Part shown: one piece after another, positions 1 through 64,000 of the stretch | How positions within the stretch are numbered: position 1 is the first letter of the stretch | Layout: every line of letters begins with the position of its first letter | Assembly: GCA_964187785.1 (NCBI GenBank) | Contig: OZ076421.1 | Coordinates: 48,980,001 to 49,044,000 of the forward strand | DNA from: Amphiscolops sp. MND2022 | Taxonomy: Eukaryota | Length of the DNA stretch: 64,000 nt | Reading direction: 5' to 3' | The notes under the pieces: model-generated | Databases searched by the model: none | Told to the model about the DNA's origin: nothing | The model's input: only the letters and a program-made list of their open reading frames with translations | Made by a program: the position numbers and the translations under genes

Positions 1-3000
1 CACAGTGTCGTGGTTAGTGTTTTTGCAGCTTTTTGCCACCGGATGGCGGCTATTTTCGTCTGAGGCGACTAAAATAAAAAGGGACGAGTTCAGGTGTTTA
101 CTATTCGGATTTCCTGTGAGATCAATTTGAATTTCCTCTACAGGGTTTCTGAACGGTTCGATTTTTGATTTTTTGATACTAGGGATTTGTGAGTTTAAAT
201 TTTTACTGGCTTTTGGACAGGTGGAGTAGGTTTTTGCCTTTTGCTATATGTCAGACTTCATGTGAGGCTACCAGAATATCACTGCGTCACTGCATATTTT
301 TTTGACCCCGGAATGGCGGCAGTGTAGGGCGTTTAGTGCAGAGTATCGCCAACTTTTGGCGACGATGAATTGGTCGTCAACCATAGTTATACCCCAGCGC
401 GGTGTGTCAGTCCCTTTGCCACCTGTTTATAGTCTTCGGGGATCAGCTGCATGTTGTTGTCTTCCAAACAGCATTGTAATTCAACTAGGTGTAGATCCGC
501 TGCTGTTTCTTTAGTCACGGGTTCCAAATAGAACATAAAATTGATCGAATGTCGTCTTTTTGTTGTCGGTTTCGGGCTGGTTTTTTCTCTATCAAAAGTA
601 GTGGACGGCTATTTCTTCAATCGACCCGTCACGATACTCTTACACAGGGATACCTGGGTGGACTTCAAGTTCTTCCGTAGTAAACGTCTCCTCTGGTGAT
701 GATTATGCCGTCGATTTGGTGTCTCGTGTCGATTTTTGTTTTGTTATTATCTCCGGATTGGCTTTGGTAGTTGGTGTTGTTCGCGGTGGGATTTCGTCGC
801 CAAAATCTGTGAAGGAGCTGCCTCCGACACGTTCAAGGCCCCAAATCACGCGTAATAAGTCGACGGAAGATTTCTTTTTGGCGTCGTTGAAGCGGCTGGC
901 AAAAGCAATGGGATTGTGAGTTTAAATTTTTACTGGCTTTTGGACAGGTGGAGTAGGTTTTTGCCTTGGTGATATCCCGAGCAAGCATGCTGTTTCCCTA
1001 TGGTAGATTCTTGATTTCTTTTTGCTAGCTCTGTAGTCTTCGTTTTCAAGTTTTGTAGGACTGATTCTAGTTTGTTAGTGTGTTGTTCCTTTGTTCCGCG
1101 TTTACGACTATTATGTCGTCTAACGCTTTTGGTGTTTGGTGGCCTAGTGTCTGGGCAATTTTCTCTTGGAAGAAAGTCAGTATGTCGCCTGTTCCGTAGA
1201 AGCCCGTATCCGTTAATTTTTTCTCCCGTGATTGCAAACTGGCTGGTTGATTGCAAATTGGCTGGTTGATTGCAACTGCTTTCCGGTGCAAGTTTCATCC
1301 GTCCGTAGACGTGGTGTAAGTCTGTGACGGATATTCAAATCGAATCTGGGTTGTTTTTTTACAGTTCGCATGAGATTTGGTTAAGTAGTTTATCCATTTT
1401 GGGTTTTGTCGTCTTTTTACACAGTTATTGTTCAGTTTTCGGGCATCTGATGCGATTTTGACCGATTTGTTTTTTTTCGAGGGCTACAAAGCAGACTTCT
1501 TCGACTGTTTCCCAATTTTCTAGATGGATGTCCGGATTTTATTAGTCGGCCAACTTTGTTCACGTCATCTTGTCGATGGTATGGAATTGGTCGTGCTTGT
1601 TCTTGTATTGGGAAGCTTCCCGAATTTATTTGTATTTGAATTTCAACGTTTTTGATGACGTGGTTTGTTTTAAACAGGTTTTTGAATTTTGTGTACATTG
1701 TTTCTGTTAGGTTGGTTTCTTTGTCCGGTGAGATTTTGTTGATGGTAAATGGTAAATGTTTCGGCCATTATACTCTCGGAAGGGGTGTTATATCGTCTCG
1801 TTTTGTAATTAGTAGTGGCAATTCCGTTTTTGTGTTGTTGTAATCTACATTTAACTAAATCTTTCCCAGGAGTTTGGTTTCGTTTTTGTCCACAACTCAG
1901 TATTTTTCCTTCATCAATTGGATGTTGTTCGTCTTGCATATTGTTGGATTTTTTGGCATGATGGTGATCGGGCAGTCAAGGTCCTTGGTGAATTTTTGCT
2001 TTTTCCGTTTCTTTTCACTTTGATACCTTGGTGATCGTTGTTGTCCGGCCTTTTTATTATTTGTGTTATTTGGCTGATTTCTTCGAGTTCGCTTTCTTCT
2101 TCATCATCCTCCGAAGTCATGTTTTCCAGATAATTAATTGTTCTTGTGTTGTTGTTTGCTTTTCAGCGGCACACCTGTGCGAAGTGTCCTATTTTCTGGC
2201 AGTTGTTGCATTTTACTGTTTTCGCCGGGGAGTCATGTTGGGGTGTCCATTTGTGTTGTCCGCTGAATCCGCAATCATTTTTCTTTTCTGTTCCCCGTTG
2301 TTCTCGGTGCTGCCTTATTTGGATTTTTCGGATTGATTCTTGTTTTATCTCTTCATCCTTTGCCAATGTGGGTGCTATTTTAGATTGTTTTCGTCGACGG
2401 TCGTGGCTGTTTTTGGGAAATGAAAACTACAGTTGCTTTCAAATTTAGGGTTTTTTCACGGATTAGTTTTTCCCCGAGTTTCTTGTCGGTAAAATTTGTA
2501 ATGTATTTCGATCAAAATAGATCTTCTTGTTTCATGCTTTTAAAGTTGTTTTTTTTTCATCGGTTAATAGTTTTGCCAGTTTTCTTCGAGGGTCTCGTTG
2601 TCTTCTTGTTTCGCCCAAACGCAATCTCCACAGCTGTGATAGGTGTTTGATTTTGGCATGTACTATTCAATGAATGACTGTATCAGTTTGTCAGTTTTAA
2701 TGGTATCTGGGTCCATATTAAATTCTCCTTTGGTGAATATTTCGTTGCCGAAAGTGCCGCGCCCCAGATAAAATCTTGTCCGATCTCTGGTTCTTTCGTA
2801 TCCCAGGGATTGCGGGTTGGTGTCATGTCATCTACTAATATTTGCTTGACATCAACTTTGTAGATTCTCTTTATGTAATGCTGAAATCTTTCTTTCCATT
2901 TCTTGGGTGTGTACAAATTTTTCCCGTTGAGTCCGATGTCTTCCCGATACGATAGTCGTATATTTGTTGTAGCTGTAATCGGTTGTTGGTTCATGTCTAA

Positions 3001-3050
3001 AAAAAGTTTTGTACAATGTAGAAGAGGTGTGAATCATGCTTACTGCGCCA
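1..3050 (-). mobile_element. Decayed, internally rearranged Ty3/Gypsy (Mag-like, family A) internal region
   Basis: ORF 2683-2994 resembles gag ORF 5063-5383 (LxGKxLYTPKxWxER). Zn knuckle CNNCQKIGHFAQVCR in ORF 2163-2366. RT remnant FQEKIAQTLGHQT..LDDIIVV in ORF 1067-1291. RNase H PIAFASR remnant at ~880-915 and integrase-start remnants at 1-500. Many stops and frameshifts. Confidence 0.85.
1230..1278. repeat. 19-bp tandem duplication (~2.5 copies)
   Basis: GATTGCAAACTGGCTGGTT / GATTGCAAATTGGCTGGTT / GATTGCAACTG. Confidence 0.9.
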
Positions 3051-3210
3051 TGTTAAGATCGCAAATCTAAAATTAAAAGAATATTGTATGTAGATCTTTA
3101 TTGAACTGTATTCTAAGTATTCTAACGTAGTTTCAAATCATCAATCGTATAAAAATGTCGAGTAAAACAAATTAGACAGAATTCTAATAAGAGTTTGTTT
3201 CCAATAATAC
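3042..3210 (-). repeat. PBS (TGGCGCAGT, 3042-3050) and adjoining 5' LTR remnant of the left Gypsy element
   Basis: The minus strand reads ...ATCTTAACA|TGGCGCAGT, the same PBS as at 5002. AATAAA lies on the minus strand within 3051-3110. The distal LTR boundary is not resolved. Confidence 0.6.
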
Positions 3211-3269
3211 TAAACAACTCTCTGTCTGTTGTAGTTTTGGTGGAGAATGGCAGTTTGACCTCTGCATTT

Positions 3270-3413
3270 CACAACCCCTAGAGCCGTAAATGCAGGAGCC
3301 AAACGAAGCGGAGCGACGTGCCATATGGACATGCTTCATTGTTGCTACTTTGCGGAGGGGCGAAGGGAGCGAAGCGATTGACCCATACAGCAAACATGCT
3401 AACCTCTTCAAAT
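3270..3413 (-). repeat. Dispersed repeat family H1 (diverged copy)
   Basis: Reverse complement of 59875-60005 and of 43628-43681 + 44235-44300 (GGCACGTCGCTCCGCTTCG...CTCCTGCATT). Confidence 0.8.
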
Positions 3414-4765
3414 CAAGTTCTATACATTGTGGCCGAAACAGTACTGAAAGCTAGTAATTTGAATTCTGCTGTTTGAGACCTTTGTAAATTTATGTAAAGT
3501 CATACAGATGAATAGTCAGCATATTTTGAACTACATGTAATGTTTGCTTCAATTTTGAACTACATGTAATTTTTGGTCTATGATTGCTATTCTAAATTGG
3601 CTAGGGATCACACTTAGTAAGGAGTTTTCAGGCCGGCTGCATAAACTTTGAATGGGGCACACTTAGTCAGAAGTACCATGAAATGTTCACCTGCCCGGTT
3701 CTAAAAGGCTCTTCAGAAAATGAATATTGTTTGTAGGGATCCTGACATGAATTCAATTACAGTTACTTTGCAGACTTCCATTTACTTTTTTTTCACTTGA
3801 TTGACAAGAAACAAACCAAAAACACGAATAATTTCCAACCACAAACATTTCGTTGAAAAGCATGACACTTGTTAACAACCAATAAGGCCATAAGATTAGA
3901 AGCTAATACTAATCGTTCCCTTTCAAGGCAGTTAGGCAAAAAGGATCGTGGGTTCGATTCCCGGACATGAAAAACTTTTCATAATTTGGAAATACTTCTT
4001 TGATTCCGTTAATTTAACTTTTAAAAGAGGCCTTCCTATATATGTTTAATGTTATTCACTTTTGTTGACAAATTTTTATTGTTCATTTTGACGTTTATTA
4101 TGCATATACGCTTGCTTTTGCCATTATTCTGGAGAAAAAACTCGATCGTATATAGCCATCGTATGACAAAACAATACAATATTGGTTATCCTTTCTTTTA
4201 TACTTTCAAAACAATCTATAAAGAAACTTTATATCCTTTAGTTATTGTCAATGCTATCAAAATTAGGGAAACGTGAACGTTATGACTATAAATATGGTTT
4301 CTGGCTAAAGACTTCAATTTAGCAGAAATTTTGTACCAATAGGAAATATTCTTACTTCCGGAAAAATGTGTCATTAGGGGTTCGGGAAGCAAAAAATTCA
4401 CGTCAAAAAACCAGCAACAGAGGCAGCAAGATAAACCACCCTCATAGTCTATTCTGGAAATGATACCTCAGATACCTGGAAATGAACTGAAACAGTTTTA
4501 GCAAAGTTTGAATAGCATCAAAAACGTTTTTGAGGCCAACATTTCAAGTGCAATAGTCAAATCGACTGAGCACTCTAATGAAAAAAGACCCGTAAGCCAG
4601 CGTTTGTCTTAGAATCTTGAAATTCTTGGCAAGATTCTGAGATCTTCCCGCTGATCAACCCTAAGATACCGAGAAATCCAAAACATCTGCCCAAAAATGG
4701 CCGTGTCTTAAAGTTTCTAGCAGGATCTTCAGATTTTTATGCTCTCCGATATTTCTCATATCGAC

Positions 4766-5001
4766 TGTGACATCAGGCCAATACTATGACCTCCACAATC
4801 GCCGTAGCATACGGATCAAGACAGAGAGACTATTATTGTTTACCAACATAGAACTCTAAATGCTGTCAAAATGCTGTGTTGTACCATAGATATTGCCCAT
4901 TATACTTGATCAGATACTGAAATTTAGTTGATAAAGAAGAAGAAACAGTTTATTCTTCTAGAATAAAGACCGTTTTTACCGTATTCACCGAGATTATCAC
5001 A
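4766..5001 (+). repeat. 5' LTR, family A
   Basis: TGTGACA...TATCACA termini and AATAAA, followed directly by PBS TGGCGCAGT (5002-5010; resembles tRNA-Ser-type PBSs). The left boundary is inferred from the terminal inverted repeat only. Confidence 0.75.
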
Positions 5002-5062
5002 TGGCGCAGTAGCAAGATTTATTTTTACCGTAAAAACCCAATTTTAACCGATCAAACTATCG

Positions 5063-6160
5063 ATGGCGACAACCAAGAATAATATAGTGCTACCGTACCT
5101 TGAAGACACCGGACTCGACGGTAAAAAACTATATACCCCTAAAGAATGGACCGAACGATTACGACACTACATACATCGAATTTACAATATCGATATAAAA
5201 CCGGCTTTATCCGGGGAAACGATACAAACAAATATTGAAAGGACGACAAAAGAACCCGAGATAAGACAAGATTTCATCAGGGGAGCAGGACCTTCAGCAA
5301 TAGAAACCATTACCAAAGGAGAATTAAACACAGATCTCAATACCATCAATACAGAAAAACTCATCAAACTATTCAAAGATTAGTACTTGCCAAAACGAAA
5401 CACCTACCACAGCCGAGGCGATTTCTTCTGGGCAAAACAAGAAAAAATGAGACACCGGAAGAACACTGGCGAAAACTAGTATCCCTAGAAAAGAACTGCG
5501 AATTCAAAGACATCAAACAAGGAGATCTAATAATATCAAATTTCATTACCAGCATAACTGATACTAAGGGCAAAACTCAATAGTGAAAAGACACTAAATC
5601 TGAAAACCACAATGGATCTAGTAACCCAAGACAGCTACGAAAGAAGACATAAACAATCATCAACAATACCACCAGCACTTGCGAAAGAAAAAGAAATAGA
5701 AGAACCGATACAAAAAATACAACCGCGGATCAAACAAAACTACTGGAAAAATGCCGAAACAGCAACGAAGAACAATAACTGTGGATTTTGCAGACAGCAA
5801 AACTGATCACCATCACAAAAATGCCCGGCTAGAACGGTAGAATGTAACAACTGCCACAAAATGGGACACTTCGCGAGAGTGTACCGCAGCGAAACCGATG
5901 GTACAAAAAAACAAAAAACATTACTATTTCGAAGAGACATATAACGAAGAGGAAGAAAGTGAACCGGAAGAAATACAACAAATCACGCGAATCAACAGGG
6001 TACTACCACACGAAATTGACAATTACGGGATCAAACTAAACATCAACGGCGAATATCTAAACCTGACCATCGATACCGGTTCTCCGGTTACAATAAAGCC
6101 AAACAACCCGGAACTCTACGACCAAAAAGATATCAAAACATTAAAAGAAAGATATTCAAG
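5063..6160 (+). pseudogene. gag (two CCHC-type knuckles) and aspartic protease, disrupted
   Basis: [20 protein letters not shown] double-knuckle remnant at ~5780-5885. LTIDTGSPVTI protease motif in ORF 5898-6173. Stops and frameshifts. Confidence 0.85.
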
Positions 6161-6169
6161 ATGTGTACA

Positions 6170-6905
6170 CTAGAGCCGCATATGCGGTAAAGGAGTCGGC
6201 TTAGGTTTTTTCTTCTGACTCGCCCCAATCCCAGTCATAACAATTTACTGGATTTGCACACATAGGACAATACTATGGTGTAGAAAATGACTGTAAAAAT
6301 TTCCCTTCGAATCGTATGAACAGTTTTAGCAAAAGTCAAAAAAAGTCGAAAAAAGCCGGTTTTTTGGCCATTTTTGGGTTAATTTAGGCTATGTTTCTCA
6401 CATCCCAGCAATATGAAATTGTTGAAATTACACACAAAGGACCGTAACATGGTGTAGAATGACTGTACAAAATTTCATTTGATTCGTATGGACAGTTTTT
6501 GAGAAAATAGAAACAAATCGAAAAATGAGTGTTTTTTGGCCATTTTTGGGCTAATTTTGGCTATGTTTCTCACATCCCAGCCATACGATTTTGATTCCAT
6601 TGCACACATAAGACTCTAAAATGCTGTAAAATAACTGTAGAAAATTTCGTTCGAATCGTATGGACAGTTTTTGAGAAAATCGAAAAAAAGTCGAAAAATC
6701 GCTATTTTTTGGCCATTTTTGTCTAATTTTGGCTATGTTTCTTACATCCCAACCATACGATTTTGATGCCTTTGCGCACGCTGGGGCCCCTTCGGGTGTA
6801 GAATGACTGTGCAAAATTTCGTGAAAATCGTATTGACAGGGAGAAAAAAAACAAAAAAAAACAGCACGATTGCATAAGTAGTCGGAAATTTTTTCCGACT
6901 TCTAA
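6170..6905 (-). mobile_element. Non-autonomous Helitron2/Helentron-type element (family S) carrying ~172-bp satellite monomers
   Basis: Interrupts pol inside an A-run with no TSD. Minus strand: TT-AGAAGTCGG plus 5' hairpin (plus 6879-6903), monomers, then CCGACTCCT (plus 6191-6199), hairpin CCGCATATGCGG (6176-6187) and CTAG (6170-6173). Confidence 0.75.
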
Positions 6906-9900
6906 AAAACGAAATTAAATTCGTCAGGTAAACTTGGGTCGATATCGAATACAACGGGAAAACAACAAAATTGCCAATCTTGATCCCAAAAAGAAGCGAC
7001 ATCACACCATTACTAGGTGTGATCTGGATGAAGCAATTACCAATCACCATTAACAAAATCCAATTGGACGAACCTATCAACCAATCGGAAGCCATCCACA
7101 CGAAATTCGGCAAGCTATTTGAAACAAACCATACAATCAAAAACATAGAAGTGAAATTTCCAACAAAACCAGGGTGTTACGCAATTCAATAAAAAGACAG
7201 ACCGATACCGTATCACTTACAAAAAGACGTAAAGAACGAACTGGACCAATTAATAAAATCCGGACATCTCGAACGACTAAAAACAGTCGAAGAAAATTGT
7301 TTCGTATCACCCGTGGTAATTAGGGTAAAAAAAGACAAAACCGTGAAAATCGCACTGGATGCCCGGAAACTCAATGACAGCTGTGTGAAGAAAAAAACAC
7401 ACATGCCAAATATGGAAGAATTACTGAACCAAATATCTGCCGACTTATCCTAGAATGACAGCGACCCAATCTGGATATCCGTAATAGAGAACAGGCGAAA
7501 CCAGAGCCGCATATGTGGTAAAGGAATCGGTTTAAGTCTTTTTCCTTCTGACTCGCTTCCGTTCGAATCGTATGAATAGTTTGTGAGAAAATCAAAAAAA
7601 TCGAAAAATGACTGTTTTTTTGGCCTTTTTTGGGCTAAATTTGGCTATGTTTCTCACTTCCCAGCCATACGAATTTAATGAAATTGCACATAAAGGACCA
7701 TAATATGGTGTAGAATTACTGTAGAAAATTTCGTTCGAATCGTAAGGACAGTTTTTGAGAAAATCGAAAAAAATCGAAAAATGACTGTTTTTTGGCCATT
7801 TCTGGGCTAATTTTGGCTATGTTTCTTACATCCCAGCCATACGATTTTGATGTCATTGCACATATAGGACTCTAATATGGTGTAGAATAAGTGTAGAAAA
7901 TTTTGTTCGAATCTTTTGGACAGTTTTTGAGAAAATAGAAAACCAGAGCCGCATATGCGGTAAAGGAGTCGGCTTAAGTCTTTTTCCTTCCGACTCGCTT
8001 TCGTTCGAACCGTATGAACAGTTTGTGAGAAAATTGAAAAAATCGAAAAAAGACTGTTTTTTTGGCCATTTTTGGGCTAAATTTGGCTATGTTTCTCACT
8101 TCCCAGCCATACGAATTTAATGAAATTGCACATAAAGGACCATAATATAGTTTAGAATGACTGTAGAAAATTTCGTTTCGAATCGTAAAGACAGTTTTTG
8201 AGAAAATCGAAAAAAATCGGAAAATGATTGTTTTTTGGCTATTTTTGGGCTAACTTTGGCTATGTTTCTTACATCCCAGCCTCACGATTTTGATGTCATT
8301 GCACATATAGGACTCTAATATGGTGTAGAATAAGTGTAGAAAATTTTGTTCGAATCTTTTGGACAGTTTTGGAGAAAATAGAAAACCAGAGCCGCATATG
8401 CGGTAAAGGAGTCGGCTTAAGTCTTTTTCCTTCCGACTCGCTTTCGTTCGAACCGTATGAACAGTTTGTGAGAAAATTGAAAAAATCGAAAAAAGACTGT
8501 TTTTTTGGCCATTTTTGGGCTAAATTTGGCTATGTTTCTCACTTCCCAGCCATACGAATTTAATGAAATTGCACATAAAGGACCATAATATGGTTTAGAA
8601 TGACTGTAGAAAATTTCGTTCGAATCGTAAGGACAGTTTTTGAGAAAATCGAAAAAAAATCGAAAAATGACTGTTTTTTGGCCATTTATGGGCTAATTTT
8701 GGCTATGTTTCTCACATCCCAGACATACAATTTTGATGCCATTGCACATATAGGACTCTAATATGGTGTAGAAAAACTGTAGAAAATTTCGTTCGAATCG
8801 TATGGACAGTTTTTGAGAAAATCGAAAAAAGTCAAAAAATGGCTGTTTTTTGGCCATTTTTGGGCTAATTTTGGCTATGTTTCTCACATCCCAGCCATAT
8901 GATTTTGATGTCATTGCACATATAGGACTCTAATATGGTGTAGAATAACTGTAGAAAATTTCGTTCGAATCGTATGGACAGTTTTTGAGAAAATAGAAAA
9001 CCACAGCAGCATATGCGGTAAAGGAGTCGGCTTAAGTCTTTTTCCTTCTGACTCGCTTTCGTTCGAACCGTATGAACAGTTTGTGAGAAAATCGAAAAAA
9101 TTGAAAAAGACTGTTTTTTTGGCCATTTTTGGGCTAAATTTGGCTATGTTTCTCACTTCCCAGCCATACGAATTTAATGAAATTGCACATAAAGGACCAT
9201 AATATTGTTTGAAAAGACTGTAGAAAATTTCGTTCGAATCGTATGGTCAGTTTTTGAGAAAATCGAAAAAAGTCGAAAAATGACTGTTTTTGGCCCTTTT
9301 TGGGCTAATTTTGGCTATGTTTCTCACATCCCAGCCATACGATATTAATGCCATTGCACATATAGGACTCTCATTTGGTGTAGAATAACTGTAGAAAATT
9401 TCGTTTGAATCGTATGGACAGTTCTTGAGAAAATCGAAAAAAGTCGAAAAGTGGCTGTTGTTTTGCCACTTTCGGGCTATTTTTGGCTACGTTTCTCACA
9501 TCCCAGCTATACGATTTTGATGCCTTTGCACACGCAGGGGCCCCTTTGGGTGTAGAATGACTGTGCAAAATTTCGTGAAAATCGTATGGACAGTTTTTGA
9601 GAAATTTGAAATTTTCATGAAAAGGTCGGGAGAAAAAAACAAAAAAAACAGCACGATTGCATAAGTAGTCGAAAATTTTTTCCGACTCCTAAAAATTGAA
9701 AAATGAGTGTTTTTGGGCCGTTTTTGAGCTAATTTTGGCTATGTTTCTCACATCCCAGCCATACGATTTTGGTTCCATTGCACATATAAGACTCTAAAAG
9801 GCTGTAGAATAACTGTAGAAAATTTCGTTCGAATCGTATGGACAGTTTTTGAGAAAATCAAAAAAAGTCAAAAAATCGCTGTTTTTGGCCATTTTTGGGC

Positions 9901-12790
9901 TTATTTTGGCTATGTTTCTCACATCCCAGCCATACTGTTTTGATACCATTGCACAAATAGGACTCTATTATGATGTAGAACGACTGTAGAAAAATTCGTT
10001 TGAATCGTATGGACAGTTTTTGAGAAAATTGAAAAAAGTCGGAAAATCGCTGTTTTTTGGCCATTTTTTGGCTAATTTTGGCTATGTTTTTCACATCCCA
10101 GTCAGACGATTTTTATGCCTTTGCACACGCAGGAGCCCCTTTGGGTGTAGATTGACTGTGCAAAAGTTCGTGAAAGTCGTATGGACAGTTTTTGAGAAAT
10201 TTGAAATTTTCATGAGAAGGTCGGGAGAACAAAACAGCACGATTGCATAAGTAGTCGAAAAATTTTTCCGACTCCTAAAAATCAACAGTTATTTCCGATT
10301 CTTGAAAAAATTTTTTGGCCCTGCCGATATACCAACGATTTTCCAAGAGAAAATAGACAGAACACTGGGCCACCAAACATCGGTTTGGTTGGACGACATT
10401 ACAGTTGTCACACGCGGAACAAAAGAAGAACACACCCGAAAACTATATTCGGTACTTACAAAACTAGAAAACGAGGGATACAGAGCAAGGAAGAAAAAAA
10501 ATCAAAATTCTACCAAAAAGAAACAATTTAGTTCAAACATACAATATCGCGAGACGGAATCAGACCAAACAAAGAAAAAACCGATGCGATAAAGAAATTA
10601 GAACCACCAACGAACTCCAAAACACTAAAGTCCTTTCTTGGAGCCATACAATTTTTTTGCAAAATTTATACCGAACCAGTCCGAGAAAATAGACAACATG
10701 AGAGAATTACTCAAGAAAGGGACAAAATGGAAATGGACCACTGACCGAAATTCAGACTTCCACAAAATAAAGCAAGAAATATCAACACTACCCTGCCTAG
10801 TACGTTACAACGGTAACAAGGACAACATCGTTACTACAGATGCGTGCAAAACCGGCTTAGGAGTAGCACTATGGCAAAAGCAAGGTAGCGGAGAGTTGAA
10901 ACAAATAGCCTTTATTAGCCGCTACTTAAACGTCGCCGAAAAGAAATATTCCATCGGAGAGTTAGAAATATTAGCCGTTGTTTGGGGCTTGGAAAGATTC
11001 CGATTTCACCTATACGGTAAACAAGTTCAACTATTCTCGGACCATCAAGCATTAGAACCCCTTCTAAAACGAAACAAGATGAATAAACAATTCAGTGCAT
11101 GGCTAACACAATGACTGGACAGATTGAATCACTTTGACATCTGCTTAAAACACACTGCCGGCAAAAAAATTGTATCCACGGACTTCATTACCCGAAACCC
11201 TACCGAAAATCCAGAACCGGAAAAAAACAACGAAGAGGAATTTGTTATTAACGCCATCGCGCAGCTAGCAACAGCAAACGCCCGAATATGACGGATTTTC
11301 AACCAATCAAACGGCGCGGATACGGCCAATGAAGCAAACATGCAGAATACGCGCTCGTTAATTGATACGCGACGCTATCAAACAAACAAAAACCATATTG
11401 ATTCAAATTACCGCATACAACAGTACTCATCCGAAAAACGACTCATCTGACAATGCATGTTTCTTTCGAATCGACGGACAATTACGCCACCAATGGGGTG
11501 CAGATGAAGATAATATGGCCATCGTAAACAAAAGAGACAAATCACCCGAAACTGCAGAGCTAGTGAGAAGGAGAGTGGAATTGGCGAGACCAGGCGCAAT
11601 GAGACCACACTGGAACAAAAACTTGGGCCGGGAAATCTACATAACAAGAAGACCCGAAGAAGATGAAAGACAAGAAATTGAACGAATTGACTTTCAACTA
11701 AAGAGAAAAATTAGAGAGTCTCACATTGGCGGAGGATGTTTCCAAAATTTCGGAGACGAAAGACCGCAAGGGCAAACCACAGAACAGCAACAACAGACTG
11801 AAAGAAATGAACCACCCGAGAACAAGAAACCAACAGGGACACAGAATCCACCATCTCTAACAACTCCGAAGAAGCGGTAGCGACACATGAACCCGGGACA
11901 TACCCAGCAATACCGGTTCAACAATACAGAGACGGACCAATCGAAGAAATCGCAATACACTATGTGAGAATCAACCGCGTAGTTGAAGAAAAAGCAAAAC
12001 GAAATAAACAACAGGCAGACAATGTCAGATCAGCAGAATTGGATTTCATGCTAGACTTGGACACAATAATTAAAGAAACGGCCGACGATCCTGATCTCAT
12101 TGAGCTGAACTGCTGTATCGAAGACATTAAAACGGAACAAATTCCGCACAACTAAAGAACCGTAGCCAAAAAAAACCCACCGCTGGGGCATCATAATGGT
12201 TGACGACCGCATTGTGGTACAAAAGCCACTACGATGCGCAGCCCTAACTGCATTACATTTCGGTCACCCCAGAATTTAAAAAATGTGCAGCGACGCAGCG
12301 ATATTCTGACGGCCGAAAAAGCGGAAGGCATTGAGAGGAAATCAAAAACCTGCACAGCCTGCCTCAACGCTGGTAAGAAATTAAAATTTCAAATACCACA
12401 AACCGAAAAATCAACAGATGAACCGCCAAAAACACCGAGCGAAGAACTTTAAAAAGATTTCACCGGAAACAACAGAAAACTATCAACTAATCCGCTCATT
12501 TTAATTGCGGTCAACAAGCACAGTCGTTGGCCAGTAGCAAAAATATGCAAAAATACAAACCACGAAACCGTAACCTCATTTTTGAATGAATACATAAAGG
12601 TATACGGAATACCGAAACAAATAAAATCGGATAAATGCCGCGCCTTTATCTCCAAAGAAGACAAAAAAATTTGTAAATCACAATGTATATAACGCGTATA
12701 CGGAACAGCTAATCTACATACCGGCAACGGATTAGTCGAACGAACTATCTAATCACTAAAGAATCGGATACTGGCGAACTTAGAAGACGA
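6906..12790 (+). pseudogene. pol block 1 (RT, RNase H, long linker, integrase N-half), interrupted at 7501-10278
   Basis: LDARKLND; PTIFQEKIDRTLGHQTSVWLDD; TTDACKTGLG..YSIGELEILAVVWGLERF (ORF 10638-11114); integrase HH/CC remnants at ~12230-12370. Confidence 0.9.
7501..10278 (-). repeat. Family S satellite array: ~172-bp monomers in a ~443-bp higher-order repeat, with nested element ends
   Basis: The GGCTATGTTT marker recurs at spacings of 172, 270, 173, 270, 173, 172, 269, 171, 172, 252, 171 and 172 bp. The 3' module starts at ~7501, 7942, 8385 and 9001. The 5' module ends at 9690 and 10276. Confidence 0.95.
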
Positions 12791-15700
12791 CCAATTGGAA
12801 GCCATTCACACGAATTTCAGCAAGCTATTTGAAACAAACCATACAATCAAAAATATAGAAGTGAAAATTCAAACAAAACCAGGATGTTACGCAATTCAAC
12901 AAAAAGACAGACCGATACCGTATCATTCACAAAAAGACGTAAAAAACGAACTGGACCAATTAATAAAATCCGGACATCTCGAACGACTAGAAAGAGTCGA
13001 AGAAGATTGTTTCGTATCACCCGTAGTAATCACGGTGAAAAAAGACAAAACAATGAAATCGCACTGGATGCTCGAAAACTCAATGACAGCTGTGTGAAGA
13101 GAAGAACACACATGCCAAATACGGAAGAATTACTGAACCAAATATCTGCCGAATTATCCAAGAATGACCGCAACCCAATCTGGATATCCGTAATAGATCT
13201 CGACTATGCATACCGACAGATGAAACTGGCACCCGAAACCAGTAAACATTGTAACTTCGCGATAACAGGTGAAAAAATCAACAGTTATTTCCGATTCCTA
13301 AAAAGGTTTTTTGGCCCTGCCGATATACCAACGATTTTCCAAGAGAAAATGGACATAACACTGTGCCACCAAACATCGATTTGATTGGACGACAGTATAG
13401 TTGTCACACGCGGAACAAAAGAAGAACACACCCGAAAATTATATTCAGTACTTACAAAACTAGAAAACGAGGGACACAGAGCAAGGAAGAAAAAATCAAA
13501 ATTCTCCCAAAAAGAAACCATATAGCTTAGACATACAGTATCGCAAGACGGACTCAGACCAAACAAAGAAAAAACCGATGCGATAAAGAAATTAGAACCA
13601 CCAACGAACTCCAAAACACTAAAGTCCTTTCTTGGAGCCATACAGTTTTTTTTGCAAAATTTATACCAAACCTGTCCGAGAAAACAGACAACATGAGACA
13701 ATTACTCATGAAAGGGACAAAATGGAAAAACCACTGACCGAAATTCAGACTTCCACAAAATAAAGCAAGAATTATCAACACTACCCTGCCTGGCACATTA
13801 CAACGGTAACAAGGACAACATCGTTATTGCAGATGCGTGCAAAACCGGTTTAGGAGTAGCACTATGGCGAAAACAAGGTAGCGGAGAATTAAAACCAAAA
13901 GCTTTTGCCAGACGCTACTTAAACGGCGCCGAAAACAATAATTCCATGGGAGAGTTGGAATAATTAGCCGTTGTTTGGGGCTTGGAAAGATTCCGATTTC
14001 ACCTATACGGTAAACAAGTTCAACTATTCTCGGACCATCAAGCATTAGAACCCCTTCTAAAACGAAACAAGATGAACAAACAATTCAGTGCATGGCTAAC
14101 ACAATGACTGGACAGATTGAATCACTTTGACATCTGCCTAAAAAACACTGCCGGCAAAGAAATTAAATTCACGGACTTCATTACCCGAAACCCTACTAAA
14201 AATCCAGAACCGGAAGAAAACTACGAAGAGGAATTTGTTATTAACGCCATCACGAAGCAAGCAACGGCAAACGCCCGAATAGGACGGATTTTCAACCAAT
14301 CAAACGGCGCGGATACGGCCAATGAAGCAAACATTCAGGATACGCGCACGCTAATTGATATGCGACGCTACCAAACAAACAAAAACCATATGGATTCAAA
14401 TTACCGCATACAGTACTCATACAATAACAGTACTCATCCGAAAACGACCTTTCAAAAATTAATAACAACGAGAACAATGCACGTTTCTTCCGAACCGACG
14501 GACAATTACGCCACCACTGGGGTGCAGATGACGATATTATGGCCATCGTAAACAAAAGAGACAAATCACCCGAAACTGCGGAGCTAGTGAGAAGGAGAGT
14601 GGAATTGGCGAGAACAGACGCAATGAGGCCACACTGAAATAAAAACCTGGGCCGGGAAATCTACATAACAAAAAGACCCGACGAAGATGAAAGAAGAGAA
14701 ATTAAACAAATTGACATTCAACTAAGGAGAAAAATTAGAGAGTCTCACACTGGGGGAGATATTTCCAAAATTTCGGAGACGAAATACCGCAAAGACAAAC
14801 CACAGAACAGCAACAACAAACTGACAGAAATGAACCGCCCGAGAACAAGAAACCAACAGGGACACAGAATCCACCACCTCTAACAACTCCGAAGAAGCGG
14901 TAGCGACACATGAACCCGGGACATACCCAGCAATACTGGTTCAACAATACAGAGACGGACCATTCGAAGAAATCGCAGTACACTATGTGAGAAACAACCG
15001 CGAAGTTGAAGAAAAAGCAAAACGAATTACAACAAGACAACAATGTCAGGTAGGTAGAATTGGATTTCAGGCTAGACTTGGAAACAATAATTAAAGAAAC
15101 GGCCGCCGACCCTGATCTCATCGAGTTGAACTGCTGTATCGAAGACAATAACACGGAACAAATTTCGCACAACAGAACCATAATCAAAAAATTAACCCAT
15201 CGCTGGGGCATCATAATGATTGAAGACCGCATTGTGGTACCAAAGTCACTACAATACGCAGCCCTAAGTGCTTTACATTTCGGTCATCCCGGAATTATCA
15301 AAATGTGCAGCGACGCAGCGGTATTCTGGTGGCCGAACATGCGACAAGACATTGCGAGGAAATCAAAAACCTGATCAGCCTGTCTCAACGCTCTTAAGAA
15401 TTTAAAATTTCAAATACCACAAACCGAAAAATCAAAAATTGAACCGCCAAAAACACCGGGCGAAGAAATCCAAATATATTTCACTGGAAATTTGCACAAC
15501 AAAAAACTATCACCCAATCCGCCCGTAATAATTGCGGTCGACAAGAACAGTTGATAGCCAGTAGCAAAAATATGCAAAAATACAAACCACAAAATCGTAA
15601 TTTCATTTTCGAACGAAAACATAAATGATAAATGTATACGGAGTACCGAAACAAATAAAATCGGATGAAGGCGGCGCCTTTATCTCTAGAGAAAACAAAA

Positions 15701-16517
15701 ATTTTTGTAAATCACAAAATATAGACCGCGTATATGGAACAGCTAACCTACATACCGGCATGAATTGATCGAACGAACTATCCAGTCACTAACGAATCTG
15801 ATACTGGCGAACTTACGACCGAAAGATTACTACCGAAATCTCCGCGAAAGTGTTAACAGAGCACTACATGTCTTAAGATTCACAGTACATTCAGAAACCA
15901 AGAAAACGCAGTTCGAACTACATTTCGGACGGACACCAAAAAATAAACTATCCGTCCTAAAAAATTCTAATTCAGTGGACTCCAAAGACCTCTCAGTCGG
16001 ACAAATCACGGACCATCTGGTATTGTCAAAGAAAAAGATGACAGAACCAAAATTCAAACGAGGGATGACATTCTCGCAAACAAAGAAACCGACCAGTTCC
16101 GTAAGTACAAATAGAATTGAAAACCCTTTCAAATTTTACGAAAAGCACCACACACAAGGATCAATGGAAAGTAAGTTCAAGAATAAAACACAAACCGCCG
16201 TGTCGGGAACGAAACAGACCGTAACCACGGATGAAAATAAAATGATACACAGAAAATTGATTTCCCACCCGTTGCCGTTTCAGCAAGCTACTACAACACC
16301 GGCAAAAAAGAAAAATGCCGCAGATCACCCGACTTGCTCTAAAACATTGGACATCGTAAACAACGGAGGAGCTCCCTGCATCTACAGCAGGAAAGAAGCA
16401 CCACAACCATCGCAACCTCCCAAAGGAGCGAAGATTGGTGGAAGAAGAAAGACCAATCCAGAAACAACAGAGGACAGTTCCAATCGAAAAACAAAAATGG
16501 CAACAACGCCGACTTAA
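12790..16517 (+). pseudogene. pol block 2 (second RT-RNase H-linker-integrase copy plus C-terminal region)
   Basis: Starts at the position equivalent to ~7080. Colinear with block 1 but lacks the satellite insert. VIDLDYAY..KHCNFAITG in ORF 12884-13384; ALSALHFGHPGIIKMCSDAAVFWWPNM in ORF 15060-15374. Confidence 0.9.
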
Positions 16518-16845
16518 ACCTGAGCATCATATCAGACGATGACAATTTTGAAAACTACAACGCGTAAGAAGGCAAACCAGTGCAAACAAACATTGATGAT
16601 GAGCTCCAACGTCTTCCAAAAGAAACCAACCTGACACCGGATCAAGGTAGATATAATGGTTAAAATCAAATAAAAAAACCGACAAAATCAGTCAGAAGAT
16701 CTAATAGACTACCATTCGCAAGACAAAAAAACTAGGCGGAGTACCATACTATACAAACAACAAGAAGAAAAAACTAACTAATAACGGTTATTTCTTACAG
16801 GGAACAGCAATAAAAACTGCGGAGAGAAATGAAGAAGAAAACAAC

Positions 16846-17029
16846 GACAGAGAGACCATTATTGTTTACCAACATAAAACTCTAAATGCTGTCAATTTAT
16901 GTTATTGTGTTGTACCATAGATATTGACCATTATACTTGATTAGATACTGAAGTTTAGTTGATAAAGAAAATACAGTTTATTCTTTTAGAATAAAGACCC
17001 GTTTTACCGTATAGACCGCGATTATCACA
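16846..17029 (+). repeat. 3' LTR, family A (5'-truncated, no PPT)
   Basis: Aligns by eye to 4820-5001. Joined directly to internal sequence at GACAGAGAGAC. Confidence 0.85.
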
Positions 17030-18744
17030 TTGGTTACCCTGGTTGGATCGGCTTGTACTTTTTTTCATGTTTTTGTAGGTTACCAAGCTAATTTTTCATG
17101 ATTTTATAAAATTCTCATTAAAATTTCTGCATTAAAATTTCACCGATTTAATTTAATTTGAACAAGCTGCCTATAAGATGCTTCCTAAATACGGCGGCAA
17201 TTTCGAGCCTCCATTCCGGCAAAGTTTGAGCACCAGATTTTTGGATGGATCCGAAAATTTCTTCGTCCATTTGGGCTAAAGTATGAATAGGTTTTCCTGC
17301 ACTGAAATTGCTTGAACACAAACCGAAAGGTTTTATCAATGTTTTTGTACAAATTTTGAACGTTTCTGTCTGTGAGTGTAAAGATCTAGAACGTTGAAAA
17401 AAGCGAACAACTGCCTACGAAGGCCCGTCTGCATTCTTTTGTGTGCAGAAATAATAAACATGAGTAAAAAGAACGAAAAAAGAACACAGTTTTTCGGGAT
17501 AATATTGCAGTGGCTAAAGCATTAGCTCTGTGTTGGTACCTAATCGATGTTTGATTTTCTGTCAACTCCCCACTGTGGGGTTTCGGTGAAGGTCTTCACT
17601 AGTCTATTGGTGTGGTGGGGCTGAGTGTCTCTTAGCCTTGGACTTTATAACTCGGTAGCTTTTCCCAGTCCTAGTAGCGTCGCTCGTGAATGTCGCAGGC
17701 TGCCGCCTGTGACGGCACGAAATTTACAACGACCTCAATCGGACAAGAAACAGCAACAGGTGTTCTCTCAATCCATTGAACTTAAACTGATAATGAAAAC
17801 TTGAATCTTTCGTGACAATTTCTGTTTTGCACGACTTTGTATTTGATGATGCTACTTATTTTATTTTCTTTTATTTCATAAAAACTAGTCTGGAAAGGCT
17901 CACAATTGAAAATATCCAAATTTAATGTTTTGATGTCTAACAGTGCAGTTATATATTCAAAGTAAGTAAAGCTAGAAGCAAGCTAATGTACGCTGTATCG
18001 GAAACAAGTTCAAGTGAACGAAACTTCTATTCCGGAGACGTCACTTGAGCTCGTTATATCAACCAATCAAATCGTTGCATTTGTAAAATTAAATGGCTTT
18101 CTTTAGTAATGGCAATGACTGAATAAGTCCAGTTGACGCAAGGTAGTTGCTTTCATTTGGTATTTTGGTCAAATGGCCGGTCCTGGCTATTTTGTGAGAA
18201 GTAATGTTGCAATACCAATTATATCTGTAATTAACCGGTATTACTATGAGTGTGCTTCTTGCGTTAAATAATCACCCTTGCGCAGTATTAGTTGCTAAAT
18301 AAACCAGTTCCTAAATAATTGACGACTTAGACCATTTACTTATTTTCCTCCGTTGTTAGTCTAATAATATGGATTCGGCCGATTTCGGCCGTATTATGGA
18401 AGTGCTTTTGTTCCTATCCAATTATAATGAGTTGTATTGTACTGAAATGTTCTATGACCCTATGCATGTAATATTATGCTTTCATCTCAAGCAGACTCAA
18501 CAATTTTCGCGTGGCAGCACGTGTCAATATTGCCTTCTGATGTTCAATGCACTAAATTCCAAAGATAGCGAGTGATATTTGTTGACACTTTGATGCTAAT
18601 ACCTTCACTAGTAATCGGTTTGAAATTGCGGCCTAACTTAAATACCTTTCAGAATGTTGCTCATCTAGTTTCTCGAAATATGTGAAACATCGGGAAAACA
18701 TCATAAAAGTCATGTATCATGTGATCTTAATCTTAACTAGAGAA

Positions 18745-19480
18745 TGTAAAGAATGTGGGTGCCACTCCTTCAGGAGTATATATACAGATATCTTGCCTGA
18801 GGGGGAAATTTATCAATTTTGCCTGTTCTATTAAAGATACCTTTCAAAACGGTTACACTGTTAATTTTCCGGTTTAGATAATATATTGTTTAGATCGGAT
18901 TCTTCTCAATGCCTACCACTAGGAAACAAAAGAAAGCTAGAAAGTCAAGGGGGCTAGAAATCCTCTCGAATATTGAAAACCTCGACGTCATGTTAAGTGA
19001 GAATCATTTCACCGGAATGAGTAGAGGAAAGCTTAGATAGCAATTCAGCTAGAAGGCCTGAAAGTGCCACAAGTAACAACCTTGGAAATGAAGAGGAGAA
19101 TTCATCTCTAAATCATAGAACTGGCAGTTCAGGAATTAATGCCGAATATTGCCAAAACTCAGTTGGTACAAGCTCTCACGCTGAGACCAATAGACTGTCA
19201 AGCTAATTGAATTCCAGAATATCTTGGGAAATGGACGAAGTGATGAACAGTGTCAGTGTTCAGATACAAAGGGCCATAAATGATGCAATTAGTAATCAGG
19301 TTTTGCCCCAGATTCGAAATGCCGTCATGGCCAGCACAGGACACACGGTCAAAAAAGCATGGGAGAGAGAACGGGAACAAATCCTGAAGTTCTGCGGAAC
19401 GTAGGTACTAGAGATAATTCAAGAAGTGAGCATGTTCAAAACCGTCAGAATGACGATCAGACTAATCACATTGCTTACGA
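18745..19480 (+). mobile_element. Possible short LTR (TGTAA...TTACA, 18745-18857) followed by a decayed gag-like ORF start
   Basis: 5-bp terminal inverted repeat with a TATATATA and ATTAAA inside. Followed by MPTTRKQKKARKSRGLE...EMDEVMNSVSVQIQRAINDAISNQVLPQI with frameshifts. No recognisable domain or PBS. Confidence 0.35.
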
Positions 19481-20047
19481 CAGTGAAGTACTTGTTTCAG
19501 AAGCCAAATCAGTGTGTACATCAGTGACATTTCAATTGGTGTTTCGAACAAAATTTATCGAATCGGAGAATCCAATTGAATCGTTATCAAATCATGACAT
19601 TTTAACTGATGTTTTGATTTGAAAATATCAAGTCAGATACACGGATTGCGATATATCTACTCGCAACTTTGAAGTTGAATTATTCGCAACTCGCCGGAAG
19701 CCTCCTCAATACCACTTGACAAGCAGAAACAAGATTTGTGGCCTCAAGCTGGGTTGTATTCCTTGAAGACCTCGAAAAAAACTTGAAGACCTCCGCCTGC
19801 GGACAATTCCTTCATTCCTAGCGGAGAAAAGCAAAACAAAAGGAACAACTGAACTGTAAGCTGTCAGAACTTTGTGACCTTGATCAAATTACTTTGAAAG
19901 CACATCTTCAAGTCGACCATTTTTTGACCATTTCACCGCAAATATCTTACCAGAGCTTGTTGGGGGAGAAGGTATCCGGAAGCGCACCGACTTAGAAAAG
20001 CCGAACTGTTTATTCGGCGTCCAACCCGAGAAATTGGGAAAACACTT

Positions 20048-21435
20048 TAGAAGTGAAGAAAACGGCCGGGTTTGCAACGGGGTCGGAGCCCACCCCTGCA
20101 GTGCAGCCGGGTTTGCAACGGGGTAGGAGCCTTCAAAAAACAAGACATTTGGAGCCACTTCTTTTGGATTGAATTTCTTTTAGTGGTCGGATTTGAATGC
20201 GGAATTGATTCGGCGGTCGAGAAACACAATCATTCGATTGTCAGAATTGTGTCGGCCTTGGGAAAAACTTCATTCAGAGCTCGAAAACACTTTGCTGCAC
20301 AAGAGAAACGTTTGTTCAATTTCGACCCCTGGAAATATTTCACTTCTTGAGGAAAAGCGTTCCTTTTCATTTGGTGTAGGAAACTCAAAATACAAGTTGT
20401 TCAATTCATCTTTCAGTTGAACGTTTTATACTTAGCGTCAAGAAAGGTTCACACTGGAAAAGAAGAATGAAGTCGAACGAAATAGATATGATTAGAGTGA
20501 AACAAGTATTCTTCAGAATACCATTTGAGAAAAGTAACTAATTTGAAATTTGTCAAAACTATGTGATCTTCAACAGAGAAATACAAATCTGAACCTTACT
20601 CCAGAACAATTACAAACAGTGGTAAAAAAACGGAAATCAGTTGTGGGTGTTTATACAAGTATAATAAAGTTTACAGACTGCTTGTAATTGTTCGTTACGC
20701 GCAAAATGCGCTCGAAATTTTTTGTGACAAGTGTGACTGTTTGGACAGGAGATCCAAAAAAATTCAGGCCAGCTACACTTCCTCCACTTTGGAGTATTTT
20801 GAGGTTGAATTTTTCCGAGCAGTCACATTGGTTCAATGACTTTGATTGTTGAGTGAAGAATCGGTGACATCGATACAGACACCAATCAAATGTGTCTATT
20901 GTTGACTCCTCAATTGAGTGTCTGTTTGTCACTGCCAATTAACAGTCACGGTATTCCAACCAAAGACGAGTACATTGCCGTTGGTGATCACGGGTTTACA
21001 AAAAGAGGTGTGATACAATTAAAAATATCAGAATATTACCTACTGAAATCAACGCTTGGTGTTGTGGACGCAAGAATTTTGGTAGGAGTATGCCAACCGA
21101 ATCTGCGACACGTGAGACAAAATTTTCCATGATGAAAAGGAAGTTACCACCTCTCACAATACCCCCACTTCAGAAACCCCCTGATCCAGTGGAAATTTCT
21201 AGAAATTATCTGCTATTTCCAAGTGTCAAAGAACGTTTTTCCCGACCGCCGAATCAATTCCGACATTCATTCCGTCCATAGAATCAATTCCGACATTCAT
21301 TCCGACCGCCGAAAGAATTTCAATCTAAAAGAAGCGGCTCCAAATGTCTTTTTTGGAAGGCTCCTACCGTTGCAAACCCGATTGCAGTGGTGGGCTCCGA
21401 CCCCGTTGCAAACCCGACCGTTTTCTTCACTACTA
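20048..21435. mobile_element. Non-autonomous Academ-like DNA transposon
   Basis: TIRs of ~115 bp (20048-~20163 and ~21325-21435). TAG...CTA termini. 4-bp TSD ACTT at 20044-20047 and 21436-21439. Confidence 0.75.
21242..21313. repeat. 30-bp tandem repeat (~2.4 copies) next to the right TIR
   Basis: GAATCAATTCCGACATTCATTCCG occurs at 21251 and 21281. Confidence 0.9.
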
Positions 21436-21971
21436 ACTTTTTATTTCTATAAACCAAGCACTAAATCAAATGTACTTCCCCGCAGAAATTTGTCTATTCT
21501 GATCTTATGGCTTAATTAACTAGCTGAAAAATGGTTGTATAAATAAGTATTCGGTCTCCTACGGTAAAAATAGGGTAATGAACTTATTTTTTCTTCTCGA
21601 ATTTTGATTGTGTACTGCGATTGATTTATATTTCGTGATTGTTTCTGTAGGAATGAAAATCCAGATCGCAACAAGTAAACAAACAGTTAATCAGCTTACT
21701 TTTGTATAAAGACATTTGTTTTATCCTTCCAAAATAAGTATATAATCGTGAGAGAGGTGTCCAAACTTTCAAGTTTTCCCTCGAATGTTTTGTATTTTAA
21801 TCGCTAGGATCGAGTCTCAAATGGTCTAATCTAAATTTTGTAAAACATTCACTGAACGCGAAAGGACTCACCGATCATAAGCAGTCTTCAACCGAAGCCC
21901 GAAACAATTTCTTCTTCAGTTCTTTCTGTTCAATGTCAAGCGCTTGTAAATCCAAGTAATGGCCAGGCTTC

Positions 21972-22381
21972 GACTCTTTTCTGTTTTCCCCCCCACCACC
22001 AAATTTTTTTTTTGGAAAATTTGTGAAAATCTTATAAAAAATCGACTTGAATACAAACTAGAAAAGTTCAGTTTTAAATTTATTCTCAGGGTGATAGTTC
22101 AGGATTCAGATACAAACTTTGTTCACTTTTTCCCTATTTAGTCACGCATTTTTGCTGCAAAAATCAGCAGCTTCCTGTTTTGAGTCATCAATAAACACTA
22201 AATACGAACATAATTATTGTCAAAATGTGTGAACAATCTTTTGTTCAAGCGGAAAACTACTTCAATAGAAACTAACTTCCTGTTATGAAAGAAGGTTTTA
22301 CTTTTAATTAGGCTAGTCTGAAGTTTTTAGGGAAAGTTATTTTCAAAAATTTTGGTGGTGGGGGGGAAAACAGAAAAGAGC
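21972..22381. mobile_element. MULE-like MITE
   Basis: TIR CTCTTTTCTGTTTTCCCCCCACCACCAAA at both ends. 9-bp TSD CCAGGCTTC at 21963-21971 and 22382-22390. Confidence 0.85.
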
Positions 22382-23197
22382 CCAGGCTTCAAATTAATTT
22401 AAGCTCTCAACTTGTCTATTTTTTAGGTTCTTGTGAACAAACACCCAAATATGATGCAAAAACCTCAAATTACTAATTTCTGATTTAAATGAGCATTCTT
22501 TAGTTATGAAAGAAATGAAAAAACGATTCAGTAAAGTGTTTCAATTCTCACGAAAACCATTTTGTTCACTGGATAGTTTGCGAAATTTCTCACAAAGTTG
22601 AGATGCTCAAAACACGTCACTGTTTCTAACTTTTGAAAAGTTGAATAGAAGTCAAAAAAAGTCTAAAAGTCTCAGGAACACGATAACCCGCCAAAATGTT
22701 TAATAACATTTCACCAGAACGGGGCAACGGCAATTCATTGATTCTAAACCTTTTGAAAATGAACAAAGTGATCTGTTCACAGAAGTCAACGAAACGACAT
22801 GTTTTTTCATACATCAAAAACCAGTATATGACTTTGAGACATAGAACTCATCGTTACGTCGTCTATTTGATTCGCACATTTGGTTGGCGGTTTTTCAGAT
22901 AAGTCTTTTTCTGGAAGCTTGAAAAAATATTTTCTGAATCTGATTTATTCAAGGCTACAATTGCTTTGCGTTTTTTAAACTGCCGAAGTCCCTTTTTCAT
23001 CGGGTTGTGTTTCTGTTTCCTATGAAACCTTTTTGTTCGATGTCGATGAGATCATTGTCTAACATGAATATTTTCAACCGATTATTAATTTCCGCCCACA
23101 TATAATAGTGGAGGAAAATCACAATCTGTGTTGCGTTTTTTCTTTCTAAATTCTGCCAAATCTCCACTTTATTACTCCATTTAGTAACCTATCTTCA

Positions 23198-23240
23198 CCA
23201 TGGCGCAGTTGGTAGTGCGTCTGTCGTTCGAACCCATGGT
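23198..23240 (+). other. Truncated tRNA-like fragment or orphan PBS
   Basis: TGGCGCAGTTGGTAG (fits both an A-box and a tRNA-Ser-type PBS) followed by GTTCGAACCC (B-box). Too short for a cloverleaf. Confidence 0.3.
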
Positions 23241-23949
23241 AATGCGTTACATTTTCAGTGGAAAATATCCCGTTGCTTAGCGGGCGTCTTGTTCAGAATG
23301 GGTCCAAAAACGTCTCCAAAATGACTCGTGATCGAAAGAGGTCTGTACGGAGATAGGTTGATGTAATCTTTCTTCCCCGGTTTTTTATTAAAAGCCAAAA
23401 CTTGTGGCCCAGGCCCTTGATATGATTTTGATTAGGCAATTGTGGAATTGGATACCAGATAACAGCAGCAATTTGGGATGTAGGTTGTCGTCCATAGAGG
23501 TGGATGCAAATTTTTTCTATATTTTTGGCAGCTCGTCAATGGTTACATTCTCATTGAACCATTCACTGTTATGGCGACTTTCTTCGTCCAAAGCATTCAC
23601 TAATCCCAATTGTTCAACGACAGCGCTCAGCTCTTGAAAGAATGAACAACAGAGTGTTCCTACAAGTGCTTTTCAGTTGAGAAACTATCCATTACGACGT
23701 CGGTCAGGTCTTCGTCCGAGAAACATAGACCTCGTGAAATTTTTAGTTTCGCGTGGCAGATTTTTGTCAGGAAAAGATTTTTAAAGTATTTTCATAAGGT
23801 GCTCCCGTGTCTTTGATTTTCGATTTTGTTCTGTTGGATCCAATCTGAAGCTGCATTGCTTCATGTATCACTTTTTGTGCCTGATGCATTTTTACCATAA
23901 AACCTTAGTACTTCACTTTGAACGCATCCAAAGCCTAAACATGAAATAC

Positions 23950-24446
23950 AACAAACCGGGACCGGCCCAAGTTGGCGCCATGTCCAAGGCTCAAAAATAG
24001 CAAAAAGACTTCTAAGTGTCAAGTATTTTTTACAGTACTCGGAAATCGAAAATTTTACGGAAAAAATTTTTCTAAAAAATACATACTCAAAAAAATGGAC
24101 CGAGTGGCGCACCGGGGCCCGCTAGCGCGAGCCCCTTGCGCGCTGAAAGGGGGACACTTCCGAAATTGTCAACATTTTTGTCGCAGTTGAGGGGGTTTTG
24201 TCGCAAAACATCAAAAAATTGAAGGGGAGAAAAATTTTTATTTTCGGAAAAAAATCTCAGTGCCGAAAAAACTTGTTACGCGGGAAAACAGGAAAAACCC
24301 TTCTGAATCAGTTCGCTAGACCAAATAGTGCAATTTGGTGCAATAATATTTTGTAGAACTTTTGTAGAACTATTTTGGTCAGAAATTGAAAAAAAGAAAA
24401 GCCACTATAATAGTCGCGTTTCACTTCATGAAGCTCCGACTAAAAA
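23950..24446 (-). mobile_element. Family R Helitron2-type non-autonomous element
   Basis: Minus strand starts TTTTT-AGTCGGAGC...GCGACTA and ends GGCGCCAACT..CCG-GTCC-CGG-TTTGTT. Homologous to 36456-37048, 50915-51250 and 58591-59140. Confidence 0.7.
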
Positions 24447-24459
24447 CCATTCCAAGCCA

Positions 24460-24863
24460 AATGAAGAAGGGTCCCCCTTTCCAATTTTTGTTGGAACTAA
24501 GACTTCCAGCGCCCCCTTTTTCCGGCTTTCCGACACTTTTTTCCGAAAAATTTGAATGTCTCCAAAGGGTCCTCCCTTCATTGTTCTGACATTTTGCGTC
24601 GAGTGGGTGTTCAAGAAAGATCTAATGGGGCCATCATACATTTTTGGCACTATGCGACCGCTCAAAATTGTCATATTTCGGTTTTTTCGAAAACCTTCAA
24701 TGTCTCCAAGACGCCCTCTTCGTTTTTCCGGATAATTTCGCAACTATTTCCTGCAACAAACTCGATTTTCAAGAAGTTGAATGCGTACCCCTTTTACAAT
24801 TTTAAACACTTTCTCTTTTTGAGCCTTAGATAGTGCGGCGACTTTAGACATTGCCGTCTTATT
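24460..24863 (+). mobile_element. Family R element, 5'-truncated, opposite orientation to the preceding copy
   Basis: GGGTCC(C)CT minisatellite units and the 3' end GAGCCTTAGATAG...GGCGACT...AGAC...GTCTTATT. Confidence 0.65.
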
Positions 24864-25939
24864 CACTCTATGTAGACAATAAGATTTCTAATCAGCTGGT
24901 TCCAGATCGTTTTTTGTTTTTCTTTTTGTTGGTGGTGACATTGAAAAGCCAAGACTAGTGACCATTAGATAGCCAGTTAGACGTTCCCAGTGCGTTACAC
25001 TGTACTGTACGTGTTTTAGGTTCAGGAGTGATACTGGTCAAGACAAATACAGATTTACCATTGACTGCATAGAACGCAGGTTCTCCATCGTTTAGTACGA
25101 ATCAATCTGAGTCTTCCAGGTACATCCCAAGCACATTGCCGCTACTGTTGCTTTTGTGGATGAACCAGAGAAAACCTATTAACCTGAGGTCCCGACTGAG
25201 GATAACTACTACTATTCTCTTCGTCATAGCAACTTTTCGTGTTACTTCGAGTCTCTCTAGCAATTCTTTTACTTTGTTTACCGATGTGGGTGGAGTATAA
25301 GCTTTTGCAATGATGACTGCGATATGCATGCGGGCGATGCACCAAACTGAGACGAAAGTGTTTTTCTGGAAAGCACGTATTTCACTAGCGCTTACTTTCT
25401 TTAAGAGGGAATGGGGACCCCACATATGTTAGAATGGCGTTCGAGAGGAATAAAACTCGAAGTTTCTCGGAAATTTCTGCTGGGTCTCATTTGAAACTAT
25501 GAAGTCAGGTTGTGTATCGGAGAAATATGTTTTTATTAAAATGTTTTGGCTTTAGTCATCCGGTTTGATTTAACTGGACTGTCTTTTTTTCTCTTCGTTA
25601 GTCATTAAGGCAAAGAAGAATTTGATCTGACTTGACGCACGAACAGCTTTGAAAAGGCGTATTTCTCTGTTCATGCACTTCATTAGCACGTCCAAGACAA
25701 ATTTTACAGTGTGTGTTGTTGGCGTTGTTTTCGGATTACAAGCTGGCGCGTTTGTTCTCTTCGGTATCGTCACAGTCTACAGTAGTGTACCTTCCTGAGC
25801 ATTTCCTGCACTTCGGGGTTTCTGCTAGTTTTGGCTATGTGACCGAGAGAATTGCGTTTGCTACAGCTACCGTCGGAATTCTTTCCTCTTGCCTGAACTC
25901 AATGGCTCGCTAGTTTTGATTGTTCGGCAGTGGAGTCAG

Positions 25940-28430
25940 GGTCTTTTTGTTTATCCATTTCCATCTTCACCGTAGTGATAACTTGTTCGTTCCGTTTACC
26001 AAATCTTTGCCAGGAAAGTTGTAGCAGTTGTCAGAGTTTGTCATCAATGAACACAGGGTGTTTAGAACCTCTTTTATTGAGACGTAGTAAATCTTCAGGT
26101 TGAGTACCTGGGAAATTGTCATTTTACGTTATTAAAGTTCTTCGCCAAGTGGTCTCTCTTTTTGTTGACTGTCCTTGAGATGCATGAGTTAGATATTTAC
26201 GAAATCTTTGGCTGCACTAAGCCATCGACACATTAGGTTCACCGTGTTCGTAGTCGCCTGGACACCAGGATGAGTATCATGGGCTCGTTCGAAGACGACG
26301 TTCCGCATTCTTTCTTGAATGTAATATCTAATTCCGATGTGTACCAGTCCTTTCTCGATTGCGAGGAATCCAGATATTTTCTTAGAAACACGCTCTGCCT
26401 ACGTACATGCTTGCAAATTGCCATTGATTACATGCCCTGTCATTCGCTTCGGCGATTCATTGCGTTCACATTCACTCCCCTCCTTACCTCTTTGAATAGA
26501 ACATCATTGTGCTCCGCAGAGAGAACACATGATTCATCAAAACTGAGGTTTGAGTACTTGAGTAGATTGCACTCATCGTCATTTTGATCGCAATTGAGTT
26601 TTCTCATGGCATCGGCATGAAGAAACGAAGAATCTTCTTTGTAGTTGATCTTTTATTCAAAGATAGTATTCAAAATTGCTCACCTTGTGATTTTTGATGA
26701 AACTGTTTCTGGGAGTTCCTCGTTTGGAGCAAATGTGAATTCCACATGACGATGATCAGTTTCGAGCAAGAACTCCTGGTCAAGCAAAAACTGCCTTAAA
26801 CGTTTTACCACGAAGTCAAACGCTAAACCTTCACGCTCGAAGTTTGAGCATCGTTGTTCAACCTGAAACAGCCTCTGTGATGCATACGTTCCGTGTCGCC
26901 ATTTATCAAGTACTAATAGATCAGCAGTGAAGTCAGCGTCATTTTGTTTAGCCATATTCATCTTCCCGGTTGTGAGGGTTTGTTTGTTTCCTTTACGAAA
27001 TACTGGTGCTCCAGTCAGGAAACTTGTAGCAGTTGTCAGAGCTTGTCGTCAACGAACTTAGGGTCTTTGGAACCTCCTTTATGATGACGTAAAAAAATCT
27101 TCAGGTTGAATTTTCATTGTGCAGCAGTAGAGTGTAGGACTTAACAACATTTTACTATGCTCATTCCTTTTTCAGCCTGCTGAGATTGCATTGATTTTAC
27201 CGCCCATCCGAAATCAGACACCCAACTTTTACTCAGGTCAGAAATTGGGGTAACTTTTGAAGTGAAAATTGTGATGAACGGACCGAAGAAGTTGAACAAC
27301 CCGTAGAACAACTTGCCTTCCTTGACACTGTTGGGCGCGCATGCTCTTGCACTTCGGGTTGACTGAGGAACAGAGGTCTCAGCAATTTTCTCGGACTGGG
27401 TTGTAAAATAATTCAACTCAAGCTATTCTTCCTCCGTCATGTTGTTGTTTGCTCTGAGTGCTTCATGTAACTTAGGCTTGGATTCGCTGTCTCGCAGTCC
27501 CTTGATAGGTTGTAATCGGATGATTTCAGCTTCAGGATCCGGAAAAGCTTTGAGAAGGATAACTTTGCAGTATCGTTTCCAATAAGCATCAAGGTTGTCA
27601 GTTTCTCTGAGTTCTTCCATTGAGATATCGGAAGGCATCCAGTGCGTTCTGCAGCAACCAGTCTCTCTTGTGGATTTTAAGTAGTTCTCGAGACCCCCGA
27701 AGAAGTCTGGGTTTTATGTCTTCTGGTCGCGACAAGAATCCTGAGCTTTATCACCGCTTCGTGGCCGCATTGACTCATGAGCATGTCAGTCACTTGATAA
27801 ATTTTGCTCAGGGAGCAAAAGGCTGCTGTGAATTAGTATCTAGCGTTGCGCCGATGTCCTTTTTTTCACAAAGTCCTTCTTCTGCGCCAAAATCGAGATC
27901 GCCGGGTTGCTGCAAAATTTAGTGTTTCTCAACGAGAAATTAACTGAGCTGGCCTGTCGTGCTCAGAATAGCAGTCGTGATATGGATGATTTGACAGTCG
28001 AACCTTTTCAACTGAACAAAGATAATCGATGATCATGTATGTTGGCATTGTACTTTGCAAAAAACGTTTGTGAGATTTCGCGCTGAAGCTGACAGCTGGA
28101 TAACACTCTGATGTTGATAGTTGTTACAACTGTGGGGTGTAATAGTCTTAGTAATCTGCTTGTGCCACAGTGGCATTCTCATGTTTTTCAGTTCATAATT
28201 TCGAGATAGCAGTAAACATCATTTGATTCGTTTGCGGACTCTGGATTCAAGCAAAAACCGGACCAGTGGATACATATTCTCGTAGTTGCTGATACAAACT
28301 GATTTGAAGCTACTCAATAGAATCGTTGAGTGAACTGGCGACAATAAATTTGAGCCTTCCAATCTTCAAATATTTTAGATATTTTCTTCTGCTGCTTAAA
28401 ACTGTTCGTTAACAAGTTTCCTTGCAAGAA
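25940..28430 (-). mobile_element. Scrambled Gypsy (family B-like) relic: gag plus an RNase H/integrase fragment
   Basis: ORF 26680-26961 (EREGLAFDFVVKRLRQFLL..ETDH) matches 34528-34911. The HPGVQAT remnant at ~26250 matches 34120-34353. 27400-28400 is homologous to the gag region 37180-37940. Confidence 0.75.
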
Positions 28431-28434
28431 CATA

Positions 28435-29215
28435 GACCTGCAACTCGATCAGCAGCATCGGATTTGGATTGGTTCACGTCTCCGAGCCAACATCTGTTTT
28501 GCGCATGCGTGCCACTGTAGTAAAAGTCGATTGGGACGGTTTAAACGGTCTTTTTCTTACACTGGTCGCTTCTCACGTCATGCTACTCTCAATTCTCCCA
28601 TAAAGCATACGTTGGGATCTCTCGATTTTCCTTCAAGGCTCGAACCGCGTGGACTGTACCGAACTGATGGTGTTACCATGATTTTTTGGGAAATGGGTAA
28701 ACAGCTCAGCTGGCATGGGATGTCACAGTTGTGGATGCTCCTGCACCCAGTCGTCAAGGCTCTTTATGCAATCCGGGAATCACCGCCACCGAGGCTGAAG
28801 CGCGTAAAAATGAGAAGTATCGCCAATTAATAAACAATGGATACATTTTTCAACCGGAGGCCATGGAGTTACAGGGTTCTTTCACCACGCATCTCTGTAA
28901 ACTGCCCTGTCCCTCGCACGACGATCAACCGAGCCGGCAGCTTTTTGAAGACACGGATTTCAATGACTCTTCGGATCGGCAATACGGCCTGTGTTCTAGG
29001 AACTGTGAGCAACAGAGATGCGTTCGAAGAACTATATTACATATAGTTTTTCTTAAACCTCTATAACATTGCAGTTATAAAAAAACTTCTCGGTAGACTG
29101 GGATGGTGGCTGGTACGGGGTTTCCTCCTTTCGGTGCAGACAACGGGTGTATGTCTTCTCAACCACCCCCAACATGATGACACACATGGTGCTGGATTGA
29201 TGACGAATGTCATGA
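28435..29215 (+). mobile_element. CRE-like RLE non-LTR retrotransposon (family D), 3' fragment, decayed copy 1
   Basis: GRFSRHATLNS..EPRGLYRTDG and RISMTLRIGNTACVLGTVS match 48800-49379. The shared 3' UTR follows. Confidence 0.9.
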
Positions 29216-29221
29216 GGGACA

Positions 29222-31373
29222 ATACTACTCGCAGGACGTTTCTATTTGATAAGGAGTCATCTGAAACATACATACAACAATTGGGCTAACATAAATAACA
29301 CAACGACATTATATACCAGTATTAAGAACTACATATATATAAATTACCTTCATAACACTACTTCCCGCTTCGAAAGTTTCTAGTTTGTCGCCAACACAAA
29401 TTCGCCGAGGTATGTTTCCTGTTCCTTGCCGAGCGTCGCAAGGTGGGAGCAGGAGAGTCCGGACTGACTTGAGATTCCTCAACTGGTTCCACGGAATCAA
29501 GTGGCTCACACTGGGTTCCGATGTCAGTCTCTACGTTGGTCTCCTTGTCTCTGCACTGAACGTTCCTTCGTTGTCAACATCCGGCGGTCGTCGAGAAAAG
29601 TCACAGGTAGAAACAATGTCAACTCGCCCATCGCCCGAGGAGACTCGTGCAAAGTGAGGGGAGATTACTTCGGCAATCTGTACAGGCACAACTGGAGCTT
29701 GGTCTTTTGTCCTTGCGAATTTCCTGAGGTACATGGGAGTGTCTGCCTTGAGCCAAGGTGCACTCTTGGAGGGACGGATCAGTGGCTCATCTCCTTGGTG
29801 ACGGTATTGATGAGTGTCCGTATCGACGTGAGCGCCGATTGTAGGACACCTTCACAATCAGAGAGTGGGTGGCTTGCGGAGTGTCACAGGCACTTAACGG
29901 AGTGTAACAGGCACTTAACTTCCACACAGTTCCGTTGTAGCGATTGTTTTGGCCATTGCCTTGAGAGTGGTAGGGCTTAATTTTGGAGGTCGCAACTTCA
30001 TTTTGGCGACAGAACTTTTGGATTTCCGATGACATGAATTGTGTGCTCCGGTCGGAGTGATGAAGCGCAAGTGCATCCCGAAGATGGCAAAACGTGTCGA
30101 AAGACATTTGATGACGCTACTAGACTTGACGTTCCGGAGGAGAAAGCGAACCGAAATCTACTAAAATCATCCACCACTTTGAGAAGGTATTGATTGTTGC
30201 TTCGAGTCATTGGTTTGAGGTCAAAAATGTCAATTGATAACCCATCGCAAGGTTAAGATGATTGGATAAGATCTCTGTCCGGGATCCGCGGTTTCCATAC
30301 AGCGCACGTTTTGCAGTTCTCAGTATCCTTTTACGCCTCATCCAAGGCGATTTGGACGTTGTGCCTTTGAATGTAGTCGTACAGTCTGGTCAGTCCCGGA
30401 TGTGCAAGTGTCTCGTGTACGGTTTTACAGCTGGGCTGTGTGGTCGCTAATCGAGACACGGCGTCTGCCGGCACGTTCTGAAAACCCATCTGTAAATTTA
30501 TTGCGAAGTTGTATTCCGATACTTCCAAGCGCCAGTGAATCAACTTCTCATTTTTTTACTCTGAAAGAGTTGGGTCCGAGTATGAAAGAGCGCTCTTGGT
30601 CGGTGCGACCTAGTACCCCTGACGTACGTAATAGGTCCGAGAAACGGCGAAAACTTTCCCTGATAGCCATAGCTTCCCGTTCGACAACCGTGTACGCCAT
30701 TTCGCTATGTTTCGAAGTTCTCGAGAAGAAGCCGACAGATTTGCCGCCCTGACTGAGTGTCGCTCCGATACCGGTTCCAGACGCGTCATTTTGGAGAACG
30801 AGGGGGTCGTTTGCCCGTGGAAGCCAAAGTACAGCGGAGGCAACAGCCTTCTTGAGAGTTGCGATAGCCAATCGAGAACCTTGATTGAGCGGAAAAGCCA
30901 GTTGTTTCTTTGCTTCGAGCAGAGGAGCAACCTCATTTGAGTAATCGGCAAACCACTTTGCGTTGCAAGCCAAAAATCCATGAAATTGTTCCTCGCAAGA
31001 GTTTGAGTGTTGCCGGTTGGTAAGTCGTTGCCTCTGGCGAACAGCACGATCAGATCGTACCGAGCTTTTACAGGTGAGAAGGATCTCCCGTTTTCAACTT
31101 GTGCACCTGGTAGGACGAGGATATTGATGTTAGGGAACGTCAGGTGCCTTCCTTGAGAATCCGTGATAATCAGGTTACGAGTGGGTAAGGTCGTGAGTTG
31201 ATAACGCGTGATGAATTTACAATTAGAATTGTCTTGACGAAAAACGCTACTTGCAGGAAGTTTCTATTCGATAAGCATTGATCTGAAGCATACAAACAAC
31301 AATTAGGCTAACAGAAATAACACAGCGACAGTTATTACCAGTATTAATAATAACTATATATATCCGTCCATCA
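29222..31373 (-). mobile_element. Internally deleted Ty3/Gypsy element (family F) with short LTRs
   Basis: Direct repeats at ~29222-29357 and ~31243-31373. Minus-strand PPT GAAGCGGGAAGTAG then TGTTATG. RNase H LQNDASGTGIGATLSQ..EREAMAI (30548-30973); HETLAHPG; VVDDFSRF; HSDRSTQF..GNGQ integrase core. Confidence 0.85.
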
Positions 31374-31599
31374 TGCTTTCTGGTGCAATGCAAGTTAATC
31401 GAGATTTTTTTTATTCCTTGAATTGAGATTAAGTAAGTGTCGGGAATAGAGAAAGATCTTTATCCGAGACGTTTTATGGGATGATATGCACTGTTGGCTC
31501 GGTTGATCTAGCGTCAACCAGGAAAATTGTAAAAAAAATTAAAGCGAACTAAAAGTTTTCTATGCCAGATTCTGAGGTCCAGTATCCTGGTAAGCAGGG

Positions 31600-33023
31600 G
31601 CAATCCGGGAGGCACTAATGATCGAAAACCAAGCCCTCGGACACAGTATTTTTGACAAAATCAACGCCCCGAGAGTCCGAAAAACAACCATGGTAACGCA
31701 AGGTAGCCGCGAACTATCTGGCGTCGACGCCAACGACTGGGGCAGGTGGCATTCAAATTTCGGTCAAGCCTCTACGTACCTTTGCAAGGCTCTGGCGGCA
31801 TTTGCCCGGAGAGTCGCAACAGAACAAATGAAAGAACTGACTCCCTACAACGCATGTCGACTCATACCACTTAACTAAAACCCAGGTGTCAGATAAATCG
31901 GAGTGGACGAAATCATCAGCCGCATAATTACGGGGAACATTCTTCGATGCATCGGAAACGATCTCAAGCTTTTGGATCATAATAGGTAACTCTGCCTTGG
32001 TCAAAAATGTGCCATCGAACACGCCAATCACAGTTTACGTGAGACGTTTGAGATGCCAGAGACAGACGGGCTTCTCACCTTTGACACCAAAAACGCGTTC
32101 AAAAGTCTGAAAAGGGATCTGGCACTGAAAAAATATCAGAAATCCTGTCCATCTAACATAACAGCGCTCTCTTACACCTTCGAATACTTACGTGAATAGG
32201 AAAACTCTGTTGTCGCAAGAGGGAACTACTCAAGGCGACCCTCTTGCTATGTACATGTATGGCATTGCGCTTCTACCGACCTCGTGACCGAAGAAGGAGT
32301 GCTTCAAATTTCGTATGGTGTCGATGGCTTTGTAGCCGGTAGCATCGAATCGCTCCGAAATCTCTTCGGAACGTTGAAGCTCCACGGTCCGGCATTCGGA
32401 TACAACATCGCCAAATGCCACCTTATCACGGAATAGTCCTATCTGGACAAAACAAAAGACATCTTTAAAGACGAGGATAATGAACTGGTGGGAGGACATC
32501 GTATACTGGGGCCCGTTAAACTCGCTGAGTACGCGAACATTGTAAACAAACTTGCGTCACATGCGAAAAAGTCACTACTGAACGTCTATCATTCATGTAC
32601 GAAAGGTGTTCACAACAAACTCACCTTCCTGTCAACAACACCTGACATAGAAAACACACTACAAATTACCGAATCTCTCTTAACGACGAAATTGATCCCC
32701 AACATCACCGGCCGTGGTCAGCCATCTGTAACAGAACGTTTTCTTCTCTCCCAACCCCTCAGCAAAGGTGTGCTGGAAATCGTTTCACCCCGAGACAGGA
32801 GAAACGATCTGCAGTGGTAAAAAGCTGCTACTTCTCATTTAGCTTTAACCATCGCCGAAGCAAAACTCAACAGTAAACATTTTAAAGAAACAGACGCAAG
32901 AAATTCAAAACATGCAGCTTGAAGCTGTCAAAAGCAACTTGAATGACAAACAACGACAAGCAGCTACATTTGTTTTGAAAAAAGTGCATCCTGTTGGCTA
33001 GAATAGCCCCCACTGAAACGGTA
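31600..33023 (+). mobile_element. CRE-like non-LTR element (family E), RT part, decayed
   Basis: SGVDANDW..FGQAS..LCKALA..ACRLIPLN; KNAF; GTTQGDPLAM; ends at KGASCWL..PLKR. Continues at 38120. Confidence 0.85.
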
Positions 33024-33033
33024 AGAATGCAGG

Positions 33034-36000
33034 TCGTGTTTCCTGCAGGTCAAAACTTTTTTCTATAAAAGCTGATATTTGTGTGTGAACCTCAAGGAAC
33101 CTACAGCAGTTTATAATAAAGACATTAGAAAGTATATATATCATCTCCCTTCCAAGAGTTCTCATGGTAACCTGCAAATGTAGTCGTTACGCTTCGAGTT
33201 CGGTTTCCTGACACGTGCAGACCTCGTAATCGGGACCTCAGTAGTAGTTGAAGACTCCACAACCAAAGACGTGTCTCTGCTAGAAACGCATGTCGAAACT
33301 TGTTCCGCCACTCCCGTGGTTGTAGTACCATCTGTAGTTGATTCGGCTGTCACTAGATCAAGAGCAACGGTAGTTCGCCTGGCTAAGGTAGCAATTTGGC
33401 TAGTTCTTGTTAGAATTGTTCTTTCAAACCCGTCTGAAATTTTCTGAGTGAGCCATGCTGTTATTTTGCCCTTCCGAACACTATGTATCGCAGGAAAATA
33501 TGCAGCGTGAGGTCCAGCCCGAAAAACCACAAGCTCTCTGATAGAATAATTGATGACAGCAGGGAATTGCATTTTGCTTCGACGCAGAACTTTCGAGGGC
33601 GTCTTCCCTCTCATGGAAGAAGTGTTACGGTGTGTGAACAGGACTCGCTGCAGAAAAGCATGGAAACTGGCACAAAGAGACGAGTTCTATACCCTCATTG
33701 CTTTCTTTACGTCTGCACAGCCCGTCCGGCAAGTCCCTTACTCCTTGGATTGTAGATTGGACTCTCTATTTTATTGCAGTTTTGAACCTGTAACCACGTG
33801 ACAACTTTTCTTTGGCATTGTTGGAAACTTTTATGTGCGGGACCCCAAATCTCGCAAGCAAGGCGTACAGACAGTATATGACTTTTTCCGTTCGCCGATC
33901 GTTACATATGAACGCTTTTATCCAACCAGAGCCGAATAATACGCATGTTGCCTACTTCTTGGATTTAAACCCAATCCATTTGTCGTTATCTCTCCCTTTG
34001 TTGTGCACCTGGCCAAGTATCTGCCGATTTCTCATTTAGTGGTCGGATTTTTGCACGATCAGAGCAGACATTTTTCATTTGACACTTTCAGAGCCGATTC
34101 AGAGCAGACACTTTTCATTTCAGATTTTTTCAACATCGTTTCTGACCCCAGGCCACCACGACATTAGGTTCACCATGTTCTTAGTCGCCTGGACATCAGG
34201 ATGCGTGTCATGAGCTCGTTCAATTATGATGTTCCTCTTTCTTGGAGGAATGTAAGGTCTAGTCCCGTTGAATAGCAGCCCGGTCTCGACATTGAGAAAC
34301 CAGATACTTTTTGAAGACACTCTGTACTCGAGTACATGCTTTCCATTCGCCATCGACTACAGGCCTGATTTTTCACTCTGCCAGTTCATCGCGTTCACGT
34401 TCGCTCCTCAACTCTTCGAATGGAATGAGTTCACGCTCGGCAAAGTGAACACAGAATTCATCAAGATTTGAACTTTAGTAGTCGACTAGATTGCACTCGT
34501 CGTCATTCTGATCGAAATCCAGTTAACTCATGGGGTCGGCATGAGGAATTGAAGAACCATCTTTGTTTTTAATCTGATATTCGAAGGCCCTAACCGGAAA
34601 TGACCATCTGGTGATTCTTGCAGATACGGTTTCTGGGAGTTCCTTGTGTGGAGCAAATGTGAATTCCACAGGACGATGATCAGTTTCGAGGTTGATCTTC
34701 CGCCCAAGTAAAACTGCCTTAAGCGTCTTACCACAAAAACAACCGCTAGGGATTCACGCTCATTGTTAGAGTACCTTTGCTCAGCTTGAGTCAAGGTCTT
34801 TGATACATAAATTACAGGGTGCCCCATCTGAGATAGGATTCCACCAATAGCTTTCACAGATGCATCAGTTGTCATCGTTACTTCCTGTTGTCGGAGAATA
34901 GGGCTGAACAACAGGTTTCGATGCTAGGTCAGACTTCAGCCTTTCGAATGCACGTTGAAACTTTCGGTCCACTGGAACTGAGCCTCCGACCTTTTCCTCA
35001 GACCAGAAATTGGGGCAATTTTCGATGTGAAGTTCGGAATGAACCGGCCGTAGAAGTTGACTAATCCGCAAAAGTGTTCGACTTCCTTACCACTTTGAGG
35101 AGAATGGATTTTCCTGACTTTATTGACAAGGCAATCATCGGCCCCAATACCGCTTCCTGAAATTATGAAGCTGAGAATAAAAATTCACCATGATATTTCC
35201 AGACTTGATTTCATTAATGGTGTACTCCTTGTCTTCCAGGCGATCCTGAACTGCCCTCAAACGCTTCTCACATTGACTTTTTGTTCTTCCGTGTACCAGT
35301 ACGTCGTCCTCAGAACAGATAGTTCCAACCAACACTTTGAGAGTGTTCTCCTTTGTCCGCTGGATCTTTCCGGATGCGTTTTGCATTCCTTGAGGTAGCA
35401 TGAGTAACTTGAAGAGACCGAGCGTTGTGCTAATGACACAAATTTCTTGCGCTGCATCATGGAACATTATTTGGTAATAAACAGATTATGAGTCAATCTT
35501 GACATAAATCTTTGCTCCTTCCAGCTCGTGAATTAATGTTTCCATGTCGGGAAGAGGTTAGTCTTCAGTCATGATCTTATCATTTACATGAACTGAAGTC
35601 TGCACAAAGCCGAAAGGATCCGTCTTTCTTCCTTTGCCACGCGACTGGCGAGGCATTCATGACACCTCCAGGATCGACTGGGGCAATGCATCCGTGTGCC
35701 TGAAATTTTGCCAATTCAATATTGACTTGGGCTTCCATGGCAAGTGGAACTTTCCGAGCGCGAGAAAAAACAGGTCTTGCATCAGCTTTGATTTGATAGT
35801 GGCTTTGACTTCTTTAATGGCAGGCAACACTTTTACATCAGACAAAGACGCGTTGTGAATATGATCAACTCGGGTCACTTCTGCGCCGATCATTCCGAAT
35901 TCTTCCTCGGAGTCATTGCATGCAACGTCAACGCTAAGAATTTTTCCCTAGGGATCTCACACTTTAGATGACCACGATAAAGCATTCTGTGTCCATCATA

Positions 36001-38117
36001 CTGTGTCCCATATTTAGGGGGCTAGTGCTCAAGGTTGGAGAGCCATATTTCTGCCGAAAATTTGGTCACTGAAGAATCAGTGTCGTTCTGTATTCGAACG
36101 TCATGAACGTCATGACCATTTACCTTGATGCTATGAAATTCAGCTTTCCTTCCATCGTGGTGGACCTCTTCTTAAGTGGCGATTTGTTCTGCGTAAAACA
36201 TGCTTTTTTCGGATGAAGAGGGATCTTCGAATTTTTTTCCTTCACAAGTATGGTACACTGGTGCATTTGATTTTCGATAGATTTTCCCCTCAATTCGCGA
36301 GACTTCTTGTCTTTTAACTCTGCACATTCTGGAGTAGTGTCCTTGTTCGAACAATTGTGAAGTTTTTCATCCTTTTCAGGGCACTCATAAAGTGGGTGGA
36401 AAGGTTTTCGTTCAAATCGTCAACACTGTTCTGGACTCTGACGGCGACTCAGATATTTTTAGTCGGCGTTTTTCTAGTGAAAAGAACCTGACTATTACTG
36501 TTTTTTTATGTTTTTGTCAGACTACAATCCTCACTCTGATTGGTCCACTTTTCTTACAACAGAAACTACTAAAACTACTAAGGCATAAAACAAATCGTGT
36601 TAGAGGAAATTTTGTGAAAAGGGTCCCCCTTTCATTTTTTTAACTTTTTTGGGGCAATTTATAAAACCGGACGTGCCTAAAGGGTCCCCTCATTGGATTT
36701 CGTGTGGCACTGTGCGTCCTTTTTTCGAAAATTTTAAAAAGTCCCCAAGGGGTTCCTTTTTCTGTGTTTACTTTTTCAACGTAATCAACAAACTTCAATT
36801 TTTTTCCAAGACTTTGGGACATTTTCCCAATATTTACAAATTTCTCCAAAGGTTCCCTTCATTTTTTTGGTTTTATGCAACTGAATGGATGTTGAAAAAG
36901 CCCAAGGGGTCCCTCTTCTACAATTTTTGGCATAATGGAATTTTTCTGAATGATATATTTTTGTCCTCAAATTTTTTTTTCAGTTTTTAAAAACTTTGCG
37001 CTTTTTGAGCCTGATATGTAGCGCCGACTGTAGACGTTCCCGTCTTTTCTATGATCAGTGCCACGTTTTTCCGCATATGCAGCCACACTTGAAGTTGACT
37101 CTTGAACTGAGCTCTAAGCAAACCTCTTGGCCTGGGCTCTATACTGAATGAGCTGAAGCAGTTCCTTCACAGTCAAGTTGTTGTTTGCTCTGAGTGCCTC
37201 AAATAGAATGAGTTGGCTTCGCTGTCTCACAGTCCGGGGATGAATTGTAATCGATCAATTCTGCTTCAGGATCCAGAGAAACTTTGAGATCGATCCACAT
37301 ACTTGCAATACTCTCAGCCTCTCGTATCCTAGCAAGGTAGTCGGTTTCTGCTTCTTTTCCCCCATGGGACATCTGAAGGAAGCCAGCGGTTTCTGCAGTC
37401 ACCAGTTGCCTCTTGTTTTCAAGACCTTCCTCAAGTTCGGGTAAGAGTGTAGGCATACACATAGAGATCTGAGTTCGAGATCGCTGGGTTGATTTAAGCC
37501 TTTGTGTTTCTCGAAGAACACTTCACAGCCCTGCTCTGACTTGCTCAAAATATCTGTCGTGGATGATTAGGCAGTCGAACGTTCTCAGGTCTTCAAAGGT
37601 ATTTGGGGACCCAGTAAGTTGACAATAAACTATGCCGCATACGTTAGTAAGACCTCTCAATGAAGCCACCAACTGAGTTACACTTTGAGGTTGATAGTTG
37701 TAACTTTTGTGGGGTGTGATAGTATTGTTAATCAGATCGTGCCACGATCTCTGTTTCGTAATTTTAAAATCTTCAGACTTTCGATAGTTGTAAACGTCCC
37801 TTGACTTGGTCACAGACTCTGGGTCCAGACTAAAACCGGGACCGGCTTGGACGAGTTCTCGTTGTTGCTTACGCAAACTGATTTGAAGATCTTCAAATGA
37901 GTTGTACAAAGATATGGCAGCAATAATTTTAAGCATGCTAAATTGAAGTTCATCTTTTTCTAGAAAACCAATTTTCGTGTTTCCTGCAGGTTAAAACACT
38001 TTTCTATAAAAACTGATATTCACTAGACGACATATACCAAAGGGACATCGACTTATTGAAAAAACATACATCAAAAACAGCAATATATAATAAAGACATA
38101 AATCAGTATATATATCT
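33034..38117 (-). mobile_element. Ty3/Gypsy LTR retrotransposon (family B) inserted into the CRE family E element; decayed
   Basis: Diverged direct repeats at ~33034-33141 and ~37974-38117 (TCGTGTTTCCTGCAGG...TAATAAAGACAT...TATATATATC). Minus-strand PPT AAGGGGAGA at ~33142-33150. gag 37050-37950, knuckle at ~36320-36360, RT (LPQGMQNAS) 35135-35467, RNase H (TTDASVKAIGGILSQ) 34528-34911, integrase 33600-34350. Confidence 0.85.
36456..37048 (+). mobile_element. Complete family R Helitron2-type element inserted in gag
   Basis: TTTTT-AGTCGGCG (36461-36468) ... CGCCGACT (37022-37029), then hairpin AGACG-TTCC-CGTCT (37032-37045) and TTT. Internal ~60-bp GGGTCCCC minisatellite. Confidence 0.8.
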
Positions 38118-38119
38118 TC

Positions 38120-38840
38120 TCACTTTCACGAAGTCTAAATCTTGGGACAGTCTCGCGCTGCGCTACAGTTGGGAGCCTAAGAACTTACCTGTCAAATTCC
38201 CATGTGGTGAACCCTTCAATGTTGCCCATTCCTTACACTGCGGAAAAGGAGGCTACACCCACATGAGACATAATGAAATACGTGATACGTTCGCAAAGAT
38301 AATGAAAGACGTTTGCTTTGACGTCGAGGTGGAGCCGAAATTTCAGAGGTTAGAATGTGAATCCTTCGAACATAAATCAACGTGCACTGAAGATGAAGAT
38401 CGTCTCGATATCAGATCAATTGGACGCTGGGATTCAAGATTCTCGAGAACGTGGTTTTGACGTCAAACTTTTTAATCCGCCGGCCAAGTCCTGTCCCCAA
38501 GAAGTAAAGGAAGCATTTAAATTTCATGAACCTTTGACAAAAACTGAAATACGAACAGAGAATCCTTGTTGTGGAAAACAGCTCATACAATCCTTTTGTC
38601 TTTCCGTGTTCAGGAGGCGCATGTCCTTCAGCCTCGAAAGTTATATCCCGACTTTTCCTGAAGATCAGCGAAAAAGGACAAGACAACCACTCAGACGCCA
38701 TAGGATATAGCAGGACGCAAGTTAGTTTCGCTTCGCTACGCAGGTCCGTGCTATGCCTTAAAGGGTCTCGATCTACTCGCCGTCAAACTGACGAATCATC
38801 CATCTCTACAATGGTTGAAGAGAGAAGGATGTTGTGACTC
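38120..38840 (+). mobile_element. CRE family E element, C-terminal Zn finger and restriction-like endonuclease part
   Basis: LRYSWEP..CGEPFNVAHSLHCGKGG..RHNEIRD..VEVEP..RLDI; FDVK; RTQVSFASLRRSVLCLKGSR (ORFs 38056-38460 and 38571-38837). Confidence 0.85.
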
Positions 38841-40029
38841 ACCTCGACGATCCTAATTTTGTGATTCTTGCGATAAATTTATAGTTGATGTTTTTAAAAT
38901 TATGATGCCCTAGTTCATAAATGTTTCCTCTACTTGATGTTTTTGGTGCTTTTTCATTCAGGGGACAGTTTTTGACATGGTAAGAAGGCTCTGTAGCGTT
39001 CTGTCACCCAGCTAATTTTTTTTCTGAGCCTAATTGTTGTGATAAACTCATTAAACAGCCTTGTGCTGTTTAATAAGTCAATTTCTGATAATTGTTGATT
39101 CCCAGAGACAGAAGGATCTATCTGTTCAAGTTCACGCACCCTTGGTTTTGGATATCTCCGCCCTGGTTTTAGGACTCTGTTTGTTCAGTCCCCTGTATCT
39201 TCTTCCCTACTTGCTATCTACATCATGTTAGGTCGTTCCAATTTACTTCTCTTTTCGTATTACTTATGGTCGTTCTTTTGGGCGCCAGCTCCTTGAATCA
39301 TGCAAAAAACCGTCTATCGAGTAAAACAAAAATATTACTCCGTAAAATTGTTATTGTCATTTCTGGTTTGAGCTTCAACTATGACGCCATAAATAAAAGA
39401 AAATTGTTCAATTTCAATTTCAGTTAAACAATCCACTGAAAAAGGTTGAAGTCTTTTCGTGACGCGATTTGATTAACATTTCACCTACTACCCACGCCAA
39501 CACTAACAATTGCTCCATCTTCCTGTAAAACTTACTCTAAATCATCAAATCCTACGAGTAAAACAGAGTCAAAGCCATTATATATTACGAACGACACCTC
39601 ACCAGCAACATCTAAGACAGACTCAAATCTCTTCCTTTTGTCATTGTGGAGATCATTAAAGACATCTTGCCCAGGAGGAAAGTCAGAGATAGGCAAAGTG
39701 TTGAAAAATACAAATCTCTTCATCTCGAACCCAAACTTGAATAAAGGCTACTTTCCGTTGTATTCAAATAGATCAACAAACCTGAACGAAATATTTTTCA
39801 AAAAAGGCCGAAAAAACTTAAAAAACGTCGACGTAGAGCGAGGAAAAGAAAAACTAGTTGAGAATAGTTGCACCTTTACAACCTGTTCTTTGGGCAGGTA
39901 ATTTTGCTGAAGAGACTGTGACCTTGCTGAATTGCAGTTTCAGCCTCAACCTTGAAAGCATGCCTCCCTAAAACTAGCTCCTTCCTCGAGGATAACTGTC
40001 CCAAATCTAAAACGAAATACAACCCTGAT

Positions 40030-43000
40030 ATTAAAACACGGACATTATTTCCCGCAATGGCTGTGATGAGTAGTATCATGCTGCTTGCGCTGGAATTGAA
40101 GCTGCTGACCTATCTAGTCTGAAAAAAGACGAGTCTGTAAACTGGTACTGCAAAAATTGTAACACTCAAGCTTCACAGTTGTTACAGTTGTTCCCGAAAA
40201 CGTTTATCGACGCAGTTGACATTATTATACAACCGGAAGCAAAATGGTGATACAACTGCTCGGAATGAAGACTACCAACAGCTGAAAGAAATCAAAGAGT
40301 CCCTCCAACAAGTAAACTCCACAATCAATGAGCTTTTGGAGAAGAATCAATCTGTTTGTGCTAACTACGTTGATGCCGTGAACAAACATGCAATTCAATA
40401 CAGTAGAAAAGACCACAGACCCCCAACCAAACGTATTGAACGTGATCTCACTAAAATTTTGATAGTGAGTAACTCGAACAAACTTACAAACAGTATCTAA
40501 ATTAAAAGAGATTTCGCCAAGTTCTCCCTCAAAAACGACTGGTGTATGCATTCAACATTGCCAGAGGCAAAATTCACCTCGAATTCCACAGTAACTAGGA
40601 GGCAGAAGATGTTTTCAGCTCCTGGCATGAAACGATTCTCGGTACCAATACATTAATCAGAAATCCCTCCTCTCCTGAGCAGCCTAATAGATTAGTTCTG
40701 GTGAGAGGTATTTCTCACGGAAATTGCAGAACAAACAATCATTGACAATCTTGCTCAAGAAATTTCCAACGTTAAAACCACCCGTTTTGTCAAGCGAGAT
40801 AAGACAGTTTTGGGAACGGTTAGATAAACATTTTCTTCGGCAGAAGATGCAGTAAAAGCAGTAGACCAAGTTTTTTCTATTGACTATCTTTTCTACCGAC
40901 CTTCGTACTTCATACAACAAAGAGTTTAAATCATTGGATATTATAACTGCCAAAAATTGGACAAGTGAGCGCAAATTGCAAATTTGAAAAACATTGCGGA
41001 AACTGCAGCCAGAACCATAACTTCACGGGTTGCCCGAACAAACATCTTGACCCTACGTGTGCAAACTGCGGTGAAAATCATCAGACTGCCTCATTTGATT
41101 GCCATTTATACCTGAACAAATTGAAAAAGTCTACAACGCAAGTGATTCTCCTCTCCTCAAATCTGTCATGAAAGCTCTACAAAACAAAAATGAAACATGA
41201 AACGGCTACATTTGTGAAATTGAACATCTCTGGTATAAGTGAACAAAGGGAAAACGGCGTTTGAACGTTTTCTAGATGAGAAACGACCCTTCTTTGTTTG
41301 TCTCAACGAAACAAAACAAATTGCGTTCTGACTTCTTTAATAACTTCCACACGGAAGCTTCTCAGACTGAAAACTCTGGTGGAGTCGCGCTTTCAGTTAA
41401 CCAAGAGATCCTTTATACAAGAATCAACGACGTCGAATGCCCAGATTTAGACAGCGTCTAGATTTTGGGCTTTCTCGGAAACTCAAACTCTTGGTAGCTA
41501 CTGCTTACATCAGACCAAAAAGCATAGACTGGCTTGAATCATTCCTTCAACAACTGGAAGCACTCGAACAATTCGGTAACATTAACCAACTTGACGGTTT
41601 ACTGTTCACTGGAACACCTCGACGAGGTCACGTGCCAGTTCTACTTGACATCTCTCCTTTGGAATACTCTAAGGTAGTTAATGACCGAATGTGGTCAGAA
41701 TAAGCTGATTGGGCCAGTTGGACCAATACATCCGAAGAACTTAGCGAAGAGATAATTGAAATCAATGTTTGTAATGAAATTTGGTCAAGGAGGCAAAAAG
41801 CGAAGCATCAGATAAGTTCATTTCAACTAAAAAATCATGCCACCACACTAAGCCCTTCCGGAACGCTAACCCATCGGCGGCTAGTAAAGAGGTAAAAAAA
41901 TTTTTGAAAAATGCCGTAAACAGTTCAGAGTAAAATCTAACTACTCTAATGGTCTAGCACTGGACACAGCTAAAGAACACTTCAAAAATTCTCTGGCCCT
42001 GGAAGGTTCAAACTAGATGCAACGTTTATTGCGTGAATGTGGTTACAAAAGAGGTAAAGAGTTCTAGAAGACCTACAACAGGCTATATGAAAAGAACACT
42101 GGTAATATTGTTCCCATCCGCACTTCCTCGGATCAACTTGCATGCAATGAGTCAAAGATTGCCGACGAATTCCGAAAAAATATTTTCGAAGGTAAACATC
42201 TTCCCGCTCTCCACAAAATTGACGAAGACCATCATGAATATGTGGAAAAACAAAATTCAGTCAATTCGAATTATTATAAACATAATGATGAAACTTTTGA
42301 AGATGAAATAATCATATCTGAACTAGAACAAGCTCTCAAAAAACTTCCACCTACTGGGTCCTTCGAAAATGACAACTTACATACTTTGATACTGAAACAC
42401 TTGGGATCCCGCGTCACGCTATCTGTTCTTTATCTATTCAACAAAGGCTGGGCTGAGGGTATCTGGCCTTGGAACAAATCAAAAGATACCTTCATCAGAA
42501 AACCAAACAAAAAAATTCTACTCGGAATGTTTTAGTTTCCGACCACTGACAATTTCCAGTCACATGGGAAAATTAATGGAAAGGATTGTAACCAAACGAT
42601 TAACCATGCACTGTAAACGAAACAACTTGATACGGCAACAGCAGAAGTTTTCGAGCTAAGCACAGCACTAAACGGTCCTTTTTTTGACTACACCTTGAGA
42701 TGGAGTCAATCAAGCGTTTGAAAAAACCCTCAGCTCTACTAAGCGTTGACTTAGGGAAGGGAAGGCGTTCGACAGCGTATGGACTGACGGATTTCACAAA
42801 CAGGTGTTTTTCATCTTGGGGCCTCTCGAAAAATGCTACACATTATTAACATTTTCCTCCGAAACAGTAAAGTGTTTATACAAATTAGCAACTCCAAATC
42901 GAAATGCTTTGTAACAAAGACAGGGCTCCCTCAAGGCAGAGTAATATTGCCTCTTCTATTCATTATCTACATCAATGATCTTTTGGCGACACATACGAAC

Positions 43001-43520
43001 AGTTTCAAACATGCTGACGATACATCTGTTTTAGTTACGGGCGAGAATCTCGAAGACCTCCAAGTTCGGTTGAACTCGGCCTGTAAACAAATAGAATCAA
43101 GGTGTCGAAAGTGGAGAATGGTGGTCAACGGATCCATCACCGAATTGATGCTGCTACACTGTGAGGCGTCTGCAATCAATCTGCCTACGATGAACTCTGA
43201 TACTCGTGCACTGGTGTAGAGCACAAAATCTGTTGGACTTACTATCGACAACTAGCATGAATTACCATGAACACTTGAATACGGTCACGGTCAAAACAGC
43301 AAGAAACTGGCGCATCATACGGAGCAAATGCGCAGATCCATGGGGTCTCAGCATCCCCACTCAATCCTACTTTACAAAACAGTATTTCTGCCACAAATAA
43401 TGTACGCCGCACCAATCTGGATACATAAAAACATCTCGATAAGTTTCAGAAGAACATAATTCGATCAATGTTCAGACATTGTCTATCATCTCCTATTGCT
43501 GCTAGCGAGGTCCTGCATTG
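40030..43520 (+). mobile_element. I/Jockey-group LINE relic: ORF1 (PHD, coiled coil, Zn knuckles) and ORF2 (APE, RT)
   Basis: NGCDE*YHAACAG...NWYCKNC at ~40053-40160; YNCQKIG..C..HCGNCSQNH..C..CANCGENH at ~40930-41100; CLNET, GGVA, ATAYIRP at 41200-41530; GLPQG..PLLFIIYINDL..HADD in ORF 42833-43219. Many frameshifts. Confidence 0.85.
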
Positions 43521-43681
43521 GGTCATGGGTGGCTGTAAATAGGTCGAATTTTTCTGGTCGAAAGGACTGAGGTTGAACCTTTTGATCGAATTACCGGGAT
43601 CGAATGGAATGCGGTCGAATTTTATCGTATTTGTTATAAGGCTCGGTCGCTTCGCTCCCTCCGCCAAAAAGCAACATTGAG

Positions 43682-44234
43682 GGTAAATGGTCACTGGGCT
43701 TAATGCCACTTGGCTTAAAGTCGTTTGGCTTAATACAATTGGTCACTTGGCTTAATTTTTTTAAGCCAAGTGTCTCGGGTATTGGTCACTTGGCTTAAAG
43801 TCATTTGACTTAAAACCACTCAGTAGAAAACACGTGGCAGATTTTGTCGAAATTATCCTTATAACGTAGTCAGCGTATTATTATAACATGTCATATCGAG
43901 TACCCCTCGGATATGTCCCCATTTCCTCTAGTGCCCTGCGGCTCTTGGGGCCGCTTATATTCCCATCTTGCTAAGCGAGGTCGAACAGGAGAAAAGACCT
44001 AGCGTGAACGAAGTTCGCGAAGCGATCGTAGTGGGAGCTGGTCTTTGCGACGGTGAGGGCGAGCGTGCATACACCGCATATGCCCCACATTATATTTCCG
44101 GAAGTTGACATATTTATTCCTTGAGTTGGAATGGAGTTGGCTTAATTTTGTGGTCACTTGGCTTAAAATTTTTAAGCCAAATGACTCGACGGAAAAATTA
44201 AGCCAAATGGTATTAAGCCAAGTGACTGGTAACC
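43682..44234. mobile_element. MITE with 8-bp TSD and GGT termini (Merlin- or MULE-like)
   Basis: TSD ACATTGAG at 43674-43681 and 44235-44242. Imperfect TIR GGTAAATGGTCACT / AGTGACTGGTAACC. Internal CACTTGGCTTAA repeats in both orientations. Confidence 0.8.
43860..44091 (-). repeat. Family H2 terminal fragment nested in the MITE
   Basis: Reverse complement of 45704-45889, extended to the CTGACTACGTTATA end motif. Confidence 0.85.
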
Positions 44235-45258
44235 ACATTGAGGCATGGCCATATGGCACGTCGCTCTGCTTCGCTTCGCTCCTGCATTCAGGGCACTAGG
44301 GGTATGTGAACATATCTGACTACGTTATAAAAATTTCGATCCGAGTTGTTTCGATCCCATTCAAAAATTTGGTATTGTCGACCTGAGGACTAACTCTGAT
44401 TTTCGATCCCGTTCCTTCGACCTATTTCCACCCAAATTATGGTAGCAGAATTAAAAGAAACAAATCAGAAGTAGCTGGAGATCAAGAAGGAGATTGGAAT
44501 TTGCAAACAGAACAAGCGCCCCGAAGAAAGCGCATCAGAGAAAATATAGAGTGATCAGAACAAAGCCAGAGTACCTCTTTGGACACTAAAATGCCCACAG
44601 TAGGCAGTAAAAGAAACCATTATCATTAGGCGAACTTTACTACTTGTAAATCTGCATTTAATGCCCGTTTTGGTTCAACTAGAATTATATCTCTTTGCTC
44701 TGTAATCGTAACCATTTCACGTGCCTCATTGAGTTTCTGAATTGAGATTTGTCCTGGGTCCATTGAACTCTCCTTTTCATCATCTCGTTTCCTTTTTTTA
44801 TGTTTCCTCTGTTGGGTGGGTTTTTTTGTCTGCCGCCCGGGCTGGGGGCACATGACGAATAAAGAATTCGTTGATTGATGACGACAATTCATATCTCTGA
44901 TACTTTTATCAACAATTAGGCTTATTTATTGTTTTCTAAATGAAATAATCTCACCTGGTTTTGTTTGTTCTTCCACACGTTCTTTCTTGCACCAAGAGTG
45001 CTGGTCGCTTCTCACGTCATGCTACTCTCAATTCTCTCACTACTACTACTACTACTCATAAAGGAGACGTTGGGATCTCTCGACTGGCGGGCGGGAATAA
45101 CGTCTAAGGAATAACGTCTAATATGAAAACGGGAATAACGTCTGAATTTAAATCATTTTTCGGGAACAACGTCTAAAGTTTAAGACGTTATTCCCGTTTT
45201 TTTAGACGTTATTCCCGTTTTTTTAGACGTTATTCCCGTCATTTAGACGTTATTCCTG

Positions 45259-45546
45259 TTTTTGCACATGACGAAGTCAATGTGCATTGCAGTCCAGCTA
45301 AGAAAGTTTTTTTTCCACAATAGTCAACTTCATAATGAGCGCCTTTTAGACAAAAGTCAAAACCCCTGAGAGATTCGAACCTGCAGCCTCCCGATTGCAC
45401 GGCATAAGTGTTGACCACTGTGCCATAGGAACGTTATTGAACAAAGTTGAACTGTTGAATATATACGCATGCGATTAAAATAATATATATACGCATATTA
45501 AAATAATGTCTTCGTCATGTGTTGCGAAGCACCGCTTCGCCTATGT
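45259..45546 (+). mobile_element. Short Helitron2-type element (family T) containing a tRNA-like segment
   Basis: T-run, then CACATGACGAAG (45265-45276) within the 5' hairpin GCACATGAC-GAA-GTCAATGTGC. CTTCGTCATGTG (45510-45521), then hairpin GCGAAGC-ACC-GCTTCGC (45524-45540) and CTATGT. Confidence 0.7.
45364..45429 (-). promoter_or_regulatory. tRNA-derived Pol III A/B-box segment
   Basis: Minus strand: TGGCACAGTGG (A-box) ... GGTTCGAATC (B-box) at tRNA-like spacing. Acceptor stem is poor, so not called a tRNA. Confidence 0.55.
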
Positions 45547-45703
45547 GTAAAAACTGAACTCTGGAAGTAAAAATATTAATTTCTGAATGTTTTCACACAA
45601 ACTGACCAGCACAAAAATGGGTCGTGGCAAGGGTATTATTGTCTTTGGTACCCTCAATTCGAACAACAATTCAGAATATTTAATACTTACATACCACATA
45701 CCT

Positions 45704-45889
45704 AATGTGGGGAATATTCGGTGTATGCACGCTCGCCCTCACCGTCGCAAAGACCAGCTCCCACTACGATCGCTTCGCGATGTCCGTTCCCGCTAGGTCT
45801 TTGCTCCTGTTCGACCTCGCTTAGCAAGATGGAACATAAGCGGCCCCAAGGGGCCGCAGGGCACTAGAGGGAATGGAGACATATCCGAG
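45704..45889 (+). repeat. Family H2 copy
   Basis: Inverted copy of 43905-44091. Contains hairpin GCGGCCCC-AA-GGGGCCGC followed by AGGGCACTAG. Confidence 0.85.
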
Positions 45890-47687
45890 ACATGTTTTAT
45901 ACTTTGAATCACTTTATAGCATCAGATCTTGATTGACCTGAATTTTCCCAATTTTAGACGTTCTTCCCGTTTCCTAGACGTATTTAAATTATTTTTGGAT
46001 ATTTTAGGCGTTTTTCCCGATTTTAAACGTTATTCCTGTTTTTCAGACGTATTCTGACGATTTTTTGTTTTTAAACGTTTTTCTGTAATTTTTTAGACGT
46101 TATTCCCGTTTTTCAGACGTATTTTGACAATTTTTCTGTATTTTAAACGTTTTTCTGTAAATAAGACGTTATTCCCGTCTTCAGGTTTAGACGTTATTCC
46201 TCTTTTTAGACGTTATTCCTCTGTTTAGACGTTATTCCCGTTTTTTAGACGTTATTTCTCTGTTTAGACGTTATTCCCGTTTTTTTAGACGTTTTTCCCT
46301 AATATTTCAGTTTAGATGTTATTCCTTTAGACGTTATTCCCGGTGGACCTTTAGACGTTATTCCTTAGACGTTATTCCCTCCTCTACTCTCGACTTCCCT
46401 TCAATGCTCGAACCGCGTGGACTGTACCGAACTGATGGCAAACGCCCAGACGGTGTTACCATGATTCCTTGATAAATGGGTAAACAGCTGATGTGGGATT
46501 TCACGGTTGTGGATGCTCTTGCACCCAGTCGCCTGAATCAAGGCTCTTTATGCCACCCGGGAACCACCGCTACCGAGGATGAAGCGCGTAAAATTGAGAA
46601 GTATCGCGAATTAATAGACAATGGATACATTTTTCAGCCCGTGGCCTTGGAAGTACAGGGCTCTTTAGGCGAGAGCAGTGAAATTTTCATCACGCGTCTC
46701 TGTAAAATGCTGTGTCGTTCGCACGACGATCAACGAGCTGGCAGCTTTTTGAAGCAACGGATTTCAATGGCTCTTCAGATCGGCAATGCGGCCTGTGTTC
46801 TAGGAACTGTGAGCGACAAAGATGCGTTCGAAGAAATTTGTTACATATAGCCTAATTTTTTTGACCTTTTCATCATAGCAGCTTTAGAAAAAATAGTGGC
46901 TGGTTTGAGTAGTTTGTTGGTTGTTTTTTTTTGTTACTGTTCTACTGGTATGGGGTTCCCTACTTTCGTTGCAGACCACGGGTGTGTGTCTTCTCCCCCC
47001 AACATGATGATACACATGGCACTTGATCGATGACGAAGATCCATGATATCTGATAGAACGAAAAAAAAACTTCCAGCCTAGCCTCGTCAGATGTCAAACG
47101 GTCGTCTCAAATCTTTCCAATCGCTGTTGCTTTTTAACAAGCCCATCACAGCAATTAAACTGTCGAATACTAATCAATAGTTGCACAATTTCCGGTATAT
47201 TAATTTCACTTTGTTCATTGACAAATGGTCGATTCTATATTTTCAGGCGATGATTGTTGTTCTTGGCTGATGGATGACATTGAAAGATTCTGCGAAATTA
47301 CTGGTTAGTATTTTTCGAACTGAAAATAAATGTAATTTTTTCAAATGGCCAGCTTTTTTATTTATCTCGCGCCTGGCAACGTTACTGGCTGATGTTTCTG
47401 GGTCACCAGTGTCAAACTTTGGAATTCACTCCGCGACAAAAACAAGCGGTGGCTTCCTTTGATACCTTAAAATCGAAGCTGAAAACTTACCTCTTCTTCA
47501 AGCTTTGTTTTAAAAATAGCATTACATCGTCATCGTGAATGTTCCTAGCGGAAACTATTTTGGACAATGTTGAACTTCAGATTACGGAAGAATAAAAGCG
47601 AAAAGACAACTTAATTTTTTTACTCGAATTGATGCTTACGGAGGTGCCTTTCCTGTAGCCAAGGCCTGGTAGTCAATTTTTGATTAA

Positions 47688-49603
47688 ATTTTTGAGAGAA
47701 ATTTTGAAATACACCCCGAAGTTTATAAGTACTCACACTCGGCGTACAGTCAGTCAAGTTTTCTTTTTTTACGGTGATTCAGTAATCAAATCTTGTGAAG
47801 GGACCCAGCAAGGAGATATGAGTCTCCAGCTTTATTTTCGGAGTCCATTCAGGATCTGATTGACAGTTTGGAGTCGAAAATAAACTTATGGTACCTTGAC
47901 GATGGAAATTTAGGTGATTACAGAACCGTTTTGAAAGATCTCAAAAAAAATGTTGAAGCGAAAAAAACGCTGGGACTCAAAATTAAACTCACGGAATTCG
48001 AATTTTTTTCCTTGGTGACACTATTGAAAAACGACGATCGACAATTTTAGCAACTTTCCGAAAACTTTGCCCCGGGATGAAAACACCACAAAAAGAACTT
48101 ATCATTCTTGGTTCACCGCTCGGCCCGAAATCACAAGCAGACTTATTGGAAAAGAAAATGTATGAACTGGAAAAAGTTAGTGGAATTGTTGAAAAACTAG
48201 ATGCGCACTGTGGTTTTTGTGTTGAAAAATTGCTTCAGTCTGCCAAAGTTGTACTTCCTTAGAACCAGTACATGTTTTAATCATCCAGCTCTTTTGGAAA
48301 AATATGACAAAACCGTACGCGACGGGCTTTCCAAAATGTGTAACGTGAACTTCGACGATATTTCGAGGACTCAGCTGGCTCTGCCCGCTGAGATGGGTGG
48401 TCTTGGGGTTTCATCTGCATCATTATCAGCACTTCCCGCCTTTCTGGCCTCAGCTTTTTGTGCGAGTGACTTTCTCACGACGATTTTCTCGGAAACATTC
48501 GAAGACGTTTCGTTTACAAAAGCGCTTGAGAAATAGTTGAGTTTGACGAATGAACAGGAAACTCTCGATAGAACTCAGAAAAATTGGACACAACCTGGCT
48601 ACGGCAAAACAACCCAAGATTTGATTTCTAGAATGGATCACAAACGTTCGAAAGTTTTTAACGCCCATCAAGGCAAGTTCGGGTCTCAATGGCTCAACGT
48701 CGTTCCTTGCAAGAACCTGGGCCTGAAACTTGATGATCAGCAGCTTCGGATTCCAATTGGTTTGCGTCTCAGAGCCATCTGTGTTGCGCATACGTGTCAC
48801 TGTGGTAAAAAAGTTGAACGGAACGGTTTACACGGTCTTTCTTGCACCAAGAGTGCGGGTCGCTTCTCACGTCATGCTACTCTCAATTCTCTCATAAAGC
48901 AGACGTTGGGATCTCTCGACTTGCCTTCAGTGCTCGAACCGCGTGGACTGTACCGAACTGATGGCAAACGCCAAAACAGTGTTACCATGATTCCTGGGGA
49001 AATGGGTAAACAGCTGGTGTGGGATGTCACGGTTGCGGATGCTTTTGCACCCAGCCGTCTGAATCAAGGCTCTTTATGCAACCCGGGAACCACTGCCACC
49101 GAGGCTGAAGCGCGTAAAATTGAGAAGTATCGCGAATTAATAGACAATGGATACATTTTTCAGCCCGTGGCCTTGGAAGTACAGGGCTCTTTAGGCGAGA
49201 GGAGTGAAATTTTCATCACGCGTCTCTGTAAAATGCTGTGTCGTTCGCACGACGATCAACGAGCTGGCAGCTTTTTGAAGCAACGGATTTCAATGGCTCT
49301 TCAGATCGGCAATGCGGCCTGTGTTCTAGGAACTGTGAGCGACAGAGATGCGTTCGAAGAAATTTGTTACATAGCCTAATTTTTTTTGACCTTTTCATCA
49401 TAGCAGCTTTAGAAAAAATAGTGGCTGGTTTGAGTAGTTTGTTGGTTGGTTTTTTTGTTACTGGTCTACTGGTATGGGGTTCCCTACTTTCGTTGCAGAC
49501 CACGGGTGTGTGTCTTCTCCCCCCCAACATGATGATACACATGGCACTTGATTGATGACGAAGATCCATGATATCTGATAGAGGAAAAGTACAAAAAGAA
49601 AAA
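47688..49603 (+). mobile_element. CRE family D copy 3 (RT domain C-half plus Zn finger and RLE), 5'-truncated
   Basis: EGTQQGD; LWYLDDGNL; ORF 48537-49379 with CHCG..LHGLSC, RH..LN, WDVTV, EAEARKIEKY..FQPVALEVQG. A-rich tail. Candidate 13-bp TSD AATTTTTGATTAA at 47675-47687 and 49604-49616. Confidence 0.92.
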
Positions 49604-50177
49604 AATTTTTGATTAACAACTAGATTTCGGAAACCCGAGGTGCATGATTTGGTCGCCCGTGGGCTCTCAATCCGGAGGCTCTCAATATTTAGATGATGAG
49701 TAACATGATTGCGATACTTTTTTTACAACCGAGCGTTTACTTTGCGATTTGGTGCTTTATTTCTAAAATTAGTCCTCCACTTGCCGAGGTTTCGAAATTT
49801 CAAATTTAGTTAAGTTAAGCAAAGTTAGCTTTATAGGACCGTTATTGACCCTGCAAGGAGGCTCTGCAGCTTGCACCATCCACATCTTTTTACTGACAAG
49901 CCCCGTTCAACGCGGGCCACTTATTTAATCTATCGCCCTTTTTAGTTTCGATGCTCACGGTCCATTCAAAAATGATGTTCCATAATTGACCGATAATGGA
50001 CTTGAATTAGTTGAGTGGGAAAATTTCACGGTGTCTGTTTCTAATTGGCAATACCCCAGTAATTGCAGTGATGTTTTGATTTACTTTGTTTCGATTGTTT
50101 AATCATGATGTTTGGAATGAAATCACCACGAAGAAAGACAATATACGCACCTTTTGGCTCTTCTGTGCCCGTATCAG

Positions 50178-50282
50178 ATTTCTTTGCGTTTCAGGCAGTT
50201 CAGAGGACGTTGCGATAGCGAAACTGTCGGAGAACAATTACAGCCTCCGTTCAGCCCTCAATGCATTCATGACCAATAGCAG
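50178..50282 (+). CDS. UBXN7: UBXN7-like exon: N-terminal UBA-like domain (boundaries tentative)
   Basis: FLCVSGSSEDVAIAKLSENNYSLRSALNAFM fits the UBXN7 UBA pattern (F..ITG.S..VG...L...NNL..AV..F). Acceptor GTATCAG at 50177 (alternative at 50194). The frame-compatible donor is GC. The start codon exon was not found. Confidence 0.65.
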
Positions 50283-50914
50283 GCATTGTCATAGCTGATT
50301 AAATCTTCGTTTTACCGACCTTTTCAAGTCTTTAACTCTCGCAAAAAGAACTCGAGCAAGAGTTCAGAGTAAATGATGCAGTAATTAATAAATTCTCCTC
50401 CACTTGTCAAGATTTTTGTTTTTTTTTTAAATATCTGTTGACACTGTAACGAGGCTTTACAACTCGCAGCATGTTTTTGCTTATATTGTTTCCACGTGAA
50501 AGATTCTTGCAGAATCTTCTTGTATCACAATCATTGAACATTTCTTCGGAAGCCGTTTTTACACAGATTTTTTCTTACATGCAGCCGGGAAAGACTTCTA
50601 TTGATATAACGCGAACGAGTGTTACTAATTAATCGTTCGTTTTCGGGTTAACCCCCCTTAAATAATGCAAAAGGTCCTTAAACCACATATTAGTAATATT
50701 TTCACTAGCCTGTGTTAAAACTGTTTATAACTCTTTCACAAAATTCAAAAATGCAAATTGGTTCCAAAAATTAGTTTTCAACTAAAATATATAAATGGGA
50801 CATTTGCATTGATTTTATCCTCAAAACTTCTGTGGAAAGGACAGATTTACTTTATGAAGTTTATTTGCATTGTTTGCTGTTTCAATTTTCTGGTTTTCAA
50901 CCGAAGTATTTCTG

Positions 50915-51250
50915 AACAAGCCGGGAACGGCAGTAGTCGTCGCCATATCTAAGTCTCAAAAATAGCGAAAGCACTTCAAAGTGCCGAGGATTTTCTTTTG
51001 AGAGTACCCGAAAAACTCCGAAGTTGGACTGAATTGGCGCGCTAAAAGGGGAACACTTTCGGATTTTTTTTCAACAAACTTTTCGAAAAGTCTCACAATG
51101 CCGAAAAAACTGAATAGGGGACTGAACCCTGTGTGATTTATCAACATCCATTCTGTCGCAAAACATCAAAAAATTGAAAGGGGACCCTTTGGAGAAAAAA
51201 ATTGAAAAAAGTCACAATGCTGAAAAAAAACCAAAAGGGGGACCTTCCGT
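50915..51250 (-). mobile_element. Family R element, 3' part (intronic)
   Basis: AACAAGCCGGGAACGGC...CATATCTAAG terminus as at 58591, followed by GGGGACC minisatellite units. Confidence 0.75.
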
Positions 51251-51483
51251 TTTGACAAGCAATCAATTGTCTAGAAGCATTTTGCAAAAGCATTTTGTCG
51301 TTTGCAAAAGCATTTTGCCTCTAGTTTCACCCCAATTCTTCTGTAGACCTTGAATTAGTTCATTCCTTGCCGATATGCAGAAGTTTAGTATTGTTCAAAG
51401 CTTTCTACAAGTAGTTTTCAGAGGACTATCATTGATTTTCATTCGCTTTGATTGTGACAATGTCTGTCTAATCTATCCAACAG

Positions 51484-51645
51484 TTCACCGAATCCATCGT
51501 CACCTGAATCATCTCTCAGCCAATCAAATTCCTCGCCTTCTTTCGTCACTCATTCGAGCAGTTCTTCGCTTTCCGGCTTTTCTCCTGCACAGAGTCGTCA
51601 AAATGAAGCTACAACAGCAAGCGGCAGTTTTTTCCAGTCTTCAAG
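51484..51645 (+). CDS. UBXN7: Probable UBXN7 exon, Ser-rich linker
   Basis: CTAAT..CCAACAG acceptor, 162-nt open frame (SPNPSSPESSLSQ...FFQSS), AG|GTTAGG donor. Phase 2-2 fits both neighbours. No homology evidence. Confidence 0.5.
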
Positions 51646-52036
51646 GTTAGGGAAATTGGCGTTGACAATGAATGTCTTCAATAATCAGCAATACCACGAG
51701 GCAAGTTGAGAAAGGAAGTTGAAAGTTCGGCACTTCCGGTCTGGAGGATTTCAATGAGTCAGAAACAAACTACAATTGATGATTTATTCCGATCCAATAA
51801 ATGACAATTTGTTTGGAAGAAAATAGTGAATTAAGGATCAGTTTAAAATACAATAAAAGGCGGTATAATCCATTGAACCAAAGAGAAATACTATTTGTTA
51901 ACCGTGTATGTGGGAGACATTTACCTAGCTGTCGTAATTTCTTCCGCCTAATTCAGAGTCAATGAGCTTTCCCTACCGCTGCGATTGTGATCAACAGTGT
52001 TTCTACCCCTTTTGGGCAATTTTACCAGTACGAGTA

Positions 52037-55000
52037 TGTTAAAACTGTAGTTCTCGGTAACTAAAGTTCGCACAGGAAAACAGCAAAAAAAGAACGGATT
52101 TATTGAACTGTCAAAGTGGGTTCACCCACTCCCCAGTTTTCAAACCAAATCATAAGGAAAACGTGAAACAAATTCACAAACTGACGTTATTAAAGTAACG
52201 TGAACAGATGACTTTTTTGAACTGAATGGCAAGGCCTTTCTCAAGGTTATATAGAACGTTCATTAACAAAAAGTAGAGTTCTGGACATGCAAATATTTTT
52301 CCCAAACCATTACTATTTGCTAATAAACTAATTGCTAATTGCACAGCAACATTCTCCGGGCCCAAGAAGGTGAGAAATGTTTGGTTAATAATTTCTCATT
52401 TTTTTATTGTTTTGTCTCTTCATTTTCCCAACTTTTTTTCTCATGTTTTACATAATCGGTTTGGAACGAAAATAAATGCTACATGTTTTAAAGATAGATG
52501 TGGTTTAACGGTTAAATACAAATGGTGCGGATGACAATAAATCAGGTAAATCGGGGAAAAGAAGGACTTGGGCTAGTTTAACGACTGGACGGACGAGGAT
52601 TCCGGACGTGGTTTCATCTTCGACAGAACGGGCGACTGCATCGCTGCCAAAGTTGAGTTTGACGACACGCGCCAGAGGGTAGTAGCCTCTCGGGCTGCTG
52701 GGTTCTACGATTCAAACAAGGTATCCGGTTTTCAATTGCTTGTCCGACTGCGTGGACCACTTTGAGCGACGATTCAGAGTCGGCACGTATTCTTTCAGCC
52801 ACCTGTTCCAGATTGTGTCGGAATAGGCTTGTGCGCGTGCATATCGCTTGCGGTGGTCGAAATCAGTTTGAATGGGACGGTAGAGACGTGCCAGTTGTTT
52901 CAAGCAAGAAGTGTTTGGCGTCAACGCATCCAAGTCGATTGGATCTGTGCTTGCTGGAACCAGCGGACGAGCGTTGCGGCTCTGCTTCACAAGACAAAAC
53001 ACAGTTATTAGAATTTCGTCAGTCAATCGTCTGTTGCCGGGTATCGCATAGAAAGTGTGCTTGAAAGTTCTCACTAGCCATTCCCAGACACCGCCATGGT
53101 GTGGGGCACTAGGAGAATTAAACTTCCAGTTGACACCTTTCTTTACCATACACTTTGCAATTGACTGTTGATTTCACTTGATGACATTTTGTTCTTCTGT
53201 TCTTTCTCTGATGCAACAAAATTGGTTCCATTGTCTGACCAGATAACGGAGGGGATGCCCCGACGGCAAACAAATATGTCAATTCCCATGACGCAACTGC
53301 TGCCATCCCTTGATGGCACAGCTTCGAAATGGAAAGCGCGGGTTTTAAGACATGTGAAGAGGAACCCCCACCGCTTCTCTGTGGAGCGTTTAACAGAGAC
53401 GTAGAAGGTGCCAAAGTAGTCCAAACCAGTGTTTGTGAATGGTCGGGATGCAAAAGCCAGGCGTTCTTTTGGCAGATCGGCCATTATCGGGGTCAGCGTC
53501 TCCGCTTTGCGTTTGCGACATCTTACGCATCTAGTTTGGATTGTCGTTATTGTTGTTCTCAGTTTGACAATGGCGAACCTTTGCTGTATCGAGGCTCAAG
53601 TATTCTACGCCTTGGTGGCAGTGTTTATCATGTAGATGTTCCAGGAATAATTGAACTACGGGGTGTCGGCTGTCAAGCAAGATGGGATGTTTGACGTCGA
53701 AGTTAGCAACTTCGAGATGTTTTGTTCGACCTTGAGAACAGAGAAGGACGTTTGGACCGATGAAGGGGGAGAAATCTTTTATAATTGAAGGTTTGCTCAA
53801 TGGGCAAGACTTGAGTAGCTTTTTCGTTTCGTTTGGGAACGATTCGGACTTCACCAAGAAGCACAATTTCTGCTCAGCAATTTCAAGCTCGACAGGATCA
53901 GTAATTGCTTCTGTTTCAGTTCTGTTACCAGAGAATTTCGGTGAAATACGCAAAATGTAAACCACGATGCGCAAAAGTTTCTCGTACGAACTGTACTTTC
54001 GCCACTCGAGAGTTAAGACATTGGAAGCTACACTTGCGGTATTTGTTGTTGTCTCTTGGTATACTGTCTTGGTGATGGCTTCATTGGAATCAAAGTTCTT
54101 CAATTTAGTTCTCAAGATCTCTTGCGGCGGCTGAAAGGCTAATCAGGAGTCATCAAGAACTTGGGACCTTTGAGCCAAAAACTCTAAAAGGGCGTTCGCA
54201 GACAGACTGCGGGTACCCGCGTCTGCCGGGTTGTCGGCTGTTGGCACGTGGTTCCATTAATCAACTGTCACCAACTCAATAATTTCGGCAACTCTGTTGG
54301 CGACAAATACGGGTCCTCTTGTCGATGAAATGGAGCCATTGAAGAACAGTTGTACCATCGGTCCACATGAAGGTTCTCTCAACTTGTAATGTGAGTGCTT
54401 GTTGAATTTCGTTTTTCAGTCGTGCTGCTAAGAGCGCGGCTTAGAATTCCGATTTCGAGATTGTAAGCGCTTTCATCGGAGTAACACAAGCTTTTCCAAA
54501 GACAAAGGCTAACTGGGTTTCAGTCCTTTCGTTGCTTCTCTCTCGCCGTGAGGAAAGCAACAGCGAAAAAGACGTCTTGAGAGCTGCCTCGGAATACGTG
54601 TAACTCGACGCGAAAATAGCATCTCGGAATTATTTCACTCAAATTGGGAAGCTCTGCGGCCCATTCAGGTAACTTTTTGCTAACGCCGTCAGGCAGATTG
54701 TTGTCCCATTGTTGCCCCCTCAGACGCCAAATGTCTTTCAACAAAAGGCGGGTTGTTACAGTGTACGGCGCGACAAGACCAATGGGATCACACACTGTGG
54801 ACACTAATCTAAGGACAAACAACACGGTGGGTTGTTGGTCGGTTCAAGTTAGGTGTTGTTCCTCTGCTGACAACCAAAGTGTCACGACTTTGATTCCATT
54901 CAGACCCAATACGTGAGAAATCTCTTCGTCTGCTGCTAAGACTTTCTCAGTCGATTCGGTGGGTTGAGAATTCGGGTCGACGCTGTTGATCTTTGGGATT

Positions 55001-55819
55001 CACAGTCTCAATTGCGTGGTGCAAAGAACTTGCGTTTCTTTGTTTCAATTTTTTACTTCCATTTCACAGGATGATTGAGTTTTATGCGTGATAAATGGTT
55101 ATTCCAAAATTTTCTAATGTCGTTTTTTTAGGTCTTGCTACCCAAAATTGATGCGCACATTTGAAACTACAGACATAAATAAACTTCCACCAACTATATT
55201 TTTTTCAAAGGCCTTGCTATTGAACATGCAATGAACTCTCAAATGACTTTACAAAAATTTAAAACAGTTCAAGTTTCTTTCAATATTTCCAACATAACCA
55301 GTTTTTCAGGTTGAGCGGAAGATGTTTTCTAGATGAAGCTGGCCATGAAACAACATAAATCGATTTTATGCAGCTGTAGCTTTTCTGCTCTCCATTCGAA
55401 AATTTGTTGATCGATTAATTGATCCAGGCTCTAGTTGGAAGATGATGACTCAGCAGTAGATGGGTGTTGTGTTTGGGGAATACCGGCCTCTCAATGGTCA
55501 CCATATTAAAACTGTAGTTCTCGGTAACTAAAGTTCGTACAGGAAAACAGTAAAAAAAGAACGGATTTATTCAACTGTCAAAGTGTGTTCACTCAATCCC
55601 GCAGTTTTCAATCCTAATCATAAACAAAACGTGAAACAAATCCACAAACTGACGTGAATAAAGTGACAATAACAGATGACTTTTTTGAACTGAATAGCAA
55701 GGCCTTTGTCAAGGTTATTCAGAACGTTCATTAACAAAAAATAGATGTTTTGGACATGCAAATGTTTTCCCAAACGATTACTATTTGCTAATAAACTAAA
55801 TGCTATCTGCACAGCAACA
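52037..55819 (-). mobile_element. Bel/Pao LTR retrotransposon, internally deleted, antisense in a UBXN7 intron
   Basis: LTRs at 52037-52351 and 55504-55819. 5-bp TSD GAGTA at 52032-52036 and 55820-55824. Minus-strand PBS TGGTGACC and PPT-like GGGCCCGGAGAA. Pao RNase H (ELHVF; NPAD), integrase (GLDYFG, WSDNGTNF, APHHGGVWE) and C-terminal PLARV motifs. Confidence 0.95.
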
Positions 55820-57679
55820 GAGTACATCTGGCCCTATGCTTTCTTGCAGTCCTGGAATAACTTTCTCAGTAATTGAGTTAATAGCTGCTATTTGGGAATC
55901 CAGTCCAATTTTGATCTCTTCTAGTTTTCGAGTCATTTGGGTACTTAATTCCTCATATTAATAATTCTAACGGTTTCTACCGTTATGTCACTCTTTCCTC
56001 TACTATTGCCATTGAGGAGAGATCTAAAATCTAAGGTGTTAGTAGTCCTGCTGACGCTGAGTCAGCTTCATCATGTTCATTTTCAGGCTCATTTATCGAG
56101 TCGTTTTCAGGAAAATTTCCCTAGCGTTATATCCAATTGTTCAATATCTGACATCACGTCACAATGAATGCCTTGAACGTTTCTCTAGCCTTTTGCTTTC
56201 AAGTTGAAGGCATAGCAAAAAAATTGTGGACGTTAAGACTAAATTGATAACGGTACAAATGACAGAGTTTGTGAATTCAATATTGATTGTAGTCGTTTTA
56301 TCATCAATGGCCTTCGTATTCGAGTGCATGATTTATATACTGAAATGCGTATGACACCCATAAATTTGAGTTTCATCGTTCAAAAATAGGTAACGTTATG
56401 TCATCATAAATATAAATAACTACAGTGTATGACGCTGAAAATTTAATAAACGTCATTCAAAATTTCCACCGCTCGGCAGCAGCTTGTTTGTGATTGGTTA
56501 ATTAAATAAAATAGACAATCAACTTTTCACAAATAGCCATTCAAGATTATAGTAAGAATGAAAATGCTGCTTCGCATAGCGGTGCTAACTTTCAATCTTA
56601 ATTACACGCTGCATGCGAGCAGTGTCTGCGGATGGATTACTAAAATTCAATGTCGATTTTGGCATTTTGATTGTCTATTTAGAAAATTCAATCTTTCACC
56701 TGATTGGTTCTTAAATTTTGATTGTCGTTTAATAAATTTTCAGCGTCAAACACTGTAAGTATCTTTACGTCACCTTATTAGCCCCTATGTTGTTCTAAAA
56801 CTAGTAACTATAACGGTCAAATTATAAAATACATGAGATTTATTGAATAAATACAAGACTCGGATCTTGCATGTTCTAAATTGGAAGCAGCTACAAACAC
56901 GTTAGCACGTGGGAAGTGGACTATAGCAACAATAATAGCAACACTGTGATTGGTCAATTAATTGAATTGAACCGCGCGTCAACCAGACTATAGCGTTGCA
57001 CCAGTCGAACTTGTTTTCTTTACCGTGTTTGTACTGCATTTGCCTAATTACAGTTCCTTTTTTTCAACATATGAAAAACATCGAATACGGGAATCATGAA
57101 TTTTCCCGAATTATTGTAGGAATCGAAATCGCTCGCCTTAATCATTTTCAGGGTCCGTTTACTTGTTAGTGCTTTCTGAAAAACAAAGATGCACTGTTAC
57201 GATGACTTTCAATTGTATTTTGACAGTGATAGTTGACTGTTACTAACGTGTAACTCTAGTTGGGAGATAAATAAGTAACATGGAGTTTCAAAGAGCTCAT
57301 GTTTGTCAACAAAGGGGTTTTTTTGATCGTGTTTCAGTTCTACTTTTACTTCAAGTTTGTTCTAAAATTAGAATTTAATTCAGTTTCTGTTTTAAAAAAC
57401 TAGACTTCTTCACACTCTGGGTTTTACAACAATAAGAATCGGAATTTTTTGAAAGTTATTTTGAAACTCCATTTATACTCAGAGTGAAAAATTTGGGCGA
57501 TCTTTTATTTGCCGCTAATTTGAATCCCTATTAAAATAATCGCTGAGAAAATCTGCGCTGCCGCTAATTTGCTGAACTTGAAAATTAAACCCTTTTTTTC
57601 TGCAGAAGTGGAACACAAAGCCAAGCCGCGGTTCTTTCTCGAAAAAAATACTCGGGGCCCTCTTTTTAGGGTTAGCAAA

Positions 57680-57890
57680 AAATTTCACTTATGCACTCGT
57701 ACCTCGTTTTTTTTTCACCCGAGTTTTCAATGACAATTTCTCAAAATATATACTATTTTTTTATAAAATTTGGCACAGTCATTCTAAAATTTGGCACCCA
57801 AAGTTGCTCCTGTGTGTACAATGACATCAAAATCGTATGATTGGGATCTGAGAAATATAGCCAAATTTAGTCCAAAAATTACCAAATGAA
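57680..57890 (-). repeat. Old, diverged relic of family S (last monomer plus terminal module)
   Basis: Minus strand: GGACTAAATTTGGCTATATTTCTCAGATCCCAATCATACGATTTTGATGTCATTG...GACTGTGCCAAATTT...ACGAGTGCATAAGT, matching 9480-9670. Confidence 0.75.
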
Positions 57891-57963
57891 CAATCATGTA
57901 CTTTGTTTTTCAGTATTTAACTTGTTTCCGACTCCTTTATGGCACATGCGGCTTTGGTTTCAG

Positions 57964-58204
57964 GTTGTTCACAAGGGCGTCCTCAAATGTTGACAGAAGA
58001 TCCTTCGGTGGTGCTTCCTCTACTACTGCATCAAATTCTTCCTCAGGTGCTGTTTCCATTCCCCCCTCAAGTGGCAATAACGACCCCAGATCCACAATGA
58101 CGTCATCTGCTTCGTCCTCGTCTCTGACCAGTAGAAGAGAAAGACTCCTTGATTCCATATTCAGACCTCCCTACGATATTATGTTCCCCGGCGATTTCTT
58201 CTCG
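57964..58204 (+). CDS. UBXN7: UBXN7 exon, linker into the UAS domain
   Basis: TTTCAG acceptor; ...RERLLDSIFRPPYDIMFPGDFFS matches the UBXN7 motif L..LFRPP.D.M..G.F; donor GTAGGC at phase 0. Confidence 0.85.
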
Positions 58205-58590
58205 GTAGGCCAATATTTTATTGGTAGAACATCTAGTTTCCAGATAAATAATCGTAACAAAAATTGAAAATGGGAATAAAAATTGAATTCCTTTTAACAA
58301 CGGGCTCCTTTCATATTTGTCCCGACATGAAAAATGGGTTTCAGTACGCAAGGTCTTTTTTATAATGAGTAAAACGAAAATAAGTGATTTTATACGGTGA
58401 TACAAAATGGCGGAAAAAACTTACTCAGAACGGCTTAATAGAGCATTTTAGTGAGATTTGCCGGAGCAACCATTCTGTGCTTATGGCGGAATGTGCCATG
58501 TAAACCAGGATAAAATGGCTTCAAATGAGTAAATCGTTTTTAATTTGTGAACCTTTTCGGAATTTTCAAACCAACATCAGAGTAACCCTA

Positions 58591-59140
58591 AACAAGCCGG
58601 GAACGGCACAAGTCGGCGCCATATCTAAGGCTCAAAAATAACAAAAGGACTTCAAAGTGTTAAGTATTCTCTTTTTTACAGTACTCGAAAAACCCAAAAG
58701 TTGGACCAAATTGGCGCGCTAAAAGGGGGACCGTCTCGGATTTTTCAACATTTCTGTCTCAAAACATCAACAAAATTGAAGGGCACCCTTTGAAGCCATT
58801 AAAAATTTTTCGAAAAAAAGTTTCACAATGCCGAAAAAACTGGAGGTGGAGACTCTGGGATTTTTCATTATTCATTCTATCGCAAGAAATTAAAAAATTG
58901 AAGAGGGACGCTTTGGTGGAAAAATTTTTCGACAAAGTCCCACAATGGCGAAAAAAAACGAAGGGGACCCTTTAGTATCGTTCGGTGATATATGTTGCGC
59001 TGAAAAAAAAGAACAACCTTTTTGGTCAAGTTCCATGGGCCAAATGGTTCATTTTGACACCATAAAATTTCGTAGAACTTTTGAGAACTATATTGGTCAG
59101 TTCGTGTAGATTGAAAAAAGTCACTAGTTAGTCGCGTTCG
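58591..59140 (-). mobile_element. Family R element (intronic), nearly complete
   Basis: Hairpin GCCG-TTCC-CGGC, AGTCGGCGCC at 58611-58620, minisatellite core. 59040-59140 matches 24320-24420. Confidence 0.8.
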
Positions 59141-59435
59141 TTCAGTTTTTTGAGACCGGGAAAACGCGGTTAAAAATTAACGATCTTCTCAAGAAACTCG
59201 TGAAAGGAAAAGAATTGAATCTAAATGACATCCATCGTTCAGAAACCTGCTGTGAGTTTTTTGAAACCTACCTTCATGGGAATATATGGGAGTTGAATGA
59301 TGAAAGTTTATTGTAGGTAGTCATTCGTATAGCGGAAAGAGGTTTAAGGAAAACGCATAGAAAGCCGATCTCAAATCTGGTTGGACGGTAAAAAGGCAAA
59401 CTACCACCTTGACTTTCATTTACTCCGACCGATTA

Positions 59436-59686
59436 CATAATACACGTAGTTTCATTATTCAAAGCTCACTGTCAAACGGAGAGACCAATCACAATTGAGA
59501 ATTCGCTTCGGTTCTGCTATTAATCTATTCTGCTAATAACAGTTCGGCTATAGAACCTACCGCCGGTGATGGGGAGTCTAGCCGCTCGATAAAAATTCAA
59601 ACAATTTCTAACAGAACCGAATTGAATTCTCAATTGTGATTGGTCGCTCCGTTCGACAGTGAGCTTTGAATGATGAAACTATTATG
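59436..59686. mobile_element. MITE with ~70-bp TIRs and TA flanks
   Basis: AGTTTCATTATTCAAAGCTCACTGTCAAACGGAGAGACCAATCACAATTGAGAATTC and its near-perfect inverse. TA at 59434-59435 and 59687-59688. Confidence 0.8.
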
Positions 59687-59874
59687 TAACTTTGCAACCG
59701 ACTAGAGTCAATGAAAATCAATGCATTCCAATTCTTCTATATTACCATTCGGTCGGAGGCTATTCATTGAGTCGAAATTAAACAAAAGTATTCAGAGCGT
59801 CGAAATTAAAGTTAGCTATTGATCGCGTCGAAATAATCCATATATGATATATCAGCGATTTTTTTCAGATTATT

Positions 59875-60030
59875 ATTTGAAGAGGTTAGCATATTTGTTG
59901 TATGGCTCTGTCGCTTCGCTCCCTTCGCCAAGTAGCAACATTGAGGCATGGCCACATGGCACGTCGCTCCGCTTCGCTTCGCTCCTGCATTTAGGGCACT
60001 AGGAGTATGTGAACATAGCTGACTACGTTA
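59875..60030 (+). repeat. Family H1 copy (intronic, uninterrupted)
   Basis: Matches 3270-3413 (reverse complement) and 43628-44330. Ends GGGCACTAG..CTGACTACGTTAT. Confidence 0.85.
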
Positions 60031-60242
60031 TCGTAATTAGTTCGATGCTGTGTAGCACGCAAATTGAACAATTTTAATTCTTCCCTATTTCAATTTTCAA
60101 CCAATCAGAAGCGTTCAATAATTATTTTTCGGCGCGATGAATACTTTTGTTTAATTTCGACGCTTTGGGAATCCGCCCATTCGGTCATATTATCGAGCGG
60201 CAAAAGTCTCGGCTACCCGTGCACTCAATTGTTTGTTTGTAG

Positions 60243-60389
60243 GCAAAAGATTACGCCAGAGATAGTGACGTGTGGCTGCTGGTTGACATCCAGAGCAGCC
60301 AGAACTTCGACTGCCAGTGTCTGAACAGAGACATCTGGAACAACGCCAAGGTCAAGAAGCTTATCGACCGACATTTCCTCTTCATCCAG
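60243..60389 (+). CDS. UBXN7: UBXN7 exon, UAS (thioredoxin-like) domain
   Basis: AKDYARDSDVWLLVDIQSSQNFDCQCLNRDIWNNAKVKKLIDRHFLFIQ fits the family motif KWL.INIQ...F.CQCLNRD.W....VK.II..HF.FWQ. TGTAG acceptor and GTTTGT donor, phase 0-0. Confidence 0.93.
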
Positions 60390-61169
60390 GTTTGTGAAGA
60401 CAGGACACAACCCTTTGACATCGCTTAAGGGGCGCCTATCTCAAAGTCGCTTATTCGCTGAAAAGTTTGAATGGTTGACTTCAGGAATTTCAAGATGAAA
60501 CGATGTAATTTAGTTTCGGCAAGTTTTTTCAAGATTGTGAGGTAAAGCAGTTGTCGATCTTGGATCATGTTAGCTGCAAAGAATCTATCAAAACTGAAAA
60601 AAGAACCTCAAAGAAAATTCAGAGAACACCCCGAAAGTTCCATATATGTATCAAGATTTTCACCGATATCAAGAAAAAGCTGTTGCTCGAAGTTTTTGCT
60701 TTTCGTTCAATTTTATTTTGTTCATACCAAACCAGGGTTGGCTGATTATAATCAAAAGATAATAATCAGATTATAATCAACTTGATTGAAATCTTTTCAA
60801 TCATGCCTGAATAAAATCACTCAAAATAGGCCGGTTATTCGACATTGACTTTCCTTCCGAGCACTGTACAATCGGATTACGTACTCATCACGTTGGGCTT
60901 GATTCATTCGAAGATTGAAAAGTAATTCTGAAAGAAGCCAAAAACTTGTTTTCTTATCCAACTTGTGAATTCAATAGAAAAATACTCGGTTTTCCGCATG
61001 CTGATTTTTATCAATTTTATCTTGATTATAATAATTTCAATCCGATTAAAAGCCAAACTTGTTCCAAACAGAACTTCTAAACCAGTGTTTTTCCAAGTCA
61101 AGCATGGAAAGAGCATAGTAACGAAAAGCGTTTCTTGTTTTTCTTTCATGAGTAATGACTGTGTTTTAG

Positions 61170-61260
61170 TACAACGTGGAGAGTTCCGAAGGTCGCAGAT
61201 ACACACAGTTCTATCCAGCCTCCCATTTTCCATATGTCGCAATCATCGACCCAAGAACAG
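61170..61260 (+). CDS. UBXN7: UBXN7 exon, UAS domain
   Basis: YNVESSEGRRYTQFYPASHFPYVAIIDPRTG matches S.EG.RY.QFY....FPYV.I.DPRTG. TTTTAG acceptor and GTGAAT donor, phase 0-1. Confidence 0.93.
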
Positions 61261-62017
61261 GTGAATGAACTGAACTGCCTTATGTCATTGCCTTATGTTT
61301 GAAAAATCAACAACCTAACCCCCCCCCCCCCCCCAACCAAAAGAACATGTTGTTCTTGGAGAAAAATATTTCACTATTGAGAGAATAATATTATATGAAT
61401 GTAAATACTTAGAGGATTGTCTCTACAGCTGCTTTGACGCTTTCAGCAGAAAATGACCCTAGTTTTTCGTTATTATTGTCCAAAATTGCAATAAATACAT
61501 GAAATATATTTATTTTTGTTTTGTACAACACTAAATTTTTTATTTCAATCTATTTGAGTTTTGGGCCAATATGATTTATATTTGTTTTAATGGCAAAATA
61601 CACTCATTGAATTTTTCGGCCAACTGCTGTAAAGTATTCGGATTTAGTTACTAGTCGTTTGGAAAAGTCAATAAAAGAAGTTTCTTAAAATTACTGATGG
61701 TTATAAATCAGCTCAGGAAGTGTACAAACTTTGTTCAACAATATTTTTTCCTCACATAATATTGAGCAGTATTATTAAATATAATAATTGTTAGCCAGCA
61801 ACAGTTAAATATATTTATTTTTGAAAAAATATAAATTTAAATACAATATTTTACATCCCTGGATAGAAGCCGCATTAGTTTGAAGTTGAGTCTAACTCCT
61901 GCTTCTGAAAGCGCTAATTCGTTTGATGCCTGACCGGTTTGAGAACCCTGCCATTGGTAGCCATTCTCATCCTTGTGGATCTGGAATCAGTCTACAATCA
62001 TAGTTGTTTTGTTTCAG

Positions 62018-62071
62018 GCGAACTTCTCGAAACTTATCAAAAACTGACCGCCGATGGTGCTATTAAACTAT
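62018..62071 (+). CDS. UBXN7: UBXN7 exon, end of UAS domain
   Basis: TTTCAG acceptor and GTAAGT donor; (G)ELLETYQKLTADGAIKL; phase 1-1. Confidence 0.8.
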
Positions 62072-62099
62072 GTAAGTATTTCGTTTGTTTCGCCTCCTA

Positions 62100-62466
62100 C
62101 AGTGCCTCACGAAATTGTAACAATAGAAACCTTCTTCTCAAAGTTTAGTTTGTGCGCTGTTGAAAAGCTTGATATTTTTTCTGAGCGAAATGTTTTTCGA
62201 AAGCACACGATATGTGAAAAATTTTTGAAAGCTCGCTTGCAAAAAAGTGTTCACATTGAAGCATGAAAAATTATTCTCAAATGATTTTCTATTGTTACAA
62301 TTTTGTGTGCGTGTTTTTTCGAACTGAAAAATAATCGTGAAATCAAATTTTAACATCCTCAACCTTGCTAACCTCAATAGTTCTAATTGTCAAAGGTTTA
62401 TTTATGAAAATTACATAGAAATTTATGGGGTTCCAAATTTTATTGTTGCAATTTCGTGAGGCACTA
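62100..62466. mobile_element. Tc1/mariner-type MITE
   Basis: TA|CAGTGCCTCACGAAATTGTAACAATA at the left end and TATTGTTGCAATTTCGTGAGGCACTA at the right end. The right TSD is degraded. Confidence 0.7.
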
Positions 62467-62688
62467 TCAAAATACAGTTGAATCCGCCTAATTTGTATCG
62501 CTAGGGACCAAATAAATTAGTATGAATAATGAAGAATACGGAGGATATTTTTTGATCGTCTCGAAATTGCGGTTTCAGATACATACGAATTAAACCAAGA
62601 TCCGAATTAACACGGCTTTAAAACTTTGTTCACAGAAAAGAGCAATGAATTCAAGGAGCGCGATTGAATGAAGTGTGATTAATTTCAG

Positions 62689-62806
62689 TTAGCGATTTCA
62701 TAAATGAACGGGGATCTCCCAGCATTTCGGACGAAGTGTCCGCTGACAAACTCCCTAACGCTTGTGTGGACATGGACAATGAAGTAACTGTCTCGCCTTC
62801 TAAAGG
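62689..62806 (+). CDS. UBXN7: UBXN7 exon
   Basis: TTTCAG acceptor; FSDFINE..SPSISDEVSADKLPNACVDMDNEVTVSPSK; GTTGGT donor. 118 nt, phase 1-2, exactly bridging the neighbouring exons. Confidence 0.7.
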
Positions 62807-63790
62807 GTTGGTTCCATTGTTGATTCTCTCAAAACTCTGTTCACTGACTAATAATTTGATAAATTAATCTTTTAATGCATAATTATTATTCACCAAACAT
62901 TTGAGTGCACTGCCTAATTTTGAATGAAACAAGATGCACAGTGGGACTGCAGTATTTTTGGTATATTGTTACAGGAAAAAGTCTCAGAAGACTTTTAAGG
63001 GTTTAAGAAAGACTTTCATAACTGAAATTTTCACAAACCCCGAATTTGTGAGTTTCTCCGAAAAAATTTTGGTCCAAAAAAGTCGCACAGGGCCAAAAAC
63101 GTGACTTTTTTACGGTCAAAAATGCGTTTAAAACAAAAATCGTCAAAGAAGGCAGCGAACTTTTAGTTTTCCTTTTTTCCTTGACAAACTGCTTCCAAAA
63201 AGCCAAAAATTGCGAAAGAAAGTGCAGTGCTGAAAAACAAACGATTTTTCGTTTCGTAAATAAATTACTCGTGAAATTTTATGGCAAGAAAATGTGTAAT
63301 TCGCGAAATGAACTTTTTCAAATTTGTTTTGAAGTTCATTATGATTGCAGAAACATAACTGATCCCCGAATGGCCGGGCCAGTCTCTAATACAAAAATAA
63401 TTGGTTGCATGACATTTCGTCAACCTTCGACAACCAGCAATTTCAACTTTCGACTATTTTAACTGCTCACAATTTCAACATATTGCATTTCAACTTTCCG
63501 CAATTTCGACCTAAACTAATTTTGGCTATTTAGTCCTCATTTCGTTGAGTTATTATTTCATTACAGTAATTAGAAATTAGTCAAACAGCCATAATTAATG
63601 GTAATTATTCACGAAGAAAACATATCAAAACTGGCGTAAAAATTAGAAATGTATGAAAATGAGAACCACCAATTTATATATTTCATCCATTATCCAAAAT
63701 GAGTTGACGTCGAAAAAACAATAGGTTGAAACTGTATAGGATCAAATGCCCTAACACCAAAAAATTATGAGGGATAACCAAATTTTGCAG

Positions 63791-63993
63791 GACAAGTACA
63801 GACAGATCCAGTGCATTCATGAGCATGCAGCCAGTGCTGAATGAAGAGGAGGCATTGAAAGCGGCAATTAAAGCGTCTCTGCAGCACTCAGACAAAAACC
63901 ATGATATGACGTCATCTTTCTCAAGCAGTAGTTCGAAGACAGCGGGTCTCCACGAACAGTTGAATTCTTCCGATAGCAACAGTCATCATAATC
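63791..63993 (+). CDS. UBXN7: UBXN7 exon with ubiquitin-interacting motif; the gene continues beyond the window
   Basis: TTTTGCAG acceptor; LNEEEALKAAIKASLQ matches the UIM (E...L.AAI.ASLQ); probable donor GTTAGT at 63994. Confidence 0.82.
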
Positions 63994-64000
63994 GTTAGTA

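What the first reader, a model, noticed from the sequence alone, without database searches (positions are those of the whole stretch)
6170..10278. The satellite array is cargo of a Helitron2/Helentron-type mobile cassette
Seen: the 172-bp satellite occurs inside discrete cassettes with defined ends. On the minus strand each starts TT-AG(G/A)AGTCGG, which folds back on a nearby CGACT. Each ends CCGACTCCT, then the palindrome CCGCATATGCGG, then CTAG or CTGG, with the 3' inverted repeat 21 nt from the end. Both insertions sit in A-runs of the Gypsy pol gene with no TSD; for the second this can be checked against the empty site at ~13265-13285. Known: a T-start, short asymmetric inverted repeats, two hairpins and TT targets define Helitron2/Helentron elements, whose non-autonomous forms carry satellites in Drosophila and bivalves. 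Inference: this is a rolling-circle satellite-dispersal family in this lineage.
Basis: partly seen in the sequence, partly recalled or inferred. Interest (0 to 1): 0.8.

Follow-up and report, generated by a model that had tools for sequence, protein, structure and literature searches.

The report
Satellite-carrying non-autonomous Helentron-type transposon family
The 172-bp tandem repeat here is the cargo of a short, protein-less rolling-circle-type (Helentron/Helitron2, "HINE") transposon present in about 4,000 copies. This is a clean new example of a way of scattering satellite DNA already described in flies, mites and oysters.

Summary

**Structure (minus strand).** Each element starts with TT, a 9-nt AGGAGTCGG repeat and a fold-back hairpin. 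It carries 0 to about 7 copies of the 172-bp monomer. It ends with the complementary CCGACTCCT, then TTA, the palindrome CCGCATATGCGG, and CTCTGG or CTCTAG.

**Genome-wide counts.**
- The 24-nt 3' module has 4,016 hits; the reversed control has 0.
- The monomer has 10,230 hits, about 2.5 per element.

**Ends and flanks (30 sampled copies).**
- 27 have a recognisable 5' end on the 5' side.
- The five flank positions before AGGAGTCGG are T in 21-27 of 27 copies.
- The first base after the 3' end is T in 29 of 30.

**Empty sites.** Two independent comparisons, one inside the window and five paralogous retrotransposon copies, show insertion into a T-run. There are exactly two extra T and no target-site duplication.

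**Arrays.** About 86% of sampled arrays have at least one strict end module on the expected side.

**The second "cassette" (7501-10278).** It is composite: one element nested in a T-run of another element's monomer, plus a 443-bp higher-order repeat.

**Limits.** No RepHel gene with these ends was found, although intact Helitron-like-element-2 (HLE2) RepHel genes exist in the genome. Rolling-circle movement is therefore inferred, not shown.

The scan noted the same architecture on another piece of this genome (s1-152008). This is a new member of a known kind, of moderate interest.

The parts
6170..6905 (-). Element 1, a complete family-S element of 736 bp with about 3.4 monomers, inserted in an A-run of a decayed LTR-retrotransposon pol
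   Evidence: empty paralogous sites
6170..6199 (-). 3' end module of element 1: CTCTAG end (6170-6175), 12-nt palindrome (6176-6187), TTA spacer, 3' subterminal repeat CCGACTCCT (6191-6199)
6228..6839 (-). 172-bp tandem repeat array of element 1
6876..6905 (-). 5' end of element 1: TT + AGAAGTCGG + loop + CCGACT(A)CT fold-back hairpin
   Evidence: z -3.0
7501..10278 (-). Composite stretch: host element Y with a nested element X and a higher-order repeat of 3' module + monomers
9001..9692 (-). Element X (692 bp, about 3.2 monomers) nested in the T7/A7 run of a monomer of element Y. There are 4 A on the left, 5 A on the right, and 2 belong to X, so no duplication
7501..9000 (-). Three units of [3' module + 2.2-3.2 monomers], 442, 443 and 615 bp long, each starting at the same junction with the monomer T-run. 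TRF reports period 443, 3 copies, 94% matches
10207..10278 (-). 5' flank module of element Y: TT (10277-10278), AGGAGTCGG (10268-10276), fold-back hairpin, poly-T tract
   Evidence: (z -3.6)
13270..13281 (+). Empty site in the second retrotransposon copy: G-A6-T. The filled site has A3 + element + A5
10302..11111 (+). Host sequence: decayed LTR-retrotransposon pol (RT and RT-RNaseH pieces)

Best explanation
The stretch holds copies of a high-copy, non-autonomous transposon family, called S here. It has the Helentron/Helitron2 (HLE2) type of architecture, that is, a HINE (Helentron-associated interspersed element) like Drosophila DINE-1 or oyster Cg_HINE.

An element consists of three parts:
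- a roughly 70-110-bp left flank: TT, the 9-nt repeat AGGAGTCGG, a fold-back partner, a conserved 20-mer and a poly-T tract;
- a variable number of 172-bp monomers;
- a roughly 65-bp right flank: CCGACTCCT complementary to the 5' repeat, TTA, the palindrome CCGCATATGCGG, and CTCTGG.

What is shown: the ends are discrete and conserved, flanks differ between copies, insertion is into T-runs with two element-borne T and no duplication, and the 172-bp repeat occurs almost only inside such elements.

What is inferred: a RepHel transposase supplied in trans recognises the hairpin and inverted-repeat ends. It nicks at the T|T boundaries and moves a single strand by rolling-circle (peel-and-paste) transposition, taking the tandem repeat along.

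The monomers and the left flank carry T-runs, which are the family's own target. Elements therefore nest into each other. Unequal exchange between the duplicated 3' modules then makes higher-order repeats such as the 443-bp unit here.
For: - Ends and copy number: 4,016 hits against 0; 2,034 against 7; 2,225 against 0.
- Sharp 3' boundary in 30 of 30 sampled copies, with unrelated flanks.
- A 5' module in 27 of 30 copies, 239-1,184 bp upstream, in steps consistent with whole monomers.
- Flank composition: T at positions -1 to -5 in 21-27 of 27 copies; T at +1 in 29 of 30 and at +2 in 26 of 30; random further out.
- No TSD and two extra T at two independent empty sites.
- One exact head-to-tail junction, CTCTGG|TTAGGAGTCGG, gives the same ends.
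- The 5' hairpin has z -3.0 to -3.6.
- Monomers: 10,230 hits, about 2.5 per element.
- 38 of 44 arrays on the first 17 Mb of contig 1 have at least one strict module on the right side and strand.
- Intact RepHel ORFs with the HLE2 marker DUF6570 exist in the genome: L043 2,303 aa, L047 2,244 aa, L048 2,047 aa (marker from PMC11417382).
- Defining features taken from PMC4067079 and PMC7492417.
Against: - No autonomous partner was found. Eighteen RepHel loci (L001-L012 and L043-L048) lack S-type modules.
- No 5'-to-3' module pair 3-15 kb apart occurs in the first 36 Mb of contig 1.
- None of 75 right-flank variants lies near a Rep match.
- The 3' palindrome is a weak hairpin (4-bp stem). The internal right-flank hairpin is strong only in some copies.
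- The 3' end CTRR-like motif (CTGG/CTAG) is a canonical-Helitron trait.
- No empty allele was seen in the four public runs, so there is no direct sign of recent movement.
- Head-to-tail multimers are not enriched: 1, against 0 tail-to-tail and 1 head-to-head.
Confidence: 0.85

Rival explanations
1. A non-autonomous canonical Helitron (HLE1) with an unusual 5' end, moved by the abundant Helitron1-type RepHel genes (1,320-aa ORFs).
For: The 3' end reads CTGG or CTAG, which fits CTRR, and a palindrome lies 6 nt upstream. Many intact HLE1-like RepHel ORFs match PF14214 at 205 bits.
Against: The 5' end is TT, not TC. The flanks are T|T, not A|T. There are subterminal inverted repeats and a 5' fold-back hairpin, which HLE1 lacks (PMC11417382). 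Loci L001-L012 carry no S-type modules within about 1.5 kb of the Rep domain.
Confidence: 0.06
2. A SINE-like retroposon read on the plus strand: it would end in an A-run and insert into A-rich LINE-endonuclease targets.
For: On the plus strand each copy ends ...CCGACTCCT followed by 5-6 A and sits in an A-run.
Against: Empty sites show only two extra A and no target-site duplication. The A/T run length is nearly fixed across 27 copies. Rfam finds no tRNA, 5S or 7SL-like head. Both ends have conserved hairpins and inverted repeats.
Confidence: 0.03
3. A MITE of a cut-and-paste (DDE) transposon with a 2-bp TT duplication, or a satellite spread by segmental duplication rather than transposition.
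For: DINE-1-like elements were long filed as MITEs (PMC2374699, PMC4067079). Two extra T could be read as a 2-bp duplication. L013 and L014 are one locus duplicated 4.4 kb apart.
Against: The true termini, TTAGGAG... and ...CTCTGG, are not inverted repeats; the 3' repeat is 21 nt inside. At site 1 the 3' flank is TG, so a TT duplication does not fit. Apart from the L013/L014 duplicate, the sampled copies have unrelated flanks.
Confidence: 0.04

Closest known systems
HINEs: DINE-1 of Drosophila and the mite and mosquito HINE families (Thomas et al. 2014, PMC4067079)
   Same: Subterminal inverted repeats, a short inverted repeat 3-22 bp from the 5' repeat, a palindrome at the 3' end, strings of T at the boundaries that belong to the element, TT target, no coding capacity, and central tandem repeats in some families.
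   Different: The repeat is 9 nt (11 of 12 when extended) rather than 13 nt. The left flank has a poly-T tract instead of a 3-8-nt microsatellite. There is no sequence similarity to the published ends. For several published families the Helentron partner is known; here it is not.
Cg_HINE elements of the Pacific oyster carrying Cg170-like satellite repeats (PMC7492417), and bivalve pearl elements
   Same: Short arrays of satellite-like monomers of about 160-170 bp lie between a left flank (5' repeat + fold-back) and a right flank (3' repeat + palindrome). Insertion is T-rich and without duplication. Copies are scattered over the genome. The autonomous partner is also unidentified.
   Different: The sequences are unrelated. 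Here there is one dominant family with two right-flank subfamilies rather than 11 families. No long classical satellite block of the monomer was seen in the part sampled.
Canonical Helitrons (HLE1)
   Same: No target-site duplication, a 3' hairpin shortly before the end, and a CTRR-like last tetranucleotide (CTGG/CTAG).
   Different: The 5' end is TT, not TC. The target is T|T, not A|T. Subterminal inverted repeats and a 5' hairpin are present.

Membership tests
HLE2 non-autonomous element (HINE; Helentron/Helitron2 type) | Short inverted repeats near both ends, with the 3' one subterminal | tested here: met
   5' AGGAGTCGG pairs with 3' CCGACTCCT, which lies 21 nt from the end. The 5' repeat is exact in 21 of 27 copies. 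At 9 nt it is shorter than the 11-18 nt usually quoted (PMC11417382).
HLE2 non-autonomous element (HINE; Helentron/Helitron2 type) | Short inverted repeat close to the 5' repeat (5' hairpin) | tested here: met
   CGACT(A)CT lies 10-11 nt after the repeat. DNA folds give -6.1 to -8.6 kcal/mol, z -3.0 to -3.6.
HLE2 non-autonomous element (HINE; Helentron/Helitron2 type) | Palindrome or stem-loop after the 3' repeat | tested here: met
   CCGCATATGCGG lies 3 nt after the repeat. It is present in 2,034 strict hits. As a hairpin it has only a 4-bp stem.
HLE2 non-autonomous element (HINE; Helentron/Helitron2 type) | Insertion between T and T, T strings at the boundaries, no target-site duplication | tested here: met
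   Two independent empty-site comparisons. Flank statistics on 27 5' ends and 30 3' ends.
HLE2 non-autonomous element (HINE; Helentron/Helitron2 type) | Termini shared with an autonomous RepHel (with or without AP endonuclease) element of the same genome | tested here: inconclusive
   Intact HLE2-type RepHel ORFs exist. None of the 18 loci read, and no Rep match near the listed module coordinates, carries S-type ends. The search covered only part of the genome.
HLE2 non-autonomous element (HINE; Helentron/Helitron2 type) | Movement by rolling-circle transposition | not testable with these tools
   Only architecture is available. Head-to-tail junctions are not enriched. No polymorphic empty allele was seen.
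Canonical Helitron (HLE1) | 5' TC, 3' hairpin + CTRR, insertion between A and T | tested here: not met
   CTRR and the hairpin are met. 5' TC and the A|T target are not.
MITE (cut-and-paste TIR element) | Terminal inverted repeats and a target-site duplication | tested here: not met
   The termini are not inverted repeats of each other, and there is no duplication at the two empty sites.
SINE | Pol III head, A-rich tail of variable length, 5-15-bp duplication | tested here: not met
   No Rfam match. The A count is fixed and there is no duplication.

The most novel reading that the evidence does not exclude
The cargo may feed its own spread. The 172-bp monomer and the left flank contain the T-runs that the family targets, so elements insert into each other far more often than chance. 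In this sample 2 of 30 copies, plus one in the window, are nested, while the family covers only about 0.2% of the genome. Each nesting duplicates a 3' module, and that duplicate can then seed higher-order repeats by unequal exchange. This would be a self-reinforcing route from transposon cargo to satellite. In addition, this family and a second family (R) share an AGTCGG core. They may be served by one lineage-specific HLE2 RepHel clade that carries unusual accessory domains (JAB/MPN, OTU, GIY-YIG).
Probability: 0.3. Interest if true: 0.55.

Novelty: new member of a known kind. Interest (0 to 1): 0.38.

Why it matters
It explains where the 172-bp repeat of this genome comes from and why it is scattered in thousands of short arrays rather than in blocks.

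It gives exact family boundaries for annotation. Such elements are missed by Helitron finders that look for TC...CTRR.

It adds a clean case, with two empty-site proofs, to the small set of lineages in which Helentron-type elements are known to carry and seed satellite DNA.

The nested copy and its 443-bp higher-order repeat show an early step from transposon cargo to satellite. This could be followed across populations.

Tried and rejected
**Search for the autonomous partner**
- I read 12 loci around strong Helitron_like_N matches (L001-L012, 3.5 kb each) and six 10-kb loci for other RepHel families (L043-L048). None has S-type modules.
- A single AGGAGTCGG 9-mer upstream of the L047 ORF is best read as chance. 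The "inverted repeats" around that ORF are copies of the other family, R, in opposite orientations.
- Cross-checking coordinates of module hits against all Rep matches gave nothing within 15 kb.

**Test for rolling-circle multimers**
- Exact head-to-tail junctions: 1. Tail-to-tail: 0. Head-to-head: 1. There is no enrichment.

**Test for insertion polymorphism**
- Contigs of four public runs bridge the filled junctions in both samples. No empty allele was among the joints shown, and most contigs are too short to be informative.

**Other checks**
- Rfam on 6000-10500: no match, so the monomer is not a known RNA gene.
- Motif searches in papers and in the supplements of the DINE-1 and oyster papers: no related sequence.
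- The organism's name was coded, so lineage-specific literature could not be checked.

Full report
**What is there**

Read on the minus strand, the stretch contains elements with one common plan.

- The 5' end is TT, followed by AGGAGTCGG (AGAAGTCGG in element 1).
- After a 10-11-nt A/T loop comes CGACT(A)CT, which folds back on it.
- A conserved 20-mer and a poly-T tract follow.
- Then come copies of a 172-bp monomer.
- The 3' part ends with CCGACTCCT (the complement of the 5' repeat), TTA, the 12-nt palindrome CCGCATATGCGG, and CTCTGG or CTCTAG.

Element 1 occupies 6170-6905.

The second stretch, 7501-10278, is composite. It has four 3' modules, starting at 7501, 7943, 8386 and 9001, and two 5' modules, ending at 9692 and 10278.

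The 5' hairpin folds clearly better than shuffled sequence, z -3.0 to -3.6. The 3' palindrome gives only a 4-bp stem.

**More than chance, and a family**

The window is part of a 1.07-Gb genome.

| Query | Hits | Reversed control |
|---|---|---|
| 24-nt 3' module, up to 2 mismatches | 4,016 | 0 |
| Strict 3' core | 2,034 | 7 |
| Strict 5' core | 2,225 | 0 |
| 24-mer of the monomer | 10,230 | 1 |

The monomer count is about 2.5 per element.

In the 30 loci fetched around exact 3' modules, similarity stops right after the end motif (CTCTGG or a close variant). The flanks are unrelated, except for one local duplicate pair, L013 and L014.

Twenty-seven of the 30 have a recognisable 5' end upstream, and the other three look 5'-truncated. 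Element lengths run from 239 to 1,184 bp, in steps consistent with whole monomers. Two right-flank subfamilies differ in where the array meets the flank.

**Target and duplication**

The second retrotransposon copy in the window has G-A6-T at 13270-13281. The filled site has A3, the element, and A5.

For element 1, five paralogous copies of the same retrotransposon were fetched. Four of the five show a run of five A where the filled site has one A, the element, and six A; the fifth differs by one base.

In both cases exactly two extra A are present, which are two T on the element's strand. Nothing is duplicated.

Across copies:
- The five positions before AGGAGTCGG are T in 26, 27, 21, 24 and 25 of 27 copies. 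The sixth position is random.
- The first two positions after the 3' end are T in 29 and 26 of 30.
- The single exact head-to-tail junction in the genome reads CTCTGG directly followed by TTAGGAGTCGG.

So the element starts with TT and inserts inside T-runs. This is what Thomas et al. describe for Helentrons and their non-autonomous HINEs: a TT target and strings of T that are part of the element (PMC4067079).

**Are the arrays bounded by the modules?**

From the monomer's side, I listed the exact monomer hits on the first 17.2 Mb of contig 1. They fall into 44 arrays. I compared their coordinates with the strict module hits.

- 38 arrays (86%) have at least one module on the expected side and strand.
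- About 19 have both.

The strict patterns detect only about half of the modules (2,034 against 4,016). This result therefore fits nearly all arrays lying inside elements. No long block of the monomer was seen in that region.

**The composite stretch**

Element X (9001-9692) sits inside a monomer of element Y, in its run of seven T. There are four A on the left and five on the right, two of which belong to X. The monomer phase continues across the insertion.

Below X, three units of [3' module + monomers], 615, 443 and 442 bp long, all begin at the same junction. Two of the 3' modules are 100% identical.

The simplest reading is that nesting placed a second 3' module in the array. Unequal exchange between the two modules then multiplied the unit. 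This step is inferred.

In the 30-locus sample, two more elements are nested in other copies of the family. One sits in a monomer T-run (L018) and one in the left-flank poly-T (L030).

**What it is**

Each structural feature used to define HINEs and HLE2 elements is met: inverted repeats with the 3' one subterminal, a 5' fold-back partner, a 3' palindrome after the repeat, T|T insertion without duplication, and central tandem repeats (PMC4067079, PMC7492417, PMC11417382).

- Canonical Helitron features are only partly met. CTRR and a hairpin are present, but not 5' TC or the A|T target.
- MITE and SINE readings fail on the ends and on the empty sites.
- Rfam finds no RNA gene in the monomer.

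**The missing partner**

The genome has more than 150 Helitron_like_N matches. They include intact RepHel ORFs with the HLE2 marker DUF6570:
- L043, 2,303 aa, with a weak JAB/MPN match;
- L047, 2,244 aa, with OTU;
- L048, 2,047 aa.

There is also a family with a C-terminal GIY-YIG domain (L044).

None of the 18 loci read has S-type ends. No Rep match lies near listed module coordinates.

The transposase, and hence the choice between Helentron and Helitron2, stays open. The oyster study reached the same point (PMC7492417).

**Other tests**

Contigs from four public runs of two samples bridge the filled junctions. No empty allele was seen among the joints shown, but most contigs are very short. 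Head-to-tail junctions are not enriched.

**Earlier notes of this scan**

- Another reader noted the higher-order repeat on this same stretch (s1-188656).
- A second family with an AGTCGG core was noted at 36456-37048 (s1-188745).
- The same architecture was noted on another piece of this genome (s1-152008).

I checked the first two on the sequence. They agree with what I see.

**Verdict**

This is a new member of a known kind, and a clean one. Its main open points are the identity of the transposase and direct proof of movement.

Noticed in passing
window 36456-37048 (+): A second non-coding family (R) has the same plan. Its 5' end has T's, TAGTCGGCG and a fold-back hairpin. Its 3' end has CGCCGACT, 3 nt, a GACG-TTCC-CGTC palindrome, then TT. 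It shares the AGTCGG core with family S. Copies also occur in L036, L043 and L047.
   Followed up: partly
L044:1908-9026 (G000:C1:73780734-73790733): An intact 2,372-aa RepHel ORF has a C-terminal GIY-YIG domain (E 2.3e-5). It is one of about 30 copies with ORFs of about 2,370 aa. It is flanked by arrays of hairpin repeats: about eight units upstream (1170-1640) and five downstream (9090-9490). A GIY-YIG in an HLE2 has been reported for a moss family (PMC11417382).
   Followed up: partly
L043:2325-9236 (G000:C1:34706039-34716038): An intact 2,303-aa HLE2 RepHel (DUF6570, Rep, PIF1) has a weak N-terminal JAB/MPN match (21.3 bits, just under the cut-off). About 500 bp after its stop lies a family-R 3' end, followed at once by a 5'-truncated R copy. 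Whether this ORF is R's partner is open.
   Followed up: partly
L036 around 1100-1190, oriented (G000:C1:8069563-8072586): Inside the poly-T of a family-S left flank, a family-R 3' end is followed directly by an R 5' hairpin of about 38 nt. This 3'-to-5' junction could come from read-through of a tandem or circular intermediate.
   Followed up: no
G000:C1:19590823-19594977; C1:30103156-30113820; C12:19485228-19489312; C12:50432669-50434313: Clusters of family-S modules lie at regular spacings of about 1.0-1.75 kb on one strand. This suggests further higher-order tandem arrays built from whole elements. Only coordinates were seen.
   Followed up: no
window 45094-46378: Several arrays of a 14-21-bp unit (TTTAGACGTTATTCC and variants), with periods 19, 21, 39, 58 and 70, were listed by TRF. 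They were not examined.
   Followed up: no
window 1372-2964 (-), 5000-12000 (+) and 12790-15023 (+): Three decayed copies of related LTR-retrotransposon pol sequences lie within 15 kb. Two are 91-92% alike and one is about 67% alike in reverse orientation. The region is a nest of repeats.
   Followed up: partly

Follow-up and report, generated by a model that had tools for sequence, protein, structure and literature searches.

Probable self-insertion of a HINE-like element and tandem duplication of the junction within a decayed retrotransposon

HINEs, the DINE-1-like group of Helentrons, are short elements that encode no protein (Thomas et al. 2014, PMC4067079). They carry a 5' subterminal repeat, located 2-4 nt inside the 5' terminus, whose complement forms the 3' subterminal sequence; a palindrome or stem-loop then follows near the 3' terminus, at a published distance of about 8-35 bp (PMC4067079). 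They have T runs at their boundaries and insert into oligo-T or TT targets without target duplication. In Cg_HINE of the Pacific oyster (PMC7492417) and DINE-TR1 of Drosophila virilis (Dias et al. 2015), a central satellite-like array makes up most of the length. The family described here, found in a 64-kb stretch of the Amphiscolops sp. MND2022 assembly (the window), resembles these elements in each respect, with its 5' subterminal repeat 2 nt from the end. Unlike in those elements, its monomers are position-specific (types M0-M3), and they carry the element's own preferred target, resulting in frequent self-nesting in direct orientation.

A route from transposons to tandem arrays has been described as a double-insertion model (McGurk and Barbash 2018, PMC5932611). 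Site preference juxtaposes direct copies of a transposable element, and unequal exchange expands the dimer, so that the junction joins the repeated unit. The window contains both a direct-orientation nest and a recombinant unit, termed U2. In the dimers of PMC5932611, a target-site duplication recreates the target and full elements stand head-to-tail. In the window, by contrast, there is no duplication and the second copy lies within the internal repeat. Because the second copy lands there, the amplified unit consists of one terminus and a few monomers, with a period set by the nest position.

Two further systems are comparable, as far as they are summarized in PMC12628747. The arrays of Xiong, Dooner and Du 2016 consist of units with one Helitron-type terminus and internal sequence, and have unequal 5' and 3' ends, as in the window. 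However, the model given for them predicts many 5' ends, a single 3' end, and one replicative event, whereas the window array is of the reverse polarity, diverged, and recombinant. The 'shuffled' Helitron/satellite loci of Crassostrea gigas (Tunjic-Cvitanic et al. 2021, PMC8268682) likewise include truncated or tandemized parts nested in elements of their own kind, with termini and satellite-like monomers mixed. Compared with that summary, the steps in the window are legible base by base, including the nest site, the empty site, and the recombinant unit. The window array is a further instance of known double insertion and unequal exchange of transposable elements, not a new principle.

The element family and its internal repeats

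Judged by its sequence features, the 172-bp repeat of the window is the internal cargo of a protein-less, non-autonomous Helentron of ~770 bp (HINE, DINE-1-like), and is not a free satellite. A 770-bp family consensus was made from 13 full-length genomic copies, and scoring across the genome gave at least 40 relatives of near-full length. The 1.07-Gb genome contains at least 3,582 end-module cores of the family, with ~2.5 monomers per element end. About 630 of the 770 bp of the consensus are 172-bp monomers arranged in tandem at the center, and the element has no coding capacity. Monomer types M1, M2, and M3 occupy fixed positions family-wide and are present in every solo element.

The element's own strand is the minus strand of the window, and the family termini are TTAGGAGTCGG... 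and ...CCGCATATGCGGCTCTGG. The minus-strand 5' end, TT-AGGAGTCGG, is the complement of the 3' subterminal sequence CCGACTCCT, and conservation of the two extends across 30 copies as well as the consensus. A hairpin, CCGCATATGCGG, follows the 3' subterminal repeat and lies 6 nt from the CTCTGG end, or 8 nt when the two boundary T's are counted. In 29 of 30 copies, the plus-strand flanks are AA at one end of the element and AAA at the opposite end. The family thus combines subterminal repeats and a 3' stem-loop with insertion into TT or T-rich sites without target duplication. Every monomer boundary holds an A6-A7 tract on the plus strand, and the 5' end module holds an A10 tract.

Assignment to the canonical Helitrons (Helitron1) was rejected. 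The 5' end reads TTAGG rather than TC, and integration occurs within homopolymer T/A runs rather than at AT. The 3' CTGG fits the canonical CTRR, yet this is not diagnostic alone. A literal literature search with the terminal sequences gave no match, and the family sequence is unrelated to any described one found.

Architecture of the array and its host site

The features of the locus are listed in the table. Read along the plus strand, the solo copy comprises a 58-bp end module, monomers M0-M1-M2-M3, and the other end module. It contains an unsplit motif, GAGAAAATAGAAACAAATCGAAAAATGAGTG, at 6501-6531. This motif is the normal boundary between an M1-type and an M2-type monomer (positions 336-366 of the consensus from 13 full-length genomic copies).

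Features of the locus, in window coordinates
Feature	Position	Strand	Description
Solo uninterrupted HINE copy	6170..6905	-	92% identical to the 770-bp consensus over its whole length
Decayed LTR-type retrotransposon pol, host to both HINE insertions	6907..7500, continuing 10279-11114	+	RT and RNase H
Unit U1	7501..7942	-	End module (Helentron 3' end), partial monomer, M1-type, M2-type ending in GAGAAAATAGAAAA
Unit U2, recombinant	7943..8385	-	Proximal ~216 bp as in U3, distal ~180 bp U1-like
Unit U3	8386..9000	-	U1 layout plus one extra M2-type monomer, 615 bp
Inner element, complete HINE	9001..9692	-	Consensus 1-58 and 136-770 aligned at 91%, both termini present
Outer element, right part	9693..10278	-	Aligned to consensus 348-770 and 176-770 at 89%
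Paralogous empty site, second host retrotransposon copy	13268..13284	+	GGTGAAAAAATCAACAG, A6 run intact

A pattern search of the 64-kb window for the end module (CCAGAGCCGCATATGCGG...) returned five matches against none expected, starting at 6175, 7506, 7948, 8391, and 9006; the 58-bp modules themselves start at 6170, 7501, 7943, 8386, and 9001. Within the array, successive modules are spaced by 442, 443, and 615 bp, in agreement with the ~441, 443, and 616 bp estimated in a sequence-only reading of the window. The opposite end module (..GCACGATTGCATAAGTAGTCG..CTCCTAA) occurs three times in the window and ends at 6905, 9692, and 10278. The array therefore carries four 3' ends and two 5' ends. 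TRF reports a 443-bp period (7498-8828, 3.0 copies, 94% matches) superimposed on the 172-bp period.

The boundary motif that is intact in the solo copy is split between the array junctions, as that reading had also described. Its left half, GAGAAAATAGAAAA, is directly fused to CCAGAG at 7929-7948 and 8372-8391, and to the variant CCACAG instead at 8987-9006, where U3 terminates. On the far side, CTCCTAAAAATTGAAAAATGAGTG spans 9686-9709, and the far end module meets the remainder of the split monomer at 9692/9693. The outer right part opens with this remaining half (AAATTGAAAAATGAGTG), continues through three monomers, and closes with the Helentron 5' end module. In a monomer tree, the first of the three clusters with the M2 that comes after the split boundary in the consensus. 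The inner element belongs to a subfamily that lacks consensus positions 59-135.

The entire array occupies an A run of the host retrotransposon, which has at least 2,249 candidate copies genome-wide; Pfam RVT_1 and RT_RNaseH_2 match ORFs at 10302-11114. The occupied site reads GGCGAAA, then the array, then AAATCAACAG, which places the insertion within the A run. The empty site has six A's, and the occupied site has three plus five, equal to A6 and the element's own two A's, indicating that no target duplication took place. The same arithmetic holds at the nest site, where four plus five A's equal A7 plus two.

Probable self-insertion and junction duplication, and competing accounts

Taken together, two steps very probably produced the array: a HINE nested in an A7 run of its own family, and ectopic exchange then duplicated the segment from the end module to the junction. 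Like other HINEs, the element integrates into oligo-T tracts in a fixed orientation without target duplication. Since the monomer boundaries (A6-A7) and the 5' module (A10) carry the target tract, copies land within other copies, head-to-tail. In the window, the complete element entered the A7 run at a monomer boundary of the outer copy. Nesting brings direct repeats next to each other, as the outer-left and inner-left parts share their opening end module and the monomers after it. Ectopic exchange between these homologous parts (unequal between sister chromatids or homologues, possibly with gene conversion) then probably doubled the segment from end module to junction, yielding the three units with their lengths of 442, 443, and 615 bp.

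The nest itself is directly visible. The inner copy is collinear with the consensus from end to end, its flanks are the two halves of consensus 336-366, and the A count fits. The proposal, made from the sequence alone, that an element entered an A-rich site in one of its own family's monomers is thereby borne out. The junction monomers U1_m2, U2_m2, and U3_m3 form one clade in the monomer tree and share a common ancestor. They also share the rare sequence GATGTCATTG, which in the window is confined to these three monomers and elsewhere occurs in 3 of 68. Among the other copies of the subfamily surveyed, the ATAG boundary is present in only one, and in none at the nest position. These features agree with the earlier proposal that the junction unit was amplified in tandem after the insertion.

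At least one recombination event has occurred between the units. U2 matches U3 at 13 informative sites (columns 2-216) and U1 at 11 (columns 267-438), with no discordant site. The chance of such a single clean breakpoint is 2/C(24,11), about 8e-7, and the clean U3/U1 mosaic shows ectopic exchange between units. U2 and U3 are identical across 198 bp. In addition, U2 has eight private changes clustered near the breakpoint (columns 206-341), which a simple crossover does not explain. The mosaic need not date from the crossover that created U2, as gene conversion acting on an older duplicate could also have produced it. The original outer-left part may be any one of the units. The sequence in which the earlier duplications arose is inferred, as is their origin in exchange and not in transposase activity.

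Two other processes could generate a similar arrangement. In serial, 'Russian-doll' nesting, three or four elements would enter the same A7 site successively and the surplus right parts would later be deleted. A-run sites are indeed hit repeatedly and independently in this genome. Five loci with differing flanks share a nest at the split-motif (A7) boundary, and the inner copies at these loci resemble one another no more than random family members do and lie no nearer to each other than to the consensus. At another locus (L017), 5'-end modules stacked at 50-bp spacing resemble serial nests in the A10 run. However, serial nesting predicts equal termini, in conflict with the four and two of the window. 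It also requires each successive element to bear both the rare ATAG boundary and the rare GATGTCATTG before the site, and it leaves the mosaic of U2 unexplained, making this account quite improbable. Amplification by the transposase is, in our judgment, a quite improbable origin of the array. It would proceed through terminator bypass and re-initiation, or through rolling-circle copying of a terminator-less circle (the Xiong, Dooner and Du 2016 model, summarized in PMC12628747), followed by integration in one piece. Tandem arrays of truncated Helitrons are documented and ascribed to rolling-circle replication in the same review, and an array on C9 shows the predicted polarity, with many 5' and few 3' ends. 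The C10 and C2 loci share a double-3'-end layout in different flanks, as though a composite had moved, and the placement of the whole window array in one host A run resembles a single insertion. The window array nevertheless has the opposite polarity to this model, and its divergent units and recombinant U2 argue for stepwise events in situ. An exact terminus joined to oligo-T within a monomer is a mark of integration, not of recombination of a circle. No other locus shares the structure of the array, and its transposition as one composite unit was rejected on the same ground.

The remaining alternative, an assembly artefact, assumes repeat-driven expansion or a mis-joining of reads that stem from different members of a numerous family. 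Family copies do number in the thousands, U2 and U3 share their long identical stretch, and of the words sampled only about 40% are covered by unitigs of the public runs, with many alternative joints from paralogues. These runs are stored as short unitigs, and the longest pieces over the array are about 60-90 nt. Exact unitigs cover 8974-9031 and 10257-10340. No unitig among the public runs spans a whole unit, nor does a long read, and the copy number of the units thus rests on the assembly. On the other hand, except for the stretch shared by U2 and U3, the units can be told from one another, showing 21-25 differences per ~441 aligned columns. The locus-specific CCACAGCAGC (9001-9010) is found as exact unitigs in runs X3 and X4, and a unitig covering 7461-7546 bridges the joint between the host retrotransposon and the left edge of U1. 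The structure is also coherent, with two halves of one boundary and a matching A count. An artefact is accordingly very unlikely, and self-insertion followed by junction duplication is the reading retained here.

Relation to higher-order repeats and recurrence in the genome

The sequence-only reading presented the array as a snapshot of the birth of a higher-order repeat (HOR) from a monomeric satellite, which is overstated. Self-insertion and duplication of the junction are supported, but the source is a dispersed internal repeat of a Helentron-type element rather than a satellite. The units are 94-95% alike, and the monomer types within them fall into separate well-supported clades, a pattern already present in solo elements. 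The array is not long and homogeneous; with just three partial units and the inner element, it is a small duplication cluster rather than an established HOR array. Nor is it fresh, as the units differ by 5-6% and the window elements are about 9-11% away from the family consensus. The clustering of monomers by position that had been suggested as a check is seen in the tree, together with the junction clade. However, the position-specific types occur family-wide and predate the event. The locus is thus a clear, small, and fairly old case of a known route by which transposons seed tandem arrays.

Self-nesting recurs widely, including at the same boundary as in the window; a search for the junction at other loci had been proposed in the sequence-only reading. 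The A10 run of the element accounts for 45 self-nest junctions at 33 loci, eight of which hold two to five identical junctions. The A7 run accounts for 5 loci, and A6 runs for 2 and 2. Only one candidate junction in inverted orientation was found. Several loci show duplicated units. The array at C9:52.77 Mb comprises nine ~764-bp units that are 99.6% identical (762-766 of 767 columns), and is nearer to a HOR array than the window. At C8, a 173-bp unit is duplicated and its end module bears the variant of the inner copy. At C5, two copies of the 5'-end (R-side) junction are separated by 427 bp. Periodic arrays are also present on C1 and C12.

A-run density in the window is 3.8 runs of six or more per kb. 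A rough expectation from this density is on the order of 10 self-nests per about 3,600 insertions, compared with 40 or more observed. A sequence hot spot at the ATAG boundary, suggested by the five loci that share this nest site, was set aside, as the inner copies there show no special closeness to one another, nests track A-run length, and the observed number is within a few-fold of the expected one. The figures leave room for a modest excess of self-nests over the A-run expectation.

The way in which dispersed, transposon-borne repeats become structured tandem arrays is mostly deduced from finished arrays. The window, together with C9, C8, and C5, provides intermediates at base resolution: a nest site, an empty site, a junction within a unit, and a recombinant unit. 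Their recurrence has a simple candidate reason, as the monomers hold the element's oligo-T target in the right orientation. The locus is a clean worked example, and the family suits a genome-wide or population survey. Tentatively, and with the odds close to balanced but somewhat against, the self-target in each monomer and in the 5' module may lead to systematic head-to-tail nesting, with recombination expanding the nests into composite units of a terminus and monomers. If true, the family would carry within itself a repeatable means of turning transposon cargo repeats into higher-order tandem arrays, visible at 40 or more loci that range from single nests to a young array of nine units.

Element family and nested insertion

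Positions 6170–10278 hold two insertions of one repeat family within a decayed retrotransposon pol gene, with RT and RNase H domains immediately downstream. On the plus strand, a family member opens with an end module of 58 bp (CCAGAGCCGCATATGCGGTAAAGGAGTCGG...GACTCGC), continues with roughly 3.5 of the 172-bp monomers, and closes with a second end module (...GCACGATTGCATAAGTAGTCGAAAATTTTTTCCGACTCCTAA). On the minus strand, which is the element's own, the 5′ end reads TT and then AGGAGTCGG. The latter complements CCGACTCCT, which lies close to the 3′ end and is followed by a hairpin, CCGCATATGCGG, and the terminal CTCTGG. Judged by these features, the family has the layout defined by Thomas et al. 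2014 (PMC4067079) for HINEs, which are the non-autonomous counterparts of Helentrons. Of 30 copies, 29 have AA and AAA as flanks (plus strand). The 1.07-Gb assembly contains 3,582 end-module cores and 8,955 monomer cores of this abundant, dispersed family, or about 2.5 monomers per element end genome-wide. The 172-bp repeat is therefore transposon cargo and not a free satellite, so the monomeric satellite that the sequence-only reading took as starting material has to be abandoned.

The motifs, junctions, and spacings which that reading described in the second insertion are all present in the window sequence. The motif seen as split is the ordinary boundary between M1-type and M2-type monomers, two position-specific classes (GAGAAAATAGAAAAAAATCGAAAAATGAGTG, positions 336–366 of a consensus built from 13 genomic copies). 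The inner element matches the full length of the consensus, except for a subfamily deletion of consensus 59–135. It is preceded by ...GAGAAAATAGAAAA and followed by AAATTGAAAAATGAGTG and a monomer grouping with the consensus monomer usual after an M1/M2-type boundary. Beyond lie two further monomers and then the end module of the outer element. The inner element, flanked by both boundary halves, is complete and lies, in matching orientation, within a monomer boundary of another family copy, as was proposed for insertion into an A-rich site of its own monomer.

The window contains the host retrotransposon a second time, and this copy provides an empty site, GGTGAAAAAATCAACAG; the occupied site consists of GGCGAAA, the array, and AAATCAACAG. 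The A counts balance at the host site (3 + 5 = 6 + 2) and at the nest (4 + 5 = 7 + 2). They support an element of CCAGAG...CTCCTAA on the plus strand (5′ TTAGGAG...CTCTGG 3′ on its own strand) inserted without target duplication, its boundary being fixed only to A-count precision because the ends fall in homopolymer runs. The array-carrying retrotransposon also lacks about 65 bp found in its paralogous copy (window 7489–7500 versus 13198–13274), a gap ending 12 bp upstream of the insertion site.

Coordinates of the insertions, units, and related loci (plain positions refer to the window; C, assembly sequence; L, locus elsewhere in the genome)
Feature	Position	Description
First insertion	6170–6905	Plain family copy, 92% identity to 13-copy consensus
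Second insertion	7501–10278	First end module ×4 (starts 7501, 7943, 8386, 9001); second end module ×2 (ends 9692, 10278)
U1	7501–7942	End module to shared junction
U2	7943–8385	End module to shared junction
U3	8386–9000	End module to shared junction
Inner element	9001–9692	
Second host copy	12790–13695	
Empty site	13268–13284	
C9 array (L049–L050)	C9:52768813–52777088	52.769–52.777 Mb
Repeated A10 junctions	C12:19485178–19489266; C5:13916553–13919545; C1:55719023/55719615; C1:97207521/97208119	
Repeated A10 junctions	C2:93247189/93248173; C3:19402732/19404059; C11:11033037/11035481; C12:25120620/25121242	
Spaced end-module cores	C1:30110330–30113824	Regular ~1.73-kb spacing
Spaced end-module cores	C1:19591623–19594981	~1.6–1.75-kb spacing
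Two 3′-end modules	L054:4493–5096	C10:44.28 Mb
Two 3′-end modules	L055:4572–5357	C2:96.08 Mb
Stacked 5′-end modules	L017:2383–2530	C5:40.84 Mb
Duplicated nest	L046:4098–7722	C1:77.10 Mb
Short arrays	45094–46378	Unrelated to HINE family

Exchange among the junction units

The array contains three tandem junction units, U1–U3, a number that is as assembled, the public runs giving short unitigs only. Their last monomers form a supported clade with a common ATAG boundary, which is found in just one other surveyed copy of the same subfamily and in none at this position. Within the window, GATGTCATTG is confined to these monomers; at other loci this variant occurs 3 times versus 65 for the usual form. 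Because of the clade and the two shared features, the three junctions are copies of one and not three separate insertions, in line with the earlier claim of tandem amplification.

In the alignment of the units, U2 equals U3 at 13 of 13 differing sites in columns 2–216 and U1 at 11 of 11 in columns 267–438. The chance of one clean breakpoint among the 24 sites is about 8 × 10⁻⁷. If U3 on one chromatid paired with U1 on the other, a crossover would leave U1, a U3-proximal/U1-distal hybrid, and U3. The same mosaic would result if an older duplicate underwent gene conversion. Whether by crossover or gene conversion, the units have demonstrably undergone ectopic exchange, and the alignment accounts for the origin of at least one unit copy, U2. 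We infer the origin of the first duplication (U1 and U3) by analogy; U3 has one monomer more than U1, as expected of out-of-register pairing.

Eight of the nine private substitutions and indels of U2 cluster at the breakpoint (window 8148–8285, columns 206–341). Beside them, U2 is identical to U3 over 198 bp, and over its distal ~100 bp it has a single difference from U1. Error-prone repair synthesis possibly accounts for the cluster, or else a third donor since lost.

The elements are 9–11% from the family consensus, the host retrotransposon copies are ~7% apart, and divergence among U1, U3, and the inner copy is 5–9%. Among the units and inner copy, identity is limited to the U2/U3 proximal 198 bp. 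By these divergences and this identity, the array is not a recent event but an old nest that later underwent at least one exchange, and its portrayal as a snapshot of higher-order repeat birth is overstated.

Self-nests elsewhere in the genome

Other nests were found by pattern searches for two junction types, together with module maps. The same junction does occur at other loci, as the sequence-only reading suggested checking: A7-boundary nests lie in different flanks at C8:45.46, C1:77.10, C3:73.07, and C4:4.37 Mb. The inner copies at these four loci resemble one another no more than random family members do, and these nests are therefore independent insertions. Homologous A6 runs of other monomer boundaries carry nests on C5, C9, C2, and C10. 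At monomer boundaries, the junction search gave nine direct-orientation junctions and, for the inverted orientation, one doubtful match only. Self-nests number 40 or more, versus about 10 expected from a rough estimate based on the A-run density of one window.

Several nests are multiplied. On C8, a 173-bp end-module-to-junction unit is present twice, the second end module carrying the inner element's variant. The other-side junction occurs twice on C5 and at least nine times in the C9 array, where two 3′-end modules are followed by ten 5′-end modules. Nine of the ten lead into the same monomer junction (CTCCTAAAAA joined to GTCGAAAAATGGCTG), and the tenth adjoins the flank. Five units of 763–765 bp are identical at 762–766 of 767 columns (~99.6%), and there are four variant units (427, 584, 1268, and 1439 bp), whose length differences correspond to whole monomers. 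A young composite array is far better illustrated by this locus than by the window. The most frequently hit site is the element's longest A run, A10 in the 5′ end module, with 45 junctions at 33 loci. Eight of these loci have 2–5 identical junctions at 0.6–2.4-kb spacing and are probably further composite arrays. The junction, GGTCGGGAGAAAAA.. joined to CCAGAG, has an equal A count within each locus.

Regular end-module spacing at two C1 loci suggests tandem units larger than one element. L054 and L055 have different flanks and the same layout, with one 5′ end and two 3′-end modules 96–97 bp apart, joined at GAGAAAATCGAA(A) and CCAGAG; the layout may reflect transposition of a double-terminator composite in which the first 3′ end was bypassed. 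The host repeat of L054 is also that of the copies at L003 and L006. At L017, three 5′-end modules are stacked at ~50-bp spacing, each after an A run, as serial nesting in the A10 run would produce. At L046, a simple A7-boundary nest lies inside a ~2.6-kb tandem duplication including non-element flank; the left flank is repeated at 4098 and 6700, with a second junction copy 2557 bp downstream. The short window arrays have a TTTAGACGTTATTCC(C) motif as their basis, and their periods are 14–70 bp (TRF).

Mechanism and relation to published models

Integration is strand-specific, into oligo-T, which the element's own strand has at every monomer boundary; self-nesting is therefore to be expected, always head-to-tail. 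Each nest sets up direct repeats to the left and right of the junction, its left parts sharing the end module and first monomers and its right parts the last monomers and other end module. Additional 3′ ends would come from exchange within the left pair (window, C8), and additional 5′ ends from exchange within the right pair (C5, C9). Rolling-circle amplification would be an alternative source of the arrays, and a possible one at C9. Its model for Helitron arrays (PMC12628747) predicts mainly 5′ ends, whereas both polarities are found here, which argues for recombination.

Helentron-borne internal repeats have expanded into satellites in Drosophila and oysters (PMC4067079, PMC7492417, PMC13553610), and for the oyster, PMC12628747 describes complex Helitron/satellite loci with nesting and tandemisation. 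McGurk and Barbash (PMC5932611) proposed a double-insertion model, in which insertion preference yields adjacent copies that expand by unequal exchange. In the open-access literature, we found no paper with the monomer itself as target supplier, or showing a terminus-plus-monomers unit formed via self-nest and exchange. The window is a clear instance combining Helentron repeat expansion, nested and tandemised loci, and the double-insertion model.
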